A stretch of 64,000 nucleotides of DNA, taken from an uncultured Bacillota bacterium (lineage in GTDB: Bacteria > Bacillota_I > Bacilli_A > RF39 > UBA660). Location of the stretch: contig CAMBIR010000001.1 in assembly GCA_945867665.1 (NCBI GenBank), positions 30,168-94,167 on the forward strand. Reading direction: 5' to 3'. Of the stretch, positions 1-64,000 are shown one piece after another. The position numbers and the translations under genes are program-made. Position 1 is the stretch's first letter; each line of letters starts with the position of its first letter. The notes beneath the pieces are model-generated. The model did not search any database. It saw only the letters and a program-made list of their open reading frames with translations, and was not told the origin of the DNA.

Positions 1-2
1 GA

Positions 3-305
3 GTGGATGTGATGATTGAAAATGGTCTTGTTGATGAGGTTTATTCTTTTTATCAACAAAATATTCGGTCAAAGCCACTTTTAGGGGGGATTGGTTATAA
101 GGAATTATATTCGTATTTTGATGGGGAAATTTCTTTAGAAGAAGCAATTTCTCTTATTAAAAGAAATTCTAGAAGATATGCGAAAAGGCAGTATACTTTT
201 TTTAGAAATCAGTTGGATGTTAAATGGTTTGATACGAATTATACCAATTTTTCTAAAACGGTTGGAGAAGTAGCAGGATATCTTTCAAAGGAACTAGAAA
301 AGTAA
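3..305 (+). CDS. miaA: tRNA dimethylallyltransferase, C-terminal fragment; 5' end lies outside the window
   Basis: Open frame from the window edge. The C-terminal motif ...RRYAKRQYTFFRNQ... matches the MiaA tRNA-binding helix. Lies upstream of mnmA. Confidence 0.55.
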   Translation: MDVMIENGLVDEVYSFYQQNIRSKPLLGGIGYKELYSYFDGEISLEEAISLIKRNSRRYAKRQYTFFRNQLDVKWFDTNYTNFSKTVGEVAGYLSKELEK

Positions 306-314
306 TTCTTTTTT

Positions 315-323
315 TGCTATAAT
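315..323 (+). promoter_or_regulatory. Extended -10 promoter element (TGcTATAAT) upstream of mnmA
   Basis: TGnTATAAT is seen at 315-323, about 85 nt upstream of the mnmA ATG. No strong -35 element. Confidence 0.35.
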
Positions 324-409
324 AGAGTTAATTTTATGAAAGGAAAATACTGAAATATCAATAAGGTTAGGTTTAAGTATTTTTCTAAAAATAAAGAAAA
401 GAGGTTTTT

Positions 410-1486
410 ATGAAGAAGGTTGTTGTTGGAATTTCTGGTGGCGTTGATAGCTCGGTTGCTGCTTTACTTTTAAAAAAACAAGGTTATGAGGTTATTGGGT
501 TATTTATGCGAAATTGGGATAGCTCGATTAATAATGATTATTTGGGAAATCCTAATTTGGAGAATTCAATTTGTCCTCAAGAAGAAGATTATAATGATGC
601 AAAGGCTGTATGTGAAAAATTAGATATTCCTTTGCACCGAGTTGATTTTGTGAAGGAATATTGGGATTATGTTTTTACTTATTTTTTGGATGAGTTAAAG
701 AAGGGAAGAACACCTAATCCAGATGTAATGTGCAATAAATATATTAAATTTGATTTATTTGTAAAAGAAGCATTAAAGTTGGGAGCTGATTACATTGCAA
801 CAGGACATTATGCTAGAATAAAAGATGGAAAGTTAATTAGGGCGGTAGACTTAAATAAGGACCAGACTTATTTTTTGGCTTATGTTGCTAGAGAAAAATT
901 TGCTAATGTTTTATTCCCTATTGGAGAATTAGAAAAGCCTATGGTAAGACAAATTGCTCTAGAGAATGATTTAATTACGGCAAAGAAGAAAGATTCAACG
1001 GGGATTTGTTTTATTGGAGAGCGAAATTTTACTAAATTTTTAGAGAATTATTTGCCTAATCAACCGGGAGATATTATTGATATTGAAACAAAAGAAAAGG
1101 TTGGAGAGCATATTGGACTGATGTATTATACTATAGGACAAAGAAGAGGACTTCATTTAGGTGGACATCATGAGAAAAGTTATGTTGCTTTAAAAGATTT
1201 AGAACATAATATTTTGTATGTTGCTAGTGGAGATGAGAATCGTTATTTATATTCTAGTAGTGCGATTATTGAGGAATTTAATTTTTTGACGGATGAAAGA
1301 CCAGACTCATGTACTTGTAAGTTTAGATATCGCTCAAAGGATGTTGAAATAAAGGTAAAATATTTAGAAAACGGGGATTTGGAATTGAAGTACGACCATG
1401 CGAAAGCCGTTACTCCGGGACAATTTTGTTGTTTATATCAAGGTGAAGTATGTTTAGGGGGAGGAATTATTAAAGAAGTATTTTAA
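410..1486 (+). CDS. mnmA: tRNA-specific 2-thiouridylase MnmA
   Basis: 358 aa. N-terminal PP-loop VVGISGGVDSSVAA (SGGxDS). Conserved C..C residues, a typical MnmA length, and an RBS AAGAGG upstream. Confidence 0.85.
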   Translation: MKKVVVGISGGVDSSVAALLLKKQGYEVIGLFMRNWDSSINNDYLGNPNLENSICPQEEDYNDAKAVCEKLDIPLHRVDFVKEYWDYVFTYFLDELKKGRTPNPDVMCNKYIKFDLFVKEALKLGADYIATGHYARIKDGKLIRAVDLNKDQTYFLAYVAREKFANVLFPIGELEKPMVRQIALENDLITAKKKDSTGICFIGERNFTKFLENYLPNQPGDIIDIETKEKVGEHIGLMYYTIGQRRGLHLGGHHEKSYVALKDLEHNILYVASGDENRYLYSSSAIIEEFNFLTDERPDSCTCKFRYRSKDVEIKVKYLENGDLELKYDHAKAVTPGQFCCLYQGEVCLGGGIIKEVF

Positions 1487-1505
1487 TTTTTACTTGACAT
1501 TCTAC

Positions 1506-1533
1506 TTGACATAATCTGTAAACATGATAAAAT
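1506..1533 (+). promoter_or_regulatory. Sigma-A type promoter: TTGACA, 16-nt spacer, extended -10 TGaTAAAAT
   Basis: TTGACA at 1506-1511 (also duplicated at 1494-1499). TGATAAAAT at 1525-1533. RBS GAGAGGGA and the ATG at 1555 follow. Confidence 0.5.
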
Positions 1534-1554
1534 ATAATTAGAGAGGGATGTAAC

Positions 1555-2337
1555 ATGAATACTGTTGATAAAATTAATTTAATTTTGAAAAAAACCAATA
1601 TTTCTAAAGTTAATCTAGCAAAGTATTTGGGTGTTTCTAGGCAGATGGTATATAATTATTTAGATAGTGATGACTTAAATAAAATGCCTGCGGAAAAGTG
1701 TCAGTTGTTATTTAATTTATTAGAAGTTAGAAGTTGTGAAGAAATTTCTGAAAAAGAACTTACAGATGAATACTTGCAGTCGGTTTCTAATAAAGTTTTT
1801 AATTATAAAAAAGTTCCTTCAAAGAAGGAAGAAGTGATTGAACTTACTGGTTTAAAAAAAGAGGAACAAGATATTATATCAGATATTGTTTTTCTTTTAA
1901 AAGAGATGCTAAATGAAAATAAGACAAGAGAAAGTTATATTACTTTGAAATATTTATATCATTTTATTCAGTCTTTGGCTGGAATGAAGGAAGCAAAATA
2001 TATTTTAGGGTACATTGCTAAGAATAATGGCTATTTGAAGTATAATGTGTATGATTTTAATGAAGAGAATCAGTTTGATTTTGAAAGTATTATGTATTCG
2101 GCAATGACTTTGTATACGAATGGTGGTGCTTCAAAGAGTAAACTTATTGAATCGCATCGTAGGTGGGAAGCAGAATTAGAACGAAAAAATGAGGAGAAGT
2201 TAAGTCGAACGCAAGAATTAAATACGGCTAAGGTACAGGCTTTACGTGAACTTGGATATACTGAGATCAATGAGAGAAATGCTAGTGAAGTATTTGATAA
2301 GATAGCGGAGATACAGGCTAGAAATAATAATTATTAA
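1555..2337 (+). CDS. XRE-family helix-turn-helix protein, function unknown
   Basis: 260 aa. The N-terminus LAKYLGVSRQMVYNYL is a typical XRE/Cro HTH. The rest has no recognizable domain. Confidence 0.4.
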   Translation: MNTVDKINLILKKTNISKVNLAKYLGVSRQMVYNYLDSDDLNKMPAEKCQLLFNLLEVRSCEEISEKELTDEYLQSVSNKVFNYKKVPSKKEEVIELTGLKKEEQDIISDIVFLLKEMLNENKTRESYITLKYLYHFIQSLAGMKEAKYILGYIAKNNGYLKYNVYDFNEENQFDFESIMYSAMTLYTNGGASKSKLIESHRRWEAELERKNEEKLSRTQELNTAKVQALRELGYTEINERNASEVFDKIAEIQARNNNY

Positions 2338-2513
2338 TAAGGGGTAAGTATGATAAATTTTATTTTTTTACCGATTCGAATATTATTTGCTGCTATATTT
2401 TTGCCGATGAAACTTATTTTTAAAATTTTGGGAATAAGATAAAATAACTAATGTTCTTTAGTTAAAGAATTAGTTATTTTTTTGTATGATATATGACTTA
2501 AGGAGGGGATATT

Positions 2514-3224
2514 ATGTATGAGAAAATAGAAAAATTATATCGAGAAAAGAGCGTCAATAATATTATTTTTAGAAAATCATTTTCTTTTTATATTGTTACT
2601 TTAATTATTTTATGTTTATCTGGTATGTATCAAAAGTTTCTTTATATCATGCCTTTTTATATTATAATGGTTATTTATGGTTTTAAAAAAATGAGTGAGA
2701 AAATACTTAAACAAAATCTTTTTCTTACTTTTAATAAAAAAAGTACTGAAGATTTAGCGACTATTATTAATCGAAGGGATGTTAAATTAATGAAGAAATA
2801 CATTATTGATAATCAACTTGATAATAATGCCTGTCTTCAAAATATTATTGACCATTATCGAAATTTGTGTTCTAATCAGCGTACTCTATTAGACTCTTTA
2901 TTAGACTTTGGATTTTGGATTACTTGTGCGATATCAGTTGTTGCTCCATTTTTGGAGGCTAGTGGTATAAATGCTACTTTGGTTATTGAAATGTTTAAAA
3001 GATTATTGATTGTATTTTTTTATGTAGGAATATTTTATTGGATTTTCAAACATTTCTTTATTACTGTTCAATCTTTATATGGTAATTACAATATTAATAA
3101 AAACTTAGAAAAAATTTTTAGTGATATTTTTTTAGAGATGAATAAAACTAAGTTTGCTAAGGAAAGTAAAAACTTTAACAAAAGAAAAAAATTAAGAAAA
3201 CAAATACCTAAATTAAAAGTGTAA
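2514..3224 (+). CDS. Hypothetical membrane protein
   Basis: 236 aa with several hydrophobic segments. RBS AAGGAGGGG upstream. No recognizable family. Confidence 0.3.
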   Translation: MYEKIEKLYREKSVNNIIFRKSFSFYIVTLIILCLSGMYQKFLYIMPFYIIMVIYGFKKMSEKILKQNLFLTFNKKSTEDLATIINRRDVKLMKKYIIDNQLDNNACLQNIIDHYRNLCSNQRTLLDSLLDFGFWITCAISVVAPFLEASGINATLVIEMFKRLLIVFFYVGIFYWIFKHFFITVQSLYGNYNINKNLEKIFSDIFLEMNKTKFAKESKNFNKRKKLRKQIPKLKV

Positions 3225-3520
3225 ACCTATTTTTGAGTAGAGAAGGGGAGTGATAAAGATTCAAGTCCCCTATTTTATTTTAATAATTTAATAAAAAGTT
3301 ATTATTGATGTTAAATAATAATTTGGATATTTTATAATCAATTTTAGAGTTATATGATTATTATTTTGGTTATTAAATAAACAAAAATAATAATAAATTT
3401 CGACTTATTAAAGTTATTGATTTAATTTTATTTTTTGATAAAATTTAGTTAAATAATTATATTAAAATTTAAAAATCATAAGTTATTATCTAATAATGAA
3501 ATTGTTATTAACTGATTATC

Positions 3521-3746
3521 AAATTTAAATCGAAATTAAGAAAGATGGATAACTATCCATCTCGAGTTAAATTTTAGATAATTAAAAATGGAATCGAGAA
3601 TAAAAAAGATGGATAGTTGTCTGATTTTGATAAAATTTAGTTAAATTTAAATCGAAATTAAGAAAGATGGACAACTATCCATTTCGAGTTAAATTTTAGA
3701 TAATTAAAAATAGAATCGAGAATAAAAAAGATGGATAGTTGTCTGA
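3521..3746. repeat. Tandem direct repeat, 2 x ~122 bp at ~95% identity. Contains four copies of an AGATGGATAGTTGTC / GACAACTATCCATCT motif, including a perfect 20-bp palindrome AGATGGATAACTATCCATCT at 3543-3562
   Basis: Seen directly. Unit 1 is 3521-3642. Unit 2 is 3643-3746. Motif copies are at 3543-3562, 3608-3622, 3665-3683 and 3729-3743. Flanking sub-repeats 'gataaaatttagttaaat' sit at 3436 and 3628. Confidence 0.7.
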
Positions 3747-4045
3747 CTCAAATTAAATTTGAAAGCATTAAAATTGAATAATTATCCATATTAATTAAAT
3801 ATGTGAATGAAAATAATTTTTATTTTTATATTTAATTAAGAATTGATAAGGGCTAAATAAAGATAATTATATAATATATATGCATATAAGTTATAATTGA
3901 TATAAAAATATTTCTTATTTATTAGTTCCTATAATTTATATTATGTAAACTTCTATATCTAAAATAGAAAGAAAACCCTTATAATACAAGGGTTTAATTG
4001 TTTTTTTAGAACAGTTCTTTATCAGTATTTTTGGCATATAATCAA

Positions 4046-6589
4046 CTATTTTAACTTTTCTTTTAATTCATATAGTAAATTTAGAGCTTTTAATGGGGTT
4101 AATTCTAAGACATTTGTATTTTTGATGATTTCTTCAGTTTCACTTTTTTCTTTGATGTTTATGTTTTCTAGTGGTAAACTTGTTTGGATTGATATTTCCT
4201 TTTTACCTAGATCATTATTTTCGTATGCTACTAGTATTTCAGATGCTCTTCTTAATACTTCATTTGGTAGTCCGGCTAGCTTGGCTACGTTAATTCCATA
4301 GCTTTTGTCTACACTTCCGTCTTTTACTTTATGTAAGAAGATAATATTTTCTCCATCTTCGCTGGCAGAGACGTGTTTATTTTTTAGATGTTTTAATTCT
4401 TTTTCTAGTTTAGTTAGTTCGTGATAATGGGTTGAGAATAATGTTTTACATCCTATTTCGTTGTTTACGTATTCTAAGATTGCTTGAGCTAGGCTCATTC
4501 CATCATAAGTAGCGGTTCCCCTACCCAATTCGTCAAATAAGATTAAACTGCTTTTGGTAGCATTTTTTAATGCGGTTGTTGCTTCAATCATTTCGACCAT
4601 GAAGGTAGATTCACCACTTACCAAATCATCGCTTGCGCCTATTCTTGTAAAGATTTTATCAAATACTGGCATTTTGGCTTCTTTAGCGGGGACAAAACAT
4701 CCTATTTGAGCCATGATAACAATAATGCCTAATTGTCGCATATAAGTGCTTTTACCGGCCATATTTGGTCCTGTAATTAGTAGTGTATAGGTGCCGTTAT
4801 CCATAATAATATCGTTAGGGACATATTCTCCTTTGATTACTCTTTCTACAACAGGGTGCCTTGAATCAATTAGTTTAAGACTATGGTCTAGTGTCATAGT
4901 AGGACGTGTATAGTTATATCTTTCGCTAACCAAAGCAAAACTTTGAAGAACGTCAATTTCACTGATTGTTTTGGCTATTTTTTGGAGTTTAGGAATATAT
5001 TTTTTGATTTTATCTCTTATTTCAATAAATAATTCGTATTCTAGGTTAATGATTTTTTCTTCAGCACTTAAAATTAAGTCTTCTTTTTCTTTTAATAAAG
5101 GTGTAATAAAGCGTTCACAGTTTGTTAGAGTTTGCTTTCTAATGTATCCCATATCTTCAGTAATAAGGTTTAAATTTCCTTTGGATACTTCAATGTAATA
5201 ACCAAATACTTTATTGAATCCTACTTTTAAGTTTTTGATTCCTGTTCTTTCTTTTTCTTCTAATTCAAAGTTACTGATGAAGTTCTTTCCCCCACTCCGT
5301 AAATCTTTTAATTCGTCTAATTCACGGGAGTATCCTTCTTTGATTAAGTAACCTTCTTTAATGGTAATGGGTGGGGCTTCATATAGAGAATTCTCTAGTA
5401 ATTCATATAAATCATCTAAGTCATCGATAGTACTATAGAAGTTAATTTGCTTTAACATTTCTGAGATAATAGGAAGAACTTTAATGGAGTTTTTTAATTG
5501 AATTAAGTCTCTTCCGTTTGCGTTTCCTAAAGCAATTCTACCACTTAATCTTTCTAAATCATAAATTTCATATAGATTTTTTCTTAAGTCTTCAGTTAAA
5601 ATAAATTCATCGATTAATTTGCTTACGACTTCATGTCTTTTTTCGATTTTTCTTTTTTCTTTTAGAGGAGTTTCTATCCATTGTCTTAATTTTCTACTTC
5701 CCATAGCAGTTTTGGTATTATCTAGAAGCCATAATAGAGAATAATTTCTATCTTTTAAGCGAATACTTTCGGTTAATTCAAGGTTTCTTTTGGTATGAAT
5801 ATCCATCTTTAAGAAATCATCATTTTCATTGATGATTACCCTTTGTAAGTGTCCTAGACTTCTTTTTTGATTGATGACTAAATAATAAAGAAGGTGTTTA
5901 ATTGCCGTAATATATCTTTGGTCAGTTACATTTTTATAACAAAATTTGTATTCTTCTGTTTCTAAGATATTATCAACAATTGTTACGGTTAAATGATATT
6001 GCTCTCTTAATAGTTTTTCAATAGAAGGATTAACCGCTTTATTTACAACAACTTCTTTTAGTTCGAAAGAAAGAATTTCATTAATTAATTTATTGGTATC
6101 ATGTGGGATAATTTCAGCGTGTAATTCGCCGGTTGTGATATCCGTATAAACAATGGTATAACAATATTCATAGTCATAAACACTTCCAATATAATTGTTG
6201 CTTTTTTCGTCTAGACTACCAGAGGAGATAATGGTTCCGGAAGAGATAACTTCGGTTACATCCCTTTTGACGATTCCTTTTGCATTTTTAGGATCTTCTA
6301 ACTGTTCACAAATAGCTACTTTAAATCCTTGTTTGATTAGTTTATCGACATAGACATCTACAGCATGATGAGGAACACCACACATTGGTACTCTTTCGTC
6401 TAAGCCAGCATTTCTTCCTGTTAGAGTTAACTCAAGAGCATGGGATACAACTTCGGCATCTTCAAAAAACATCTCATAAAAGTCTCCTAGGCGATACAAT
6501 AATATGACATCGGGATATTTATCTTTTAGTTCTACATAGTGTCGCATCATAGGTGCTAATTTTGTTCTATCTATTTCACTTATTTTCAT
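4046..6589 (-). CDS. mutS: DNA mismatch repair protein MutS
   Basis: 847 aa. The N-terminus LAPMMRHYVELKDKYPDVILLYRLGDFYEMFFEDA is the MutS mismatch-binding domain. Walker A GPNMAGKST and the TFMVEM...LILFDELGRGT ATPase motifs are present. Confidence 0.9.
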   Translation of the reverse strand: MKISEIDRTKLAPMMRHYVELKDKYPDVILLYRLGDFYEMFFEDAEVVSHALELTLTGRNAGLDERVPMCGVPHHAVDVYVDKLIKQGFKVAICEQLEDPKNAKGIVKRDVTEVISSGTIISSGSLDEKSNNYIGSVYDYEYCYTIVYTDITTGELHAEIIPHDTNKLINEILSFELKEVVVNKAVNPSIEKLLREQYHLTVTIVDNILETEEYKFCYKNVTDQRYITAIKHLLYYLVINQKRSLGHLQRVIINENDDFLKMDIHTKRNLELTESIRLKDRNYSLLWLLDNTKTAMGSRKLRQWIETPLKEKRKIEKRHEVVSKLIDEFILTEDLRKNLYEIYDLERLSGRIALGNANGRDLIQLKNSIKVLPIISEMLKQINFYSTIDDLDDLYELLENSLYEAPPITIKEGYLIKEGYSRELDELKDLRSGGKNFISNFELEEKERTGIKNLKVGFNKVFGYYIEVSKGNLNLITEDMGYIRKQTLTNCERFITPLLKEKEDLILSAEEKIINLEYELFIEIRDKIKKYIPKLQKIAKTISEIDVLQSFALVSERYNYTRPTMTLDHSLKLIDSRHPVVERVIKGEYVPNDIIMDNGTYTLLITGPNMAGKSTYMRQLGIIVIMAQIGCFVPAKEAKMPVFDKIFTRIGASDDLVSGESTFMVEMIEATTALKNATKSSLILFDELGRGTATYDGMSLAQAILEYVNNEIGCKTLFSTHYHELTKLEKELKHLKNKHVSASEDGENIIFLHKVKDGSVDKSYGINVAKLAGLPNEVLRRASEILVAYENNDLGKKEISIQTSLPLENINIKEKSETEEIIKNTNVLELTPLKALNLLYELKEKLK

Positions 6590-6727
6590 TCTACTTCACC
6601 TTTTTCTATGTATCTTAAGTATAACAGAAAAAAAGGGAATTAATGGCTAATTTAATTCTTTGTTTACCAAAAATAGTAGAGCTTTTATCATGATAACATT
6701 AAAGAACGAATAAGCAAATAAAATTAC

Positions 6728-7738
6728 CTATTCGTTTGGATTGATGTATCTTTTAATTTTTAAATTTGATTCAATTGATGATTTATCTACTTGAGAATAA
6801 ATCATATCTTCAATCTTTTCTAATTCTTCTTGTTTTTGAATGATATATTTTTCTTGGATTTTTTTCTTATTTTCTTCTAATTTTTGTTTTGATTTTATTA
6901 ATTTAAAATTGAGATAACAACCAATCCATAAAGTATTCATACATTCTTTTAATTTTTCGTTATATGTCTTTTGAAAAAAATCATCGCTTTTTGAAATTTG
7001 TTTTTTGTAATCAAATGGATTTAGGGATATTCTAATTCCTGTATTTGCAAGGTTACATCCACTCATATTAGTATTAATTTTTGTTATATATTCTATCCCA
7101 TTAATTGTAAGTGAAGATAAATCAATTCCACTAAGGTTTGATTTGGCAATTTTTGTGTTTTTTGCATGATTTAATTCAAAGTTTGAATTAGAAATATCAG
7201 AATCATAAATGTGGATAGACTGTATTTTTGAATAATCTTGATTAATAAAAGTAACACCAGAAAAATAACAAGCAGATATATCTATTTTAGACTCTGTTAG
7301 GGCTTCATGACTTTTGGTTAAGTCAATTTTAGCGTTTGTCATGTTATAGTTAATGTGATAATCTATACCAAATAAACTTTTATTGATGGAGTAAATTTTT
7401 TCTAGTCCTTGTTTATCTATTTTCAGATTTTTATTCTTTGTTTCGTTAATAGGAGTACTAGAGAAAGTATCTAAGGTTAGATTAGTATACTCGTTTAAAA
7501 TTTTCCATGAAACATTAGAAAAATCAACTTCACTTAAGTCTAGTTTTCTTAAGAAATCACCCGACCATACTGGTAGTTTTGCTTGAATTTTCTTTTCTTT
7601 ATTTAATGTTACGGTTTCAAATAAAAGTATCTCTAAGGTTTCTTTAGGAAGTTTAAATTTTTGATTATCAGGCATATCTTTTAATATTTTTGAGACTTCT
7701 TTTCTTAATTCGTTTCTACCATTTTGATTGAGTTTCAT
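6728..7738 (-). CDS. Hypothetical protein with a central pentapeptide-repeat-like region
   Basis: 336 aa. The central stretch has repeated A(D/N)LxG-like five-residue periodicity (SNLSGIDLSSLTINGIEY..). The K/E-rich C-terminus looks like a coiled coil. Confidence 0.3.
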   Translation of the reverse strand: MKLNQNGRNELRKEVSKILKDMPDNQKFKLPKETLEILLFETVTLNKEKKIQAKLPVWSGDFLRKLDLSEVDFSNVSWKILNEYTNLTLDTFSSTPINETKNKNLKIDKQGLEKIYSINKSLFGIDYHINYNMTNAKIDLTKSHEALTESKIDISACYFSGVTFINQDYSKIQSIHIYDSDISNSNFELNHAKNTKIAKSNLSGIDLSSLTINGIEYITKINTNMSGCNLANTGIRISLNPFDYKKQISKSDDFFQKTYNEKLKECMNTLWIGCYLNFKLIKSKQKLEENKKKIQEKYIIQKQEELEKIEDMIYSQVDKSSIESNLKIKRYINPNE

Positions 7739-7840
7739 TATTATTCCTTCTTTCTGTTTCTTATTATAGCATATTTCTTTTGAGAATAATAAAAAATGAT
7801 TATTGTATTAAAAAAATTAGGAATTATTTCCTAATTTTTT

Positions 7841-9073
7841 CTATTTCATTAAATCAATTGCTTTTCTTACCTTTATATCATAGATAAGAGCATCTTGTCC
7901 ACCTAATGAAGATTTTACATCTTCTTCAGTCATATTATACTTCTTTGCTAAATCTTCGATTTCTTTTTTGGCTTCATCATCACTAGCTTCAATCTTTTCT
8001 TCTTTGATAATTGCATTTAAAAGATAACTATTTTTTAGTCTTGTTTCGGCTTCTTTTTTCATGTGGTCGATGATATCTTCTTTGGTTGTTCCTGCATATT
8101 TTAAGTATAATTCTTCATTGATTCCTTGAGCGGACATATGTGTCATGAAATCATTATACATTGCTTCTGCTTCTGCTTCGATAATTTCATCATCTAATTC
8201 TATTTCCATATTGCTTGTTGCTTTTTCTAGTAAGTCATCTACATATTTCTTTTCAGCATCTTGTTCTTTTCTTTCTTTGATTTCTTCTTTCATTTTCTTT
8301 TCTAAATCTTCTTTTGTTTTGACATCTTCCATGCCTAAATCTTCAAAGAAATCTTCATCTAAAGTAGGAACTTCTTTTGTTTTAATTTCGTTTACCTTTA
8401 CTTTAAAGATAACCTCTTTACCAGCAAGAGATTCTTCTTGATATTCTTCTGGGAATGTTAGAGTTAAATCTTTTTCTTCTCCTTTTTTCATACCAATAAT
8501 TCCTTCTTCAAAACCTGGAATGAAAGTATGACTACCAATTTCTAGAGAATAATTCTCTCCTTTTCCTCCATCAAAAGCAACACCGTCTTTAAATCCTTCA
8601 AAGTCAATAACTGCAGTATCTCCTTCTTCAACTGCTCCATCTTCTTTAATTACTAATTCGGTATATCCTTTTAATAATCCATCGATTTTTTCTTTGATTT
8701 CTTCTTTAGATACTTTAACTGCACTCTTTTTTACATCTAAATTCTTGTATTCTCCTAATTTTACCACTGGTTCTAAGATAAAAGTAAAGTTTACTTCTAA
8801 TTCATCATCTGTTACTTTTACTACATCAATTTTTGGCTCTAAAATTGGTAAAATTTTACCTTCTGATAAGATTCTATTGTATTCTTTATCTACTACGATA
8901 TCCGCAGCTTCCATGATAATTTGACCTGGATAGTTTCTTTCAAAAACACTTCTTGGTGCTTTTCCTTTTCTAAATCCATCAATTTGATATTTTGGACTTA
9001 TTTTTTTGAATGCTTGTTCCTTTGCTTTTTCCCAATCTTCTTTTTGTGTTTTGTAATTTACTACTTTTTTCAT
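7841..9073 (-). CDS. tig: Trigger factor (ribosome-associated chaperone/PPIase)
   Basis: 410 aa. The N-terminal signature GFRKGKAP matches the GFRxGxxP ribosome-binding motif. Acidic C-terminal chaperone arm. Confidence 0.8.
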   Translation of the reverse strand: MKKVVNYKTQKEDWEKAKEQAFKKISPKYQIDGFRKGKAPRSVFERNYPGQIIMEAADIVVDKEYNRILSEGKILPILEPKIDVVKVTDDELEVNFTFILEPVVKLGEYKNLDVKKSAVKVSKEEIKEKIDGLLKGYTELVIKEDGAVEEGDTAVIDFEGFKDGVAFDGGKGENYSLEIGSHTFIPGFEEGIIGMKKGEEKDLTLTFPEEYQEESLAGKEVIFKVKVNEIKTKEVPTLDEDFFEDLGMEDVKTKEDLEKKMKEEIKERKEQDAEKKYVDDLLEKATSNMEIELDDEIIEAEAEAMYNDFMTHMSAQGINEELYLKYAGTTKEDIIDHMKKEAETRLKNSYLLNAIIKEEKIEASDDEAKKEIEDLAKKYNMTEEDVKSSLGGQDALIYDIKVRKAIDLMK

Positions 9074-9089
9074 GATATTTCTCCTTTTA

Positions 9090-9569
9090 TTATAATATTT
9101 CTACAACTTTAACATTGTAAGTTCCATTTGGGCTTTCTACAGCACGAATATCGCCTGCTTTCGCATTCATAATTGCTTTAGCAAGAGGTGATTCATTAGA
9201 AATTTTGTTATTTGATGGGTCAGCTTCTTTTGAACCAACAATCATATATTCTTCTGTCTCATCATCATCTTCTTCGATGTACTCGATTTTTACGGTTGTT
9301 CCAAGACATACGGAGTCGGTTGAATTTTTCTCAATAATATGGACATTTTCCATAATTTTTTCTAACTCTTGAATTCTTCCTTCTACTTGTGCCTGTTCAT
9401 TTCTAGCTGCGTCATAATCGGCATTTTCAGATAAATCTCCTAAGGCTCTTGCTTCTTTTAAGGCTTTGATTACAGCGGGCCTTTTCACATTTTTTAATTC
9501 ATTTAATTCTGTTTCTAATTCTAAAAAACCTTGATCGGTTAAATATACTTTTTCATTATTTGTTTTCAT
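9090..9569 (-). CDS. greA: Transcription elongation factor GreA
   Basis: 159 aa. LTDQGFLELETEL...DLSENADYDAA is the GreA coiled-coil with acidic tip. The C-terminal FKBP-like domain is present. Confidence 0.85.
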   Translation of the reverse strand: MKTNNEKVYLTDQGFLELETELNELKNVKRPAVIKALKEARALGDLSENADYDAARNEQAQVEGRIQELEKIMENVHIIEKNSTDSVCLGTTVKIEYIEEDDDETEEYMIVGSKEADPSNNKISNESPLAKAIMNAKAGDIRAVESPNGTYNVKVVEIL

Positions 9570-9641
9570 TATGTATTCCTCCTCAACTATTTCAAAATTT
9601 TACTATAAAATCAGTATTTTGTCAAGAAAAAAATAGAAGTT

Positions 9642-11030
9642 CTATTTTTCTATATCATTTACTAATTTTTTAAAAATATCCCCTCTTTGATAAGCATTTT
9701 TGAACATATCAAAACTGGCACTGGCAGGAGAAAATAAGATAACTTCTCCACTTACTGCTACCTTTTTGGCAACTGAGATTGCACTTTCTAAATCGTCTAG
9801 GACGTAGATTTTTAGACTTCTATTATTTGTTCTTTTTACCTCTTCCATTACGGCGTCATAAATTTTATTTTTGGTTTGGCCAAATAAGATTAATTTTGAG
9901 ACTTTTTCTGTTACTGGTTTTGCTAATGGTGTATAGGGAATGTTTTTATCACTACCGCCTGCAATTAAGACGATTTTTTCAGAAAAAGCAGATAAACCAC
10001 CTAAACATTTATCTGGAGTGGTACTAGCGGAATCGTTATACCATTTTACACCATTTATTTCTCTTACAAATTCAAGACGGTGAGGAACACTAGGAATGTT
10101 TTTTAAAATGGCTTCTAGGTTAGATGTGTCTTTGATAAAGTCTTTGATTGCACTAAGAGCAGCACAGATGTTGATGTAATTGTGTTCTCCCTTTAAAATA
10201 AGCTTTTTTGTATCGATGATTTCTTTTTCTTTATTCCATATTTTGTTTTCTTTTAGGTAATAAGTATCTAAATTTGAATTAGTGCCGAAATAGCGTACTT
10301 CTCCTTCGAATTCATGAGCAAAGTTTTTAACGATTTCATCTTCGCTATTTAAAACGAGAATGCTATTTTTTTTCGCATTTTTAAAGATATATTTTTTGGC
10401 ATTAATATATTCTTCATAACTTCCATGAATGTCTAAGTGATCAGGGCTTATGTTAGTAATAACGGCGATATCTGGAGAGGTTCGCATTCCCATAAGTTGG
10501 AAACTAGATAGTTCTAAAACAACGATATCAGTTTCTTTTAACTGTTCAATTTTTGTAAATAGTGGCGTACCGATATTTCCACCTACATAGACGTTATAGC
10601 CAAGATTTTCTAAGATTTTAGAGACAATCGTAGTTGTGGTGGTTTTTCCTTTACTTCCTGTTATTCCAATTACTTTACAAGGTGCATACTTGATGACTTC
10701 TTCAACTTCCGTTGTGATGTAGCATCCCCTACTTTCTTCTTCTTTTAAATAAGGATTATTAGGTAAGAGACTGGGGCTTCGGAAAATGATGTCAAATGAT
10801 TTTAAGCCTTCTAAGTAATTTTGTCCTAAGAAACATTTTAGTTTCTTTTCGTTAATTAATTTTTGAATATCTTCGTTTATATTTTCTTTTTCTTTTTGGT
10901 CAAATAAGGTAACGTCGCAATTTTCACGTGCTAACTGTTTTAAAAGGGGGATGTTGCTTACGCCGGCACCTAGTACGGCAATTTTTTTTGTTTTTAGTTC
11001 TTTTTTAAAAAATTCATAGTTTTCTTTCAT
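9642..11030 (-). CDS. murD: UDP-N-acetylmuramoyl-L-alanine--D-glutamate ligase MurD
   Basis: 462 aa. N-terminal Rossmann KIAVLGAGVSNIPL. Mur-ligase P-loop GITGSKGKTTTT. C-terminal Mur ligase domain. Confidence 0.75.
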   Translation of the reverse strand: MKENYEFFKKELKTKKIAVLGAGVSNIPLLKQLARENCDVTLFDQKEKENINEDIQKLINEKKLKCFLGQNYLEGLKSFDIIFRSPSLLPNNPYLKEEESRGCYITTEVEEVIKYAPCKVIGITGSKGKTTTTTIVSKILENLGYNVYVGGNIGTPLFTKIEQLKETDIVVLELSSFQLMGMRTSPDIAVITNISPDHLDIHGSYEEYINAKKYIFKNAKKNSILVLNSEDEIVKNFAHEFEGEVRYFGTNSNLDTYYLKENKIWNKEKEIIDTKKLILKGEHNYINICAALSAIKDFIKDTSNLEAILKNIPSVPHRLEFVREINGVKWYNDSASTTPDKCLGGLSAFSEKIVLIAGGSDKNIPYTPLAKPVTEKVSKLILFGQTKNKIYDAVMEEVKRTNNRSLKIYVLDDLESAISVAKKVAVSGEVILFSPASASFDMFKNAYQRGDIFKKLVNDIEK

Positions 11031-11072
11031 TTTTACACGTCCATTTCTATTTGGTAAAATACTTCTATTGAT

Positions 11073-11384
11073 TTAACTTTTATAAATATCTCTGATGATG
11101 GAGATAGGGATATATTCATTGTCGATAGTGATAAGATTATTTTTATTTCTGGCAACGATTCTTTTTTGTAGGGTATCATTATCGGTAATGATAGTTACAT
11201 CGGCTTTATAGACATAATCAGGAGCATTAAAGATGTTGTCTATTTTTCTATCAATAGAGATATAGTCATATCTTAGATTTTTAGTTTCTTTTTTATTATC
11301 CATACTATTATAGACTTTTTGAATGCTATTTACTGTTTTATTAATTTTATTGTGATACATTTTTGGTAATTCTTTATGATTCAC
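11073..11384 (-). CDS. Hypothetical protein
   Basis: 103-aa ORF between murD and the clpX-like gene. No recognizable motif. Confidence 0.3.
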   Translation of the reverse strand: MNHKELPKMYHNKINKTVNSIQKVYNSMDNKKETKNLRYDYISIDRKIDNIFNAPDYVYKADVTIITDNDTLQKRIVARNKNNLITIDNEYIPISIIRDIYKS

Positions 11385-11441
11385 TTATTTCACCTCATTT
11401 AAGCGTATGATGGGAAATATAATTTATACATAAAAATATGC

Positions 11442-12854
11442 CTAGATTTTGTTATTTTTCTTAATTAAGCGATAGCCTTTAGGATTTTCTTTGGTTACGG
11501 GTTCTAGGATTAATTCTTGGTAATCGTTAGGTTCTTGGCTAATTAGGGCCATTGGTTCTTTGAATACTGCTTCAACACTTCCAATTAGTCCTCTTGCTCC
11601 GGTGTTCTTTTTGAAGGCATTATGCGCGATTTGTTTTATTGTTGTATCATTAATACTAAGAGTAATTCCTAATTCATTTAAAAGATGTTTTTTTTCTTCT
11701 AGTGTTTGGTTATTTTTGTTTTTTAAAATTTGAATTAAATCATCTTCGGTTAAGGGGTTTAGTTCGATAATGTTAGGAAGTCTACCTAATAATTCTTTTT
11801 TTAGGCCAAATTGATATAACTCTTCAGTAGTAATCGGCGTAGTTTCTTTAGATGCATGATTATTTTTAAAACCAATTGTTTTTGCAGGCTTTCCTCTTTT
11901 TTCTAATAGTTCAGTAAAAGCACCTGAGGCAATTACGGTGATGTTTTTAGTACTCATCGTTTTGTAGTTTGGTAGCATTTCTGTTCCAAGGTTAACGGTG
12001 TACTCGCCATCTTCTAATAATTTTAATAATTCATCTTGAACGCCGCCACTTCCTACTTCATCAACTTTATTGGTGCTATTGCTAGAACTTTTTTTATCAA
12101 TTTCGTCTAAAAAGATGATTCCCCGGCTAGCGGATGAGAGATTGTTATTTGCTTTTTTTAATAGTTTAAGAAGAATATCATCAACGTATTTTCCAACGTA
12201 TCCACTAGCGGTTAAGCTAGTGGCATCGGTAACTACGGTTGGAACATTTAGTCGTTTGGCGATATTTCTGATAATTTCTGTCTTGCCAACGCCGGTAGGG
12301 CCAATTAATAAGATATTATTTTTTACGTTGCTTCTGGTATTTTGCCAAAGAATTGAGATGATATCTTCAATTGCTTTATCTTGACCAATAATAGTATCTT
12401 TTAATTCTTGGACTAGAATTTTAGCGTCAAATAACTCATTTTTCTTTAAGGATAATTTGGCTAGGTTTAAATCGGGTTCAAAGACAGTTTGTTTTTCATT
12501 TTTACAATAGAAGTTTATTCCTTCATAGTCACCTGCGTAGGGGGTAATGAACTGATAAGTATTTTTTTTGATGGCATTAAAGTAATCTTTTGCATATTCC
12601 TTAATTAAGACAAGTGGATGTGTAGTTAGTGTATTTTTTGATTCTTTGGTAAAAATAATTCTTTGTCTAAAACCATAACCATATTTTTTTTCTGGGGTTA
12701 GCATATAAGGATATTTTTTTCCACTTTTGGTGATAAATTCGTTTGTTTCTTCATCTTGGTGTCCAATGGTGATGTGATCTGGTAAATAAGTTATTGTTCC
12801 ATCTTTTTCTTTTTTTCTTCTAAATATTACAGCAATTTCAATTTTGTTTTTCAT
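11442..12854 (-). CDS. clpX: ClpX-family AAA+ unfoldase with a non-canonical N-terminal domain (no Cys4 zinc-binding domain)
   Basis: 470 aa. Walker A LLIGPTGVGKTEI. ...DATSLTASGYVGKYVD... and GIIFLDEIDKK (Walker B) align with ClpX. An IGF ClpP-docking tripeptide (KTIGFKN) is present. The first ~140 aa contain no cysteines. Confidence 0.6.
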   Translation of the reverse strand: MKNKIEIAVIFRRKKEKDGTITYLPDHITIGHQDEETNEFITKSGKKYPYMLTPEKKYGYGFRQRIIFTKESKNTLTTHPLVLIKEYAKDYFNAIKKNTYQFITPYAGDYEGINFYCKNEKQTVFEPDLNLAKLSLKKNELFDAKILVQELKDTIIGQDKAIEDIISILWQNTRSNVKNNILLIGPTGVGKTEIIRNIAKRLNVPTVVTDATSLTASGYVGKYVDDILLKLLKKANNNLSSASRGIIFLDEIDKKSSSNSTNKVDEVGSGGVQDELLKLLEDGEYTVNLGTEMLPNYKTMSTKNITVIASGAFTELLEKRGKPAKTIGFKNNHASKETTPITTEELYQFGLKKELLGRLPNIIELNPLTEDDLIQILKNKNNQTLEEKKHLLNELGITLSINDTTIKQIAHNAFKKNTGARGLIGSVEAVFKEPMALISQEPNDYQELILEPVTKENPKGYRLIKKNNKI

Positions 12855-14601
12855 GACTCTCTTCCTTTAAATATAACCCTAATTCTTCTAATTGTTTTTT
12901 TGATACGGTATTTGGTGCTTCCGTTAATAAGCAAGAGGCACTTGCAGTTTTTGGAAAAGCAATGACATCTCTAATGTTATTGGTATTTGTTAATAACATT
13001 GTTAATCTGTCTAGTCCTAAGGCAAATCCGCCATGAGGGGGAGTTCCATATTTGAATGCTTCCATTAAGAATCCGAATTTGTTTTTGGCTTCTTCGTCGC
13101 TTAATCCTAATGATTCGAACATGATTTTTTGTGTATCTTGGTTATGGATACGAATAGAACCGCCTCCGGCTTCATAGCCATTGATAACGATATCGTATGC
13201 TTTAGCGTAGCAATTAGCTTTGTCTGTTAGCAATTTATCAATATCTTCATCTTTTGGTGCAGTAAATGGATGATGACAAGCAACATATCTATTTTCTTGT
13301 TCGCTATATTCAAAGACTGGGAAGTCGGTTACAAATAATAATTTATAGTCTTCTTCGTTGATTAGATTATTGTCGGTGGCTAGTTTGCAACGTAGAGCCC
13401 CAAGGGAGGTTTTGACAATTTTTTCTTTACCACTTATAAAGAAAATTATGTCATTTTTTTCTAAGTTTAGTTCTTTTTTTAGGTTAGTTATTTCTTCAAT
13501 ACTTAAATTTTTAGCAATGCTTCCTGTTAGGGTATCTTCTACTTTAAGGTAGGCAAGTCCGGTTGCTTTGTAAGTTTTTACGTATTCTGTTAGTTTATCC
13601 ATGTTTTTTCTTGAATACTTATCGGCAGCATTTTTTAAGACGATGGCATTGATAATACCTTCTTCTTTGATTACTTTTTGGAAAAATTCTAGAGAAGTAT
13701 TTTTAAAGATATCTGTAACTTCTTGAATTGGCATTTCAAATCTTAAATCGGGTTTGTCACTTCCGTATAAGCGAATGGCGTCATCGTATTTCATTCTTTT
13801 TAGGGGAAGTTGGATATCAATTCCTTTGATTTCTTTAAAGATATGGGCGATTAATTTTTCTATGACGTTCATGACATCAAATTCATCAACAAAACTAAGT
13901 TCAACGTCTACTTGAGTAAATTCTGGCTGTCGGTCCGCTCTTAAATCTTCGTCACGGAAACATTTGGCGATTTGGTAGTATTTTTCGAACCCACTTACCA
14001 TTAAGAGTTGTTTTAAGATTTGAGGGGACTGTGGTAAGGCATAGAATGATCCTTTATTTATTCTACTTGGGACAAGATAATCTCTAGCACCTTCTGGAGT
14101 AGAACGACAAAGAACGGGAGTTTCGATGTCAATGAAACCGTTATCGTCTAGAAAATTTCTGATACATCTTGTGATTTTAGCTCTTTTCATGATTTTATCT
14201 TTTAGACTTTGTCTTCTTAAGTCAAGGTAGCGATATTTTAATCTTGTATCTTCTAAGGCGGTAGTATCATCTTTAATTTCAAAAGGGGTATCTGTAGCAG
14301 TATTGATAATTTCTACTTCTTCGGTATCGATTTCAATTTCCCCTGTTTTCATGTTCGAGTTTATTTTTTCTCTTTTGTTTACTGTTCCTTTTACTTTTAT
14401 GGCGTATTCATTTTTTAAGGTACTAGCGATTTCATAGGCTTTACTATTGGGGTGAACAATTAATTGGATAAGTCCACTTCTATCCCTTAAATCGATGAAT
14501 ATAACGCCACCAAGGTCTCTTTTTTTTTGAACCCAACCATATAATTCTAGGGTTTGTCCAATATTTTCTTTAGTAATGGTATTGTTTTCTATTGTTTTCA
14601 T
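12838..14601 (-). CDS. aspS: Aspartate--tRNA ligase
   Basis: Class II aaRS with an N-terminal OB fold (FIDLRDRSGLIQLIVHP), QSPQ and FRDEDLRADRQPEFTQ motifs and a C-terminal GLDRL. I place the start at MKTIENN (ATG 14599-14601) preceded by AAGGAAAA. The track ORF extends to 14643 into the leader. Confidence 0.88.
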   Translation of the reverse strand: MKTIENNTITKENIGQTLELYGWVQKKRDLGGVIFIDLRDRSGLIQLIVHPNSKAYEIASTLKNEYAIKVKGTVNKREKINSNMKTGEIEIDTEEVEIINTATDTPFEIKDDTTALEDTRLKYRYLDLRRQSLKDKIMKRAKITRCIRNFLDDNGFIDIETPVLCRSTPEGARDYLVPSRINKGSFYALPQSPQILKQLLMVSGFEKYYQIAKCFRDEDLRADRQPEFTQVDVELSFVDEFDVMNVIEKLIAHIFKEIKGIDIQLPLKRMKYDDAIRLYGSDKPDLRFEMPIQEVTDIFKNTSLEFFQKVIKEEGIINAIVLKNAADKYSRKNMDKLTEYVKTYKATGLAYLKVEDTLTGSIAKNLSIEEITNLKKELNLEKNDIIFFISGKEKIVKTSLGALRCKLATDNNLINEEDYKLLFVTDFPVFEYSEQENRYVACHHPFTAPKDEDIDKLLTDKANCYAKAYDIVINGYEAGGGSIRIHNQDTQKIMFESLGLSDEEAKNKFGFLMEAFKYGTPPHGGFALGLDRLTMLLTNTNNIRDVIAFPKTASASCLLTEAPNTVSKKQLEELGLYLKEESHEKQN

Positions 14602-14785
14602 TATTTTCCTTCTTTCTAATAAAAAGCGCACAAAAGGAAACAAAGATAAAGACGAGATTTCTCCCGCGGTGCCACTTTATTTCACTTAATTTGTGCTCTT
14701 TTTTGATAACGGGATTTCCCGATTTGTTTTTTTACCTATTTGTCACGAGATAGGCTAACAAATAAATATATTTAGTATTATAGCA
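14602..14785 (-). promoter_or_regulatory. T-box riboswitch leader (Asp-specific, GAC specifier) with a -10 TATAAT, upstream of aspS
   Basis: On the minus strand, AAATAAAGTGGCACCGCGGGAG (plus 14661-14680) matches the T-box consensus AGGGUGGNACCGCG. A stem I-like CCTAT-CTCGTGACAAA-TAGG places GAC (Asp) in the specifier position, followed by A. A T-run (GCGCTTTTTATT) lies just before the RBS. -10 gcTATAAT at plus 14777-14784. Confidence 0.5.
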
Positions 14786-14934
14786 TAAATCTATAGTTAT
14801 GTTTTATTTTTAACATAGAAGTAATTTTTGGCGTTATTGCTGGATGATGGAGAACAACTTTTTTATCATATTTAAAAAATAATATTTAAAGGTTATTTTG
14901 AGATAAAATGAAATCTTTTCTTAAAATGGAGATT

Positions 14935-16167
14935 TTAGTTTTTGTTTTCTAATAGTTGTTCTATTGCTGTTTCGATGGCGATTTTTCCATAACTATAGGT
15001 AAGAGAGCCTTGCTGATAGGCAATATATGGTTCTCTTAAGGGACCATCACAAGATAATTCGATAGATGAGCCTTGGGTGAAGGTTCCTGCAGCCATGATA
15101 ACTTGGTCGGTATAACCTGGCATATCCCAAGGAATTGGTTTGACGTTTGCGTCAATTGGGCTTGCTGATTGAATGGCTTGGCAGTAAGTAATTAGTTTTT
15201 CTTTATCATGAAAGATAATATTTTGGACGATATCGGCTCTTTCTTCGTTGTATTTTGGTTCTACTTCAAAACCAATTTTTTCTAGGAGGTAACTGGTAAG
15301 GATGGCTGTTTTAAGGGCTTGCTTTACTACTGATGGTGCCATAAAAAGGCCTAGTAATAATTGTTTATTCATGCCAAGAGATGGGCCAACTTCCCTCCCC
15401 TCACCTGGGACGTTTAATCTTTCGGCACATAAGGTAATTAAGTCTTTTTTACCAACGATATAAGCACCGTTTGAAGCCATGCCAGCCCCTAGGTTTTTAA
15501 TTAAAGAGCCAACAACTAAATCAGCACCTATTTCGATTGGTTCTTTTGTTGTTACGAATTCGCAATAGCAATTATCAACCATAACAATGGTGTTGGGACT
15601 TTCTTTTTTGATTAGAGAAATTACTTCTTCTAAATCTTCAATTAAAATACTTTTTCTAGTGGAATACCCTTTACTTCTTTGAATTTCTATTAATTTAATT
15701 TTTTTCTTCTTCAGTACTTCTTTTATTTTTTCTACATTGAATTGATTTTCAATTAAGTCAATTTGTTCGTAATTGATTCCATACGATTTTAAAGAACTTT
15801 TATTTTCTTTGATGCCAATTACTTCTTCTAGGGTGTCATATGGTTTTCCGGTTATAGAGAGCATGGTATCTCCTGGGCGAAGACAGGCAAAAAGAGCGGT
15901 AGTTAAGGCATGGGTTCCAGAGATGAACTGGCTTCTTACGAGGGCGTCTTCACTTTTAAAGATAGTTGCATAAACTTTTTCAATGGTATCTCTTCCTAGG
16001 TCGTTATAGCCATATCCGGTTGTCATGTTAAAACATGCTTCGGAAACGTTATTTTCTTTGAAAGCGTTTATGACTTTTTTTGAGTTTTCTTCTTCAATTT
16101 TATCTAGGTTTTGATAAATGGTTTGTAATTTTTTTTCTGCGTCGATTATTAGATTTTGATGATTCAT
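14935..16167 (-). CDS. PLP-dependent Cys/Met-metabolism family protein (aluminium-resistance/YnbB-like C-S lyase)
   Basis: 410 aa. The N-terminus ...TGYGYNDLGRDTIEKVYA...SGTHAL and overall architecture match the YnbB 'aluminium resistance protein' subfamily of PLP enzymes. Confidence 0.5.
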   Translation of the reverse strand: MNHQNLIIDAEKKLQTIYQNLDKIEEENSKKVINAFKENNVSEACFNMTTGYGYNDLGRDTIEKVYATIFKSEDALVRSQFISGTHALTTALFACLRPGDTMLSITGKPYDTLEEVIGIKENKSSLKSYGINYEQIDLIENQFNVEKIKEVLKKKKIKLIEIQRSKGYSTRKSILIEDLEEVISLIKKESPNTIVMVDNCYCEFVTTKEPIEIGADLVVGSLIKNLGAGMASNGAYIVGKKDLITLCAERLNVPGEGREVGPSLGMNKQLLLGLFMAPSVVKQALKTAILTSYLLEKIGFEVEPKYNEERADIVQNIIFHDKEKLITYCQAIQSASPIDANVKPIPWDMPGYTDQVIMAAGTFTQGSSIELSCDGPLREPYIAYQQGSLTYSYGKIAIETAIEQLLENKN

Positions 16168-16181
16168 AAGATTCCTTCTTT

Positions 16182-16508
16182 CTATAAAATAAAACGATAA
16201 AGATAATAAAGGATGATGCCTCCTAGAACAATTCCTAGGGCAGTAGAAATGATTTGGTTATCTAAAATGCTTAGGAAGATGTAGGGAATTAAAGAGAGAA
16301 TGGAAATTGGTGTAAGGTATTTTAGCGCGGTAGTTAGGAACGTATAGACAAGGGGAATATTTAAGTTAAAAATGGTATACGAAATAAGTAAAATAATCAT
16401 CATAATTTCTACAATGATTATTTTTTTGATGATAAATTTTAGGGTAGACATTAATATTGGATTCCCCAAATTACGAAATGTTTGGCTTTCTTTCCACAGC
16501 AGACACAA
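16182..16508 (-). CDS. Small hydrophobic membrane protein (hypothetical)
   Basis: 108 aa, 3 predicted TM segments. The ORF start overlaps the proS 3' end by ~58 nt, so the true start is probably an internal Met. Confidence 0.25.
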   Translation of the reverse strand: MCLLWKESQTFRNLGNPILMSTLKFIIKKIIIVEIMMIILLISYTIFNLNIPLVYTFLTTALKYLTPISILSLIPYIFLSILDNQIISTALGIVLGGIILYYLYRFIL

Positions 16509-17878
16509 ACGCTATCGATTGGTTCTTCTTCTAGGATGCATCTAGATTTACAGCCCTTTATTTCTTTGATTTTTTCTTCGCACTTTTCATCTCCACACCA
16601 CATTCCTTTAATAAAGCCTGGTTTTGTATTTAAAATTCTTTCGATATCTTTTAAATTATGAGCTTCAAACGTCAATTCTTCTCTTCTTTTTAAAGCTTTA
16701 TTATACATATCTTTTTGAATGGTTTCTAATAAGGATTTTGTATATGATTTGATATCTAGGTTATTTAGTGATACATTTATTTTTTCTCTGGTGTCTCTTC
16801 TTACAAAAGTAATTTTATTTTCTTCAAGGTCTCTTTCTCCGACCTCAATTCGAATGGGAATACCATTGACCTCAGCTTCAGCAAATTTGAAGCCTGGGGA
16901 CTTTTCAGTATTGTCAATGTATGTTACAATTCCTTCGCTTTGTAACTTTTCTTGATAACTTTTGGCAAGGTCTATTACTTTTTCACTTTTTCCAATTGGA
17001 ATGATGACGACTTGTTTAGGAGCAATTCTTGGAGGTAGGACAAGGCCGTAGTCATCAGAGTGTACCATGATTAGACCACCAATCATTCTTGTTGTGGTTC
17101 CCCATGAGGTTTGGTAAGGATATTCTTCTTTATTTTCTTTATTAGTAAATTTAACGTTATAAGCTTTTGAGAATTTTTGGCCAAAATAGTGGCTGGTTCC
17201 TGATTGCAGGGCTACACCATTATACATTAGGGCTTCGTTGGTAAGGGTGTATTCAGCACCGGCGAATTTTTCTTTTTCGGTTTTCTTTCCTTTAATTGAA
17301 GGAATCGCTAAAATTTCATTATGGAACCAATGATAGACATCCATCATTTGTGTAGTTTCCTTTTCGGCTTCTTCTTTGGTTGCGTGAATGGTATGTCCTT
17401 CTTGCCATAGAAATTCCCTACTTCTTAAAAATGGTCTTGTTTCCTTTTCCCATCTTAAGACATTACACCATTGATTATATAATTTTGGTAGGTCACGATG
17501 AGAAGTGATGTGCGTTTTATAATAATCACAGAAAAGGGTTTCACTGGTTGGTCTGATGCAAAGGCGTTCTTCTAATTTTTTTTCTCCACCTTCTGTTACC
17601 CAGGCTACTTCAGGAGCAAAACCATTTACTAGGTCACTTTCTTTTTCTAATAGAGATTCTGGAATTAATAGAGGCATTTGACAGTTTACATGGCCTAATC
17701 TTTTAAATTCTTTATCTAAAATACTTTGCATTTTCTCCCAAATGGCGTATCCATTTGGTTCAATGACAATACATCCTTTAACGGATGAATAATCGGCTAA
17801 ATGGGCTGCTTTTACAACATCTGTGTACCATTTAGCAAAGTCATTATCTCTTTTGGTAATTGCTTTATTTGTTGGCAT
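16451..17878 (-). CDS. proS: Proline--tRNA ligase, archaeal/eukaryotic-type (no editing insertion, C-terminal zinc-binding domain)
   Basis: 475 aa. Class II motifs, an anticodon-binding domain and C-terminal Cys cluster CGDEKCEEKIK...CVCCGK. The length fits the ~480-aa type found in Clostridia and relatives. Confidence 0.85.
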   Translation of the reverse strand: MPTNKAITKRDNDFAKWYTDVVKAAHLADYSSVKGCIVIEPNGYAIWEKMQSILDKEFKRLGHVNCQMPLLIPESLLEKESDLVNGFAPEVAWVTEGGEKKLEERLCIRPTSETLFCDYYKTHITSHRDLPKLYNQWCNVLRWEKETRPFLRSREFLWQEGHTIHATKEEAEKETTQMMDVYHWFHNEILAIPSIKGKKTEKEKFAGAEYTLTNEALMYNGVALQSGTSHYFGQKFSKAYNVKFTNKENKEEYPYQTSWGTTTRMIGGLIMVHSDDYGLVLPPRIAPKQVVIIPIGKSEKVIDLAKSYQEKLQSEGIVTYIDNTEKSPGFKFAEAEVNGIPIRIEVGERDLEENKITFVRRDTREKINVSLNNLDIKSYTKSLLETIQKDMYNKALKRREELTFEAHNLKDIERILNTKPGFIKGMWCGDEKCEEKIKEIKGCKSRCILEEEPIDSVCVCCGKKAKHFVIWGIQY

Positions 17879-17954
17879 AATTCTTCCTCATTTCTTCTTT
17901 TGTTTAGTGTTATTATACTATAAATATACTGAAAAAAAAAGAGATATTTCTCTT

Positions 17955-18386
17955 TTAAGATAAATAATTATCTTTAATGATATAAACAAATCTTGGTCCT
18001 GTTTTTATAACTAAGATAATTCCAATGATTGTAGCAAGGTAACCAATATAGCCACTTCTTTTATTTCCTACAGATTCTGGAGATAAAAAGTCATAGTATA
18101 GGGTCATCTTTTCTCCAATTTGGATATCTTTGTCATAGTTATCAATGGTGGCATTATAGTTAGAATTGTTGGCTATATAAGATAAGTTTACTGCTCTTTT
18201 TTCAATATCACCATCAACATTTTTAGAAATTGTTACGCCTGTTACCGTTCCTTCGGCACTAATTACTCTTAATTTAAAATTTTCATTTTTTAAAAGTAAG
18301 ATTCCAAAGACAACTAATACGGTTCCTATTATGCAAAGAATCATTACTGGAATATTTAATTCTTCTTTTTTTCTCTGTTTTCCCAT
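17955..18386 (-). CDS. Hypothetical membrane protein (N- and C-terminal TM segments)
   Basis: 143 aa with two hydrophobic helices flanking a soluble domain. Confidence 0.3.
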   Translation of the reverse strand: MGKQRKKEELNIPVMILCIIGTVLVVFGILLLKNENFKLRVISAEGTVTGVTISKNVDGDIEKRAVNLSYIANNSNYNATIDNYDKDIQIGEKMTLYYDFLSPESVGNKRSGYIGYLATIIGIILVIKTGPRFVYIIKDNYLS

Positions 18387-18453
18387 CTTATTCTCCTCCT
18401 ATTTTAAGTATAGCAAATGTGGACTTAAAATTCAAGATATTTATTTCTTAATT

Positions 18454-19818
18454 TTATACTTGAATGAGATTCATAAATTCTTCTTTGATTTCTTCTAGGC
18501 GTTTTTTTTCTTTAGCTTCAAAGCGAGCGGTGATGTTTGGGCCGGTGTTAGAAGCTCTAACTAAAGCGGAACCATCATTGAAGATGACTTTTACTCCATC
18601 GATTAGAAGAATATGGTAGTTTTTTTCTTGACAGTATTTTTTTACTTTTTCAACAACTTGAAATTTAATGTTGTCTGGGGTTTTTATTTTAATTTCTGGG
18701 GTAGAATTATAAAGAGGAATATTTTGGAGTAGTTCTGTTATTGAAAGTTTGGTATTGGATAGGATTTCAATTAATCTTAATCCAGCATAAATTCCATCAT
18801 CGTAGCCATTAAATTTATCACGGAAATAGACATGGCCTGATAATTCTCCAGCGAAGGGATAATTTCCTTTGTAACTTTTTTCTTTGGTATAGGAGTTCCC
18901 TGTTCGGTAGAACTCATTTTCGATATTTAACTTATCTAATTCTTCTTTTAAGGCAAGGGAACATTTAACATCGTAGAAAGTTTTTTTGGCAATGTCTTTT
19001 TTTAAAGAAAGTTGTCTCCAAATGAGAATCATGAATTTGTCGATTGTTAAGAAATTTCCTTCATTGTCAATTACCCCTACTCTATCTCCATCTCCATCAA
19101 AAGCAATACCGACATCTGCATGAAGTTCTTTTACTTTTTGTTTTAAAATACTTAAATTTTCTTCTACTGCTGGATCGGGATGATGGTTAGGAAAATTAGA
19201 ATCACTTACATTAAATAAAGGGGTTAGTTCTAATTTATCTTTGAAGGTATTAAATATTTCGTCTGCGACAATGGAAGTTGTTCCGTTTCCACAGTCATAA
19301 ATTACTTTTAATTTATAATTTCCTAGATGAATATTAGAAGTTATCATATTGATATAATCTTTTTTGATATCCACTGTTTTTACTTCTCCTTTGTCGCTTT
19401 CTTCTGAAAAATCTTTATTTATTATCATTTGATAGAGTTCTAGAGAAGAAGTTCCATAGGCATTATTAATACCATTATATGAAAATTTAAAGCCATTTTC
19501 GTCTTTAGGGTTATGAGAGGCTGTGATCATTATTCCAGATTTGATATTAAGGTAGTCCCATCCATAGTAATACATTGGTGTGGTTACGAGTCCTAATCTT
19601 ACAACATTTACTCCGCATTCGGTTATTCCTTTTACTAATTCTTTTTCTAGATTAGGAGAGCTATATCTATTATCATATCCTACTAGAGTGGTATCTTTTC
19701 CTAGTTTTTTTAATTTAGTAGCGAAGGCTTTTCCTAAAAGATAAGCTAGGGATTCGTTAATATCTTTTGGATATACGCCTCTGATATCATACTCTCTAAA
19801 TATATATTTATTTATCAT
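18454..19818 (-). CDS. Phosphohexomutase (phosphoglucomutase/phosphomannomutase family)
   Basis: 454 aa. FREYDIRG substrate loop, active-site TASHNP, metal-binding DGDGDR and a C-terminal sugar-binding domain. Confidence 0.75.
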   Translation of the reverse strand: MINKYIFREYDIRGVYPKDINESLAYLLGKAFATKLKKLGKDTTLVGYDNRYSSPNLEKELVKGITECGVNVVRLGLVTTPMYYYGWDYLNIKSGIMITASHNPKDENGFKFSYNGINNAYGTSSLELYQMIINKDFSEESDKGEVKTVDIKKDYINMITSNIHLGNYKLKVIYDCGNGTTSIVADEIFNTFKDKLELTPLFNVSDSNFPNHHPDPAVEENLSILKQKVKELHADVGIAFDGDGDRVGVIDNEGNFLTIDKFMILIWRQLSLKKDIAKKTFYDVKCSLALKEELDKLNIENEFYRTGNSYTKEKSYKGNYPFAGELSGHVYFRDKFNGYDDGIYAGLRLIEILSNTKLSITELLQNIPLYNSTPEIKIKTPDNIKFQVVEKVKKYCQEKNYHILLIDGVKVIFNDGSALVRASNTGPNITARFEAKEKKRLEEIKEEFMNLIQV

Positions 19819-19883
19819 TTATTTTCCTTCTTTCTATTTTTATCAATATATCATTTTATAAGGGTGAAGTCAATTAGATAGAA

Positions 19884-19908
19884 GAAAAAAATAGAGCGTT
19901 TATCTCTA
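19884..19908 (-). terminator. Rho-independent terminator downstream of the LysM-repeat gene fragment
   Basis: Minus strand: TAGAG-ATAAACG-CTCTA hairpin (plus 19892-19908) followed by a T7 run. Confidence 0.45.
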
Positions 19909-19973
19909 TTAAAATAAGTCTATTTAGGTCTAATTCTTTTAAAGTATTTTTTATTTTTAAATTTTTCTTTTTG

Positions 19974-29295: not shown

Positions 29296-30037
29296 TGCTG
29301 TTGGGTATAATTAATTTTGTTCCAGGTTTTATTTCTTCTATGGTGTTATAGAGACTAATTTGTTCTTTATCAACATTATATTTTTTCATGATTGATTCAA
29401 TGGTATCCTCTTCTTTTACAATATAGACGTGATAAGTGACATAGGTGTCGGAGTTATCGACAGATTCAAAAATATTAAAGTTGTTTTCTTTGCTTACTTC
29501 TTCATCTAAGGTAATGGTAGGTGGAGTTGGTCTTTCGATTGCTTTGATTTCCTCTTCCCTACTCTCTTCTTTTTCCTTTTCTCTAGTTATCGTTTGATTG
29601 ATTTCGTTAATTAGTGGGAATTGAATATCCATATTCTTTTCTTTGGGGGCTTGTTTTTCTTCTTGTTTGATTTCTTGCTTTTCTTCTTGTTTGATTTCTT
29701 GCTTTTCTTCTTCTTTTTTTTCTCCTTCGATATAGAGGTCAATATTTACTTGAAGGGCCTCATTATTCATTACTTCATAGTAAAAATTATCAATATCAAT
29801 ACTTAGGGTGTTGGTATTATATTTGTCGTCTAATTCGATGTCAAAGGGAATCTTAAAGTGAAAATTTTCACGATTAATGGATGAGGCGGTCATTTTGTAG
29901 TCGCCACTGATATAAAATTCACCACTGATATGGTCTTCTTTTTTTAAAATTAAGTTATGTTCTAAGGAAATCGAGGTAATTTCACTTACTTTGGTTTTGA
30001 ATAATAAATCTTTCTTGAAGGGTATTATTTGTTTCAT
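29288..30037 (-). CDS. SpoVID-like protein: N-terminal domain, E/K/Q-rich repeat linker, C-terminal LysM
   Basis: 249 aa. The C-terminus YVTYHVYIVKEEDTIESIMKKYNVDKEQISLYNTIEEIKPGTKLIIP is a LysM. The central (EEKQEIKQ)n repeats are low-complexity. The domain layout and the neighbouring gene resemble spoVID-ysxE. Confidence 0.45.
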   Translation of the reverse strand: MKQIIPFKKDLLFKTKVSEITSISLEHNLILKKEDHISGEFYISGDYKMTASSINRENFHFKIPFDIELDDKYNTNTLSIDIDNFYYEVMNNEALQVNIDLYIEGEKKEEEKQEIKQEEKQEIKQEEKQAPKEKNMDIQFPLINEINQTITREKEKEESREEEIKAIERPTPPTITLDEEVSKENNFNIFESVDNSDTYVTYHVYIVKEEDTIESIMKKYNVDKEQISLYNTIEEIKPGTKLIIPNSNE

Positions 30038-30103
30038 AAAATCATTCCTTTCAAGAAATTATATGAGTTAGTCTTTTAATTATACTTTATTATATAACTT
30101 ATT

Positions 30104-32110
30104 TCAAGAAAAGTAATTTAGAAGGAGATGGACTTCTTTTTCTTTTTCTTTTGGACATACAATCCAGATTTCTTTTTTGGCAATCATCATGGCGGTTAAG
30201 AGAAGTAATTTTTTTTGGTAAGTACTTTCGTTTTTTGAAAATAGTTCTTCTTCTTTTTGATAAAAATATGGGAGAAAAATGATGGGATAAGATGTTTTTT
30301 TTGTAAAGATGTTTTCTATTTGGTAAGTTCTATTTTCTATTTGAAAATGAGATTTGTCTAATTTTTCTACGTTAAATTCTTGAAAAAATTGTTTTTGTTC
30401 TTTTTCATCCGTTACTGCTATTAAGGGGGTAATTGGGGATGAGGTTAGAATCATTTTTAGGTTGTTTGTTTTAGTGGCAATGGATGATTTATTTATTAAA
30501 AATACTTTTAAGGCTTTTTTCTTTTTTAGAATAAGGTTGTTTATTACGTTAAGGTTTTCTTTTAGAAAGGTATTGGTTAGGGTTTCTAATTCTTTTAGAG
30601 AAAGATATGTGTTTTTAAAGCAAAGTCTTTTGTTCTCACTTAGATATTTTTGATATTCTAATTGAAGGGGGAGATTCATTTTAAAGAAAATACTCTCTTC
30701 AGCTTTTTTACTTAGGATTATGAGATAATTATTTTTAGGAATTATACTTGTAATATCTAAGAAAATGGGATAAGTATTTTTGTTTAGTGCTTTATTGATT
30801 CTTTCGTTTAAAGTTCTTTCTTCAACCATGTTTTTTTTCTTTTTTTCATTTTGATAATTGTCTAAAATTATTTTTAATAATTCTTTTTGTTCTTTGGTAA
30901 AGTTTGTTTTAGATAAATTATTTATGGTGGTTAGGGGAATTAATATTTTGTTGATAAAATCGATGAAATAACTATCTTGAGTGGTGTTTTTTAGTTCTTG
31001 ATAGATTTCTTCTTCTTCTCTTTTTTCAAAGGGCCATCTTCTTTTAATTAGTTCGTAAGTTAATACTTCTATTGTTTTTTCTTTTTGTTGATTTTGAGAT
31101 AAATCAATGGTATTTTCTTCTTTACTCTCTAATTTTTTTTGATAGATGATTTTTGTTTTATTTTCTAGGGTAAAGGTATGAAATTGATAGTGATAATTGA
31201 TGCAATTTAGATAAAGAAAGTTGGCAATATCTACTTCTACTTTTGTTGGCATACTTTCGTTTAGAATGGTTCTAAGATTATTTTTTCTTTTGATAATTTC
31301 TCTTTCATTGAATTTCTTTTTAGATAATTTACTTTGGAGAAACATTCTTTTATAAAGGTAGCTATGATAGTCTTTGAAAGTTTCGAATTCGAGACAGTCT
31401 TGGTTTAAGTAGATGTAATCTTGAAAGGTGGTATATAGTTTTTTTAGTAATTCTTTGTTTTGAAAGATGGTTTCTTGTAAGTAGTTTTTAAAAATATTAT
31501 ATTTTAAGGCAGGGGTTATCTTTTTTTCTTCTTCCATTAAATATTTTTCTTGAATTTCTTTTAGAGAGTGGCATTTTATTTTGAGGTTGTTTTTTTCTAG
31601 CTCTTTTTGAATTGTGGTATTATCTGCTTGGCTATTTGTTATAATTAAGATATTTTCTTCAAGATAGGTTTTGTTTTTGATTAAGTATTTTATTTTATTT
31701 ATGATGAAGGGAACATTGTTTTTATTGTTTAGATAAACAAGTTGTGGCTCGTGGGTGGTGATTATATTTTTTTGGGTTTTGTCTAGGAGGTTATTTATGA
31801 CGATATTATTTAATTTATTGTTATTTAGATATTTTTGGTTGTGGTATTTTAAAAGTTGTTTTTCTTCTTTTTGTAGTTTTTCTATTTTTTGGTAGCCTGG
31901 TGTTGTTTGATATAAAAATTTTTCTTGTTCTATTTTTTTAAAAAGATAGTTATATTCTTGCATGAAAGTAGTGTAAGTTTTATTATCGATATAAATATTT
32001 TTGCTTAAAAAGCGAGTATATTTTTTTAAAAAGTTATCAATATCGTATTGAAAGAGATTTATTGTATTATTCATTTTATCATCCTTTCTATGATTATAAT
32101 CATAGCACAA
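30104..32110 (-). CDS. Large hypothetical protein (K/N/E-rich)
   Basis: 668-aa uninterrupted ORF. No confident motif assignment by eye. Confidence 0.3.
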   Translation of the reverse strand: MCYDYNHRKDDKMNNTINLFQYDIDNFLKKYTRFLSKNIYIDNKTYTTFMQEYNYLFKKIEQEKFLYQTTPGYQKIEKLQKEEKQLLKYHNQKYLNNNKLNNIVINNLLDKTQKNIITTHEPQLVYLNNKNNVPFIINKIKYLIKNKTYLEENILIITNSQADNTTIQKELEKNNLKIKCHSLKEIQEKYLMEEEKKITPALKYNIFKNYLQETIFQNKELLKKLYTTFQDYIYLNQDCLEFETFKDYHSYLYKRMFLQSKLSKKKFNEREIIKRKNNLRTILNESMPTKVEVDIANFLYLNCINYHYQFHTFTLENKTKIIYQKKLESKEENTIDLSQNQQKEKTIEVLTYELIKRRWPFEKREEEEIYQELKNTTQDSYFIDFINKILIPLTTINNLSKTNFTKEQKELLKIILDNYQNEKKKKNMVEERTLNERINKALNKNTYPIFLDITSIIPKNNYLIILSKKAEESIFFKMNLPLQLEYQKYLSENKRLCFKNTYLSLKELETLTNTFLKENLNVINNLILKKKKALKVFLINKSSIATKTNNLKMILTSSPITPLIAVTDEKEQKQFFQEFNVEKLDKSHFQIENRTYQIENIFTKKTSYPIIFLPYFYQKEEELFSKNESTYQKKLLLLTAMMIAKKEIWIVCPKEKEKEVHLLLNYFS

Positions 32111-32193
32111 AAAAGATAATAAGAAAATATCTTTTGATGGTTGAAATGGGTAATTTTTTTTGTTATACTTAATTTGTTGTAGGTGATGAGAAA

Positions 32194-33300
32194 ATGAAAG
32201 AAAAATTAAAGCAAATAGAAAAAAAGAAGTTGTATTTAGCAGGGGGATTTTTAGTTTTAATTGTTGTTATTTTATTTGGTGGTGCTTTTATTTATAATCA
32301 GTTTTTTTATAAGCGTTCTTATAGTGAGATTGAAGAAATTATGGTAGGTGCTTCTAAAAAGTATTTGAGTAGTAATCGGGATAAATTGCCTAAGAATTAT
32401 AATGAGGTATTTACACTAAGTGAAAATGATTTAGTGAGTGGAGAATATATGAAAACGATTGCGGAATATTTGAAGGATGATAGCATTACTTGTGCGGGGA
32501 ATGTTGTTGTTACAAATATTAATGGAGAATATCGCTATACACCTAGTCTTGATTGTGGAGATAAGTATAAGACGGTTAAGTTTATTGATTATATTAAGAA
32601 AATGGTGCCAGTTGCTACTGAGGGAAATGGATTATACAATATGAATGATGAATTGGTTTATCGTGGAGATGAAGTCAATAATTATCTTAAATTTTCAGGA
32701 AAGACTTATCGAATTGTAAAGTTTAGTGAAGATAGTGCTGTGATTATTTATACGGAAAAACCGGATAGTGTCGTTTGGGATGATCGCTATAACGTGGAAA
32801 AAAGTTCTAATTTAGGTATTAACGATTATTCGGTTAGTCGAGTTAAAAGTTATGTTGATAAGTTATATAAAGGAAATAGTATTCTTACTGAAGAGAAGAA
32901 AATGTTGGTTGTGGCCCACTCTTTAAATATTGGGAAAAGAGCGGTTAAAGATACAGATAAGACTTTAGGATTGGAAAAGAGCGCAGTTATTGAAAATCAA
33001 TTTATTGGTCTTCTTCCTTTGGGGGACTATTTGAATGCTAGTTTGGATAAAAATTGTACAACAAGTGTTAGTGCTTCTTGTATGAATTATAATTATTTAT
33101 CGAAGTTTCGGTATCCTTGGTGGACGATTACTGGAACAAATGAGAATACGCATCAAGTTTATAAGATTGCTGCTACTGGTAGCGCTAGTTTGGCGACCGC
33201 TAGTAGTAGTGGATACATAAGACATGTTTTATATTTAACAAGGGATGCTTTGTATGTATCTGGTGATGGAACTTCAAAAAATCCTTATATATTAAAATAA
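32194..33300 (+). CDS. Hypothetical membrane-anchored extracellular protein
   Basis: 368 aa. N-terminal signal anchor LYLAGGFLVLIVVILFGGAFIY. The remainder is predicted extracytoplasmic and contains several Cys. Confidence 0.3.
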   Translation: MKEKLKQIEKKKLYLAGGFLVLIVVILFGGAFIYNQFFYKRSYSEIEEIMVGASKKYLSSNRDKLPKNYNEVFTLSENDLVSGEYMKTIAEYLKDDSITCAGNVVVTNINGEYRYTPSLDCGDKYKTVKFIDYIKKMVPVATEGNGLYNMNDELVYRGDEVNNYLKFSGKTYRIVKFSEDSAVIIYTEKPDSVVWDDRYNVEKSSNLGINDYSVSRVKSYVDKLYKGNSILTEEKKMLVVAHSLNIGKRAVKDTDKTLGLEKSAVIENQFIGLLPLGDYLNASLDKNCTTSVSASCMNYNYLSKFRYPWWTITGTNENTHQVYKIAATGSASLATASSSGYIRHVLYLTRDALYVSGDGTSKNPYILK

Positions 33301-33393
33301 AAAAGATATGATTCAATAAATAAAAATTCAATAAATAAAAATCGTATCTTTTTTATTTTGGATAAGAAAAAAATCAGTATTCTCTACTGACTT

Positions 33394-34815
33394 TTAGATT
33401 TGTTCTATTTTCATAAAGTTTGTAATTTTGTTTCCTGTATTAGGAAATCCTCCTGTAATAACGATGTGGTCATTTTTTTCTAATTTAGAGAATTCAATTG
33501 CTTTTGCTTTTCCATCATTAACGACTTCGTCAGTTGAATTGTATTCTTTGACGATAACTGGATATACACCATAGTTTAATGCAAGTTCATGAGCAACTTT
33601 TTCGTTTGGCACGGTCGCTAAGATTGGAGCAATAGGTCTTAAGTTACTAATTTCTCTTGCTGTATGACCAGACATGGTTGCGGCAACGATTACTTTAGCT
33701 TCAATGTCATTGCTTGCTGTTACAACACTTTCAGCAATGATTGATGTGATGTCTTTTTTGTTGCTGCAACTATTTGTTGGGTGCGCATATTTTTCAACTG
33801 ATGCACAAATTTCAGCCATTTTTTCTACGGTTTCAACTGGATATTCTCCCATAGTTGTTTCGTCACTTGTCATGATTGCATCACAGCCTTGTAATACGGC
33901 ATTGGCAACATCTGTTACTTCTGCATTGGTTGGACGAATGCTATGTTTCATGGAAGTCATCATTTGAGTAGCCATGATTACACCTTTACCTTGTAAATGA
34001 CATTCATCAATCATCATTTGTTGATAAAGTGGTAAGTTTTCTACACCAGTTTCAATTCCTAAATCACCACGTGCTATCATGATATAGTCACTGGCTTTAA
34101 CGATTTCTTTTAAGTTGTCAATTGCATATTGTGTCTCTACTTTAGAAATAATTTTCATATTAGGTCTTCCATATTGAGTACATAGTTTTCTTACTTCTTC
34201 GATGTCATCAGCACTATTTACAAAAGATAAGGCTAAGTAATCTCCGTCTTTGTTACAAGCATATTCGATATCCTTTTTATCTTCGTCGGAAATAAATGGA
34301 ATATCTAGTTTGATTCCTGGAATGCATACTCCACGACGTGATTTGATGGTTCCTCCATTCATGATACGGCAAGTTACAGAGCTGCCATCTTCAGCAGTAT
34401 TTTCTACAACTAACTTATAGAATCCATCGTCTAATAGTACAGACATTCCTACTTTTAAGTCTTTTACAATATTTCGGTAATTGAAAGAAATTTTTTCTTT
34501 TGAACCCTTGTCTTTTAAATCTTCTTCGACAATTGTTATGGTATTTCCTTCTATTAATTCAATATAGTCTCCTTCAAAAGTACAAGTTCTTAAATCTGGT
34601 CCTTTTGTGTCATATAAAATGGCGATATGAGTACCTAATTCTTTATTGGCTCTTTTAACCAAATCTTCATCGACTTTTCTTTCTTCTAATGTAGCGTGAG
34701 AAAAGTTAATTCTCGCTACGTTCATTCCAGCATCAACAATTCCCTTGAATTTTTCCCAACTTTGGGTAGAGGGACCAATGCTACAAATGATTTTTGTTTT
34801 TTTCATTTTCAACAC
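33394..34815 (-). CDS. pyk: Pyruvate kinase
   Basis: 473 aa. N-terminus KTKIICSIGPS...GMNVARINFSHA. K+/Mg2+ site motifs MIARGDLG and the C-terminal domain are present. Confidence 0.9.
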   Translation of the reverse strand: MLKMKKTKIICSIGPSTQSWEKFKGIVDAGMNVARINFSHATLEERKVDEDLVKRANKELGTHIAILYDTKGPDLRTCTFEGDYIELIEGNTITIVEEDLKDKGSKEKISFNYRNIVKDLKVGMSVLLDDGFYKLVVENTAEDGSSVTCRIMNGGTIKSRRGVCIPGIKLDIPFISDEDKKDIEYACNKDGDYLALSFVNSADDIEEVRKLCTQYGRPNMKIISKVETQYAIDNLKEIVKASDYIMIARGDLGIETGVENLPLYQQMMIDECHLQGKGVIMATQMMTSMKHSIRPTNAEVTDVANAVLQGCDAIMTSDETTMGEYPVETVEKMAEICASVEKYAHPTNSCSNKKDITSIIAESVVTASNDIEAKVIVAATMSGHTAREISNLRPIAPILATVPNEKVAHELALNYGVYPVIVKEYNSTDEVVNDGKAKAIEFSKLEKNDHIVITGGFPNTGNKITNFMKIEQI

Positions 34816-34881
34816 TTCCTTTTTTAAATCAGTTTCAAGTATACTATAAATTATAGTTAATTGTCAAATTTTAATTTATAG

Positions 34882-36612
34882 TTAATTTATTTTTTTTGTT
34901 TTGCTTTTTGTACTTTTTCTTCTTTTTATTTTTCTTTTTACTTTTGATGCTATAAAGATAATTCCTCCACTTGTTAAAATTCTACTCCCCCACTCTATTT
35001 CGTGATTTAGGCGAATAAATTGATGAGGTATTTCTTTGATTTCTTCATCATAATCGATATAACTATAATTGATATCTACATCAGTATTTATTCCTTCTAT
35101 TTTTCCTTTGGAACTAATTTGCTGCATTCCTACTTTTCTTTCATTTGAAACGTTTGGGAGGTTTGATATAAATACTTCCTTATCATAATAATCTCCTCCT
35201 GCTAGCCAAATTGCAAGGTTTTTTAGGCAATTATTTTTTGTAGAATATAATTTAGAATATAGGTCTTTATTGCAATAAATTCCAGGTGTATAGCCTAATT
35301 TTTTAATTTCTATTTCATAAGTATGAATAAAATCGCGAATAAAAATTTCATCATTTTCCATGGTTAGTTCATTTTGCCAAAATTCTGTTTCTAGATCGAG
35401 ATAGACTGGGTATGAAACAGGAATATTTGTTAAATTTTCTTTAATACAATTGATTTCTTGCATTAATTCTTCTTTTGTTTTTGCTCTAGAGTAGATATAA
35501 AATCCCATTTTAATGTTATTTTTTATACATCCATTTACATTATTGATAAATTGGGGGTCAATATTTTCGTTTTCAAAGTCTTTTAGTTGGATAATGGCAT
35601 AATCGATATCTACTTTATTCCAATCGATTTCTTCTTGCCATAAGGATACATCGATGCCTACTTTTTTTTCTTCATTTAAATGAAATTCTTCTTGGTATTC
35701 TTGAGTGGGAATACTTAAATAGGTAGTTTCTTTTAATTTTTTTGTTTTGAGATGATTATAGGCTTTTAATTCATTAACGCTTAATGGTGTTTTTATGGCA
35801 ATTTTTTTTAAGTCGTCTTCTGTAATTCCTGTTTCTTGTTGATAGTAATCGTTTGGTTGAAAAAGATAAGGGTTATTATAATTTCTCTCTATATATTGAT
35901 AATCATTCTTTGAATTATAAAAATTAAGGGGATTATCATGTTTATCTTGGGTATAGATTTGAGGGTTAATGTCAATGCACATTTCTTTAGATGGGTCATC
36001 CCAAGATTGATAGTGAAAGTCGTATTGACTTATTGATAACTCGGGATCTTCATATTCTTTATATAAGCTTGTATCAATATTGTTATATATATTTAAATAT
36101 AAGTGATTAGAGATAGCTTTAGTATAAAAAGCATATATTAAGTTTTTGACTTCGTCATAGCTAAGATTTGGGTTACTTAGCATTTTATTAATATCTAGGT
36201 AGATGGGATAATTAATTTGATATTCTTTTACAATTGATTTTATCCATTCAATATCTAAGTATATATCTGATAAATTTTTGGCGTTACTTCTTAAAATAAG
36301 ACCAATATTAATATTATTTTCTTGGCAATAGTCTAATTTTTGCTTGAGAAAATAAGTGCCATCAGTATTGTGAGAGCCAACATCTAGGAGGACGAAGTTT
36401 TTGTTGGTTACTTTTTTGGTAATATTATTGGTTAATGGATTAATGTCTTCATATCCAATTATTTTGGTGGAATTATTATTGAATTCTTCATTTTTTCTTC
36501 TTATATTCATAATGGATATTGAGGTAAGTATGGTACTAGTTGCTACTAAAATCGCTACGAACTTTTTCTTTTTATCTAATTTGAATTTTTTCATGTTTCT
36601 TCTCCTTTGCAT
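34882..36612 (-). CDS. Secreted/anchored protein with two glycoside hydrolase family 25 (lysozyme/muramidase)-like domains
   Basis: 576 aa. The N-terminus holds a TM/signal segment. GIDVSLWQEEIDWNKV resembles the GH25 signature GIDVSxWQG.IDW. A second similar module occurs earlier (LLDVGSHNTDG...). Confidence 0.45.
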   Translation of the reverse strand: MQRRRNMKKFKLDKKKKFVAILVATSTILTSISIMNIRRKNEEFNNNSTKIIGYEDINPLTNNITKKVTNKNFVLLDVGSHNTDGTYFLKQKLDYCQENNINIGLILRSNAKNLSDIYLDIEWIKSIVKEYQINYPIYLDINKMLSNPNLSYDEVKNLIYAFYTKAISNHLYLNIYNNIDTSLYKEYEDPELSISQYDFHYQSWDDPSKEMCIDINPQIYTQDKHDNPLNFYNSKNDYQYIERNYNNPYLFQPNDYYQQETGITEDDLKKIAIKTPLSVNELKAYNHLKTKKLKETTYLSIPTQEYQEEFHLNEEKKVGIDVSLWQEEIDWNKVDIDYAIIQLKDFENENIDPQFINNVNGCIKNNIKMGFYIYSRAKTKEELMQEINCIKENLTNIPVSYPVYLDLETEFWQNELTMENDEIFIRDFIHTYEIEIKKLGYTPGIYCNKDLYSKLYSTKNNCLKNLAIWLAGGDYYDKEVFISNLPNVSNERKVGMQQISSKGKIEGINTDVDINYSYIDYDEEIKEIPHQFIRLNHEIEWGSRILTSGGIIFIASKVKRKIKRRKSTKSKTKKIN

Positions 36613-36747
36613 AGGCTATTATACTACATATTTTTGTTTTCTTGTAGTAGTTTTCATTTTAAGAAAGTGATATTTTTAAATTAGAATATGAAAATACATC
36701 TAAAAAATTAGATGTATTTGTTAGAATCTCTTTGAATTTTTTTGACT

Positions 36748-37383
36748 TTAATCTCTTCTATCTCCAAATAATTGAAGAAGTCTTAAGAAGATGTTGATAA
36801 AGTCTAGGTATAAATCAAAGGCACCATAGATGGCTAATTGCTCACTGTCGTAGCCTCTTCTGATGATTTTTTGTACGTCGTAAGCAACGTAGATGGTAAA
36901 TATAGCTAAGACTAGGATACATAAAATCATATTTAAGGTACCGTTTGCAAGGAAGATATTAATGATTTCTAGAATAAGTGATGAAATTAGCGCAACAATT
37001 AGATAAACACCATAGTTTGATAGGTCAAATTTATCACTTTTTCCTAGCATAGCGAATATGCCAAAAGTTAGCGAACTGGCTAAGAAAATCCAAATAATGC
37101 TAGTGATTTCATAAGCAACGAAGATACTTGAGAAAGTTAGGCCAGTTAAGGCACTATATCCTAGATATAAAATTTTAGCTGTTGTTTCTGACATTTTGTG
37201 AATTCTAACTCCAAGCCAGATGGCTATTGCAAATTCTAGGATAGTAATAATGAAATAAGTAGAGCCACTGAAGATAAAAGCAAGGGCATTGATATTGGTA
37301 CTTGTTAAATAAGCGATTAAAAATGTTACGAAAAGTCCTAAACCAAACCAGGTAAAGACTTTTGATAAAATTGAGTTTTTCAT
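36748..37383 (-). CDS. Bax-inhibitor-1/YccA-family integral membrane protein
   Basis: 211 aa with 7 hydrophobic helices. The conserved C-terminal motif region (AYDVQK, family AYDTQ) is present. Confidence 0.55.
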   Translation of the reverse strand: MKNSILSKVFTWFGLGLFVTFLIAYLTSTNINALAFIFSGSTYFIITILEFAIAIWLGVRIHKMSETTAKILYLGYSALTGLTFSSIFVAYEITSIIWIFLASSLTFGIFAMLGKSDKFDLSNYGVYLIVALISSLILEIINIFLANGTLNMILCILVLAIFTIYVAYDVQKIIRRGYDSEQLAIYGAFDLYLDFINIFLRLLQLFGDRRD

Positions 37384-37407
37384 AAATATTCCTTCTTTCT
37401 TTAAATT

Positions 37408-38250
37408 TTATTCATAGCTACTTGTAATGCCATAATATTCTTCTAGGGAGATGTATTCATTGTTTTGATATAGTTTTTTGGCTAATTCTTCTCCGACATA
37501 GCGAAGATGCCATGATTCGTATTGGTAACCAGTGTACTTTTCACTATCTTTAGGGAAACGAATGATAAATCCATAGCGATAAGCATTTTCGTGAACCCAT
37601 TTCCCTTCTGGGGTATCTTTAAATGAGTCATCGATACTATTTAAGTCGAAGCAAAGTCCGGTTTGATGTTCTGAGTATCCTGGCCTTGATGAGTAGGTAT
37701 CAGCGCCTACTACCCCGCTAGTTGCGACATATTTATTGTATAAATTGACTTGATATTGATAGGAACGGTATCCACTAGAGATGTAGATATTTAGTCCTAA
37801 GGCGATAGCGTCACTTTGCATTAATTTAAATTGTTCATAAGCGGTTTTGTCAATACAATTATTGCATCGCTCGGTAGTGATTTTTTGATAAGGATTTTCT
37901 GGTTGATAATCGGTTGGTAATTTGTAAGTTTTATTTGCGATAATGTTTCCTTCAATCTTGGCGATTTTATTTTTTATTGTTAGGGTATAGCCTTTTTCTG
38001 TAAGGTATTCTCCATCACTTAAAGCATCAAATTCTTTTGCATTTTTTGGAGCTTTCTCTAATGATTTATCTGTATTTTTAATCTTTTCTTCTTCTTTTTT
38101 TTCCATATTTTTTTTACTAGAAGTATTGGTTTGCTTACTTGTATTATTTTCTTTTTTCATGATTTCTATTCCTCCTAGTATAAGGATAGATATTAGAAAT
38201 AAAAATAGAATTAGAATGCGTTTCTTTTTTAATTTTCGTCTTTTTTTCAT
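37408..38250 (-). CDS. D-alanyl-D-alanine carboxypeptidase, peptidase M15B (VanY-like)
   Basis: 280 aa. N-terminal TM anchor. M15 zinc motifs SGYRSYQYQ, SEHQTGLCFDL and ESWHLRY. Confidence 0.6.
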   Translation of the reverse strand: MKKRRKLKKKRILILFLFLISILILGGIEIMKKENNTSKQTNTSSKKNMEKKEEEKIKNTDKSLEKAPKNAKEFDALSDGEYLTEKGYTLTIKNKIAKIEGNIIANKTYKLPTDYQPENPYQKITTERCNNCIDKTAYEQFKLMQSDAIALGLNIYISSGYRSYQYQVNLYNKYVATSGVVGADTYSSRPGYSEHQTGLCFDLNSIDDSFKDTPEGKWVHENAYRYGFIIRFPKDSEKYTGYQYESWHLRYVGEELAKKLYQNNEYISLEEYYGITSSYE

Positions 38251-38277
38251 GAAATTCCTTCTTTCTTAGGAAGCATT

Positions 38278-39783
38278 TTATTTTTGTAAAAGGCTATTTC
38301 CTGTCATTTCTTTAGGAATAGGCTTATCCATTAGGTTTAAGATTGTTGCGGCAATATCTCCTAATTTTCCTTTTTTTAAGTTAATATTTTTATCTAGTAC
38401 AATGAAGGGAACAACATTGGTTGTGTGCATCGTGTTGATGCTACCATCTTTATTTATCATTACCTCACAATTTCCATGGTCGGCAGTGATGAGAACTTCG
38501 TATTCTTTTAAATTAATATTACTTATTATTTTCTTTAAACAATTATCTAAGGTTTCTACTGCCTTAATTGCTGCGTCATAATTTCCCGTATGTCCTACCA
38601 TATCGCCATTTGCAAAGTTTAAAACCGTTAGGTCGGGTTGAGCTTTCTTTAATTCTTTGATTAGAGCATCCGTTATTTCGTAGGCACTCATTTCAGGCTT
38701 TAAATCATATGTTGCTACCTTTGGCGAAGGAATAAGAATTCTCTTTTCTCCTTTTAGTTCTTTTTCTTTTCCTCCATCGAAAAAGTAAGTGACATGTGCA
38801 TATTTTTCAGTTTCAGCAATTCGAAGTTGAGAAAGACCTAATTTACTGATGTATTCTCCTAAGGTGTTTATTAAATCATCTAATTGATAAAGTGGCTTTG
38901 AAATCACTTCGTTGGAAACGGGCATAAGTGTTGCTAGAGAGATATTGGATAAATCTTTTTTGGTAAATGGATTTATTTTATCGTTAGTAAGGAGGCTGGC
39001 TAGTTCTCTAACTCTATCTGGTCTAAAATTAGCAAAAATTATGCCATCATTTTTTTCGATTAGTCCTTCAGAGAGAATAGTTGTTGGGGTAATGAATTCA
39101 TCGGTAATATTTTCTTTTTGGTTTTCTTCCCAGGCTTTTAGGGCTGATTGGTATTTAATGCTAGAGCCTGTAGTCATGGCATCATAGGCCAATTTTACGC
39201 GGTCGTAGTTGTTATCTCTATCCATTGCGTAATATCTTCCACTGATGCTAGCAATTTTACCTAAGCCGATTTCTTTGATTTTATCTTCAAGTTCGCGAAT
39301 GAATTTTTCTCCTGAGTAAGGACTTGTATCTCTTCCGTCTGTAAAGATATGAAAGTATACTTCCTTTAATCCTTCCTCCTTGGCGGCAGATAAAATGGCA
39401 TAGAAATGATTGATATGAGAATGAATGCCTCCATCACTTAAAAGTCCCATAATGTGTAATTTACTATTGTTTTCTTTTACGTGGTTGAAAATACTTCGAA
39501 GTACTTTATTTTCTTTAAAAGAATTTTCTTTGATTTTTGCGTTGATTAGGCCAAGAGGTTGGTATACGATTCTACCAGCGCCTATATTCATATGACCTAC
39601 TTCACTATTCCCCATTTGTCCTGTAGGTAGGCCTACAAATTCACCGCTTGCTTCTAATGTTGTGTTTGGATATTCTTTTATCAATTTGTTAATAGTAGGT
39701 TTATTGGCATGGTAAAAGGCGTTTCCATGTTCTTCATCACTTAACCCTACGCCGTCTAAAATGCATAATAATACTTTTTTCAA
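38278..39783 (-). CDS. gpmI: 2,3-bisphosphoglycerate-independent phosphoglycerate mutase
   Basis: 501 aa. LLCILDGVG...GNSEVGHMNIGAGR, and TADHGN near the C-terminus, are iPGM hallmarks. Confidence 0.9.
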   Translation of the reverse strand: MKKVLLCILDGVGLSDEEHGNAFYHANKPTINKLIKEYPNTTLEASGEFVGLPTGQMGNSEVGHMNIGAGRIVYQPLGLINAKIKENSFKENKVLRSIFNHVKENNSKLHIMGLLSDGGIHSHINHFYAILSAAKEEGLKEVYFHIFTDGRDTSPYSGEKFIRELEDKIKEIGLGKIASISGRYYAMDRDNNYDRVKLAYDAMTTGSSIKYQSALKAWEENQKENITDEFITPTTILSEGLIEKNDGIIFANFRPDRVRELASLLTNDKINPFTKKDLSNISLATLMPVSNEVISKPLYQLDDLINTLGEYISKLGLSQLRIAETEKYAHVTYFFDGGKEKELKGEKRILIPSPKVATYDLKPEMSAYEITDALIKELKKAQPDLTVLNFANGDMVGHTGNYDAAIKAVETLDNCLKKIISNINLKEYEVLITADHGNCEVMINKDGSINTMHTTNVVPFIVLDKNINLKKGKLGDIAATILNLMDKPIPKEMTGNSLLQK

Positions 39784-39809
39784 TTTTTGTCCTTCTTTCT
39801 ATAATTTTA

Positions 39810-40190
39810 TTATGTGCAAGAAATGATTTCAGTATAATCTTCTTTGTATTCATATTGATTTGGTTTAGTAAAGACAATTACGCCGTTAAAGTCTTCTCCG
39901 TTGCTATTTTGTTTATTTTCGTCTAGGGTATCTAATAAGTTTAGAGAAATATAGCACTTAGAGGCGGAATTTAGTTTATTATATATGGCGTTTTTATGGT
40001 CTGTTACGTAGAGTTCGGCAGCTGTTTCTAATATTTTGTATTTGATTTTATCTTGTTTGGCTTTTGTTCTTTCTAATGAAGATGTAATGCTAGGAATTGC
40101 TATTCCCATAATGGCGGTTAGAATGACTAGGGCTGCTAGTAGTTCAATTAAAGTAAATCCTTTCTGATTCTTTCTTTTTTGATTTTTCAT
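39810..40190 (-). CDS. Prepilin-type N-terminal cleavage/methylation domain protein (small ComGC-like pilin/pseudopilin)
   Basis: 126 aa. The leader MKNQKRKNQKGFTLIELLAALVILTAIMGIAIPS has a class III signal peptide with G-1, F+1 and E+5. Confidence 0.65.
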   Translation of the reverse strand: MKNQKRKNQKGFTLIELLAALVILTAIMGIAIPSITSSLERTKAKQDKIKYKILETAAELYVTDHKNAIYNKLNSASKCYISLNLLDTLDENKQNSNGEDFNGVIVFTKPNQYEYKEDYTEIISCT

Positions 40191-40387
40191 CTTATCACCT
40201 TACCTACTTTGTATTATAGTTTATTTCAAAAAAAAATACAACCTTCTTGTATAAAAAATGTAAATATGATATGATTAAATCAAAAATAAAGGAGGGATAA
40301 TTTGGGGGAAAATAATGAAGAATGGTAACCTGATTAATTAAATTAAAGTTAGGGTTTTTGGTGAGAAAAAATGGAGGATGATAAGTT

Positions 40388-51478: not shown

Positions 51479-52571
51479 TTAAGAAATCCTTTAGTTTTCT
51501 ACTTCTTGATGGATGTCTTAATTTGCGTAAGGCTTTGGCTTCAATTTGTCTGATTCTCTCTCTAGTTACACCAAACATTTGCCCTACTTCTTCTAGGGTT
51601 TTGCATGAGCCATCGTCAAGACCAAAACGTAATCTTAAGACTTGTTCTTCTCTTTCTGTTAGCGTTAATAAAACATCGCTAATTTCGTCTTTTAATAGTT
51701 CGTGAATGGTATATTCTTCAGGAGACATACTTCTTTCGTCTTTAACAAAATCTCCTAGGTGAGAATCATCTTCTTCTCCAATTGGTGTTTCTAAGGAAAC
51801 TGGGTCTTGAGCAATTTTAATTACTTCTCTAATTTTTTCAACGGGCATTCCCATTTTCTTAGCAAGTTCCTCATCAGTTGGTTCCCGATTTAATTCTAAG
51901 GTTAATTGTCTTTGATATCTAGATAATTTATTAATTGTTTCTACCATATGAACGGGAACACGAATGGTTCTAGCCTGATCAGCAATCGCTCTAGTAATGG
52001 CTTGTCTAATCCACCAAGTGGCATAGGTTGAGAATTTATATCCTTTATTCGCGTCAAATTTTTCAACGGCTTTCATTAGCCCAATATTTCCTTCTTGAAT
52101 TAAATCAAGAAAAAGCATTCCTCGACCAACGTATCTTTTTGCAATACTAACGACTAGACGAAGGTTTGATTCAGCTAAGATGTTTTTTGCCTCTTCGTCT
52201 CCTGCGGCAATTCGTTCAGATAATTTGGTTTCTTCTTCTAGGGATAATAAACTAATTCTTCCAATTTCTTTTAAATACATCCGAACAGGGTCATTGATGG
52301 ATAAATCTTTAGCAATGGTGTTATCTTTTAGGATATCTTCAATATCTCCTCCAACATCTTCATCTGAGTCATTTCCTACTTCTGATTCGTCATTTACGAT
52401 TTCAATTCCTGCTTCAATTAGGGAATTATATAAATCATCTAAGGAATCACTATCTAAATCTAATCCCTTTAGACCACTTGCTAGTTCTTCATAAGTAATA
52501 AATCCCTTGGTTTTTCCTTTTTTAATTAATTCTTCTTTTCTTTGTTCAAATGTTTTGATTTCTTCAATCAT
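51471..52571 (-). CDS. sigA: RNA polymerase primary sigma factor (sigma-70/SigA)
   Basis: 366 aa. Regions 1.2 through 4.2 are recognizable (region 2.4, region 3, and region 4.2 [29 protein letters not shown]). Confidence 0.9.
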
Positions 52572-54291
52572 TATTCTTCACTCCTCTTATTTTCATCATC
52601 TCTGCAATGATGGAAGCTTGTTTCATAGGGTCGGGTTCTTTTTTTAAGTCTTCATTTAATTTGTCGATGATATTTTTTTTATAATAATAATTAATACATT
52701 TTATATAGTCTTCAATTTCTTCCTTGGTATATGTGCTTTTTAGATTTAGAGTAAAAATATTTTGAAATGTATCAGCGACGTTTGTTTCGGTTTCTAAATA
52801 CGTGATAAAATCAGCGACAATGAGTTTTCCATATTTGTGATAATAAGCAATAATTTCATTGAATAGTCTTCTTTTTTTATCATCTAGTATCATTGAAACG
52901 GTATCTTCTGCTTTTAAAACGACATCAGGGGACTTAATCATATAGTATAACAAATTATCGGTTGCTTGTCTATATTGTGTATTATTTTTTCTCCTTATTT
53001 CTTTTTGAATGGGGGGGACAATACTTATTTTGCTTTTTTTCTTGTATTCTAAATAGCGGCTATTTAAGGTACTATATTCCATATTAAAACGGGTTGCTAA
53101 TTTTTTTAAAGTTAATTCCACTAAAATTTCATCTTTTTCTTTTAATAGTTCATGAATGATTTGATCGAGATAAATGCTCGTTTCTTTGGTGTCATTTAGA
53201 TTTTTTTCTTGGCTTAGAATGTTCATTTTGAAATCAATGACATTCATTGGATTTTTTATTTTTTCTAAAAAAGCAGCTGCTCCCCTTTTGATAATGAATT
53301 CATCAGGATCTTTTTCTTCTAGACGGATGATTTTTGTATCAACCATAGCTTCTTCTAATAAAGGAATAGCATGGATTGTTGCTAATTCTCCAGCCTTATC
53401 TCCATCAAAGCATAGGATGATATGGTTAGTGATTTTTTTTAAAATTTGGATATGACTTTTAGTAAGAGAGGTTCCCATTGGTGCAACACAGTTATTGACT
53501 CCGATGGTGGACGCTCTAATGACATCAAAATATCCTTCCATGATGATGATGCTATCTTCTTTATTTAATTTACTATGGGCTCTATGGTAATTGTATAAAA
53601 TGTTTCCTTTATCAAAAATTTTAGTGGCTTTGGTATTGATGTATTTGCTACTATCTTTGGTCTGATAAATTCTTCCCCCAAATCCAATTGGGTTTCCATA
53701 TAAATCATGAATAGGAATCATAATTCTATCGTTAAAGATATCTTTTTGTTCTGTATTTGTTAATCCCAAGTCAATTAAGGTATTTAAGTCGTACTGATTT
53801 AAAAGAAATGGAGTTAGTGGTTGTTTCGAGATGGAAAGTCCTATTTCAAATTTTTTAATGGCCTCACGGTTAATTTTTCTGTCTTCTAGATATTTAATGG
53901 CGTTTTCTCCTAAAATGCTATTGAGGTTATTCTGGTAGTACTTAATCGATAAAGACATGATTTCATAATATTTTGTATTTTTATTTTCTATTCTCTCTGT
54001 ATTTACTTGGTAGCCATCTTCGCTTGCAAGTAATTGAATAGCTTGTCCATATGTGATATTTTCCATATCAGCTATAAAATTAAAGATATTGCCTGCTTTT
54101 TTACAGGCAAAACACTGAAACATATCTAGTCTTGTTGAAACAGACATTGAGGCGTTGTTATCCGCGTGAAAGGGACAGAGTCCCCAATAATCCTCCCCTC
54201 TTTTCGTTAAAGGGATATATCTTTCGACAATTTCTTTAATGGGATGTTTTCTTCTGATTGCTTGAACGGTAGCTTCATCAATATGTGCCAT
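52564..54291 (-). CDS. dnaG: DNA primase DnaG
   Basis: 575 aa. CHC2 zinc finger [13 protein letters not shown]...CFAC. TOPRIM domain (EGYFDVI, DGDKAG). Confidence 0.9.
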
Positions 54292-54423
54292 GACATCACC
54301 CTCTAATATTAATATTCTACATAAGTTTGTAATTTCCTTTTTTTCTTCTTTATTTTTTTAAAAAAGCTTTTTATTTGACACTTTTTTGACATTTTTTTAA
54401 AGGGAAAATACTGAATTAGTATT

Positions 54424-55449
54424 TTACTGAATAAACATACAATCTCCAAAAGAAAAGAATTGATATTTCTTGGAAACGGCTTCTTTATAGGCCTTTAAGA
54501 TGATTTCTTTGGAACTAAAGGCCGCTACTAACATAATTAGGGTGGATTTTGGAAGATGGAAATTAGTAATCAATCCATCAATTGCTTCATACTGAAATCC
54601 TGGATAAATAAAGATATTAGTCCATCCCGAACATTCTTCAAAGTGGTGATACTTTTTCATAATAGTCTCTAATGTTCTTGTGGTGGTAGTGCCAACGACA
54701 ATAATTCTTCTTCCTTCTTCTTTAGCCTGATTTAATTGCATAGCTACTTCTTTGGACATACTATAAAATTCACTGTGCATAGTATGTTTAGTCACATCCT
54801 CTACACTAACAGGACGAAAAGTACCAAGACCAACATGTAAGGTAATATAACAAATGTGTACGCCTTTTTTTTCTATTTTCTTTAATAATTCTTTGGTAAA
54901 GTGTAACCCAGCAGTTGGAGCGGCAGCACTACCTATATTTTTAGCATAAACGGTTTGATAGCGGTCTTTATCTTCTAATTGTTCACGAATATAAGGAGGA
55001 AGAGGCATAGTCCCTAGTTTGTCTAAGATTTCATAAAAAACACCTTCATATAAAAATTCAAAATGCCGTATTCCCTCTTCTCCTACAAAAATACATCTAG
55101 CTTTTAATAAGCCATCTCCAAAAGCAATCATTGTACCAACTTTTATTCTTTTAGCAGGCTTTACTAAACATTCCCAATTATCTTTCTCTAAATTTTTTAA
55201 TAGTAAGACTTCCACATGAGCTTTTGTTTCTTCTTTCATTCCAAATAACCTAGCGGGTAATACTTTGGTATCATTTAAAACAAGAGTATCTCCTTCTTTT
55301 AAATAATCAATAATATCTGAAAATACTTTATGCTCTAACTTACCTGTTTTCCTATCTAATACCATCATTTTGCATTTATCCCTTTTTTCACTTGGATGTT
55401 GGGCGATTAACTCAGTTGGCAAGTTATAGTCAAAATCGTCTGTTTTCAT
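54424..55449 (-). CDS. queA: S-adenosylmethionine:tRNA ribosyltransferase-isomerase QueA
   Basis: The QueA N-terminus [19 protein letters not shown] and typical internal motifs are present. I place the start at MKTDDF. The track ORF extends 21 codons further upstream to 55512. Confidence 0.85.
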
Positions 55450-55526
55450 TCTCTTCACTTCCCTTTTTTTACGTACTTTAGTATTATAACACAAAAAAAG
55501 AAAAAGAGACAAAAATGTTTCTTTTT

Positions 55527-55733
55527 CTATTTAATTCTTAATATTTTCCAAACGGTAGAAATTTCCCAACTAGATAGTTTTACAGGACCTAGTGTAGTAA
55601 AATAAAACGTACTGTTTTTGGTGCTACCATTGTGGCCACCTTGTCTTCCGGCATAAACATTAGTATGTTGCGCTCCTGACCATAAAACGATATTGCCAGC
55701 GATAATTGCTTTAGCGAAATCAAGAGAAATCAT
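55527..55733 (-). CDS. Small ORF, possible secreted peptide (hypothetical)
   Basis: 68 aa. N-terminus [21 protein letters not shown]↓QH looks signal-peptide-like. The putative mature part is [25 protein letters not shown]... An overlapping 48-aa ORF lies upstream in another frame. Confidence 0.2.
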
Positions 55734-55852
55734 GACAATTAGAGCTATAGGGGACTAAGATGAGAAAGATATTTAGTAATGTATAGACAAATTTTATACT
55801 TCTTAAAACTTCGGCTCCTCCACAGGTTAGACCGTTACTTTCTTCTAATGGA

Positions 55853-58831
55853 TTAATTAAATTCATTCTTTTTCTCCTTTTCAATATCTTCTAATTTAAC
55901 ACTAACAAGTTTACTAACTCCGGATTCTTGCATCGTAATTCCATATAAGGTATTAGCAAACTCCATTGTTTTTTTCTTATGGGTAATTAGAATGAATTGG
56001 GTTTTGTTACGGTATTCGTCTAAATAGCGACCAAAACTTTCAACATTTGCATCATCTAAGGCAGCTTCTACTTCATCTAGTAAGCAAAAAGGAACTGGCC
56101 TTACATTTAGTATTGCAAATAATAAAGATATTGCCGTGAATGTTTTTTCACCCCCACTTAGAAGAGTAATATTTTTTAAGTTTTTTCCCGAAGGAATGGC
56201 TTCTATTTCAATTCCAGTTTCTAATAAGTTATTAGGATCAGTTAGTCTTAATTCAGCACTTCCTCCACGAAACATTTGATGAAAGACTTTTTTAAATTCA
56301 AGACGGATGCTTTCAAAAGTTTTTAAAAACTTCTCTTTCATGATGTCATCCATTTCTTTCATGATTTCTAAAAGGGTACTTTCTGCATTTTTTAAATCTT
56401 GTCTTTGAGTGTTTAAAAATTCATATCTTTCTTTTAGTTGTTTATATTCTTCGATTGCTTCTATATTAACATAACCTAGTGACTTGATTTCATTTTTTAA
56501 GTCTCTTACTTTTTCCCGAGCGATATTTTCTGGTATTTCTAGTTTGTAATTATTGATAGCGGATTCATAGGTAAGATTATATTCTTCTCCTAGGGAAATT
56601 AATAAGTTATCTAGTTTAATATCCATGGTATTTCTTTTGATTTCTAATTCTTTTAAGATTTTTTCTTTTTGACTAATATTAATATTGTCTTGTTTGGATA
56701 AAGCTTCTATTTCATTGATATGTTCTTCGATATTTTTCTTTTTACTGGTTAAAAGATTAATTTCTTTTTCAATATTATCGTGGGAAGCAATAGCGCTATA
56801 ATACATATTTAGCATTCTCTCTAATTCTTGGTCACTGCTATTTTCTTGGATGGCGGTGCTATTTTTAATCTCTAATTCTAAGGAGGCGATGCATTCTTGC
56901 TGTTCTATTAATTTTTTCTTTTTTTCATTGATTAATTCTTCACTTGCTTTGGTGTTGGTTGTTTTTTCTAGTACTTCTTGATTTAGAATATCTATTTTTT
57001 TATTTTGAGTCGTGAGTAAATTTTCTAGTTCTTTTCTTTTTTCTTTTTTGCTTTCTTTCTCTAGAAGACTATTTTCTAAATCATATTTTTCTTTGATAAT
57101 ATTATTTTTATTTTGGACACTTCCTCCCGTTATCGAACCTCCGACATTAATGACTTGTCCATCTAGGGTGATGATTTTATAGCGGTTAAAAATACTTTTG
57201 CTGATATTTGTTGCGGTATCAATATTATTACAGATAATAATATTCCCTAGTAGGTTTGTAATGATATTTTGATATCTTTCTTGATATTCTACTAAGTTAG
57301 AAGCAATATCAATGAAACCAGGGGTATTTTTTAATTTTTCTAGGGTTTGGCTATCAATGGTTCTTGGTTTGATGGTATCAATTGGAAGAAAGGTTGCTCG
57401 ACCTAGGTTATTTTCTTTTAAATAAGATATCATTTGTTTGGCATCATGAGTAGTAGATACTACTAAATAATTAATACTAGCAGATAGGGCTGTGGTAATC
57501 GCTATAGTGTGGGAATTATCCATGGTTATTAAAGAACCAACAATATTATGAACACCGGTGAGGCGCTTATTATTCAAAATACTTTTTACAGAATGAGGAA
57601 GGGAATTATTTTTTTCTAGAGAATCACGTAAATAGTTGATTTTATATTCTAAATTATTAATTTCCTGATGGTTTTTTTCTAGCATGATAGTTAGTTTATT
57701 TTTGGATGCTAATTCTTCTTGTAATTTTTGACTTACTTCTTTTAGGCGCGTAACTTCTTCTGCTAATTTGGCCTGTTCTGTAAAAATAGAGTTATTTTGT
57801 TCATTTAATGTGTTTTTTTCTATTAAAAGTTGTTCTTTTTTTTGGATTAAGTTTTCTTCTTCTTTGGATTTATCTATAGTACTATATTGTTCTTTCATTT
57901 TGAAAAGGCGAATGTCGGCATTAATTTTTTCAATACTTTTGGTTAGTTCTATTAAAGTATTTTGCTCTTCTCTTAATTTTTCTTCTAATTTTTTCTGTTC
58001 ATCTTTTTTTTCTAAGAGTTCGATGTCGTAAGTGGAATGTGTGGTAGATAGTTTGACTACTTCATCTTTTAGGGTGTTGATTTTTTCAGCGAGTATTTTT
58101 TCTTCGTGGGTTAATTTGGTGATATCAGATGCGATTAGGGAGATATTTAAGTTAGAGAGAATGTCTTTTACTTCGAGGTATTTGGTTGCGTCCTTACTTT
58201 GACGCTCTAGAGGGGTAAGATTGTTTTCTAATTCATTAATGATATCATTTACTCGATTGAGGTTTAGATTGGTTCTTTCTAATTTTTTGACGGCTTCTTC
58301 TTTTCTTTTTTTGTATTTCATAACCCCGGCAGCACTTTCAAAGACACCTCTTCTATCGGCTGGTTTTGTGGATAAGATTTCGTCGATTTTTCCTTGAGAA
58401 ATGATGTTGAAGCTTTCTTTGTCGGCTCCTGTGTCAGTTAAGAGATTGGTAATATCTTTTAGTCTACATTTTTCATTGTTTAAATAATATTCATTTTCAC
58501 CGCTACGATAGATGACTCTTTTTACGGATACTTCTGTATATTGAATGGGAAGGTAGAGGTCGGTATTATCAAATATTAAGGTTACAGAGGCACTGTTTAG
58601 TGGTTTTCTGCTTTTGCTTCCTGAGAAGATAATATCAGTTGCAGTCTCTCCTCTTAATGATTTCATTGATTGTTCTCCTAGTACCCATCTTACGGCATCA
58701 ACAACGTTGGACTTTCCACTTCCATTTGGGCCTACAATTCCATTGATATTTTTTTCAAAATTAATTTCTATTTTATCGGCAAAGGATTTAAAACCGTATG
58801 CTTTTATTGTTTTTAAATACATCTTTATCAC
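55853..58831 (-). CDS. smc: Chromosome partition protein SMC (short form, 992 aa)
   Basis: N-terminal Walker A GPNGSGKSNVVDAV, long coiled coils, a hinge, a C-terminal signature LSGGEK and Walker B LLDEVEAALD. Confidence 0.85.
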   Translation of the reverse strand: MIKMYLKTIKAYGFKSFADKIEINFEKNINGIVGPNGSGKSNVVDAVRWVLGEQSMKSLRGETATDIIFSGSKSRKPLNSASVTLIFDNTDLYLPIQYTEVSVKRVIYRSGENEYYLNNEKCRLKDITNLLTDTGADKESFNIISQGKIDEILSTKPADRRGVFESAAGVMKYKKRKEEAVKKLERTNLNLNRVNDIINELENNLTPLERQSKDATKYLEVKDILSNLNISLIASDITKLTHEEKILAEKINTLKDEVVKLSTTHSTYDIELLEKKDEQKKLEEKLREEQNTLIELTKSIEKINADIRLFKMKEQYSTIDKSKEEENLIQKKEQLLIEKNTLNEQNNSIFTEQAKLAEEVTRLKEVSQKLQEELASKNKLTIMLEKNHQEINNLEYKINYLRDSLEKNNSLPHSVKSILNNKRLTGVHNIVGSLITMDNSHTIAITTALSASINYLVVSTTHDAKQMISYLKENNLGRATFLPIDTIKPRTIDSQTLEKLKNTPGFIDIASNLVEYQERYQNIITNLLGNIIICNNIDTATNISKSIFNRYKIITLDGQVINVGGSITGGSVQNKNNIIKEKYDLENSLLEKESKKEKRKELENLLTTQNKKIDILNQEVLEKTTNTKASEELINEKKKKLIEQQECIASLELEIKNSTAIQENSSDQELERMLNMYYSAIASHDNIEKEINLLTSKKKNIEEHINEIEALSKQDNINISQKEKILKELEIKRNTMDIKLDNLLISLGEEYNLTYESAINNYKLEIPENIAREKVRDLKNEIKSLGYVNIEAIEEYKQLKERYEFLNTQRQDLKNAESTLLEIMKEMDDIMKEKFLKTFESIRLEFKKVFHQMFRGGSAELRLTDPNNLLETGIEIEAIPSGKNLKNITLLSGGEKTFTAISLLFAILNVRPVPFCLLDEVEAALDDANVESFGRYLDEYRNKTQFILITHKKKTMEFANTLYGITMQESGVSKLVSVKLEDIEKEKKNEFN

Positions 58832-59088
58832 TCTCTTACATCTTGTTTTAGTATAGCTTATTTTTTAGGGTTTTACAAGTTAGTTACTTTTTTGTGAATT
58901 ATTACAATGGGTAGATGATGCTTTTTTGTTATAAATAATACTGATAAGTATTTTTTTAGTGTTATTGAAAAATACTAAGAAAAAGATTATAGATATTTTT
59001 CTTCATTATTTTTATATTTATCGTTTTAATCTTTTGATAGTTGTTTGCTTTTTACTGGTTTTTTTGTTTATCTATTATAACTTAATGT

Positions 59089-60882
59089 TTATGATTTTTC
59101 TACTTCATTTAAAATGTTTTTTAAGTTAGTAGCGACTTCTTTTGGTAGGATTTCTGAAAGAGAATCAAGGTTTGCTTCTTTGATATTGGCAATGGTATGA
59201 TATTTTTTTAGTAACTTATTTCTTCTTACTTCTCCTATTCCTTCGATGTTATCTAGAATACTAGAAAGAGAGCCTTTGCTTCTGATTTGACGATGATAAT
59301 TAATGGTAAAGTTATGTACTTCATCTTGCATTTTGGTTAGTAGTAAGAAAAGACTACTTTTTTTATCGATGGGGATGATTTGGATGGGATTTTTGCCGAT
59401 TAATTCAGAAGTATTATGCTTATCGTTTTTCTTTAAGCCAGCGGTTGGAATATCTAGGTTAAGAGAGGATAAGACTTCTCTTGCAACATTTAATTGCCCT
59501 AATCCTCCATCAACAATGATAAGATCTGGTTTTTCTAGTTTATCTTTTAGTACACGAAAATATCTTCTATAAATTACTTCTCTCATGGTACCATAATCGT
59601 CATTTACTTCTTTTGTGATTTTAAATTTTCGATATTCTCCTTTAGCGGGAAGGCCATCAATGAAGACTACCATTCCTGAGACGTTGAAGTTTCCAAAGAG
59701 GTTGGAATTATCAAATAGTTCAATTCTTCTTATTTCTTTTATTTCTAAAAGGTTTGATAATTCATCTAAGGCTTGTTTTGTTAGTTTTTCATTTCTTTCT
59801 ACAAGTGTTAATTGTTCAGATAAGTAGTTTTTGGCGTTTTCTGTTGCTAAATCGAGCATTTTTTTCTTTTTTCCTTTTTGAGGGGTAATAAATTTTAGTT
59901 GAAATGCTTCTTCTAAAAGGTCTTTATCGACAATGGATGGAACAATTACTTCGTGAGGTTTTACTTTATGTTTATCGTAGAATTTAGAAATATAGGTCAT
60001 TATTTCTTCTTCTAGGGTATCAATCATTGGGTAGAGATTACTTTGATGGTCTAATAGTTTTCCTCCACGGATAAAGAGAAGATGGATAGATAGATAACCA
60101 TTTTTTGTATAATAGCCAATGATATCTCTATTGTAGTTATCGTCTAGTTCTACTTTTTGCTTTTCTAAAGTTACTTTAATATAGTCGAGGAGTTCTTTAT
60201 ATTCTTTGGCTTTTTCGAATTGAAGTTTATTCGCGGATGCCGTCATTTTTTCTTTTAATTTGTCTGTGATAATTTTATGATTTCCATTTAAAAATGAAAT
60301 AATTTCATTTTTCACCTCTTGCATGATTTTTCCATCTATTTTATTTTCACAGTAGCCTAAACATTCTCCTATGTGATAGTATAGACAAACTTTTTTTTCG
60401 TAATTTTTACATTTTCTTAAGGGATAGATTCGATTAATCATGTCCACTACTTTTCTAGCGGCGGTAACATTAGGAAATGGGCCAAATAATTTTTTGCTTT
60501 TGGTCTTTTTGATATTGGGGTTTCTTACGATGGAAAGGCGGAAATATTTTTCGTTGGTAATTTCAATATAAGGATAGGTTTTGTCATCTCTTAAGAGAAT
60601 GTTATATTTAGGATCATATTTTTTGATTAGGTTAATTTCTAGGAGTAAGGCTTCTAGGTTTGATGAGGTTAGAATGTATTCGAAGTCTGTGATATCTCTT
60701 ACTAACATGGCTGTTTTTCCTGTATGTGTAGATTTAAAGTAAGAAGTTAATCTATTTTTTAAGTTTTTTGATTTTCCTACGTAGATGATGATGCCATTTT
60801 TATCTTTCATTAGATAACATCCTGGGTGATGAGGGACAAGGCTTAATTTTTGGTCAATCATTGGTATCTCTCCAAACTTCAT
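59089..60882 (-). CDS. uvrC: Excinuclease ABC subunit C UvrC
   Basis: 597 aa. GIY-YIG domain (PGCYLMKDKNGIIIYVGKSKNLKNRL), a UvrB-interacting region, an RNase H-like endonuclease domain and a C-terminal HhH. Confidence 0.9.
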   Translation of the reverse strand: MKFGEIPMIDQKLSLVPHHPGCYLMKDKNGIIIYVGKSKNLKNRLTSYFKSTHTGKTAMLVRDITDFEYILTSSNLEALLLEINLIKKYDPKYNILLRDDKTYPYIEITNEKYFRLSIVRNPNIKKTKSKKLFGPFPNVTAARKVVDMINRIYPLRKCKNYEKKVCLYYHIGECLGYCENKIDGKIMQEVKNEIISFLNGNHKIITDKLKEKMTASANKLQFEKAKEYKELLDYIKVTLEKQKVELDDNYNRDIIGYYTKNGYLSIHLLFIRGGKLLDHQSNLYPMIDTLEEEIMTYISKFYDKHKVKPHEVIVPSIVDKDLLEEAFQLKFITPQKGKKKKMLDLATENAKNYLSEQLTLVERNEKLTKQALDELSNLLEIKEIRRIELFDNSNLFGNFNVSGMVVFIDGLPAKGEYRKFKITKEVNDDYGTMREVIYRRYFRVLKDKLEKPDLIIVDGGLGQLNVAREVLSSLNLDIPTAGLKKNDKHNTSELIGKNPIQIIPIDKKSSLFLLLTKMQDEVHNFTINYHRQIRSKGSLSSILDNIEGIGEVRRNKLLKKYHTIANIKEANLDSLSEILPKEVATNLKNILNEVEKS

Positions 60883-61714
60883 ACCAAGATTTTAATTTAG
60901 AAAGCCCTACTCCACTGATACTTTTGATGGTGTTCCAAGTAAGAGAAAAACTTTTTTTCATTTCTTTTAAATCTTCTTTGGCTGTTTTACATCCTTCTTC
61001 ATTGTTTTTGCATAAATTAGTTGTAATTTCTAAATAAGTTGTCATTGCTTTTTCTTTGGCTTTGCTATATATTTTAGTGGAAGTATCTTTGATTTCTTCT
61101 TTATAATTTGGGTATTTTTCTTCTATTTTGGTATCAATTGTATAAAAAAGTTTTAGGAATTTTAATTTTGCTTCATCTGATAGACTATCGAAAGTTTTTC
61201 CTTTAATGGTTCCATTATAAAAGAGAAAATCTACGACTTGAATAAAATTTGCTTTGATTTTTTCAGTGATGGTTTGATTTTGGTCGATTTCTTGATTGAG
61301 TTCTTCTAAGTAGGAAATGGCCTCTTCAGGAGGATTGGTTAGATTATTAGTTGATGGTGTAGATATGGATGATGTTGAATCTATAGGGCTATTATCCGTT
61401 GCTTCATCTTCGATGGTTAGATTAATATTTTTGTTTAATTTTTTTAGATTAGTGAAATTCCCTTCGATGGGGTTTTTCTTTTTGATTGTATGGCAATCAA
61501 AGGAAATTTGATCACCAATTTCGTATTTTTTTTGGGTATTGATTTTATATTCTTGGTTATTTTCAGTGACGGCTAAAAGATAGTTATTTCCTTGATAAGA
61601 CACTGTTGCATAGATGGTTGTAATTGTTTTTTTATTTTTTATAAAGAGTACTGATAGAGATAATACTAAAATGAATAGTATTATTAATAATATATATATC
61701 TTTTTTTTCATCAT
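60854..61714 (-). CDS. Hypothetical secreted/membrane-anchored protein
   Basis: 286 aa. N-terminal signal anchor IYILLIILFILVLSLSVLFI. S/T-rich linker. Confidence 0.3.
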   Translation of the reverse strand: MMKKKIYILLIILFILVLSLSVLFIKNKKTITTIYATVSYQGNNYLLAVTENNQEYKINTQKKYEIGDQISFDCHTIKKKNPIEGNFTNLKKLNKNINLTIEDEATDNSPIDSTSSISTPSTNNLTNPPEEAISYLEELNQEIDQNQTITEKIKANFIQVVDFLFYNGTIKGKTFDSLSDEAKLKFLKLFYTIDTKIEEKYPNYKEEIKDTSTKIYSKAKEKAMTTYLEITTNLCKNNEEGCKTAKEDLKEMKKSFSLTWNTIKSISGVGLSKLKSWYEVWRDTND

Positions 61715-61802
61715 ATATTTCCTTTCTTTATTCTTATTATACTAATATTTTATTTAATTTGAAAGTGGGGATAAAAAAATTTTCAAATTTTTAAATTTAT
61801 AC

Positions 61803-61831
61803 TTGACAAAAGTAAGGTTATCGCTTAAGAT
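61803..61831 (+). promoter_or_regulatory. Orphan sigma-A-like promoter (TTGACA, 17-nt spacer, TAAGAT) facing a short structured transcript
   Basis: TTGACA at 61803-61808 and TAAGAT at 61826-61831. No + strand ORF follows. Confidence 0.35.
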
Positions 61832-61837
61832 ATAAAT

Positions 61838-61938
61838 CACCAATTCAAATTTTGTATGAATTGGTGCTAGTATCACACTAGCCAACCCTTTTTATTCTTT
61901 TTGGGAGACTGTCCACAGGGGAACAGTCTCTTTGTTTT
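61838..61938 (+). ncRNA. Candidate ~100-nt small RNA (unclassified) with 5' hairpin and intrinsic terminator
   Basis: A 10-bp stem CACCAATTCA-(9 nt)-TGAATTGGTG at 61838-61866. A short CTAGT...ACTAG hairpin. A terminator GAGACTGT-CCACAGGGGA-ACAGTCTC (61905-61930) followed by TTTGTTTTT. Confidence 0.3.
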
Positions 61939-61980
61939 TGTTAAGAAAAGTATCAGCTAGTTTGTAGCTGGTACTTTTTA

Positions 61981-64000
61981 TTATAAATTTTTTACTTTTT
62001 TGGGTGTTCTTTTTTTTGGTAATATTTTTTCTTCGGCAAATTGAATGACATCATTAATGTTTTCTGTATAATTGGTCATTCCTGTTTTGTTTTCAATTAA
62101 TTCTCTATATTTTGGAAACCTTGAATCTAGGCAGCTGATGATTCCGACATCTTTACTATCACGTATTAATCTACCTGCGGCTTGCGTAAACTTGGTTAGC
62201 ATACTAGGAATATAGACTTCGTTAAATTTTTCTAAGTCATCAGCATATTTGCTGGCTTTATATTGAATTACAGGTTCTACGACATCAAAAGGAAGATGGG
62301 TAATGATTAAATTGCTTAATGATTTTCCTTTGATATCTATTCCTTCCCAGAAGGCTCCAGTTGCAAAAAGACAGGAGTTTTGGTTTTCTTGGAACTGTTG
62401 TTTCACTTCATTGGTATTTGTGTTATTTTGCAGTAAAATAGGAAAATCGTAACCTTCTTCTAATAATAAGTTATAAGTATCATTCATACATTTTTTGGAA
62501 GTGAAAAGAACTAATGCTTTACCATCTGTGGTGCGAATTAACCTATTAATCTCGTAAGCTAAGTCAACAATATATTGATTGTAATTATTAGGAACAGAAA
62601 TATTGGGATTACAGTAAAATAAAGTATTTTTTTTATAATTGTAGGGAGAAGGATAACTTGCTCCTAGTGTAATGGATTGAGATTTATCTCCTTCTAAGTC
62701 AATTCCTTCCATGAAGTATTTATAACTATCTTTATTATCAAGCAGAGTTCCTGAAGTGTAGACGATAGGTATTTGTCGATTAAGCATTCCTTTAGTAATA
62801 TCGAAATTTCTTTTTGGAGTGTAATGCAGGGTAATTTTATTGGTTTGAAAGAAATCTACCCAATAGATGTTTTTGCTACCATAATTCTTTTGTTTGGGGT
62901 TATTTTTCTTCATGTCTAGGAAGATGTTTGTTATGATATTTAATTTTTCTATTTCTTTTAATCGAAGGGTGGTTTGATATTTTCTTTCATAATCATGAAT
63001 ATCACTATATAATTTTTTTAGGTTGATAATAATTTTATCTAGGTAAGCCATGATGGTTTTGTTATAAGTAAAAGATACTCTTTCACAATCTGTGATGGCT
63101 GTTATAGATTGATTTTTCTTGTTATTTATAGTGAAGTTACGGCTAGAGCTGCTTCTGATTGATGAAAATAATTGTTCGATATCTTTCTTTAATTGATTAA
63201 TATAATCCTCTTCTTTTGTTTCATCGTTTCTTGAAATTACCATGTTATCACTATAAAATGTGCCAATTACGGTGTAAATTTGATTGATGGTTTTCTTGAT
63301 ATCATTTAATTCTAGCGTTCTTTCTCTTACGGTACGCATATTATTTTCTAATTGATGTGCCTCATCAAAGATAAACATATCGGCATTTCTAGTGATGTCT
63401 CCATCTTCAAGGAAATCTTTTATAAAATTGGCTTGGTTTGTGATAATTAAGTTGCTATGAAGCCATTTCTTTTGATTTTTAAAATAAGGACATCTTCTAG
63501 AATAATTACAGTTACTACATTTACCACGTGATGTTAGTTTGACTTTTTCCCAAATGGTGTTGCTCACTTCTTGTAATTCTTCTTTATCACTTGAAGAAAG
63601 GTGCAGCATTTCTTTTTCTAAATGTTCTAATGTTTGTCTTTCTTCAGAGGAAAGATTTGTTTTTGTCTCTTGTTCTCTTATTCTTCTTAAGCAAGCATAG
63701 TTGTTGACTCCTTTAGCAATACTTACTTCAAGGTTTATTCCTAACATTTCTGATACCTTTTTTGCTTCTTTTAAGAGTTGTTGTTGTAAGGCAATACTTG
63801 GTGTAGAGATGATTACTTTTTTAAAATTATTGACGTCATTTTGTGTATAGAATACGGGAATTAGGTAACCAAAACTTTTTCCTATTCCTACTCCTGCTTC
63901 AATTAAAAGAATTTGTTTATCACGAATGGCTTTCATAATAGAGATGGCATAACTTTCTTGTTCTTTTCGGTAAGTAATTCCTTTTAAAGTAGTATCTAAA
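61981..64000 (-). CDS. dinG: DinG/XPD/Rad3-family ATP-dependent DNA helicase with Fe-S cluster domain; N-terminus beyond window end
   Basis: Walker A EAGVGIGKSFGYLIP and DEAH box IFDEAHQLEN. Four-Cys cluster CSNC...C (Fe-S domain). C-terminal helicase motifs. The frame stays open upstream of the listed Met to the window edge (...YRKEQESYAISIMKAI), so the true start lies past position 64000. Confidence 0.7.
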   Translation of the reverse strand, partial: LDTTLKGITYRKEQESYAISIMKAIRDKQILLIEAGVGIGKSFGYLIPVFYTQNDVNNFKKVIISTPSIALQQQLLKEAKKVSEMLGINLEVSIAKGVNNYACLRRIREQETKTNLSSEERQTLEHLEKEMLHLSSSDKEELQEVSNTIWEKVKLTSRGKCSNCNYSRRCPYFKNQKKWLHSNLIITNQANFIKDFLEDGDITRNADMFIFDEAHQLENNMRTVRERTLELNDIKKTINQIYTVIGTFYSDNMVISRNDETKEEDYINQLKKDIEQLFSSIRSSSSRNFTINNKKNQSITAITDCERVSFTYNKTIMAYLDKIIINLKKLYSDIHDYERKYQTTLRLKEIEKLNIITNIFLDMKKNNPKQKNYGSKNIYWVDFFQTNKITLHYTPKRNFDITKGMLNRQIPIVYTSGTLLDNKDSYKYFMEGIDLEGDKSQSITLGASYPSPYNYKKNTLFYCNPNISVPNNYNQYIVDLAYEINRLIRTTDGKALVLFTSKKCMNDTYNLLLEEGYDFPILLQNNTNTNEVKQQFQENQNSCLFATGAFWEGIDIKGKSLSNLIITHLPFDVVEPVIQYKASKYADDLEKFNEVYIPSMLTKFTQAAGRLIRDSKDVGIISCLDSRFPKYRELIENKTGMTNYTENINDVIQFAEEKILPKKRTPKKVKNL

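Follow-up and report, generated by a model that had tools for sequence, protein, structure and literature searches.

By its sequence, the 821-bp spacer that separates two convergent genes at positions 3225-4045 of the window (the whole 64,000-nucleotide stretch of DNA analyzed here) is the dimer-resolution locus of the chromosome and carries a canonical XerC/XerD dif site. Beside dif, on its XerC-arm side, lies an array of tandem repeat units that recurs at the dif sites of distant relatives. We tentatively read these units, at a little short of an even chance, as putative protein-binding sites that act beside dif in the manner of cer and psi, and we infer that the best candidate for their binder is p260, a conserved 260-aa protein encoded nearby.

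A dif site between convergent genes

No coding sequence was found in the spacer; the first-pass annotation had reported about 820 bp of non-coding DNA here, flanked by the 3' end of mutS and a membrane-protein gene, and both descriptions hold. The right-hand gene (4046-6589, minus strand) is mutS by its five MutS Pfam domains, and the left-hand gene (2514-3224, plus strand) encodes a lineage-specific 236-aa putative membrane protein with about four hydrophobic segments, for which only four homologs were found. A GC-rich hairpin (GGGGA...TCCCC) followed by a T-run at 3245-3281 (plus strand), read from the sequence, is likely the terminator of the left gene; it went uncalled by the terminator scan because its loop is 16 nt, and its AGAAGGGGAGT motif is kept in relatives at the left-gene border of the spacer. 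The scan did call an intrinsic terminator of mutS at 3973-3995 (minus strand), whose hairpin scored on the plus strand too. In the approximately 690 bp between the two terminators no small ORF exceeds 33 aa, those of 30 and 33 aa being spurious, and promoter-like sites in the spacer scan numbered 12 against 10.6 expected, which is chance level.

The dif site occupies 3924-3951 (plus strand) with the 28-bp, 11-6-11 architecture of such sites, the arms being partially inverted repeats: AGTTCCTATAA (XerC arm), TTTATA (center) and TTATGTAAACT (XerD arm). It matches the experimentally defined dif of Bacillus subtilis, ACTTCCTAGAA-TATATA-TTATGTAAACT, at 25 of 28 positions; which arm is XerC's and which XerD's we take from homology to the Escherichia coli and B. 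subtilis sites. As a core site it is an unremarkable member of the XerCD dif family (B. subtilis CodV/RipX; E. coli), and what sets it apart from known dif sites is the conserved repeat array alongside. It had been missed by the first-pass annotation, lying 134 bp past the end coordinate given there. The site is single within the window and in each related locus, the next-best PWM scores falling below 12, or 13 when read in reverse, vs. 35-42 for real sites.

Gene order around the site is that of a chromosomal terminus. To the left of dif lie three window ORFs, which are also the final three of the 12 genes called in L001, and all of these are on the plus strand; to the right 39 of 44 ORFs are on the minus strand, with the orientation switch falling exactly at dif. 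GC skew flips sign across dif as well, becoming noisy further on and covering only 3-10 kb on the left side. The housekeeping genes mnmA, mutS, tig and greA surround the locus. With dif recognized, the replication terminus of these MAGs is fixed. None of the ten window ORFs tested is a xer gene; in distant relatives an XerD equivalog and then deoB adjoin the homologous dif (NCBIfam scores of 332.9 in L124 and 337.1 in L131, cutoff 329.6).

In seven lineages of close relatives dif follows mutS with 0-2 mismatches, in a spacer that is only about 67% identical or unalignable around it, and in distant relatives the site has 3-5 mismatches. Among the MutS matches listed in genome contigs there is at least one close relative (L034), and the relatives at or below 69% MutS identity, among the matches listed, show no dif near mutS. 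The cargo beside dif varies by lineage, being the 236-aa gene, a DUF2726 gene, a DUF6020 gene or CRISPR-Cas9.

Anatomy of the array

Two 122-bp tandem units, as originally claimed, are borne out at 3521-3764 both by TRF (3521-3746, period 122, 1.9 copies, 97% matches, score 431) and by a repeat search, in which 3521-3642 and 3643-3764 are 90% identical without gaps. The duplication itself is no more than a recent expansion of the array at strain level. The underlying repeat unit measures about 58-64 bp (TRF period 64, 3.5 copies) and consists of a TCGAGA box, five variable nucleotides and the quasi-palindrome AAAGATGGAYAAYTRTCCATCTCGA; four such units run head-to-tail, followed by a decayed fifth, over 3521-3800, all on the plus strand. 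Unit 1 (3521-3584; nhmmer E 2e-16) has a TCGAAA box and then AAAGATGGATAACTATCCATCTCGA, the full quasi-palindrome, and unit 2 (3585-3642; nhmmer E 6e-10) has the TCGAGA box and then AAAGATGGATAGTTGTCTGA, with the left half-site alone intact. Units 3 (3643-3706) and 4 (3707-3770) are duplicates of units 1 and 2, respectively, by TRF, repeat search and nhmmer. Decayed unit 5 (3747-3800, core TGAATAATTATCCA at 3775-3788) overlaps the tail of unit 4 and is better preserved in sister strains than in the window. Upstream, at 3433-3454 (plus strand), 22 nt identical to 3625-3646 survive from the tail of an older, decayed unit and explain why the feature had been started at 3430.

Four copies of a 15-bp motif had been listed, and all four are present: AGATGGATAGTTGTC occurs exactly on the plus strand at 3607 and 3729, and with one mismatch on the minus strand at 3548-3562 and 3670-3684. 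At up to three mismatches it has five matches vs. 1.74 expected (none of 100 shuffles reached five), and none of its copies in the 64 kb lies outside the array. Their supposed alternating orientation did not survive, the units being head-to-tail; the alternation appears because the unit core is quasi-palindromic and units 2 and 4 keep only its left half. Nor is the 20-bp palindrome perfect, as AGATGGATAACTATCCATCT (3543-3562) has 9-bp arms about a non-symmetric AC center (9+2+9).

The array accompanies dif across relatives

We sampled relatives in two ways. In the MutS-anchored sample, seven lineages chosen without regard to the motif, arrays lie beside dif in five, a decayed remnant in one and none in one. 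L118 has dif with only one decayed unit left, and L032 has dif and p260 with no recognizable array; the array is thus dispensable or replaceable. In the motif-anchored metagenome scan, 10 of 12 hits were AT-rich contigs with unit arrays. Eight of these include a clear dif-like 28-mer at a distance of 100-450 bp, another shows a weaker variant, and the tenth ends too soon to show dif, such that motif matches adjoin dif in nine of the 12 hits. The off-target hits (L128 and L130) are single hairpins directly after genes in unrelated organisms. Copies of the motif and unit had been proposed for a search elsewhere, with a comparison of relatives; the unit proved to be conserved in distant relatives and always beside dif, instead of occurring nowhere else. 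A unit HMM (E<1e-3) found no match in 1.22 Mb of other loci, and the 64-kb window holds no further unit copies.

In all 15 loci with a recognizable array the units lie on the XerC-arm side, at −97 to −521 from dif, and none of these loci has a unit on the XerD side. This one-sidedness could partly reflect shared ancestry, not selection. Arrays hold one to five units per locus, with a median center-to-center spacing of 62 bp (24 of 31 spacings are 62-64 bp). The 33 units from the sampled lineages align over 64 columns with zero gaps, showing two conserved boxes with five variable positions between them. Unit-core k-mers are the only non-AT-rich 11-mers, besides those of dif, common to at least four of six lineage groups near dif. 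The flanks of the units diverge along with their hosts, the core remaining fixed, and therefore we take the array to have descended vertically under constraint rather than by recent transfer. Strains within one species carry two to five units, with 1-3-nt indels at the palindrome center, and strain contigs are unique up to internal duplication. Several assemblies of the source species break at the array.

Units of one array all point one way, and their orientation relative to dif flips between lineages, including otherwise syntenic species. On a larger scale, lineages differ in the direction of the [array-dif] module with respect to both of its flanks, its internal polarity being retained; the order is xerD-deoB-[array-dif]-p260 in L123 and L124 and xerD-deoB-[dif-array]-p260 in L125 and L131. 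The nearest unit center is 122-370 bp from dif, and inspection of these distances revealed no helical phasing.

A candidate binder encoded near dif

The p260 gene (1555-2337, plus strand) encodes a protein with a predicted Xre/P22-c2-like helix-turn-helix at its N-terminus, recognized through AF2 and Foldseek and sub-threshold in Pfam. The AF2 model is confident for residues 1-82 only (N-terminal domain pLDDT 80-90), and its best fold matches, limited to the N-terminal 64-70 residues, are P22 c2, CapH and C-proteins, all at Foldseek E-values of at least 0.43. Searches against PDB sequences (phmmer and profile) and Pfam/NCBIfam returned nothing beyond sub-threshold HTH hits and one weak ArgR-N-like match (E 0.018). 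The family is small and clade-restricted; its mean identity is 46%, and its recognition helix, LGVSRQMVYNYL, is nearly invariant.

A p260 homolog lies 0.3-4 kb from dif in every locus that extends far enough, including nine of the 10 metagenome array contigs (45-61% identity), the remaining contig being too short, and it is always transcribed towards dif. It may be on either side of dif, sometimes with other genes between it and the array, and both circumstances count against the function proposed below.

Proposed function and alternatives

Among the identities originally offered for the repeats, we favor a protein-binding array near a recombinase site, a choice to which the fixed box spacing, the 62-64-bp pitch and the linkage to dif all point. 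In this proposal each unit would be bound by a sequence-specific, probably dimeric, DNA-binding protein, for which p260 is the candidate. With a pitch of about six helical turns the sites would all face the same way on the helix, and several bound proteins might thereby assemble into a single nucleoprotein structure beside the XerC arm of dif. Such a structure could promote or limit synapsis or recombination at dif, or it could mark or protect the site, as a functional analog of the accessory sequences of cer and psi at plasmid Xer sites. Several observations count against an accessory role: L032 and L118 have no recognizable array, unit orientation flips, the unit-dif distance varies where cer and psi have a fixed geometry, and the 1-3-nt center indels would be poorly tolerated by a rigid dimer site. 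Against it also stands the dif site itself, with canonical arms and a 6-bp center; in model bacteria a dif of this canonical kind needs FtsK only and no accessory factors.

Two alternatives turn on hairpins. The unit 1 hairpin folds (z −3.0), and units 1 and 3 fold with z of about −3.3 on the minus strand; unit 2 does not fold (z +0.66), nor does unit 4. Paired cells make up 75.9% of the unit alignment vs. 74.5% in shuffles, and the covariation score of the unit stems, 0.143 vs. 0.134 in shuffles, was reached by 102 of 500 shuffles. It is apparently the sequence of the unit, rather than its structure, that matters. We consider it unlikely that the units serve as weak intrinsic terminators in tandem, or as hairpin insulators, stopping read-through across dif from a convergent gene, although a hairpin (AGATGGATA/TATCCATCT) and then a T-run can be read on the strand opposite the full unit, unit 1 scores as terminator-like on the minus strand, where units 1 and 3 fold, and in a convergent locus either orientation faces a gene. 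The same explanation could draw on L128 and L130, whose single hairpins stand just past genes of unrelated organisms, and on the L125 array, which begins about 10 bp past the stop of the p260 ORF. However, it fails for unfolded units 2 and 4, stem changes are uncompensated, and just three Ts follow the hairpin in distant lineages (CTTTAACAT, CTTTCATTA). Strong GC-rich terminators already serve both convergent genes, and a terminator would need neither an invariant TCGAGA box at fixed spacing nor a sequence kept across 45%-identity relatives. That small structured RNAs, one or several, are encoded here, a structured RNA locus having been among the early suggestions, is very improbable. The hairpin potential of units 1 and 3 and the space between the two terminators, with its lack of longer ORFs, would allow for it, but no Rfam family reached threshold (the best were spurious plant or animal miRNA hairpins, E 0.08-8), promoter-like sites are at chance level, covariation is absent, units 2 and 4 do not fold, and the array is not oriented alike in all species. 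Apart from the spurious hairpins, Rfam searches at gathering and at permissive thresholds gave only a tRNA elsewhere.

The other two alternatives concern position and polarity. An Xer-using IMEX integrated at dif could have left the array as a decaying remnant or satellite, and such an element would lie beside the reconstituted dif, where the array always is, on the XerC side; a neutral tandem satellite in a gene-poor spacer can be considered with it. Presence and absence among close relatives, rapid shifts of unit number within species and the use of the dif-side spacer as a hot spot for variable cargo would all fit. We nevertheless rate this origin as quite unlikely: no second dif-like site (attL) with a PWM score of 12 or more was found in the window or related loci (real sites score 35-42), nor element genes, nor plasmid or phage similarity. 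Directional Xer integration would not yield flips of unit orientation relative to dif, and diverging flanks around a fixed core speak for vertical descent under constraint. More improbable to us is a replication-fork barrier composed of Ter-like units, with p260 as the terminator protein encoded adjacent to it. The array does lie at the terminus, beside the gene for a lineage-specific putative DNA-binding protein, and the displaced TCGAGA box makes the unit asymmetric, which could give polarity, yet sites occur on one side of dif only (none in the 60 kb to the right), the units all face one direction, and the flip between syntenic species would reverse a polar trap. Moreover, the best fold matches of p260 are Xre-type repressors rather than RTP or Tus, and the array is absent in some relatives. 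RTP and Tus traps flank the terminus with oppositely oriented polar sites, an arrangement that the one-sided, unidirectional units do not fit.

Further identities were not supported. Iterons or a partition site had been suggested early on, and against these stand the lack of a rep or par gene in the neighborhood, the lack of plasmid or phage similarity and a location at the terminus rather than the origin; plasmid iterons are moreover 17-22-bp direct repeats that adjoin a rep or par gene and an AT-rich unwinding element, and the unit here is 62-64 bp. Array blastn found nothing among 72,556 plasmids and one 43-nt chance hit among 50,697 phages, and the 20-nt degenerate motif gave 17 single hits in viral contigs with no similarity beyond about 22 nt, again chance. 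A MITE remnant, another early suggestion, found no support, with no other copies in the 64-kb window or the 1.2 Mb of other loci, and with the strain contigs unique. The array is not a CRISPR array, as whole 122-bp and 64-bp periods are repeated with no unique spacers; L118 does have a genuine type II-A CRISPR beside dif, whose 36-nt repeat is unrelated to the array units, and a CRISPR remnant, considered for the Cas9 beside dif in a relative, was set aside for the same unrelatedness of repeats. A DnaA box was rejected because TTATCCATC agrees with TTATCCACA at no more than 7 of the 9 positions and because the locus belongs to the terminus, and resemblances to Fur/PerR-box, parS, NBS and matS patterns gave no fit.

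Comparison with known systems

Accessory DNA and proteins have been described for plasmid and phage Xer sites. The cer site of ColE1 uses ArgR and PepA, and psi of pSC101 uses ArcA and PepA, their accessory sequences sitting on the XerC-binding side of the core. These plasmid accessory sequences, of about 180 bp, are thought to form a wrapped nucleoprotein complex that controls recombination. The array resembles cer and psi in that a few hundred bp of non-coding DNA, with palindromic (here putative) protein-binding sites, flanks one side of an Xer core, the XerC side. The differences are several. The dif site here is chromosomal and canonical with a 6-bp center, whereas the core of such plasmid sites is degenerate, with mutated arms and, in cer, an 8-bp center; a single unit is repeated here at a regular 62-64 bp, whereas cer and psi are unique sequence with one ARG or ArcA box. 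Accessory DNA abuts the core in cer and psi in a fixed geometry, and the array does neither, being separated from dif by a variable spacer (about 100-340 bp), with flips of orientation. The array is also missing in some relatives, and its candidate binder is not obviously ArgR, ArcA or PepA.

In B. subtilis rtp adjoins TerI/TerII, and in E. coli tus adjoins TerB; as in these pairs, the gene for a lineage-specific putative DNA-binding protein, p260, is kept beside a terminus cis-element. We detected no similarity of p260 to RTP or Tus, and unlike in those systems the array sites are on one side of dif only. XafT, the Xer activation factor of the IMEX TLC-phi, has been described to dimerize, contact XerD and stabilize synapses; it sets a precedent for additional proteins acting at dif, although, unlike for TLC-phi, no mobile element is evident here. 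REP/BIME elements likewise are clustered imperfect palindromes between convergent genes with protein-binding and hairpin potential, but REP sequences have tens to hundreds of dispersed copies, and in each of the genomes sampled the array unit was found nowhere but beside dif.

In the model organisms that we know of, chromosomal dif is a bare 28-bp site under FtsK control. A search of the literature on the unit motif and on dif-adjacent repeats turned up nothing relevant, and we found no prior description of a dif-side arrangement of this kind. A conserved, evenly spaced array locked to one side of a chromosomal dif would thus be unusual; it recurs in lineages whose spacers cannot otherwise be aligned, and inversions have not parted it from dif. 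We see a minor chance that dimer resolution in this clade has a dedicated apparatus, in which a phased XerC-side array of bipartite palindromic sites, bound by p260, would synapse, activate or gate XerCD. If so, the chromosome would have its own version of the cer/psi accessory system or of the phage factor XafT, going beyond FtsK-driven recombination. The pattern suggests that the terminus of a widespread group of uncultured gut Firmicutes (Bacilli) has a further layer of control or architecture not yet described, and it supplies two partners for direct testing, the DNA unit and the candidate HTH protein.

A dif site and a tandem array in the convergent spacer

The window is AT-rich (~30% GC), and its lineage, uncultured Erysipelotrichaceae/Bacilli, is known solely from gut metagenomes. 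An 821-bp non-coding spacer (3225-4045), whose only ORFs, of 30 and 33 aa, are spurious, separates a 236-aa ORF with several hydrophobic segments (2514-3224, + strand) from the convergent mutS (4046-6589, - strand). Each gene has its own terminator, a GC-rich hairpin followed by a T-run (3245-3281 for the left gene, recognized by eye, and 3973-3995 for mutS, from a terminator scan). The pair encloses a repeat array and a predicted dif, the XerC/XerD chromosome dimer-resolution site, which the first-pass annotation had overlooked. This site (3924-3951) reads AGTTCCTATAA-TTTATA-TTATGTAAACT, identical at 25 of 28 positions to the experimentally defined B. subtilis dif, ACTTCCTAGAA-TATATA-TTATGTAAACT (Kono et al. 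2011, PMC3025954). It occurs once in the 64-kb window, and its XerC and XerD arms are putatively assigned by homology. Left of dif, three window ORFs run on the + strand, as do all 12 genes called in L001, an identical contig (overlapping counts, since the last three L001 genes are those same ORFs); right of it, the - strand carries 39 of the 44 ORFs of 120 aa or more. The sign of the GC skew switches at dif, but the skew is noisy further on, and the left flank is too short for it to be decisive.

The first-pass annotation had reported unusual repeats in this long convergent non-coding spacer, an observation that holds with three corrections. Its 2 x 122-bp tandem duplication is real, with copies at 3521-3642 and 3643-3764 by repeat search; Tandem Repeats Finder scored 1.9 copies of a 122-bp period over 3521-3746 at 431 (97% matches) and resolved a 64-bp period beneath it, in 3.5 copies with 69% matches. 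The repeat is tandem as described, but the true unit is ~58-64 bp; four copies lie head to tail, and a fifth (core 3775-3788) is decayed. The 15-mer that had been singled out occurs exactly at 3607 and 3729 and, on the opposite strand, at 3548 and 3670 with a single mismatch; the 64 kb held five matches vs. 1.74 expected (five reached in 0 of 100 shuffles), and nothing resembling the 15-mer was found elsewhere in the window. These opposite-strand matches had been taken for alternating orientation, an appearance that arises because the unit core is quasi-palindromic and, in units 2 and 4, decayed in its right half. What was called a perfect 20-bp palindrome is in fact a pair of 9-bp arms flanking an asymmetric AC centre.

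Conservation of the array and its linkage to dif

We sampled relatives by MutS (80-99% identical to that of the window) rather than by motif. All of these had the dif 28-mer (0-2 mismatches) after mutS, where the genes converge; across the spacer from mutS they had different genes (the 236-aa gene, DUF2726, DUF6020 with a 167-aa gene, or type II-A CRISPR-Cas9). Spacer identity was ~67% at 90% MutS identity and the spacer was mostly unalignable further out, with units still recognizable: four in L027 and five in L034 (both MutS 90%), two to three in L029/L030 (85%) and L114 (84%), four to five in L116 (83%), one decayed remnant in L118 (82%) and none in L032 (80%). Units point one way relative to dif in the window, L027 and L034, and the reverse way in L030, L114 and L116. 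Strains with 98-99% MutS identity had 2-5 units in differing order, so the 2 x 122-bp duplication of the window is a recent strain-level expansion; they also had 1-3-nt indels at the palindrome centre (AACT, AAACT, AACTT, AACTTTT). Several same-species Logan contigs end at window position 3620, the exact divergence point of the 122-bp copies, and others end elsewhere in the spacer.

Independently, the 23-nt core AAAGATGGAYARYTRTCCATYTC was used to scan JGI/ENA metagenome contigs; well under one to about one hit was expected by chance, and 12 loci were obtained. Two (L128, L130) were lone terminator-like hairpins 3' of genes in unrelated, GC-richer organisms. The other 10 were AT-rich contigs with the match inside a 1-5-unit array, and eight of these had a clear dif-like 28-mer (3-5 mismatches) ~100-450 bp from the units; the dif variant of L125 was weaker, with its XerC arm good, and L122 ended ~110 bp past its unit. 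Nine of the 10 encoded a homologue (45-61% identity) of p260, a 260-aa putative HTH protein of the window, and the tenth contig was too short to show one. Together with MnmA identities of 59-74% where that gene was present, this places the scan organisms at a much greater distance. Negative-control loci (1.22 Mb, other Firmicutes and viruses) gave no hit to a unit HMM at E<1e-3.

With each locus oriented from XerC arm to XerD arm, all units lay on the XerC side, at -97 to -521, in 15 of 15 loci with a recognizable array, a count whose independence is inflated by kinship; none of these loci had units on the XerD side. Among non-AT-rich 11-mers around dif, only unit-core k-mers were common to at least four of the six lineage groups. 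The distant lineages have xerD-deoB as the other flank, directly beside dif (L123 3953-6020, L124 4025-6081, L125 2520-4603, L131 180-2235; equivalog-level XerD match); the NCBIfam cut-off for the XerD equivalog is exceeded by the recombinases of L124 and L131. Recombinase gene and site are therefore genetically linked, as in xerS-difSL. Two configurations occur, xerD-deoB-[array-dif]-p260 (L123, L124, L126) and xerD-deoB-[dif-array]-p260 (L125, L131); array and dif have been inverted together, as one block, relative to both flanks, their internal order kept.

Anatomy of the unit and a candidate binder

The 33 distinct units from all lineages aligned over 64 columns with zero gaps (consensus AAATTTAAATCGAGAATTAAAAAGATGGATAATTATCCATCTCGAATTAAATTT). 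Conservation falls in two blocks, a TCGAGA box (columns 10-15) and AAAGATGGAYAATTRTCCATCTCGA (columns 21-45), with five variable positions between them. The right arm, TTATCCATCTCGA, mirrors TCGA-GATGGATAA, the left arm having about one helical turn inserted after TCGA. Centre-to-centre spacing was 62-64 bp in 24 of 31 intervals (median 62), or about six helical turns.

The circumstantial candidate for binding the units is p260 (1555-2337, + strand). It matched no Pfam family above threshold; its AlphaFold2 model is confident for residues 1-82 and helical with low confidence for the remainder. The best fold matches of the N-terminal domain were P22 c2, CapH and controller C-proteins (64-70 residues aligned, TM to target 0.62-0.75), a likeness that is only suggestive because every Foldseek E-value was 0.43 or worse. 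A search of 1.84 billion proteins gave 298 family representatives at E<=1e-3, a small set restricted to the clade. Their recognition helix LGVSRQMVYNYL is nearly invariant vs. a family mean identity of 46%, paralleling the invariant DNA core of the unit. The gene always points towards dif, whether it lies on the same side as the array, as in some lineages, or on the XerD side; the array is never within its promoter, and L032 retains p260 with the array absent.

Other features of the terminus and the window

At the left border of the spacer (window 3240-3252; also L027, L034, L114, L116, L118, L030, L032) the motif AGA(A/T)(A/T)GGGGAGT always lies within the terminator hairpin, regardless of the preceding gene. 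The window version, GAGAAGGG, which we take to be the B. subtilis SpoIIIE recognition sequence, occurs once in the 64 kb and is oriented towards dif; it may serve to orient a translocase beside dif, or may be no more than a conserved terminator. Some same-species strains (L004, L005) have a clean 79-bp deletion upstream of the array (window 3287-3365). In L032, two copies of GTATTATATATTATGATTATTATA lie 39 nt apart on the XerC side of dif (10600-10700, window-like orientation); their core TATATTATG resembles the dif centre and XerD-arm start, and they may be pseudo-dif or XerD-binding remnants.

In the sister lineage L118 (8640-9553 and 9553-12544; also L119, L144), a complete type II-A CRISPR-Cas9 system (cas9, cas1, cas2, csn2) and a 36-nt-repeat array lie on the XerC side of dif at a distance of ~1 kb; in this lineage a single decayed remnant is left of the unit array. 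In L133-L135, L138-L140 and L142 (MutS 99%), transposase-related genes (HTH_Tnp_2, a 546-aa ORF, or DDE_Tnp_1) take the place of the 336-aa gene that lies upstream of mutS in the window (6728-7738); the terminus-proximal region is an insertion hot spot.

Elsewhere in the window, a DpnII-type restriction-modification cluster (22659-25522, - strand) comprises a DpnII endonuclease (22659-23513), two small ORFs and a D12-class N6-adenine methyltransferase (24668-25522); it occupies the lowest-GC stretch (0.23-0.25), which suggests an acquired island. A + strand block within the - strand region (40388-45611) includes genes for two large Listeria-Bacteroides repeat-domain proteins, one of which has a pilin-type methylation motif at its N-terminus. 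The scan contig L128, a chance match, carries two parS-like sites (1114-1167; AGTTTCACGTGGAAC) adjoining a 623-aa gene, taken as mnmG (gidA) by size and context only, and is probably its organism's origin region.

Function of the array

The predicted unit hairpin (outer stem, 10-nt bulge, inner stem) is the minimum-free-energy fold in units 1 and 3 (z -2.2 to -3.4), as tandem weak terminators or a small RNA would have it, but neither unit 2 nor unit 4 folds (z +0.0 to +0.9), and in distant lineages only three Ts follow the hairpin, poor for an intrinsic terminator. Paired cells made up 75.9% of the 33-unit alignment vs. 74.5% with shuffled partners, and covariation stayed at shuffle level (0.143 vs. 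0.134, reached in 102 of 500 shuffles); the sole variable inner pair (columns 30, 35) showed standard pairs as well as wobbles and mismatches, and compensating changes were not preferred. Palindromy is a property of the unit consensus, and deviations from it are uncompensated. The spacer repeats had no Rfam match, and promoter-like sites were at chance level. Together with the fixed two-box spacing, these results favour a protein that recognizes the unit as double-stranded DNA and speak against an RNA or a simple terminator; of the earlier suggestions, a protein-binding array is the one favoured, and a structured RNA locus is argued against.

The array could also be an IMEX remnant or neutral satellite, but a second dif-like site was not found in the window or in related loci, nor any plasmid or phage similarity. 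Like the terminator and small-RNA readings, this one explains fewer observations than binding sites acting on dif, as does a Ter-like fork barrier.

We found no description of the unit motif or of dif-adjacent arrays in the literature that could be searched. The ~180-bp accessory sequences of cer and psi offer a functional analogy. The array failed as a member of that family: its distance from dif is variable and, by inspection, without helical phasing, unit orientation flips, the adjoining core site is canonical and chromosomal, and some relatives lack it. Our claim is therefore that it may work like these sequences, not that it is one of them. Tentatively, and at a little under an even chance, we propose that a sequence-specific protein would bind the phased units, assembling beside dif, on its XerC side, into a nucleoprotein structure that would act on it.
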